DNA from: Desulfomonile tiedjei
GTDB taxonomy: Bacteria > Desulfobacterota > Desulfomonilia > Desulfomonilales > Desulfomonilaceae
Direction of reading: 5' to 3'
Assembly (NCBI GenBank): GCA_020718965.1
Contig: DYRE01000001.1
Span: 1-25,856, forward strand
Length of the DNA: 25,856 bases
Shown here: piece by piece, positions 1 through 25,856 of the stretch
Layout: the number at the start of each line of letters is the position of its first letter
Numbering within the stretch: the first letter of the stretch is position 1
Position numbers and translations under genes: made by a program
The notes under the pieces: generated by a model
Seen by the model: the letters and a program-made list of their open reading frames with translations, nothing else
Told to the model about the DNA's origin: nothing
The model's database searches: none

Positions 1-2
1 GA

Positions 3-230
3 GGAGAACTGGAAGCAGTCGCCATTGTAACAACACGATTCAGACCGTTCAAGATAGGAGATGTCACCGTGCACGAGGTAGGCATGCCATGGTGTTTTGG
101 ATGGATGGTTCCCAATAATGGAGGAGAAAGCGTAAACTTGCTCACCCCGAATGTTGGAGATCCCAACACCATGATCCCTGAATCAAAAGCGTTCATGGTC
201 AATGTGACCAAGATAGAAGGAGGAGCGTAA
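3..230 (+). CDS. fdhA: Formate dehydrogenase alpha (Mo/W-bisPGD) subunit, C-terminal 75 aa only (5' truncated by window edge)
   Basis: Not in ORF track. Manual translation from base 3 gives GELEAVAIVTTRFRPFKIGDVTVHEVGMPWCFGWMVPNNGGESVNLLTPNVGDPNTMIPESKAFMVNVTKIEGGA-stop (TAA 228-230). This matches the FdhA/FdnG C-terminal pattern (GxPWxxGW...N.LTP.VGDxNT.xPExKAF.VN). It ends 1 nt before fdhB, and its last codons contain GGAGG as the fdhB RBS. Confidence 0.92.
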   Translation, partial: GELEAVAIVTTRFRPFKIGDVTVHEVGMPWCFGWMVPNNGGESVNLLTPNVGDPNTMIPESKAFMVNVTKIEGGA

Positions 231-231
231 A

Positions 232-879
232 ATGTCTGAAGGATACTCGATTCTTGTGGACACCTCCAAATGCACGGCATGCCGTGGTTGCCAGATTGCC
301 TGCAAACAGTGGAATGGACTTCCAGCCACGGAAACCAAGAATCTAGGCACGTATGAAAATCCAGTCGACCTGTCGGCCGATACCTGGAAGATTGTGCGAT
401 TTTCTGAAGGAACAGTTCCAAGTGGGGCCCCTTTCTGGTACTTTTTTTCTGAACAATGCAGGCAGTGTCTCTCGCCAGGATGTATGGCCGAATCAGAAAA
501 GGGAGAAATTGTTCAAGATGAAAAGACAGGCGCTGTAATCTTCACTCCTAAAACTAAAAATCTGAACTACGAGGCGGCGCGTGAAGGTTGTCCTTATGAC
601 ATTCCTCGGCAAAACCCCAAGACCAAGGAACTTTTCAAATGCACAATGTGTTTTGACCGCATAACCAACAACATGATTCCCGCATGTGTGAAATCATGCC
701 CCACTGGGGCCATGGTTTTTGGTGAAAGGCCAAAAATTCTTGAACAGGTCAAGGCTAGAGTCCAGGAACTATCCAAGAAATATCCCAAGGCTCAAGCGAT
801 TAACCCTGACGAGGTAAGGGTCATCTATATTGTTACAGATGATCCCAAGAAATACTGGAAATTTGCAGCCGGAAAATAA
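232..879 (+). CDS. fdhB: Formate dehydrogenase beta (iron-sulfur) subunit, soluble three-[4Fe-4S] type
   Basis: CTACRGCQIAC, CRQCLSPGC, GCPY, CTMC and PACVKSCP give 12 Cys (3 clusters). No C-terminal transmembrane helix. Lies between fdhA and fdhE. Confidence 0.93.
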   Translation: MSEGYSILVDTSKCTACRGCQIACKQWNGLPATETKNLGTYENPVDLSADTWKIVRFSEGTVPSGAPFWYFFSEQCRQCLSPGCMAESEKGEIVQDEKTGAVIFTPKTKNLNYEAAREGCPYDIPRQNPKTKELFKCTMCFDRITNNMIPACVKSCPTGAMVFGERPKILEQVKARVQELSKKYPKAQAINPDEVRVIYIVTDDPKKYWKFAAGK

Positions 880-921
880 CCCGCAAATTAAATCCCTAAA
901 CCGGTTTTTGTTTTAATATCT

Positions 922-958
922 AGCCCCAAAGGTTGATCTAACCTAGGGGCTTTTTTTT
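922..958 (+). terminator. Rho-independent terminator after fdhAB
   Basis: AGCCCC-AAAGGTT/gatct/AACCT-AGGGGCT hairpin immediately followed by a T8 run (951-958). Confidence 0.85.
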
Positions 959-1021
959 CCTGTGCGTAAAAGGTATTATCCAACATTGGGTTAGGCGACG
1001 AAAAACACAAGGAGGAATCTT

Positions 1022-1933
1022 ATGGTCTCAAACGAGACGCTTCATCAGGCAACACAAACAATTCAAGATTCACTGAGCAGAATCAAAAGCGACATACCTC
1101 AACTATCAGGTGTAATAGATGCTTTTCAGGATTTACTCATCAATAGGGCGGTAGCAAGATCTAAACTACCCATTCCTGATTTCTCCGATGAAAAGGTTGA
1201 TGCAATGGGATTCTCCCAAGGGAAACCGGTGCTTCATGAAAGAAAAATCCATGTCGATAAGGATGCTGTTAAAGGTGTTTCGGAGTTGCTTCTTCCATCC
1301 ATGAGAAAAGGATTCCCCAAGCTTGACCCCTCGTTATCAAAACTTGAGTTATTTTTGAAGGAAAGCGGGTCTCACTTTGACGAACTGGTCCTATACATGG
1401 AATCAATCGCCATGCATGAACCAGACGACCTATCGAAAATACTGGATATTCCAGCTCTGGAATTACAGTTCATCTGTTTCGAATTGGCGAGGCCATTTGC
1501 TGAAAACCTCTCAGATAAAGTTTCGCCGCTTGTAAAAGATCTGACCTGGTTAAAAGGATACTGTCCCGTTTGCGGTTCGTGGCCCGCCGTTAGCTTCTGG
1601 AGGGGATCAGAGGGCAGAAGATTTCTGAGGTGTTCGTTTTGCGCCCACGAATGGTCTTACATGCGGACCCAGTGCCCTTTTTGCGAAAACAGCGATAACG
1701 AAAAGAGGGAGATCATCTTTTCTGAGGATCGGAATTTTGAACATGCCGAACTTTGCCACGCGTGCATGAAATATATAGTAGGGATAGACACAAGGAACAT
1801 GATAGCGGTTCCAGACCCTTCCGCAGCTCCATTGGGCCTAATATACCTGGACGTTCTGGCCCAGGATAGAGGTTTTCAACCTGGAGCGATATGTGCGTGG
1901 AACATTCTCGAGAAAACCGAGAAATCATTATAG
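1022..1933 (+). CDS. fdhE: Formate dehydrogenase accessory/maturation protein FdhE
   Basis: CPVCGSWP, CSFCAHEW, CPFCEN and CHACMKY CxxC pairs in the FdhE arrangement. Strong AAGGAGG RBS. Adjacent to fdhAB. Confidence 0.92.
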   Translation: MVSNETLHQATQTIQDSLSRIKSDIPQLSGVIDAFQDLLINRAVARSKLPIPDFSDEKVDAMGFSQGKPVLHERKIHVDKDAVKGVSELLLPSMRKGFPKLDPSLSKLELFLKESGSHFDELVLYMESIAMHEPDDLSKILDIPALELQFICFELARPFAENLSDKVSPLVKDLTWLKGYCPVCGSWPAVSFWRGSEGRRFLRCSFCAHEWSYMRTQCPFCENSDNEKREIIFSEDRNFEHAELCHACMKYIVGIDTRNMIAVPDPSAAPLGLIYLDVLAQDRGFQPGAICAWNILEKTEKSL

Positions 1934-2028
1934 AGGGGCGGCGGTCTAAAGATAGGAATTTTATGGATGAACTGCCGAGCAACAATTCCGGATTGTGTAA
2001 ATGTATATTTTTATGAGACTCACGTTGT

Positions 2029-3081
2029 ATGCGAGAAATTAAACCCTCTAGTTCAATAGTTGTTCCTGTCCTTTTGATAGTCATCGCAATTTCAGGTTTG
2101 ATAGCTTCGACGTTTCTTTCGTCTTCCGCTTTCCTTACCGTCGCCTTGATCAGAGACTCTCTGCTATATCCATTGCTAAGGTTGTTCGTTTATCTCGGCA
2201 TAGGTCTCCTGGTTGGAGAATTCATAGAAACATTGGGATGGACGTCGAAGATTGCCGGTTGGATGAGGCCTCTCATCAGATGGGCGCATCTTAAGGATGA
2301 GAGTGGGGCCGTTTTTATCACCAGTTTTGTATCCGGCATAGGCGCCAACACTTTACTGATGACCTTTTATGAGAACGGCAAGATAAATCGGCGTGAAGTC
2401 ACCCTTACCTATCTTCTGAACACAGGTTTACCATTGTTCCTGCTGCACTTGCCGACTACATTTTTTCTTACTGCGACTCTGGCTGGCGCAGCGGGAATGG
2501 TTTATGTGGCAGTCACTTTGATTGCGGCAATGCTAAGAAGTGTAATTATTCTTATATATTGCCGTTTAAAGCTTCCTGATACCTGTTGGTCATGGAGTCC
2601 GCTGCTTGATGAAGCGCATCCGGAACCGGACCAACCCCTGAAAAGAATCCTGTTTAAATTCAGGTCCAGATTTTACAGGGTTGCTTTGTACACTTTTCCA
2701 ATATATGTGTTGGTTTTTCTCCTCAATCAGTGGGGGTTTTTCAGGTGGCTCAATTCCGGTTTTAGCCTTTGGATGACTAATGGCATGTTTCCTGTAGAGG
2801 CCACAGGTATGGTCATATTTTCTTTGACGGCCGAATTTGGAGCTGGTATGGCAACTGCAGGGGCATTGCTGGATCAAGGAGCTTTAAACACCAAGCAGGC
2901 GGCGCTGGCGCTGATCTTAGGCACTATCATTGCGACTCCCATAAGGGCGCTTAGACATCAATTCGCGACACATGTCGGTCTTTTCAGCCTGGGATTTGGC
3001 GCCAAACTCCTAGCGCTGAGCCAGGGGTTCAGGATAGTGAGTTTGACTCTTGTAGCGTTCGTTTACGCTATAATTTTTTAG
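2029..3081 (+). CDS. Polytopic membrane protein, probable nucleoside-recognition (Gate) domain family
   Basis: Many hydrophobic segments. Two internally similar halves (SFVSGIGANTLLMTFYENGKINRREV and AEFGAGMATAGALLDQGALNTKQA), as expected for tandem Gate domains. Family call from recollection. Confidence 0.65.
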   Translation: MREIKPSSSIVVPVLLIVIAISGLIASTFLSSSAFLTVALIRDSLLYPLLRLFVYLGIGLLVGEFIETLGWTSKIAGWMRPLIRWAHLKDESGAVFITSFVSGIGANTLLMTFYENGKINRREVTLTYLLNTGLPLFLLHLPTTFFLTATLAGAAGMVYVAVTLIAAMLRSVIILIYCRLKLPDTCWSWSPLLDEAHPEPDQPLKRILFKFRSRFYRVALYTFPIYVLVFLLNQWGFFRWLNSGFSLWMTNGMFPVEATGMVIFSLTAEFGAGMATAGALLDQGALNTKQAALALILGTIIATPIRALRHQFATHVGLFSLGFGAKLLALSQGFRIVSLTLVAFVYAIIF

Positions 3082-3237
3082 ATCAGAGTTTCATATTTGG
3101 TATTTCGAATTGAATTAGTCTGGATCATTTGGATACGCAAAGACACCCGATGATCTCATGAATGCCGGAGATCATAATGGCTGTTTCTTTTCTAATTATT
3201 GCGTAGTTAATAGGGATGGCAATTTGTGGCCTTGAAC

Positions 3238-3268
3238 TTGATAAAATATTGGAACAAGTATATATAAT
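3238..3268 (+). promoter_or_regulatory. Possible sigma70 promoter for the rsmD operon
   Basis: TTGATA (3238-3243) and perfect TATAAT (3263-3268). The 19-nt spacer is suboptimal. Confidence 0.4.
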
Positions 3269-3271
3269 AAG

Positions 3272-3871
3272 GTGTTGAACGTGCGGATTATTTCGGGTAG
3301 CCTCAAAGGTAGACGTTTAACAGCGAGCGCAGGATCCAGAGTTCGACCTACTTCAGAGCGTGTTCGTGAGTCTCTTTTCAGCGTAATAGGGGATTATGTG
3401 ACAGGAATTGAAGCGCTGGATCTGTTTGCGGGTACCGGATCTCTTGGAATTGAGGCTTTAAGTCGCGGGGCTAAATCGGTCACTCTGGTAGAAAGGGACA
3501 GGAAGCTGGCGCAGAATCTTTATTCCCTGTGCTCGACTCTCGGTATTTTGCCTCAGGCGACAGTCATGAACATGGATGCAACAAAGGCCATAACCCTTCT
3601 GGCCAGACAAAAGTCGAAATTTGACATGATTTTTCTGGATCCACCCTATAATAGTGATTGGATACAAACTTTGTTCCGGCAGAATCTGTTTATTGATCTG
3701 GTGACGCCTGATGGATTTATAGTGGTTGAAACCGCAAAATATACAAACAGTGCGAGAATTATTGACCCCTTGACTTTTGAACAGGTATTTTCCAAATTGT
3801 ATGGCTCTTCACTTTTACAAATATTCAAGTTTGCCAAATCAGGGGTGACATTAAACACGGAGTCGAACTAA
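3272..3871 (+). CDS. rsmD: 16S rRNA m2G966 methyltransferase RsmD
   Basis: RIISGSLKGRRL, VRPTSERVRESLF, LDLFAGTGSLGIEALSRGA, IFLDPPY. True start is probably GTG at 3281 (VRIISG), preceded by AAGGTG. Confidence 0.95.
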   Translation: MLNVRIISGSLKGRRLTASAGSRVRPTSERVRESLFSVIGDYVTGIEALDLFAGTGSLGIEALSRGAKSVTLVERDRKLAQNLYSLCSTLGILPQATVMNMDATKAITLLARQKSKFDMIFLDPPYNSDWIQTLFRQNLFIDLVTPDGFIVVETAKYTNSARIIDPLTFEQVFSKLYGSSLLQIFKFAKSGVTLNTESN

Positions 3872-3875
3872 GACT

Positions 3876-4400
3876 ATGGTTAAAAAAGTAGCCATTTATC
3901 CTGGGACCTTTGACCCTTTTCACAACGGGCATTTAGAGATCATCAGGCGAGCTATGGGAGCCTTTGATCACATTGTAATAGCATTGGGAATGAATCCTGA
4001 AAAACAGACGCTATTTTCTTTGGAAGAGCGTTTAGACATGATTCGAAACACTGTCAACGGTGATCAGCGCATTTCAATTGACAGTTTTGAAGGGTTGTTA
4101 GTTAGGTATGCTGAAAAAAGAAAGGCGTGCGCCATAATAAGAGGTTTAAGAGCTGTTTCAGATTTTGAATACGAGTTTCAGTTGGCTCTAATGAATCGGA
4201 AACTAAGTCGAAAAATTGAAACATACTTTCTTATGACCGCCCACAGATATTTATATGTCAGCTCTAGAATAATAAAGGCAACCGTGTTTGCCGGAGGCTC
4301 TCCTGAAGGATTGGTTCCGGAGTACGTAATGAGAGTTCTCAAAGAAAGGTTTCCACAGATCGGGAATTCGCACGTAACAACTAACAAAGGTAGGAGATAA
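3876..4400 (+). CDS. coaD: Phosphopantetheine adenylyltransferase
   Basis: AIYPGTFDPFHNGHLEII, IIRGLRAVSDFEYE, VSSRIIK. Conserved rsmD-coaD order. Confidence 0.97.
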   Translation: MVKKVAIYPGTFDPFHNGHLEIIRRAMGAFDHIVIALGMNPEKQTLFSLEERLDMIRNTVNGDQRISIDSFEGLLVRYAEKRKACAIIRGLRAVSDFEYEFQLALMNRKLSRKIETYFLMTAHRYLYVSSRIIKATVFAGGSPEGLVPEYVMRVLKERFPQIGNSHVTTNKGRR

Positions 4401-4401
4401 G

Positions 4402-5595
4402 ATGAATAGGATTCTATCCACGAGAGCCGCCGAATTAAAGCCTTCGGCCACACTTGCGATATCAGCGAAAGAAAAGGAACTCAAAAGCAAAGGCGTAGAT
4501 GTCATAGGGTTTGGGGCTGGTGAACCTGACTTTCCCACACCGATCAGAATAAGGGAAGCTGGAAAGAGGTCACTTGACAAAGGAGAGACATTTTATACCC
4601 CGGTAGCCGGGACACTGGAACTGAGAAAGGCGATAGCCGAAAGATTTTCTAAGGATTATGGCTTAAAATACGGGGTTGAAAACATCGTAGTTTCTTGTGG
4701 GGCAAAGCATAGCCTGTACAATATTTTCCAGGCCATCGTTGATCCAGGAGACGAGATAATGTGCCTTGCCCCTTACTGGGTTTCTTATCCTGAGATGGTG
4801 GCGTTGGCCGGAGGACGACCGGTTACAGTAGACACGTCTGCGGCTAGAGGCTTTGAGCCTGAAATTGAATCTATCTCTGACAAAATAGGCCCAGCGACTA
4901 AAGCTATAATTCTTAATTATCCGTCCAACCCTACTGGAGTCATGTATTCTATAGAATTTCTTGAAAAGTTGGCCGAACTCGTTGAGAAGAAGGATCTACT
5001 TGTTATTTCAGATGAAATTTACGATAAACTTCTTTTTGATGGTGGCAGCTATACGCCTTTTGCCACTATTCCGGGGATGAAACCCCGTACAGTTACTGTC
5101 AATGGTGTTTCGAAAACATACGCGATGACCGGCCTGCGGATTGGTTATCTGGCTGCGGATTCGATGGAAATTGTGAAAGCGACTACCAATATACAGAGTC
5201 AATCTACCTCCAACCCCAGCAACACGGCCCAAGCCGCCGCTGCTGAGGCGCTATCAGGACCGCAATCAGAAGTAATAGAAATGAGAAATATCTTCGAACG
5301 CCGCAGAGATCTAATGGTCGAACTCCTTGATCAAGTTCCTAAATTATCTTTTGTGAGGCCCCAAGGGGCATTCTATGTTTTTGTTAATATTTCTAATTTC
5401 TTGGGATCTAAGGGTATGCTTGGGTCCAGTGACTTTGCGGCTCACTTGCTGGAGAAATATCACGTCGCATGTGTTCCAGGAGGTCCTTTCGGATCTGATG
5501 ACCACATCCGCCTCTCTTTTGCCACCAAGGAAGATGTGATCATCGAGGGGATCAAAAGAATTAAAACCGCTTGCGAAGAACTGCGCCATGAGTGA
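4402..5595 (+). CDS. aspC: PLP-dependent class I aminotransferase (aspartate aminotransferase type)
   Basis: FGAGEPDFPTP, GAKHSLY, NYPSNPTG, SDEIYD, NGVSKTYAMTGLRIGY (PLP lysine), PQGAFY. Confidence 0.92.
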   Translation: MNRILSTRAAELKPSATLAISAKEKELKSKGVDVIGFGAGEPDFPTPIRIREAGKRSLDKGETFYTPVAGTLELRKAIAERFSKDYGLKYGVENIVVSCGAKHSLYNIFQAIVDPGDEIMCLAPYWVSYPEMVALAGGRPVTVDTSAARGFEPEIESISDKIGPATKAIILNYPSNPTGVMYSIEFLEKLAELVEKKDLLVISDEIYDKLLFDGGSYTPFATIPGMKPRTVTVNGVSKTYAMTGLRIGYLAADSMEIVKATTNIQSQSTSNPSNTAQAAAAEALSGPQSEVIEMRNIFERRRDLMVELLDQVPKLSFVRPQGAFYVFVNISNFLGSKGMLGSSDFAAHLLEKYHVACVPGGPFGSDDHIRLSFATKEDVIIEGIKRIKTACEELRHE

Positions 5596-6355
5596 TGAAC
5601 GACCATTAATCTTACTGACCAACGATGACGGGATTCATGCTGAAGGTTTGGCTCGCCTCAAGGAAATTGCAAGCACTCTTGGGGAAGTTGTAATAGTAGC
5701 CCCTGACAGAGAGCAGAGCGCTGTGGGGCACTCGATAACACTTTATGATCCCATCAAAGCTCATGAAGTCTACAAGGACGGTGTTTTATATGGTTTTTCA
5801 ATAGGTGGAACCCCGGCGGATTCGGTTAAACTCGCCTTACACTACCTGTTACCGAGGAAACCTGGCTTGGTGATCTCCGGGATAAACAACGGGGCAAACG
5901 TTGGCATAAACGTGCTTTATTCCGGAACGGTTTCTGCAGCGACAGAGGCGGCTATCCTCGGTGTGCCGGGTATTGCCGTTTCAATCGCAGCCAAGCGGAA
6001 CCCCCCGTTCGCAAATGTATTCCCTTTTGTTAGACAAATTGCATCGTGGGTACTTAAAAACAATCTGCCGTCGGGAGTAGCTTTGAATCTCAATGTTCCT
6101 GCAATCCCCCAGGAACAAATACAGGGACTAAAGGTAACTAGACAGTCACTAACGAGATTCCAGGAGACTTTTGAACGGCGAGAAGACCCTAGGGGAGATT
6201 CCTATTATTGGCTTTCCGGTGAGTCTCTTGCCTCGGTTGATGAAGAGGGAGTAGACATACTTTGTTTGAAAGAGGGTTTTGCCTCCGTTACTCCCCTTTA
6301 CTATGATCTCACCGCCCATAAGTATACGGAAGAATTAGCATGTGTACTGAGATAG
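5588..6355 (+). CDS. surE: 5'/3'-nucleotidase SurE
   Basis: ILLTNDDGIHAEG, EQSAVGHSIT, GTPADSV, SGINNGANVG, YSGTVSAA. Overlaps the upstream stop. Confidence 0.97.
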   Translation: MSDERPLILLTNDDGIHAEGLARLKEIASTLGEVVIVAPDREQSAVGHSITLYDPIKAHEVYKDGVLYGFSIGGTPADSVKLALHYLLPRKPGLVISGINNGANVGINVLYSGTVSAATEAAILGVPGIAVSIAAKRNPPFANVFPFVRQIASWVLKNNLPSGVALNLNVPAIPQEQIQGLKVTRQSLTRFQETFERREDPRGDSYYWLSGESLASVDEEGVDILCLKEGFASVTPLYYDLTAHKYTEELACVLR

Positions 6356-7098
6356 ACTTATCGTATCCATTTTCACCTGAAGATTTAAGAGAAATCGAAT
6401 TATCAATTGGTTATTCATTCCATGATCATGACAAATTGATTAATGCGTTGACTCGGAGGAGTTTTTGGCACGAAAACCGCTCTACCTGCACAGATAATAA
6501 TGAAAGAATGGAGTTCCTCGGGGACTCAATTCTTAATATGGTTGTTGCTTACATTTTGTATCTGGAATTCCCTGGAGCTGATGAAGGGGAGCTTCAGAAA
6601 AGACGCGCAAGTTTAGTCAAACAGAATTCGTTGGCTATAATTATGCGGGACCTGGATCTGGCAAAATTCATCCGAATGGGGAAAGGTGACGAAAGGTCAG
6701 GTTGTCGTGAAAGAAATTCAATCCTTGCTGATACACTGGAAGCCGTGATTGGAGCAGTTTTTCTGGATAGTGGCTACGAGGACGCCACCAATTTTATTCA
6801 TACCCATTTTCGAACTATGCTGGATAGCCTCAATGATGTCGCATGCTTCGAAGACTCTAAGAGTCTCCTCCAAGAGAGATCTCAGGCATTATTTGGAGTA
6901 ACTCCAGTTTATGCGGTGCTGGATGAAATTGGGGAAGAGCATTCGAGAATATTTCGGATGGGTGTTTTTCTGGGGGAGACGCTTCTTGCGGCCGGGGAAG
7001 GCCCAAACAAGAAAGAAGCGGCCCAGATGGCTGCATCAAAGGCGCTTTCCTCCAATGACTGGGAATTGATTCATGAAAAAAGAAAGAATGTTCTGTAA
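6340..7098 (+). CDS. rnc: Ribonuclease III
   Basis: NERMEFLGDSIL signature, ADTLEAVIGAVFLDSG, and a C-terminal dsRBD (DSKSLLQE...G.GPNKKEAAQMAA). Confidence 0.95.
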   Translation: MCTEIDLSYPFSPEDLREIELSIGYSFHDHDKLINALTRRSFWHENRSTCTDNNERMEFLGDSILNMVVAYILYLEFPGADEGELQKRRASLVKQNSLAIIMRDLDLAKFIRMGKGDERSGCRERNSILADTLEAVIGAVFLDSGYEDATNFIHTHFRTMLDSLNDVACFEDSKSLLQERSQALFGVTPVYAVLDEIGEEHSRIFRMGVFLGETLLAAGEGPNKKEAAQMAASKALSSNDWELIHEKRKNVL

Positions 7099-7288
7099 TC
7101 TCTGCTGTAATGATTAGCGCCTGATCGGACTTTTCCTGCAGATTTCAACCTCAAATAGCTCTAAACCTTGTGGGCCTCACTGAAATTGGGTTGACTTGAC
7201 TTCATCAAGTTAACAAACTCATATCATGAAGAATATTTACAACAATTATAACCCGATCCAATGATTTAACGCTAGAAAGGATGTAGTA

Positions 7289-8017
7289 ATGGGTCATGAA
7301 ATCAGCAGGCGAGAAGCTATAGGGAGCGCTGGGGCTATTGGCGCACTTGGGATCTTATCGAGTTTTTTTGAATCCGAGGCTTTAGCCTCTACCTCCGCAG
7401 CAAGTCAAAAAGTCAATCTACTGGAACTGCCGGCTCTTCCTTTTCCTGAAGACGCATTGGAGCCCGTCATTGACAAGGAAACAGTGAGGATCCACCATGA
7501 CAAGCATTTTGCCGGATATGTGGCAGGATTGAACAAGGACCTTAAAACTTTGGACCAGGCACGTCAGTCTGGTTCATTCGATAGCATTAAGCAAGTGAGC
7601 AGAGATTTGGCGTTCAATGCTTCAGGAGTCATACTACACTGGATTTATTTCAGTACGATCGGGCCGAATGCAGGCGGTAAACCTGTCGGCAAACTTGATG
7701 TGCTTATAAAAAGAGATTTTGGGTCTTATGATATTTTTTGGAAACAATTCTCAGCGGCTTCCAAAACTGTAGAGGCTTCTGGATGGGGAGTACTCGCATG
7801 GGAACCGTTCAGTGAAAAACTGTTGGTCCTTCAGGCTGAAAAGCATCAGAATCTGACAAGTTGGGGATGCATGCCCATAATGGTATGCGATGTTTGGGAA
7901 CATGCCTATTATTTAAAGTACCAGAATAGGCGAGCCGAGTATGTGGATAATTTTGCCAAAATAATTGATTGGCCAAAAGTTGAGAAGCGTTTTGAGAAAT
8001 ACTGTTTGAACAAATAG
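7289..8017 (+). CDS. sod: Fe/Mn-family superoxide dismutase with twin-arginine (Tat)-type signal peptide
   Basis: LPALPFPEDALEP, HHDKHFAGYV, ILHWIYF, SGWG, DVWEHAYY. N-terminal SRREAIG, hydrophobic stretch and ALA cleavage-like motif. Confidence 0.93.
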   Translation: MGHEISRREAIGSAGAIGALGILSSFFESEALASTSAASQKVNLLELPALPFPEDALEPVIDKETVRIHHDKHFAGYVAGLNKDLKTLDQARQSGSFDSIKQVSRDLAFNASGVILHWIYFSTIGPNAGGKPVGKLDVLIKRDFGSYDIFWKQFSAASKTVEASGWGVLAWEPFSEKLLVLQAEKHQNLTSWGCMPIMVCDVWEHAYYLKYQNRRAEYVDNFAKIIDWPKVEKRFEKYCLNK

Positions 8018-8087
8018 GCAGAATCAAGATGTCATGGCTCTCAGCTTTGATTTTTCAAAAGAGGACAGAAGAAACCTGACCTTTAAT

Positions 8088-8112
8088 AGCTAGGAGCGTT
8101 ACGCTCCTAGCT
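8088..8112. terminator. Probable terminator hairpin between convergent sod and FTR-like gene
   Basis: Perfect 11-bp inverted repeat AGCTAGGAGCG/tta/CGCTCCTAGCT. Flanking T tracts are short. Confidence 0.7.
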
Positions 8113-8136
8113 TTGAATCCCCTCAGAAACAAAGGG

Positions 8137-8499
8137 CTAGGAGAAAAACAGTTCCAATGGGCGTCTCTCAGGGACAAATGTCTTGGGGACCTCTCCGTTG
8201 TTCCATTCCTTTGAAACATACAGAGCGCAATAACAGCTTCCGTAGTCTTTAATATCAGCTTCCCGATAAACACATGGACATATGATATCCTTGTCTTTTT
8301 CCCTGTTTCCCGAGGCCAGTCTACATGGACAAGACATATGTCCGTACCTGTTCTTGTTTTTTATCAGGGACTCGAGAAGGTCAAAAACCCTCTCTCTATC
8401 GTTGTTGAAATAATAACCTTTGGCTTCTTGCAGTTTCTTCAGAGTTTCATAAAGCTGCTCAATTGCTTCTTTTTCAGACAATTTTAAATCTCCTAACAT
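8137..8499 (-). CDS. Ferredoxin:thioredoxin reductase catalytic-subunit family protein ([4Fe-4S] disulfide reductase)
   Basis: YGHMSCPCRLASG, ICPCVY, GSCYCALYV (CPC/CPC/CxC), PERRP. True start is probably TTG at 8481, since AGGAG lies 8 nt upstream of it. Confidence 0.92.
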   Translation of the reverse strand: MLGDLKLSEKEAIEQLYETLKKLQEAKGYYFNNDRERVFDLLESLIKNKNRYGHMSCPCRLASGNREKDKDIICPCVYREADIKDYGSCYCALYVSKEWNNGEVPKTFVPERRPLELFFS

Positions 8500-8536
8500 T
8501 TGAGTTTCAGGTTAAGGGATATCATGTCTAGTCTAA

Positions 8537-9313
8537 TCAAAAAAGTTTTTCTAACGTTGCAATGCTCTCGATTATGTATCCTGGTGAAAAAGCATATCTC
8601 GAAATGTCCTCCAGAGATGTTGCTCCGGTAAGCACAAGAACTGAAAACATTCCCGCTCTGATCGCAAATTCTACATCTGTATCCATACGGTCTCCCACTA
8701 CAAGGCATTCCTGACTGTTAATTCCCAACCGTTCCAAAGCAATGTCAGCCATGTCGGTCGAAGGTTTCCCAAAAACACGGTCGGGTTCTTTACCCGCCGC
8801 TGTAGCTATCGCTGATACGACGCTACCGGCGCCTGGGCTGAGTCCATCGGCTTCCGGGTAAGTAGGATCCAGATTCGTTGCCCAGAACAGAGCTCCTCTT
8901 TGAATCGCTTTGTGGGCTAGTTTCATTTTCTCATAAGTGAATTCTCTGTCAAGCCCTACCACTACTATTTGAGCGTCCAGATAGCTGTCAGAAATTTTGG
9001 CTCCCGCTAACTGCACACCCCGTTTCAGTTCTTGGGATCCAACCACCATGATAGGAGCCCCTAGCAAGTTCTTCCGAATCTCCCGGACAAGAGCTGAAGC
9101 CGAGTTTATGACCTGATGCGTTGAGACTGGCAACCCCAGATTTGTAATTTTCTGAGCCAGATCTTCCGCCATAGAAGTTGCGTTATTCGATAGGAACAAC
9201 CACTGAACGCCCAAATTGGCAAGTCTTCGATAGACTGTTTCAGCTCCTGATATTAACACGGAACCTCTGTAGAGTGTCCCATCGAGGTCCGCCAAGATCG
9301 CCTTATATTTCAT
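8537..9313 (-). CDS. HAD-superfamily subfamily IIA hydrolase (NagD-like)
   Basis: DLDGTLY motif I, SNNA, ATNLDP, FGKPS, VGDRMDTD, VLTG. Confidence 0.93.
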   Translation of the reverse strand: MKYKAILADLDGTLYRGSVLISGAETVYRRLANLGVQWLFLSNNATSMAEDLAQKITNLGLPVSTHQVINSASALVREIRKNLLGAPIMVVGSQELKRGVQLAGAKISDSYLDAQIVVVGLDREFTYEKMKLAHKAIQRGALFWATNLDPTYPEADGLSPGAGSVVSAIATAAGKEPDRVFGKPSTDMADIALERLGINSQECLVVGDRMDTDVEFAIRAGMFSVLVLTGATSLEDISRYAFSPGYIIESIATLEKLF

Positions 9314-11052
9314 TCTGTAGCATTAACCCCCGGTTCCCGGCTAAGTATTAAATTCCCTTCACGCTGCCGAGAACCCACTAGATCAAGGTTTTTCCTGGCG
9401 TCGACAAAATACGGCGAGAAGTCGAGGGCCGTTTCAAAATCAGCCTTCGCTGCTGAAAAGTTCCCGACTTTGAAATAAAAGAAACCTCGATTGTTTAAAA
9501 CCAGGGGGTCTGTGGGGGCCAAAGAGACGGATTTTTCAAAATCATGAATGGCATTTTCATGGTCTCCCAAAAAAAATCTCGCAACGCCTCTCATGCTTAA
9601 AGATCTCGCCTGCTCCGGTTTCAGTTTTAGGATTCGGTCAAGTTCTTTGGATGCCTTCTCAAATTCAGCCGTTCGGAGATAAATCAACGCTTTGTTGTAG
9701 ATTACCCTCGGATCGTCAGGCAGAGCTTCCAAAGCTCGGTCAACATCGACTTCCGCTGCGTTGTACATTCGTCGTTGGTACTGAACTTCACTCCTCAATG
9801 TATATATTTCAACGTCCGCCGGGTCAATCTCACAGGCTGTGGTTAAATCATTTACCGCCCTTACGTATTCTTTGAGTTTGATGAGAACCTTTGCTCGTTC
9901 CTTATAAGCTTCCACCAGTTTTGCGTCGAGTTCTATCGCTGAGTTGAAATTGGCCAATGAATCATCAAGATTCCCCTCCCGGCTGTTGAGCGCCCCTCTT
10001 AATAATCTTGCCTCAGCATTGTTGGGCCATTTTCTGTCAACCTGTCCGAGGATAGACTTCACGTCCTTCCAATTTCTCAAAAGAATGTGCGCTCTGGCCG
10101 ATAGTAGCGACGTCTCTATATCATCCTGACTATCGTGAAATTTAGATAATAATTCAAGGGCCTTCTCTGGTTGGTTGATCTTTAAATATATTATGACCCT
10201 CTTCCTTCGCAATTTCTCGTCATCAGGGCGGAGAACCTCCGCTTTGGTATAATCGGCCAAGGCTGCCGGATAATTTCCCATTTTAGAATAGACATCTGCC
10301 CTGAGAATGAAGCCATCAGCCCTTTCCGGGTGGAGATTTGTAAGAATATCCAAATCTTCTAGGGCTTTCCTTGGCTTACCTTCTTTCAAGAATACGTTGG
10401 CTCTGGCTTCCAGTGCGGGGAAAAAACCGGGATCGTAGAGCAAAGCTCGAGTATATTCGTCCTCTGCTTTAAAATACGCCCCAGTTCTTTCATATACCAT
10501 GCCCTTCAATGTATATGCCCTAGCAGTTCCCGGTCTGGTAAGCAGGAAATTCTCCAATGCCAGGGAAGCCTGATCCAGTTGGTCGACCATGATCAAACAT
10601 TCTGACTTTTCGATCAATACATCATGAAGTCGTTTAGTGTGACTCATCGCAATGTCTAAATCTTCCAGCGCCCGGAAGTAATCCTTGATTTCTTTAAAGG
10701 CAAGGGCTCGCTGAAAATACAAAGAGCCTAGTTTTTGAGGCGTTAATCCCTTTTCCTGAAGAAGTTGATCGAGTAATTCAATCCTCTTGGAGGGATCCTC
10801 ATGTTCCGCGCTCCCAAGATTCTTCTTTGATTCCCCAAGTGCAAAATTCTCGAAAGGAAACCAGTTCAGAAATAAAATCGTAACGATGGCCACAGTCAGT
10901 CGAATGGAATTAATGTATTTCCGCCTGTTGCATCTCCATTCCACGGTTATAAATATTTGGCGCAACACGTCCAGGTCTTTCCAAGAGAACTCCAACAGGC
11001 GGAGTTTATTGTGTGGTATTACTTTTTCCTGAACAATCAGGGCCTTTGGCAA
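9310..11052 (-). CDS. Multi-TPR repeat protein with an N-terminal hydrophobic signal/anchor segment
   Basis: Repeated TPR-like helices (e.g. ARAYTLKGMVYERTGAYFKAEDEYTRALLYDP; PLVLNNRGFFYFKVGNFSAAKADFETALDFSP). Hydrophobic IRLTVAIVTILFLNWF segment. Real start is uncertain (TTG 11052 or GTG 10944). Stop overlaps the HAD start (ATGA). Confidence 0.88.
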   Translation of the reverse strand: MPKALIVQEKVIPHNKLRLLEFSWKDLDVLRQIFITVEWRCNRRKYINSIRLTVAIVTILFLNWFPFENFALGESKKNLGSAEHEDPSKRIELLDQLLQEKGLTPQKLGSLYFQRALAFKEIKDYFRALEDLDIAMSHTKRLHDVLIEKSECLIMVDQLDQASLALENFLLTRPGTARAYTLKGMVYERTGAYFKAEDEYTRALLYDPGFFPALEARANVFLKEGKPRKALEDLDILTNLHPERADGFILRADVYSKMGNYPAALADYTKAEVLRPDDEKLRRKRVIIYLKINQPEKALELLSKFHDSQDDIETSLLSARAHILLRNWKDVKSILGQVDRKWPNNAEARLLRGALNSREGNLDDSLANFNSAIELDAKLVEAYKERAKVLIKLKEYVRAVNDLTTACEIDPADVEIYTLRSEVQYQRRMYNAAEVDVDRALEALPDDPRVIYNKALIYLRTAEFEKASKELDRILKLKPEQARSLSMRGVARFFLGDHENAIHDFEKSVSLAPTDPLVLNNRGFFYFKVGNFSAAKADFETALDFSPYFVDARKNLDLVGSRQREGNLILSREPGVNATE

Positions 11053-11085
11053 AGATTGAATTTAGAATCTTCATCGCCAGACTTC

Positions 11086-11394
11086 TCAAGTTAACTTGAT
11101 TTTGATCTCCTTGACTAGCGCCTCTAGAATCTGGTCAAACTGGTGTCGCATCGTGATCATGTTTTGCCTCATCTCCAGGATTACTTCAACCCCTGGCAGA
11201 TTCACCTCAAGGTCATTTACCAGATTTGAAATGATCCTGATCCGTTCGATCTGATCCAAATAATAAATCTTTTCCTGGCAACATTCCACGATAGCGCACT
11301 TGATGAGTTCTTCTCGTTCCAATTCATCAAGGAAACTTTCCTGAACCCCGAAGATTTCAATCACCTGCTGCTTACGGTAGTAATTTTCGTCCAT
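11086..11394 (-). CDS. cbpM: Chaperone modulator CbpM / MerR-like helix-turn-helix protein
   Basis: 102 aa. ERIRIISNLVNDLEVNLPGVEVILEMRQ matches the CbpM/HspR pattern. Directly downstream of a J-domain gene. Confidence 0.8.
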   Translation of the reverse strand: MDENYYRKQQVIEIFGVQESFLDELEREELIKCAIVECCQEKIYYLDQIERIRIISNLVNDLEVNLPGVEVILEMRQNMITMRHQFDQILEALVKEIKIKLT

Positions 11395-11486
11395 GTTTTA
11401 ATCTCGAATTTTGTGATCTTTTGTTCCAAGCACGTCACGATTGTCTAACCTTGGAAAATCGGCCGGCTCAGGTTGATAAAACATTA

Positions 11487-12641
11487 TCAGAGCTTAATAG
11501 ATTTACGGATATCACCCTTATAAAAACGGTCGAGGGTTCGAGCTGCGGCGACTACTTCTTCAGCGTCGGTTTCCGGAACCTGAATTCGAATGGTTACGTA
11601 CATATCACCTGGCGCCTTGGTCTTCAGGTTGGGAACTCCTTTGCCTTTGAGTCTAAAACGCTGGCCCCCTCTTGTTCCTTTGGGAATTTTAAGCTGCACC
11701 GTTCCAGTAGGTGTGTCCACGGGAATATCCGCCCCATTTATTGCTTCGCTAACGGTCACCGGTAGCTCTACTCTGAGAGAATCTCCATCTCTCTTGTAAA
11801 AAGGATGGGTCGACACGCGCGTTATGATATATAAATCACCAGGGGGGCCGCCATTGGTTCCTGGTGATCCTTTACCAGCAAGTCTAATTTTTGATCCATC
11901 CTTTACACCGGCTGGAATGGTAACATCTATTGTTTCAGTAGAAGACTTGAATCCAGACCCTCCACATTCTTTGCAGACTTCCCCCGCCCTACCAGTTCCG
12001 CCGCAGTCTGGGCATGTTCTGCTGAATTGTAACGGTCCCTGGGCCACTCCAGTTTGTCCGGTTCCCTTGCAAGTGCGGCATACGTCTCCACTGACCGGGC
12101 TGATTCGTCCGGAGCCACCGCAGGCCGGACACGGCTTGCTGGTTTGCATAGTCACTCTTCTTGATCCCCCGTGGATAGCTGTGCTGAAATCCAGATCTAG
12201 AGTGGATTCCGCGTCCCTACCCTTTGCAGGACTTTTAGAGCTTTGAGTTCCTCCGAAAAGATCGGAGAAGACGTCTTCAAAGCCCGAATATCGGAAGCCT
12301 CCGGTATCATAAGCAGTGTCACCTCCAAACCCTGCTGCAAAGCCCCTTGCTCCAGATTGACCGGTTTGCCGTGTCCAATTTTTGTATTGTCTAGCCTGTT
12401 CAGGGTCGAAACCGGTCCTGAGGCCTTCCTCACCAAACTCATCATAGATTTTTCTCTTTTCAGGGTTGGACAATGCCTCGTGAGCTTGGGATATAATCTT
12501 GAATTTCTCTTCGGCTTGTTTGTCGCCCGGATTAATGTCAGGATGATACTTTCTCGCAAGTTTCCTGTAAGCTTTCTTTATATCCCCTTCCGAAGCGTCT
12601 TTCTTGACGCCCAAAACCGAATAATAATCGCTATCAGCCAT
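11487..12641 (-). CDS. dnaJ: DnaJ-family co-chaperone with zinc-finger region
   Basis: J domain (DYYSVLGV...YHPDINP), G/F-rich linker, four CxxCxGxG repeats, C-terminal substrate-binding domain ([17 protein letters not shown]; RLKGKGVP). Confidence 0.93.
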
Positions 12642-12890
12642 TTTTAATACCTGTTGTCAGTAAGGAGTGACTCGATACAAAACACCCGCTTAATTGTAAT
12701 TGATAAATCGGCAGAGACCATTGCGCGATAATTATTAATAGTTTGCCACATTTGTTGTCGTGTCAAATAATTAATTATGGACAATTGTTTGTCAAGCTCG
12801 GCTCTAAAAAATATCACTCCAAAGAGTCTTGCCAAGGCATGATTCTAATTCTAATATTGGGGGAAATTCAACCATAGGGTATATCGAAAC

Positions 12891-13760
12891 ATGATAATTG
12901 ACTGTCACATCCATCTGCTGCCTCGTCAGGTCAAGGTCGACCGGACAGAATTCGTTATCAAAGATAAAGCTTTTGGTTCGCTGTTTTCATCTGCCAAGGC
13001 CAAGGTTGTTTCTCCTGAGGAAATAATCAATTATCTTGATGGCTCAGGAATTGACAAAGCGATCGTATTCGGTTTCCCCTGGGCAGACTATGAAATCGCC
13101 TCTAAAAATAACGATGAGATATGGGATTTTTACGAAAGATATCCTGATAGGATCGTCCCCTTTGCCACGTTCTCAGTATTACAGCCTGAATTGGCTTACA
13201 AAGAATCCAGTCGGACTCTTTCCGGAGGATTTGCAGGTCTTGGAGAATTGGCTATGTACAGAAACGGATGGGGCGCCGCTGACTTTCAAGCCTTGAGGCC
13301 ATGTCTCGATTTAGCCCAGCATCATGGTGTTCCAGTCATGATTCATGTAAATGAACCAGTTGGGCACGATTATCCCGGCAAGGTCTTTGTGGACATCAAA
13401 GCTCTTTTTGAGACCATCTCTGATTTTCAGGACATAGATTTTATTTTGGCGCATTTTGGCGGAGGTTTTTTCATTTACTCTCTCATGCCAGAAATAGGTC
13501 CTAAAATGAAAAGAGTTTACGTAGACACTGCAGCGGCTCCTTTTCTTTATGACAACCGGATATTTTCCCTCGCGGTTCAATCCTTGGGCGAGGACAAAGT
13601 GCTCCTGGGAACTGATTTCCCTTTACTGGGGATTAGTCGGTATGAGCGAATGCTGGATCAGGCCAATATTCAAGGAGAGCTAAGGGCCAAAATATTGGGT
13701 GGTAATGTTCAGACGATACTTAATCGAAGACATTTACAAAAAATCAATGATGCGATTTGA
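12891..13760 (+). CDS. Amidohydrolase family 2 metal-dependent hydrolase
   Basis: IIDCHIH, GLGEL, MIHVNE, ILAHFGG, YVDTAA, LLGTDFP metal-ligand motifs. Confidence 0.88.
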   Translation: MIIDCHIHLLPRQVKVDRTEFVIKDKAFGSLFSSAKAKVVSPEEIINYLDGSGIDKAIVFGFPWADYEIASKNNDEIWDFYERYPDRIVPFATFSVLQPELAYKESSRTLSGGFAGLGELAMYRNGWGAADFQALRPCLDLAQHHGVPVMIHVNEPVGHDYPGKVFVDIKALFETISDFQDIDFILAHFGGGFFIYSLMPEIGPKMKRVYVDTAAAPFLYDNRIFSLAVQSLGEDKVLLGTDFPLLGISRYERMLDQANIQGELRAKILGGNVQTILNRRHLQKINDAI

Positions 13761-13797
13761 CCAATCCTAGGCTTTTGCTGGCCGACGGTTGTGATTG

Positions 13798-14616
13798 TTA
13801 TGGCATTTCATGATCTTCAACGTTGTCACTTCTCCAGATGACTTTGACCTTGGCCCCCTCCCCTATGCCAAATCTATTGAATGCCGAGGCTTTGTTTATA
13901 GCTATCTCCAGGAAGCCAGAGCTGTTAATTAGGGCGACTGGATCGTAATCAGGGACATTCTGGTAGGTCTTGCGCAATGTCTTGATACTCAATGAACCCA
14001 TATCAATTTTCTCAATAGGTTTTGTGAGCATCTCGGATCTGATATTGACCCACAGGTTGCCGAATCTGTCGACGTATATGACTTTCCCTTTCAGGCCGTA
14101 ATCAGTTGAGACAACTTCAGGAAAAGGAAGAATCGTTGGGTCATCAACAATTGGTCCAATGTCTTGAAAACGGCTACCTTTTGACAGATATGCGGCGACA
14201 GGAGCAAATATGTCTCTTCCGTGAAAGGTTGGATGTGGCAAGGGTTTAAAATATGAAGGATTTGTGACTTCTCTTACATGAAAAGTTGAGCCATCCATGT
14301 AGAACGGTGTGAAAACTCCATTGTCAGGTCCAACGAATAAATGGCCCTTATATGTGACTACTATGCAGCGTCTATCGGAACCAACTCCTGGGTCCACTAC
14401 GACCACATGGACAGTTTTTTCAGGATAATATCCAAAGAACCCGCTTACGACCAGAGCCGCTTCCTTTGATGAGAAAGGCTCTATGTCATGGGTGGCGTCA
14501 ATAATTCGCGCATCCGGATTTATGGAGAGGATAACGCCCTTCATCTGCGCCACATATCCGTCCTTTGTGCCAAAATCGGTGGTTAGTGTTATGACTTGAG
14601 ACAAATTGAACTCCAA
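13798..14616 (-). CDS. DUF62 family SAM hydroxide adenosyltransferase (SAM hydrolase)
   Basis: ITLTTDFG, VVDPGVGSDRR, VGPDNGVF, TFHGRDIFAP, YVDRFGNL. Carries the Asp-Arg-His triad typical of hydrolases rather than halogenases. Confidence 0.9.
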   Translation of the reverse strand: MEFNLSQVITLTTDFGTKDGYVAQMKGVILSINPDARIIDATHDIEPFSSKEAALVVSGFFGYYPEKTVHVVVVDPGVGSDRRCIVVTYKGHLFVGPDNGVFTPFYMDGSTFHVREVTNPSYFKPLPHPTFHGRDIFAPVAAYLSKGSRFQDIGPIVDDPTILPFPEVVSTDYGLKGKVIYVDRFGNLWVNIRSEMLTKPIEKIDMGSLSIKTLRKTYQNVPDYDPVALINSSGFLEIAINKASAFNRFGIGEGAKVKVIWRSDNVEDHEMP

Positions 14617-14751
14617 ATACAGTTGCGATTCGTTTGACTAATATCACAGTTTTGGGGGAATATATGGCAAATGTGACAAATTTACTTGGATCAGGTTCAA
14701 TAGGGCATTCGGCGATGGCGCAAGCCAAATTCAGACCGGCGCCAGCGACGA

Positions 14752-15576
14752 ATGAGGCTGAAAATCCTCAAGGGTATTCAGGAGCAAGTCTTGATGTGGC
14801 ATGAGACGTTATCCCTGATTCTCAATTCAGTTTCCTCCGCTTTTATACCCGATCTCTGCCTGCTTTGCGGTTCTGAAAATCTGACGGGCTCCACCTCTGT
14901 TTGTAACGAATGCCGAACTTCTTTGAGATGGGTGACGCCTCCGATATGTGAGGTCTGTGGCAAGCCTCTTACGAAGTTGGAAGATGAGAATTCAACTGTA
15001 TGTGGAGCCTGTCTTTCAAGTCCACCGGCTTACGACATGGCCAGATATGGTCTATATTATGAAAAATCAGTGCGCGCTGCGATAACACGATTCAAATTCA
15101 ACGCGTTTCTCTACAGTTCCAGACCTCTTGCAGAGTTCTTAATTGAAGCTTTCGATAGATATTATGTCGATGGAAATTTTGATGTGATTCTTCCTGTTCC
15201 TGTTCACAAAAGGCGTTTGATGACCCGCGGATTTAACCAGGCCGTCATATTATCCCGGAAACTTTCGAAGGCAACAGGAATTCCTCTCGACAGAACGAGT
15301 TTGATTAAGACTAGAAACACGGAGCCTCAAGCCAGGCTGTCGCGTTCCCAACGGCTTTCAAACCTCACCAACGCATTTCAAGTAAAAAACGGAAATTCAA
15401 TGTCCCAAAAGAGGGTTCTTCTCGTGGACGATGTTTCTACGACTGGAGCGACAATAACTGAAGTTGCAAAAGTGTTACAAACCGCCGGCGCCAATTATGT
15501 GGGAGCACTCATTCTTGCCCTCAGGACGCGGGATGGATCTATCAACCCCAAACAAGAGGATATTGTGTATTCTTGA
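14752..15576 (+). CDS. comF: ComF family protein (double zinc ribbon plus phosphoribosyltransferase-like domain)
   Basis: CLLC, CNEC, CEVC, CGAC; PVPVHKRRLMTRGFNQA; RLSNLTNAF; LLVDDVSTTGAT. Start may be ATG 14794. Confidence 0.9.
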   Translation: MRLKILKGIQEQVLMWHETLSLILNSVSSAFIPDLCLLCGSENLTGSTSVCNECRTSLRWVTPPICEVCGKPLTKLEDENSTVCGACLSSPPAYDMARYGLYYEKSVRAAITRFKFNAFLYSSRPLAEFLIEAFDRYYVDGNFDVILPVPVHKRRLMTRGFNQAVILSRKLSKATGIPLDRTSLIKTRNTEPQARLSRSQRLSNLTNAFQVKNGNSMSQKRVLLVDDVSTTGATITEVAKVLQTAGANYVGALILALRTRDGSINPKQEDIVYS

Positions 15577-15662
15577 TTGGAGTCATATTCTTGCTTTTTG
15601 GGCCTTATCGTTTCTGTTTAGAACAATTTCATGGATTGCCAAAATATTAGGAGAATTAAATC

Positions 15663-17123
15663 ATGGCGCTAAAAACACCAGAAGAATTTGAAGCAAGTCT
15701 AAAAAAAAGAACACCCAGGGTATTTATGAACGGGAAACGAGTTGAAAACGTTCTTGAGAACCCTAACACTCGGACAGTTTTCGAGTCTAACAAAGCCAGC
15801 TACGCATGGGCGCTGGATCCGGAATATTCAAAGATAATGACCTGCTATTCGCCTCTCATAAATGACACAGTCAACCGTTACACTCACGTTAGTTCAAGTG
15901 TTGAAGATCTGGTGGCCAAAGCTGAAGCTGGAACTTTCACAGCCGAAAATTTGGGTACGTGTATATACAGATGCGCAGGATATGACGCATTTCACTCTTT
16001 GGCGTCAACAACATGGGAAATGGACCGTGATTTGGGCACACAGTATCATCCCAGATTCCTGGATTATCTCAAAATGGTCCAGAGCGAAGATCTGTCCGTA
16101 GCCGGGGCATTGACGGAGCCGAGAGGTCACCGCATGAAAAGAGCCATCGATTGGCCTGACCCTTACCTGGCATTGAAAGTGGTTGAAAAGAATTCAGAGG
16201 GCATTGTCGTTAGAGGCGCCAAGATTAACATCAGCGGAGCCTACGCCAGTCACGAACTGGTTGTTCTTCCGCAGGGAACAAGGACTGAAGACGAGGCTGA
16301 TTACGCTGTAGCGTTTGCCGTTCCTTCAGACGCTGAGGGAATTACCTACGTGTGTCAGTATTCGCCATATTCCGCAGAGAGAGATTTGGCTGAGAGTCTG
16401 GAGGAACTTGGCAATCCCGTTTTTGGACAGCGCGAAACATCCATGGTTGTTTTTGACAATGTATTCGTACCTTGGGAAAGGGTTTTTCACTGTGGCGAAA
16501 CCCCATATTCCTGGAATCTTGTGTCCCGTTTTGCTCGCACACATCGGATGACGTGTGGAGGCACCTGTAAAGTTGGCTTCATGAATCAAATCATCGGGGC
16601 ATGCAAACTTATTCAGGAATACAAGGGACTCGAACAGGTTCCGCACATCAACGAAGAATTGACCGAGATGCTAGTGCTTCGGGAGACCGGAAGGGCCTGC
16701 GGGCTGGCAGCGGCTCGTTTGGGGACAGAAGATCCTGTCGGATCCGGAGTCTTCTTACCTGATGAATTGATGGGAAATGTCTCAAAGCTCAATATTTGCA
16801 ACGCCTTCTGGCGGGTTATGGCTCTGGCTGGTGATATCGGCGGTGGTCTTATTGTTACAATGCCATCTTTAAAAGAACTGAAAAATCCCGAAACACAGCG
16901 CTATGTTGAGGAGTTTTTCAGCTTTGGATCTGATAGCCCCACCGAAGATATTTTAAAGACGCACAAGTTGCTGCAAAACTGGACGGCCGGACAGCATGGT
17001 GTTGGAACATGGCATGGAGCCGGCCCGGTAATGGCCCAGAAGATTATGATAGAAAGAATCGCCGATTTCGAGCATGAGAAAAATCTCGTTAGAAAAGTCC
17101 TCAACCTGAAAGGAAATTCTTAA
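15663..17123 (+). CDS. 4-hydroxybutyryl-CoA dehydratase / 4-hydroxyphenylacetate 3-hydroxylase family FAD- and [4Fe-4S]-protein, non-canonical active site
   Basis: CIYRC, GALTEPRG, GIVVRGAK, VVFDNVFVPWERVF, HRMTCGGTCKVG, HGAG...AQKIMI. AGGAG RBS. Confidence 0.9.
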   Translation: MALKTPEEFEASLKKRTPRVFMNGKRVENVLENPNTRTVFESNKASYAWALDPEYSKIMTCYSPLINDTVNRYTHVSSSVEDLVAKAEAGTFTAENLGTCIYRCAGYDAFHSLASTTWEMDRDLGTQYHPRFLDYLKMVQSEDLSVAGALTEPRGHRMKRAIDWPDPYLALKVVEKNSEGIVVRGAKINISGAYASHELVVLPQGTRTEDEADYAVAFAVPSDAEGITYVCQYSPYSAERDLAESLEELGNPVFGQRETSMVVFDNVFVPWERVFHCGETPYSWNLVSRFARTHRMTCGGTCKVGFMNQIIGACKLIQEYKGLEQVPHINEELTEMLVLRETGRACGLAAARLGTEDPVGSGVFLPDELMGNVSKLNICNAFWRVMALAGDIGGGLIVTMPSLKELKNPETQRYVEEFFSFGSDSPTEDILKTHKLLQNWTAGQHGVGTWHGAGPVMAQKIMIERIADFEHEKNLVRKVLNLKGNS

Positions 17124-17162
17124 CAGCTTTAAACTACCCAAAAGAACTTTTTGGATTTACAG

Positions 17163-17954
17163 CTATTTTTCTGAACCCTGATTCATAGAAAAATGGTAAA
17201 CCGCGTCCAAAGCTTGGTATGGGCCAACCTGTGCCCCATATTGCGAGATAGGGTATCGTATGCCTCGCCGAAAAAGAGTGTCAAGATTCTTTAGTATCCT
17301 GCCGCAATCTTCGGGCGGAAGCCCTATCGCAAGCTCATCGTCAGACGCGTGGCCAAATCTTCTTTCACCATAACAGGGGATTGATAGAGCTGGTTCACGA
17401 TTTAGGAAACATCTACCTATGACATCTGAACATGATGTTTCCCCCACTGAGTAAAAAACGAGCCTTTTAAATTTGTCATACTGGATCGCATTTATCATCA
17501 GGGACATTTGCGCCGGATTTCCGTAAATGAGCGTAATGTCAGGCTCAAACGGATCGTATGCCAACGGAGCTAACATGAACGCTTTATACTTGCCGTATGG
17601 TATGCGTTGTATGATTGATTCGCAATAAGCAGCGTCCTCCTGCTTTTCCAACCAGACCTTGCTCCGCATTTCACCACTTGTTACAAACGGGTCAAGTTCA
17701 GACAAACCAAGGACAGATGCGCATCCCTGTGTGACAAGGTCGTCAGCGGTTCCTCCAATAGTCCAGTCAAAAGTTCTTACTATTGTTATCAATTGACAAA
17801 GGGAAAGCTTCTCTGTTGGACGTCTCAACCATTTGTTGGATTTGAGTTCTTCCTCGGTTTCCAATAACTTCAATCCTACGGGAAAAGACTTTAAACGCAA
17901 GAAACGTTCCATCCCCTTGGTCCATTCGGACCACTTGATCTTTTCATTTTCCAT
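17163..17954 (-). CDS. DUF169 family Cys-motif protein
   Basis: LRLKSFPVGLKL, LCQ, GCA..LG, PDITLIYGNPAQM, SCSD, SIPCYGERRFG, DELAIGLP. Confidence 0.85.
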   Translation of the reverse strand: MENEKIKWSEWTKGMERFLRLKSFPVGLKLLETEEELKSNKWLRRPTEKLSLCQLITIVRTFDWTIGGTADDLVTQGCASVLGLSELDPFVTSGEMRSKVWLEKQEDAAYCESIIQRIPYGKYKAFMLAPLAYDPFEPDITLIYGNPAQMSLMINAIQYDKFKRLVFYSVGETSCSDVIGRCFLNREPALSIPCYGERRFGHASDDELAIGLPPEDCGRILKNLDTLFRRGIRYPISQYGAQVGPYQALDAVYHFSMNQGSEK

Positions 17955-17996
17955 TTCTTTTTTCCTCTCAAACTAACGGAGGCCGGTTAACGAAGT

Positions 17997-18623
17997 TTAT
18001 TTTGCCCGCTCCAGAGAGAACTGGCGGTTCATGATGGCCTCAATCAATTCTCTCTCATTGCTTACAGGATTGTGTAGGATGGTAACGCAAGTACCGACAG
18101 CTTCAACAGAGTGAGCGTCGCTTCCGCCAACCTTTATGAGACCTAAAGCGTCCGCTACCTGCCCAGCGAAATTGTTCTCCTCATCGGTCACTTTCCCATT
18201 ACATACTTCTACCGCATGCACTTGTGATAGTGTCGGATTGTCAAGAGCGTCGCTGACATTCATCTGAAGCATGCCGAAGCCAAACAGCAGGAATCCTCGA
18301 AAGGGATGAGCCGCTATGGCAAGGCCATTTTCAGCGTCAACAATCTTCTTGAGTTGTTGGGGCGTTAACAACCCTTCAGGTTCCGTTTCAGTTCCAAAAA
18401 CAAGTATGTCCCCTCCGGTTGTTGTGACTTCAATGCCTCTGAATACTGCTATTCCATACTTCTGGCTGAGTTCATCGGCTTTTTCAGCGCTCCAGACCCG
18501 ATTGTGCTCAGTCAGACAGATTCCATCGAGGCCGGCTTGAACAGCGGCCACCATCATTTCATCGGGAGTCATCTCGCTACAGGGTGATAACGCGCTAGTA
18601 TGATTATGAAGGTCTATCTTCAT
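17997..18623 (-). CDS. PHP-domain metal-dependent phosphoesterase
   Basis: IDLHNHT, GLDGICLTEHN, GIEVTT, AAHPFR, VEVCNG, GGSDAH. Confidence 0.9.
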   Translation of the reverse strand: MKIDLHNHTSALSPCSEMTPDEMMVAAVQAGLDGICLTEHNRVWSAEKADELSQKYGIAVFRGIEVTTTGGDILVFGTETEPEGLLTPQQLKKIVDAENGLAIAAHPFRGFLLFGFGMLQMNVSDALDNPTLSQVHAVEVCNGKVTDEENNFAGQVADALGLIKVGGSDAHSVEAVGTCVTILHNPVSNERELIEAIMNRQFSLERAK

Positions 18624-18636
18624 GGGTTTACCAACC

Positions 18637-19113
18637 TCATAAATTGTCAGGATTAAGTTTCATTATGGTTTTCAATTCCGGGTTCTCCAGAAAAAATGTT
18701 CGCACAAAGTTAACAGCATCCAGGTCCGGATTTGACTGTAGCTCTGAAGTCAGGTTTCTTACAAGTTCCGCTCGAACCAGGCTCCTTATGCTGTCGACCA
18801 TCAATATAGCCAAATGTCGGCAACCATTGCGGCCAAGCTCTTTCTTGATTCTTCCTTCAACCTGCGAATCAATCTTCCAACCCTCAGCTTTAAGGAAAAC
18901 AGGTTCGGCAAGAACGCATCTGACGGTTGTGAATCGCTTGATTCTAGCCTGGACTGACTCGATAGTCCGACTGGGCCAATCCACACTGATTTCACATTGC
19001 ATTGCATAGAGTTCGTCTTCCAGCACGCCGGAAACCACTCTTCGTGATTCTCCCTGTTTTTGAACCCCGCATGACTTCATCCTGGAATATATTGGCATAC
19101 TTTTTAGATCCAA
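18637..19113 (-). CDS. DUF2889-like protein (paralog A: carries C66 and GCRH)
   Basis: LEDELYAMQCEISVD..TIESVQA...RC...GCRHLAILM pattern. TTG start with GGAGG RBS 8 nt upstream. Confidence 0.72.
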   Translation of the reverse strand: MDLKSMPIYSRMKSCGVQKQGESRRVVSGVLEDELYAMQCEISVDWPSRTIESVQARIKRFTTVRCVLAEPVFLKAEGWKIDSQVEGRIKKELGRNGCRHLAILMVDSIRSLVRAELVRNLTSELQSNPDLDAVNFVRTFFLENPELKTIMKLNPDNL

Positions 19114-19127
19114 TTTTCGTTCCTCCC

Positions 19128-19640
19128 TTAGTCGATGTTTTGGAAAGCGGCGCAGCTATCTTTCAGCCGGGGGTTGGCTCCAAGGACTTTGATCATCTCT
19201 GGGCCGATGACCACATCGTTGAGAAATATTTTTGGGCCGTCGCCGGAGGCTCTGATTTGTTCACCTCCTTTAATAGCCGCCTTCTCCAGTTCCTGAACTG
19301 TTATGGCGTTAACAAGCATTTCCATGGCTTCCAGCACAAGATCAGAGATCCAGTCGGATCCTTTGGGGCCTCCAACCAGTTCCCGGACAATTTTTGTCAT
19401 GCCCGGCCCCACTCTCACGCCGACGAGCTTCTCAGCCAATGAAGACATCTCCGGAATTACTCCCATAACGTCTCTTTTGACAGTAATGAGTGATTTCCTG
19501 ATATCCAGTGTTGGGGCCTTAATTTCCAGATTTATTGAGACCCCTAGTAAATTGTCTCCAGCAGTCAACTCCACTGACCATGTGCCAGGTCCTGATTCGG
19601 TTACAGTTGTGAGACTGTTCATCTGAAAATCAACTATCAT
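19128..19640 (-). CDS. DUF2889-like protein (paralog B: carries only the C-terminal DSC Cys)
   Basis: KLVGVRVGPGMTKIVRELVGGPKGS..I.DLVLE and LKDSCAAF resemble the DUF2889 core and tail. Strong GGAGGTG RBS. Confidence 0.7.
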   Translation of the reverse strand: MIVDFQMNSLTTVTESGPGTWSVELTAGDNLLGVSINLEIKAPTLDIRKSLITVKRDVMGVIPEMSSLAEKLVGVRVGPGMTKIVRELVGGPKGSDWISDLVLEAMEMLVNAITVQELEKAAIKGGEQIRASGDGPKIFLNDVVIGPEMIKVLGANPRLKDSCAAFQNID

Positions 19641-19686
19641 TTCCGATCACCTCCAATGGGATCAATAAATTGCCTTGGTCCGTTTG

Positions 19687-20247
19687 TCATAACAAGCTTC
19701 CAATGAGGATTTTGACTCCAATTATAATCAGAACTACTCCTCCTATCCTTTCCGCCCACTTGCCCAGTCGTTTTCCAGCTTGATTGCCAAGTTGAATTCC
19801 GAGCAGAGTCATTACGAATGCAATAAATCCTATAAGCAGCACGGGAAACAATATGTCCTTTTGGCCTATGAGACTGAAGGAGATACCTACAGCCAATGCG
19901 TCCAAACTGGTGGCGACAGATAGACCTACCAAACTCCATCCTTTAGTTGGGTCAAATCCTTCAAGGCGCTCTTCCTCACTTCCAGATTCCTTGAACATCT
20001 TTAATCCGATAAAGGTCAAGAGTCCAAAGGCAATGCAATCGTTCAGTCCCCAGAACATATCGAAAATCGCTACTCCGCTCAACCAGCCGACATACGTCAT
20101 CAGTGATTGGAATAGTCCAAAATGCCAGGTAAGCCTGAAAATATGCCTGAATGTGACATTGATCAGACCACTGGCAACAGCGAGCGCAACAGCGAACGCA
20201 TCCATGCCCAAAGCGATGGCTACACCTAAAAGGGTCAGATTATCCAC
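19687..20247 (-). CDS. mntP: Manganese efflux pump MntP
   Basis: IALGMDAFAVALA, FGLFQ..M..VGW, GLKMFKE, ATSLDALAVGIS, G..AE.IGG..LI.IG. ORF track gives 19687-20502, but homology begins at GTG 20247 (186 aa). Confidence 0.92.
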   Translation of the reverse strand: MDNLTLLGVAIALGMDAFAVALAVASGLINVTFRHIFRLTWHFGLFQSLMTYVGWLSGVAIFDMFWGLNDCIAFGLLTFIGLKMFKESGSEEERLEGFDPTKGWSLVGLSVATSLDALAVGISFSLIGQKDILFPVLLIGFIAFVMTLLGIQLGNQAGKRLGKWAERIGGVVLIIIGVKILIGSLL

Positions 20248-20291
20248 TAGTTGATGTTCCCATGACTTAATGTGTAGATTCCCGCAGCCTG

Positions 20292-20321
20292 AATGTAACA
20301 AATGCCCCCAACCTGCGTCAA
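20292..20321 (-). promoter_or_regulatory. Probable sigma70 promoter for mntP cluster
   Basis: Minus strand reads TTGACG-N18-TACATT with a TGn extended -10 element, ending about 45 nt above the GTG start. Confidence 0.5.
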
Positions 20322-20472
20322 CAAAGGAAAGAATAAATCTAGCTAAGGACAGGTTTTTAGAAACATGGAGCAGTCGGGTTCCGTATAATGAATTAATGTT
20401 AGGGATGTCGCCAATAGGTGAGTATATTGCCGAGTGGACATTTTTTGTGGTAATTGCTTGAATCATCGTTAA

Positions 20473-21465
20473 ATGGAAGTGGAGCCTATGGGAATTGGAC
20501 ATTTACACTCTGATAAAAATTCCGCCAATAAATCTGAAGATCGAGCGCAAGCCCGCATTGCCATCGCTTTTCTGATTACTTGCGTATACATGGTTGTCGA
20601 GACAATTGGTGGGATCGTATTTAACTCTTTGGCTCTACTTGCCGACGCTGGACACATGTTTTCCGACGCAATGGCGCTTGGGGTTTCCTGGTTTGCGATT
20701 CGAATCGGGAAACGTAATGCGAATGATCGGCTCACATACGGATTTAGAAGAGCGGAAATCCTTGCGGCTTTCTTAAATTGCATAGCTCTCTGGGCAATAG
20801 TGGTATGGATCTTTTACGAAGCGATCCAGCGGATATTTACTCCAGGACCGGTAGAGGGAATTGGCATGTTTTCGGTTGCCACGTTGGGTTTGGTGCTGAA
20901 TCTCGCCATAGCGGCGGTCCTTTTTTCGAAGCGTCAAGAAAGCCTTAATGTCAAGGCCGCCTTTCTGCATGTTCTGTCGGATGCTCTTGGGTCGATAGGA
21001 GCGCTGGTGGCGGGTCTTATTATAATATGGACGAGCGCTTTCTGGATCGATCCGGTCATTAGCCTTCTCATAGGCGTCCTTATACTGATATCCTCCGGGA
21101 GTCTTCTTCACGAAACGGTAAACATTCTCATGGAAGGGGTTCCCAAGGGAATGGACGTGTCAGCCATAGAGGCGGAGATAGCGAAAATTGATGGTGTTTG
21201 CTGTGTTTACGATTTACACATCTGGAATATTTCAAGCAAACAGGTTAATCTTTCGGCTCATGTGGTCCTATCGGAAAGATGCCAGGATTCCGAAAGAATA
21301 CTGCGGGAAATCGGACAAATGGTGAGGAGAGATTTTGGTGTAAGCCATTCGACAATTCAGATTGAGACTTCACACGATAACAAGTGGCTGTCTGATCCCA
21401 GGTTTTGCCGACCAGGAACCTCGTGCGAAGCACGAAATTACCGAAGAACAGAACCCGGGGTGTGA
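20473..21465 (+). CDS. Cation diffusion facilitator (CzcD/ZitB-like Zn/Co/Cd exporter)
   Basis: SLALLADAGHMFSD (HxxxD), RLTYGFRRAEILAAF, AAFLHVLSD (HxxxD), DLHIW, HSTIQIE. Start could be ATG 20488. Confidence 0.93.
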   Translation: MEVEPMGIGHLHSDKNSANKSEDRAQARIAIAFLITCVYMVVETIGGIVFNSLALLADAGHMFSDAMALGVSWFAIRIGKRNANDRLTYGFRRAEILAAFLNCIALWAIVVWIFYEAIQRIFTPGPVEGIGMFSVATLGLVLNLAIAAVLFSKRQESLNVKAAFLHVLSDALGSIGALVAGLIIIWTSAFWIDPVISLLIGVLILISSGSLLHETVNILMEGVPKGMDVSAIEAEIAKIDGVCCVYDLHIWNISSKQVNLSAHVVLSERCQDSERILREIGQMVRRDFGVSHSTIQIETSHDNKWLSDPRFCRPGTSCEARNYRRTEPGV

Positions 21466-23134
21466 CCTCACCCCGGACGACGGTAACCATAACCGTAGAG
21501 AGGTGTTTCCAATATTGAGAGGTTATTCAGTTAATGGAACCAGGCAAAGCGAAGAGATAAGTCCTGTTCGCCAAATTGATGACCAGAGGATGTGGATACC
21601 GATTCTTTGTTTGGCTGCTATCTTCATCTGGCGGATCATCATAACGGTTTCAGTTAATCTCATACCGGATGAATGCAGCTACTGGACTTGGTCCAGGCGC
21701 ATGGACTGGTCATATTTTGATAATTCCGGGATGGTTGCTTACCTTATAAGGCTTTCCACCGAATTCTTCGGAAGATCTACTCCATTTACAGTTCGATTCC
21801 CTTTTTTGTTGATTTCCATCATTTTTACTTTTTTGATTTACTCGACGGGAACTCGTCTTTCCGGATCCCGGAGAATCGGATTGTTGTCCGCTCTGTTTTT
21901 CAACCTGACCCCTATTTCACTCCTCGGCGGTAGTTCCGCAGTGCATGACAATCCCCTGCTGTTGTTTTGGGCGTTATCCTTGTGGTCAATGTCGAAGCTT
22001 GTAACAACAGAGAATCATAAGTATTTCTATTTAGCAGGTTTGAGCGCTGGGCTTGCCATACTCAGCAAGTATACAGGCGCTCTGTTACTGCCGGTCATAT
22101 TGTTATGGCTACTTTCTTCCAACCGGTTTCGGTCATCTTTGGCAAGAAAAGAGCCATGGATAGGAGCGCTGGTCGCTACAGTCTTTGTTTTACCGATTTT
22201 GTGGTGGAACTTTTCTCACGATTGGGCGTCATTCAAGCACATCTTATTTATTGGAACAGGTTACTCTGGTTTTTGGCGAAAGATCTCCGACGGTTTGGGT
22301 TATCAGCTAGCCCAAATATTGATAATTTCCCCTCTATTTTTTATTTCGGTTGTGGCCTCGATCTTTGTCGCAACGTTGGCTGAATTGCGTCGAGACAATG
22401 ACGAGAGATCGTTATTGCTCTGTTTTGGCTTCCCTCTTTTCTTGTTGGCCGTGATGTCGTTTAAGGGGCACGCTGAAGCTAACTGGGGAGTCATGGGCTA
22501 TGTTTCAACCGGTATTCTGACGATAATGATTTTCACTGATCCGCATAATTCTCTTTCAAGGTTTTTCCACTCATATTTGTCTATGCGTAAGTTCGTAATT
22601 GCAGGCGTTTGCGCCTCAATTCTACTGGTCCTGATTGTTGTGTTACATGCATGGATAGGGCTTTTGCCGGCTTCTGTCGAGAGGAATCTCGGGAAAAACG
22701 ACAGAATTGTCTGGGAGACGCTAGGTTGGCGAGGACTGGGGAAATACCTGGCTACCGTCATGGAAGAAGGAGATGTCCTAGCGTCTGATAGCTATCAGAA
22801 TTGCGCCTTATTGGAATTTAATATACCTGGTCAGCCATCTGTCCGATATCTGTCGCCCTGGGACAGACCGACGCAGTTCGATGTCTGGCATAGATCCTAC
22901 GATGATTTGAAAGGCAAGAACATCCTTTTTGTTAGTTCAAAACCGCTCAAACCTTCAAGTTCCGTATTAATGACCATCTATGAAAATTTCTCCAGTGTTG
23001 AACCGATTCCTGCTTACGATGTCATGTATCACGGGGAGTCTATTCGGAAAATATATATTTATCGTGGTCATAACTTTGATCCATTTGAACCGCGTCGTCT
23101 CGGCCCCAGGTCTCTTTTTTATTCTGGCCTATAG
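21362..23134 (+). CDS. ArnT/PMT-like (GT-C fold, family 39/83) integral membrane glycosyltransferase
   Basis: PDECSYWTWSRRMDWSYFD, VRFP, LAILSKYT, PILWWN..HDWASF, EANW, many TM helices. True start is likely downstream (e.g. ATG 21590), because the ORF-track start overlaps the CDF gene by about 100 nt. Confidence 0.85.
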   Translation: MRLHTITSGCLIPGFADQEPRAKHEITEEQNPGCDLTPDDGNHNRREVFPILRGYSVNGTRQSEEISPVRQIDDQRMWIPILCLAAIFIWRIIITVSVNLIPDECSYWTWSRRMDWSYFDNSGMVAYLIRLSTEFFGRSTPFTVRFPFLLISIIFTFLIYSTGTRLSGSRRIGLLSALFFNLTPISLLGGSSAVHDNPLLLFWALSLWSMSKLVTTENHKYFYLAGLSAGLAILSKYTGALLLPVILLWLLSSNRFRSSLARKEPWIGALVATVFVLPILWWNFSHDWASFKHILFIGTGYSGFWRKISDGLGYQLAQILIISPLFFISVVASIFVATLAELRRDNDERSLLLCFGFPLFLLAVMSFKGHAEANWGVMGYVSTGILTIMIFTDPHNSLSRFFHSYLSMRKFVIAGVCASILLVLIVVLHAWIGLLPASVERNLGKNDRIVWETLGWRGLGKYLATVMEEGDVLASDSYQNCALLEFNIPGQPSVRYLSPWDRPTQFDVWHRSYDDLKGKNILFVSSKPLKPSSSVLMTIYENFSSVEPIPAYDVMYHGESIRKIYIYRGHNFDPFEPRRLGPRSLFYSGL

Positions 23135-23157
23135 GCTACTTGCTTTTTAGTAAGTTC

Positions 23158-24078
23158 TTAGACGGAATGATCAGCTTTTTTTTCGAGTTCCAGGTTTGTT
23201 AAAGGCCTTAGAGTAAAAGTTTCATCGTTATTTTGATCCACTGTCAATCCGAAATATTCCAAAAAGTCTTTCAGTGGACGTCCAAAGAAAAGATCCAGTA
23301 CATCCGGTCCAACCCTGATCTTTTCTCGTATGAATTCTCGAACATGATCGTCCCAACTCAATAATTCAATGATCTTTTGAACCGTTTGGCCCTTCGTAGC
23401 CCCCAATCTTGCTATTTCCCTAGAAAATATCTCTTGGGAGCATTCATCCTCATGTTTTTGGATCACCTTCCAGATTTCTCCAGTAGATTCAAACAAATCT
23501 TTACGATTTAGAGGCCTCCCCTCTCCTGAAAAATCTTGTCGATTTGGATTCCAACACTCCTGCGCTCTGCACTGAACCGGTCGATCATTATAAATCGAGC
23601 ATTCTCTGTTCCATTTCTGATAAAAAATGCATGACTTTTCAGCTTCTGTTTCCCTGATTTTTATTCTTTCCACATCGTTAATGAGACTTTGTTCGTGAAC
23701 ATTGTCAAATACTATTTCTCCTTTTCTAATAGTATAGACGTCTTTTGGTCCCAGTCGTCCAGATTCAAACAGTCGCATGTCTTCTATTTCCAGGGTAGGG
23801 CTTCCTTTGACACAACATTCCCCACATTTTATGCAATACTGTCTGGTTTCATAGGCGGCTTTTAAGAGTCGACTCCGCACTTGAACCCAAACTTCTTCCT
23901 GAGTCCGCGTTTCGATGTCTTCTGGCCTGGGAGCAAGATCCTGCAAATCCTGCATTACAGATTTTACAAGGGTCTCGGGATCGGCCGTTGACCCCACTTT
24001 CCACAAAACGTCTCTGGCTTCTTCTTTTAGAGCCGTTACAAAAAAGCGCCATTCAGCATTATTAAAATCGTTTTTCAT
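23158..24078 (-). CDS. YkgJ-family (CxxCxxCC) putative zinc/iron-chelating cysteine cluster protein
   Basis: CIKCGECC, CIFY, CSIYNDRPVQCR..ECW. Confidence 0.85.
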   Translation of the reverse strand: MKNDFNNAEWRFFVTALKEEARDVLWKVGSTADPETLVKSVMQDLQDLAPRPEDIETRTQEEVWVQVRSRLLKAAYETRQYCIKCGECCVKGSPTLEIEDMRLFESGRLGPKDVYTIRKGEIVFDNVHEQSLINDVERIKIRETEAEKSCIFYQKWNRECSIYNDRPVQCRAQECWNPNRQDFSGEGRPLNRKDLFESTGEIWKVIQKHEDECSQEIFSREIARLGATKGQTVQKIIELLSWDDHVREFIREKIRVGPDVLDLFFGRPLKDFLEYFGLTVDQNNDETFTLRPLTNLELEKKADHSV

Positions 24079-24275
24079 TCGTGCCTTCCGAAAAATCTTG
24101 AGATATGAATAAAAAATGTGATCATTTCTATGATATAGGAAAAGGGAATATATTTAAAGAAGACCTGAGTGACAGTAATCTTTTTATTGTTGGACTTTTT
24201 TGGCCTGGGAAATTCGATATGAATCAACTGGATATCTTGATCTAGATTACCGGGAGCATGGTGTAAGAGAGAAAC

Positions 24276-25595
24276 ATGAGCATTAATTTTATCGTTACGG
24301 CAAACCTTAGCGATGACGATCGGAAACAGATCTGCAATAGACCTGGGGTAGGATTGCGAGAGTTAATCCAACAGGTTGTTCCAATAATAGATGACGTGAA
24401 AACAAGGGGCGATGAGGCCTTGAGTGATTACACGCTGAGATTTGATGGAGCCACTCTTTCACATGATGAATTTAGAGTTACCGACTCGTTGATTGAGGAA
24501 GCAATTAGAAATTTGGCGCCCGAACTGAAAAGAGCCATTAATAGTTCGATAGAAAATATAAAAAGGTTTCATGAATTCCAGAAAGAGCCGGAAATTCGAG
24601 AGATCGAAATGATCAGGGGAGTTATTGCTGGAGAAAGGACCATACCTCTCGGATCTGTAGGCCTCTATATTCCTAGAGGCAAAGGATCTTTCCCATCCAT
24701 GATGATGATGGCGGCTGTTCCTGCGAAAGTCGCCGGCGTAAAAAGAATTGTGGCGGTTAGTCCACCCGACAGATCGGGAAAAGCTGACCAGGCCACACTG
24801 GCGGCGGCAGGTATGATTGGAGTGGATGAATTTTATTCTGTTGGAGGGGCTCAGGCAATTGCGGCGCTGGCGTATGGTACGGAAACCATAAAGCCGGTTC
24901 ACAAGATAGTAGGTCCTGGCTCAGGATATGTTCTAGCCGCTAAACAGTGGCTTTCGAGTGAAGTAGACACGGGATCTCCGGCCGGACCAAGTGAGGCCAT
25001 TATTCTGGCGGATTCTTCCACGGATCCGTTTCTAGCAGCCACCGACTTGTTGATAGAGGCCGAACATGGTCCCGATTCATCCGCTTATCTCGTGACGCCT
25101 GATCCGTCTCTGGCTAACGAGGCGCTTGGTATTCTGCCCGGGCTTCTAGATAATTTGCCGAAGGAAAGACGCTCCTATTGCGAGAAGGTTCTCTCCGATT
25201 CCGGAGGAATTGTGCTTGCGGAAGACATGGACGACGCCATTCGATTTGTGAATGAATTCGCTCCGGAGCATCTTCAGATCATGACCAGCAACCCAAGGGA
25301 ACTTCTTGCCCGAATTTTGACGGCGGGAGAAACTCTTCTAGGCTCTTTCACCCCCGGAACATTGGCCAATTATTCGATTGGTCCTAACGCCATCCTTCCG
25401 ACATCAGGATTTGGTCGTACAGCCTCTGCCCTGTCGGTTAGCGATTTCACCAGGAAGATGTCGTTTGCGGAAGTTACCGAAGAAGGGTTTATGTCCATGG
25501 CTGCCGACACTTTGATTCTTGCCGATTACGAGGGTTTCCCCGCTCACGCTCAAGCGCTTCGTTCCAGGATGAAGAAGGGGGCAGGGATAATCTGA
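24276..25595 (+). CDS. Histidinol dehydrogenase-like oxidoreductase (non-canonical HisD homolog)
   Basis: HisD fold motifs GDEAL, GLYIP, GGAQAIAALAYG, PAGPSE, APEHL, LPT, EGFPAH. Several canonical substrate/Zn residues are changed (see findings), so the gene symbol is withheld. Confidence 0.88.
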   Translation: MSINFIVTANLSDDDRKQICNRPGVGLRELIQQVVPIIDDVKTRGDEALSDYTLRFDGATLSHDEFRVTDSLIEEAIRNLAPELKRAINSSIENIKRFHEFQKEPEIREIEMIRGVIAGERTIPLGSVGLYIPRGKGSFPSMMMMAAVPAKVAGVKRIVAVSPPDRSGKADQATLAAAGMIGVDEFYSVGGAQAIAALAYGTETIKPVHKIVGPGSGYVLAAKQWLSSEVDTGSPAGPSEAIILADSSTDPFLAATDLLIEAEHGPDSSAYLVTPDPSLANEALGILPGLLDNLPKERRSYCEKVLSDSGGIVLAEDMDDAIRFVNEFAPEHLQIMTSNPRELLARILTAGETLLGSFTPGTLANYSIGPNAILPTSGFGRTASALSVSDFTRKMSFAEVTEEGFMSMAADTLILADYEGFPAHAQALRSRMKKGAGII

Positions 25596-25627
25596 GTTTT
25601 ACGGAATTGCACACTGGAGATTAAATA

Positions 25628-25856
25628 ATGAAGGAACTGACTCATTTTGATGACAAAGGCCAAGCCGTGATGGTAGATGTTGGCGGTAAACAGGTTACGG
25701 AGAGGTTGGCTATCGCCCGATCTCAAATTATCCTTAAGCCCGAAACTATGGAGCTAATTTTAAGTGGGGAGTCCAAAAAGGGTGATGTCTTTGGGGTCGC
25801 AAGGATAGCTGGAATTATGGCCTCCAAGAACACCTCCACACTGATACCTCTCGCCC
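25628..25856 (+). CDS. moaC: Cyclic pyranopterin monophosphate synthase MoaC, 3' truncated by window edge
   Basis: Not in ORF track. Manual translation [30 protein letters not shown]...[34 protein letters not shown] upstream. Confidence 0.93.

Follow-up and report, generated by a model that had tools for sequence, protein, structure and literature searches.

A four-gene DUF2889–PHP–DUF169 module of Desulfomonile tiedjei and its association with dephospho-CoA kinase

Introduction

Desulfomonile tiedjei carries a tight run of five genes encoding an MntP-family putative Mn exporter, two DUF2889-type proteins, a PHP phosphoesterase and a DUF169 protein. Do these genes form one system, and what would such a system do? 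The initial annotation of this DNA proposed that all five are transcribed together as one system, with MntP tuning or guarding how Cys-ligated proteins and PHP acquire their metals, or else that they make up a novel anaerobic enzymatic pathway. It also held DUF2889 and DUF169 to be functionally uncharacterised, in agreement with the papers that we searched on DUF2889, DUF169, COG2043 and PsfC, which describe no function for either family. Here, we analysed the locus within a window of 25,856 nucleotides (contig DYRE01000001.1, the whole stretch under study) and compared it with related loci of other genomes.

Results

Organization of the locus

The features of the locus and its flanks are as follows.

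15663-17123: HpaB/AbfD-like gene, convergent to the module
17163-17954, minus strand: DUF169 gene, 263 aa (Pfam E 2.8e-49)
17997-18623, minus strand: PHP gene, 208 aa (Pfam PHP and PHP_C)
18637-19113, minus strand: DUF2889-B gene (B), 158 aa, TTG start (Pfam, 27.4 bits)
19128-19640, minus strand: DUF2889-A gene (A), 170 aa (Pfam, 22.8 bits)
19687-20247, minus strand: mntP-family gene, 186 aa, GTG start (Pfam Mntp E 1.1e-43)
20321-20292, minus strand: sigma-70-like promoter of mntP, TTGACG-18-TACATT (consensus scan)
20473-21465, plus strand: CDF-family (ZitB-like) cation exporter gene (Pfam Cation_efflux and ZT_dimer; TIGR01297, 286 bits)

The layout proved to be as first described: the five genes are co-oriented on the minus strand and separated, from DUF169 to mntP, by 42, 13, 14 and 46 nt, with GGAGG- or GAGG-type ribosome-binding sites ahead of A, B, PHP and DUF169. 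In agreement with the initial annotation, none of the junctions contains a terminator-like site; the lone such site on the minus strand (17729-17708) lies inside DUF169, and sites of this kind occurred at chance level (2 found vs 3.7 expected). The candidate promoter upstream of mntP was also recovered, within the divergent region that mntP shares with the CDF gene, and both its -35 and -10 elements are kept in a relative (L108). The open frame of mntP extends to 20502, beyond the annotated GTG start. Pfam supported the proposed domain assignments, with A just below the cut-off, and Rfam gave no match at gathering score anywhere in the window.

The conserved unit comprises four genes

Related loci were collected with the PHP alignment as the query. 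A PHP motif scan matched 324 species genomes, and the comparison set consisted of 89 non-redundant loci, 40 of them Desulfomonilaceae-like and 49 from other lineages, which were annotated with longest open reading frames and our own query set, not with curated gene calls. As related genomes are not independent, the locus counts given below overstate the number of separate events.

The gene-neighbourhood comparison proposed along with the initial annotation revealed that the co-occurrence of two DUF2889 genes, PHP and DUF169 is conserved across lineages. The A-B-PHP order was retained in 86 to 89 of the 89 loci, with an A-type gene upstream of B in 86, and DUF169 was found downstream on the same strand in 77; as judged from the locus surroundings, 12 loci had no DUF169 nearby, and the Desulfarculaceae-type loci have an FMN reductase upstream instead. 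The split form of the module was the rule among the 40 Desulfomonilaceae-like loci. In other lineages, B was fused to PHP in 28/49 loci, and DUF169 to dephospho-CoA kinase (CoaE) in 33/49. Two further loci (L010 and L084) carried A-B beside a stand-alone CoaE, without PHP or DUF169. Beyond A, B, PHP, DUF169 and CoaE, no family recurred across lineages, and the outer neighbours varied widely. Taken together, these results demonstrate that the conserved unit consists of four genes (A, B, PHP and DUF169; 17163-19640), not five, and that this four-gene operon is the split counterpart of a module widespread in three-gene form, in which A is accompanied by a B-PHP fusion and by a DUF169-CoaE fusion. 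The five-gene cluster is real, but mntP stands outside the system. Conversely, CoaE, the partner that recurs across lineages, was missed by the initial annotation.

The outer neighbours bear on one alternative, namely that the module serves an anaerobic pathway for acyl-CoA or aromatic acids as an accessory, by activating or maintaining a neighbouring enzyme such as an AbfD/HpaB-like protein, an acyl-CoA ligase or an amidohydrolase-2 decarboxylase. Genes for TetR, AMP-ligase and Amidohydro_2 are located directly upstream of the module in L008, L069 and L070, ECH/HMGL genes are upstream in L007, L168 and L173, and in Desulfarculaceae loci PHP is followed by genes for ADP-forming acyl-CoA synthetases. 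Moreover, the HpaB/AbfD-like gene is convergent to the module in 26/40 family loci, including that of the window. However, its convergent orientation and its presence in just 1/49 loci outside the family argue against this, AMP-ligase was found in just 9/89 loci, and these genomes are generally rich in acyl-CoA genes. With non-core neighbours as variable as they are, we consider this explanation quite unlikely.

mntP belongs to an adjoining metal-homeostasis block

The participation of mntP in the system, as originally proposed, did not survive the comparison. In the Desulfomonilaceae-like set, mntP was present within ~6 kb of the module in 29/40 loci and directly upstream of it in 13/40, while several family members (L003, L129, L137 and others) have no mntP at the module; outside this set, mntP was near the module in 1/49 loci. 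The distribution of the CDF exporter gene was similarly skewed (14/40 family loci, 1/49 others). The window mntP and CDF genes are members of the known exporter families, mntP at the Pfam family level (149 bits), but below the MntP equivalog NF008546 (83.5 vs 214 bits). The window mntP has no Mn riboswitch: a search for yybP-ykoY in its leader gave no Rfam match at E up to 1 within 19600-20520. The search for an operator in the mntP/CDF intergenic region returned just a palindrome of 10 nt at the start codon of mntP. These results show that mntP pairs with the divergent CDF exporter gene, and that both constitute a metal-homeostasis block that adjoins the module in Desulfomonilaceae without being part of it.

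Some observations would nevertheless fit a five-gene system with MntP as the guard of metalation. The 46-nt gap between mntP and A in the window contains no terminator- or promoter-like site, and in this genome mntP may share a transcript with the module; in ~14 mntP-bearing relatives, a ZnuA/TroA-type (Mn/Zn-type) ABC importer gene is located between mntP and A in the same co-oriented run; and PHP enzymes require Mn, Zn or Fe. On the other hand, this importer separates mntP from A, seven relatives have a sigma-70-like promoter of A's own ~100 nt upstream of this gene, and mntP has a conserved promoter and a divergent partner of its own. As mntP is rare outside the family and A can have its own promoter-like element, the idea that Mn export guards metalation is reduced to family-level synteny, and we regard it as very unlikely.

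DUF2889 proteins A and B are predicted to share one metal site

While B exceeded the cut-off of 25 bits for DUF2889 (PF11136), A fell just short of it. In relatives, however, the A gene that precedes B was matched by the B-family profile with E values of 1e-12 to 1e-25, so that A is homologous to DUF2889. Natural A-B tandem fusion proteins scored 66-81 bits to DUF2889, with two matching stretches each. B-PHP fusions, in which B is N-terminal to the PHP domain, were found as well (e.g., P0136, P0150, P0159, P0161 and P0146).

The candidate metal ligands that had been pointed out in PHP, DUF169 and the DUF2889 pair are conserved among homologs, with the qualification that A has just one conserved Cys. 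In B, C66 and C98 were present in 118/119 sequences and H100 in 117/119. In A, which ends with the motif NPRLKDSCAAF, C163 was present in 111/112. A is thus a degenerate paralog within DUF2889: its internal Cys/Cys site has been lost, and the C-terminal C163 is its sole conserved Cys. The cysteines of the two proteins covary. Of the unfused pairs in which A has its own Cys pair intact, 19/22 have a C-terminal Cys in B as well; in those in which A has lost this pair, no B has a cysteine at the conserved C-terminal motif position, and a tail cysteine elsewhere occurs in 4/52. This covariation points to an A/B heterodimer with a single predicted Cys3His site, in which B would provide three ligands and C163 of A the last one.

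The structure of B was modelled with high confidence (pLDDT 94). The model had no Foldseek match in the PDB, the B-family profile found nothing in the PDB, and among AFDB clusters the model matched DUF2889 and PHP-fusion entries only. Compared directly with IscU, NifU-N and SufU, it gave VIA-align Z values of 5.1-6.7 over 77-103 residues, and Foldseek produced weak IscU rows (E 0.4-0.7). As in these scaffolds, a beta-sheet is followed by helices, and the Cys/His ligands are placed at helix starts. One could thus imagine the module as a device that assembles or delivers metal or Fe-S cofactors, with A/B as an IscU-like scaffold, DUF169 as a cluster carrier or target, and PHP and CoaE linked to them by regulation only. 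The Cys3His pattern of the A/B site would suit such a device, as would the four conserved cysteines of DUF169 and its many ferredoxin fusions. However, Z values below 8 are in the tool's range of common arrangements, and unrelated FAD/FMN-domain proteins scored alike. Moreover, B has no detectable sequence relation to the scaffolds, the fourth ligand of the module site is predicted to come from a partner subunit, no Isc/Suf genes are nearby, and the neighbourhoods show no recurrent cysteine desulfurase, chaperone or ATPase. This explanation, which also leaves the covalently fused PHP hydrolase without a role, seems unlikely to us.

The PHP protein carries a subfamily signature of its own

The PHP protein belongs to the PHP superfamily (PF02811 and PF13263), as both domains scored well above the cut-offs (PHP, 38.9 bits vs 26.4, E 1.5e-9; PHP_C, 57 bits vs 21.3, E 1.4e-15). 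The ligands D4, H6, H8, H40, E65, H106, D169 and H171 were invariant in 41 homologs, and C15 was present in at least 90% of them. Its nearest solved relatives in a profile search (E 1.5e-10 to 2.5e-5) were of the TrpH/YciV/Cv1693 type (COG0613; PDB 3e0f, 9etk, 7ug9 and 2yb1), which act on nucleotide substrates; JGI labels the fused homologs "metal-dependent phosphoesterase TrpH". The module PHP shares with them the fold and the HxH, H, E, H and DxH ligands. It differs from them in its length of just 208 aa, in the near-invariant Cys15, in its own signature AHPFRGF, and in being covalently joined to DUF2889 in most lineages. To our knowledge, no characterised PHP enzyme is joined to DUF2889.

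The scores against more specific models were below the cut-offs. The match to the 3',5'-nucleoside bisphosphate phosphatase model NF041577 covered residues 2-69 only and reached 44.7 bits vs a cut-off of 400, so that the module PHP is not orthologous to the known 3',5'-bisphosphate nucleotidase. CehA/McbA (NF038032) was a near miss (72.8 bits vs 80, residues 2-199), and the score for the RNase RNM equivalog was far below its cut-off.

DUF169 is fused to dephospho-CoA kinase in most loci of other lineages

The window DUF169 protein scored 168 bits vs a cut-off of 27 for PF02596. Two of its cysteines (C53 and C194) are invariant among homologs, and two others (C78 and C175) are conserved in at least 90%. 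With the DUF169 domains that are fused to CoaE it shares 43-52% identity, and with the second copies of DUF169 carried by L072 and L080, 25-26%. These identities place it in the CoaE-associated subgroup, as the split counterpart of the DUF169-CoaE fusion.

Canonical CoaE is a single-domain enzyme without DUF169, PHP or DUF2889 partners. In 33/49 loci of other lineages, the ortholog of the window DUF169 carries a full CoaE domain (TIGR00152/PF01121), which the window DUF169 itself does not have, and the fused domains passed the dephospho-CoA kinase equivalog TIGR00152 with 182-191 bits vs a cut-off of 65.6. In three genomes (G045, G206 and G354, each at least 98% complete), the DUF169-CoaE fusion is the sole CoaE. 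Hence, in some sulfate-reducer relatives the only dephospho-CoA kinase is within the module, which places an essential step in CoA synthesis inside an uncharacterised system. The family of the window has no CoaE fusion in the module; a stand-alone CoaE is encoded elsewhere in the genome, on another contig in the case of the window genome. In one Desulfomonilaceae genome (G239, locus L041), DUF169 has been relocated outside the operon and is fused to CoaE.

Several large clusters of the ESM Atlas contain other DUF169 proteins with [4Fe-4S] ferredoxin domains as fusion partners, and an ESM Atlas feature search returned DUF2889 and DUF169 and nothing else. The structure model of DUF169 (pLDDT 87.9) had no PDB match by sequence or by Foldseek (best E 0.058), and its sole match among Swiss-Prot models was the uncharacterised MJ0308. 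Its best VIA-align hits (Z up to 4.6), mainly thiolase and ketosynthase folds, were treated as noise. The PPAT-DPCK fusion of eukaryotes offers an analogy for DUF169 as a replacement of phosphopantetheine adenylyltransferase, which we rejected, as canonical CoaD was present in 5/5 genomes tested. The prediction of a complex of A, B and PHP with DUF169 as a partner gave a score of 0.06, which speaks neither for nor against such a complex.

Discussion

Of the explanations considered, we lean, with slightly better than even confidence, towards the A-B-PHP-DUF169 operon encoding a soluble metallo-phosphoesterase complex tied to CoA or 3'-phosphoadenylate metabolism. As the fusions and the covarying cysteines suggest, A and B would form a heterodimer whose single Cys3His site, built of C66, C98 and H100 of B and the tail C163 of A, may hold a metal or an Fe-S cluster. 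This dimer would be docked on the PHP phosphoesterase with its multinuclear metal centre, and DUF169, as a four-cysteine domain, would act with or on dephospho-CoA kinase. It is possible, if rather doubtful, that PHP removes a phosphate from a CoA-family nucleotide, e.g., the 3'-phosphate of CoA, acyl-CoA or 3',5'-ADP. Such a step would be the reverse or the recycling side of the CoaE reaction, and the two Cys-rich modules could make it metal- or redox-dependent. A kinase of the CoA pathway and a metal-dependent phosphatase (DUF89) are also physically or genetically coupled in PanK4, where the pairing probably clears phosphorylated intermediates that are damaged or in surplus. The families involved are not related to those of the module, and we take this likeness as a lead only.

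Several points count against the proposed complex. The module PHP is not orthologous to the known 3',5'-bisphosphate nucleotidase, as stated above. A phosphatase opposing CoaE would be expected to create a futile cycle, unless it is regulated. Also, the CoaE fusion is missing in the family of the window, and 12/89 loci lack a nearby DUF169. In its most novel form, the reading would amount to a hitherto undescribed enzyme system by which anaerobes control the 3'-phosphorylation state of CoA-type nucleotides, with a PHP gated by the heterodimeric DUF2889 Cys3His centre and opposing, or recycling for, a CoaE that is coupled to a redox-active DUF169 domain. We put this forward with slightly more reserve than the assignment of the PHP substrate.

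The survey corrects the notion of Mn export as a part of the system. It also provides the first firm context for DUF169 (PF02596) and DUF2889 (PF11136), both of which are widespread: a fixed partnership with a PHP phosphoesterase, in a module that in most lineages is covalently linked to the last enzyme of CoA synthesis. The module thereby becomes a defined biochemical target, with four proteins that would form a complex, a single predicted Cys3His site and a few candidate substrates. If true, the proposed role in CoA 3'-phosphorylation would be the first function for two widespread DUF families.

Gene Organization in the Window

As the initial annotation had described, five ORFs lie in the same orientation on the minus strand, separated by gaps of 46, 14, 13 and 42 nt. 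These ORFs and the two genes flanking them are:

19687-20247 (-), mntP
19128-19640 (-), gene A, first DUF2889 gene
18637-19113 (-), gene B, second DUF2889 gene
17997-18623 (-), PHP gene, 208 aa
17163-17954 (-), DUF169 gene
20473-21465 (+), ZitB-like CDF exporter gene, divergent from mntP
15663-17123 (+), HpaB/AbfD-like flavoenzyme gene, convergent toward DUF169

Pfam matched DUF169, PHP with PHP_C, Mntp and, at 27.4 bits (cut-off 25), DUF2889 in gene B, confirming the initial domain assignments except for gene A, which scored slightly below the DUF2889 cut-off (22.8 bits). The proposed lack of internal terminators was supported, as no terminator-like site was found in any junction of the cluster, and the promoter candidate upstream of mntP corresponded to a promoter-like site conserved in one relative. 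No Rfam family matched at any point in the window or in the mntP leader. The genome is metagenome-assembled and 82% complete; its closest relatives carry the names Desulfomonile or Desulfomonilaceae.

A perfect TATAAT hexamer is located within the 3' end of mntP (19721-19726, minus strand). The A start codon lies about 81-86 nt further downstream, a distance that resembles that of the -10 element in the promoter upstream of A in relatives; the hexamer has no good -35 element. In the region 3272-4400 (plus strand), the canonical coaD of this genome (3876-4400; TIGR01510, 178 bits) comes immediately after a gene for an rsmD-like methyltransferase (3272-3871). Some 13 kb with genes on both strands separate coaD from A-B-PHP-DUF169, and we read their presence in one window as coincidence.

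The Conserved Unit

B homologs and their contigs formed the first comparison set, in which A-B-PHP-DUF169 stayed whole and mntP was variably present. A B-family profile search of 401 Desulfobacterota genomes was followed up with 60 loci from matching genomes, and a scan for the PHP signature [AMV]AHPFRGF[LK] across about 185,000 species genomes gave 324 confirmed species, from which 80 loci were retrieved. All loci were annotated by phmmer with queries from the window and from contigs with precomputed database Pfam assignments, and the locus maps were built on longest ORFs and this query set of our own. Removal of duplicates and truncated loci left 89.

Genes in Desulfomonilaceae-like loci (B identity of 55% or more, n = 40) and in loci of other lineages (n = 49). 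The genomes are related, hence not independent, and most are metagenome-assembled; absence of DUF169 refers to the locus neighbourhood, not to the whole genome.
A: 39/40; 47/49
B: 40/40; 49/49
DUF169: 38/40; 39/49
CoaE in operon: 0/40; 34/49 (33 joined to DUF169)
B-PHP fusion: 0/40; 28/49
mntP in locus: 29/40 (13 directly upstream); 1/49
HpaB-like gene: 26/40; 1/49

Between mntP and A, about 14 Desulfomonilaceae relatives carry four additional genes in the same orientation (L121:1123-4851; also L042, L115, L117, L120, L128 and others). Their products are a binding protein of the ZnuA/TroA type, a 167-aa protein that matches no Pfam family, an ABC ATPase, and an ABC-3 permease whose C-terminal part is a fused DtxR-type metal-binding domain. 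Moreover, a TTGACWTT...-10 promoter-like element precedes A by about 100 nt in seven relatives. Judging from the locus counts, this ABC importer, the promoter-like elements before A, and the finding that no further gene family recurs beside the core across lineages in the surveyed loci, the conserved unit is the four genes A, B, PHP and DUF169. The Mn-guarded five-gene metal-cofactor system of the initial annotation is thus a weaker reading: its A-B-PHP-DUF169 part is conserved, but mntP (29/40 against 1/49) is syntenic with it almost only in the Desulfomonilaceae-like family, where mntP and CDF, joined in some loci by the importer, constitute a metal-homeostasis block. A role as an accessory of acyl-CoA catabolism is likewise weaker, as it would have to do without any additional gene family common across lineages.

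The flavoenzyme gene converging on DUF169 kept its position in 26/40 Desulfomonilaceae-like loci and 1/49 others, and a ComF-like gene (window 14752-15576) and a SAM hydroxide adenosyltransferase-like gene were present in about 30 Desulfomonilaceae-like loci. In Desulfarculaceae-type loci (L053, L059, L061, L064, L078, L177, L179), A was immediately preceded by an FMN-reductase-like gene, and DUF169 was missing from the downstream side. L061 has an ADP-forming acyl-CoA synthetase-like gene directly after PHP; in L064 such a gene lies about 2.4 kb downstream. DUF6125 (PF19620), a function-unassigned family, was found within 11 fetched loci (L055:2661-3401 and ten others), upstream of A where checked, and most of these have the fused-form module. 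The order A-B-PHP-CoaE-DUF169, in which CoaE and DUF169 are separate genes, occurred in metagenome-assembled loci labelled Methanobacteriota (L161, which shows no DUF169), Halobacteriota (L176), Spirochaetota (L180) and Desulfobacterota (L083), and could reflect gene transfer or binning error; the few examples assigned to Archaea, Armatimonadota and Spirochaetota (L161, L175, L176, L180) may be misbinned.

Fusions and the Link to CoaE

Longer proteins recovered by an exhaustive B search proved by Pfam to be B-PHP fusions (P0136, P0150, P0159, P0161, P0146), and A-B tandem fusions were also identified (P0125, P0137, P0138, P0174). Contigs of the fusion proteins have the order A, B-PHP, DUF169-CoaE, where CoaE is dephospho-CoA kinase, and in two loci (L010, L084) A-B adjoins a stand-alone CoaE. 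The fused CoaE domains score above the dephospho-CoA kinase equivalog cut-off, and the DUF169-CoaE fusion is the sole CoaE of three genomes with completeness of at least 98% (G045, G206 and G354). The Desulfomonilaceae-like family has a stand-alone CoaE elsewhere in the genome, except for G239, where the operon has lost DUF169, which instead sits at a separate locus joined to CoaE. The window DUF169 shares 43-52% identity with CoaE-fused DUF169 domains, against only 25-26% with the second copies in L072 and L080. Taken together, these results show that A, B, PHP and DUF169 form a conserved module, covalently joined to CoaE in many lineages.

In G239 (L103:697-2115) and L041, from one Desulfomonilaceae genus, the separately located DUF169-CoaE gene adjoins a metallo-beta-lactamase-fold gene, and the A-B-PHP operon lacks DUF169. 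The idea that DUF169 stands in for CoaD was rejected, since each of the five genomes examined encodes a normal CoaD.

Properties of the Module Proteins

In B, C66, C98 and H100 were kept in 117-118 of 119 distinct sequences. The only cysteine kept in A was the C-terminal C163 (motif NPRLxxSCAAF; 111/112), and its internal cysteine pair was present in 35 sequences, absent from 72 and half-present in 5. Among split A/B pairs the pattern was reciprocal: when A had its own pair, B carried a C-terminal cysteine in 19/22, whereas when A lacked it, as in the window, B had no cysteine at the motif position (4/52 had one elsewhere in the tail). Such a pattern would be expected if each subunit contributed its C-terminal cysteine to complete the site of the other, and covariation among related genomes predicts that the window pair would hold one Cys3His site.

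The B structure model was confident (pLDDT 94), and no clear solved relative of it was found. An Fe-S scaffold device is a weaker explanation: the Z scores of the B model against IscU, SufU and NifU-N scaffolds (5.1-6.7) are level with those against unrelated flavoprotein domains.

The PHP protein keeps the superfamily metal ligands and a near-invariant Cys15. Among solved structures it is closest to TrpH/YciV/Cv1693-type enzymes, yet it fell below the cut-off in every equivalog test. DUF169 (pLDDT 87.9) has four conserved cysteines, and its model matched none of the solved folds. Elsewhere DUF169 occurs joined to ferredoxin, URO-D or CoaE domains, which suggests that it is a redox-linked domain. 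A literature search on DUF2889 and DUF169 returned nothing on the function of either family.

We propose that the module may form a soluble complex in which the A/B metal centre and DUF169 would control or assist the PHP phosphoesterase. A general link of the module to CoA is somewhat favoured. More tentatively, and with the odds rather against it, the substrate of the PHP enzyme may be a CoA-family nucleotide, in the simplest case through the 3'-phosphate installed by CoaE.
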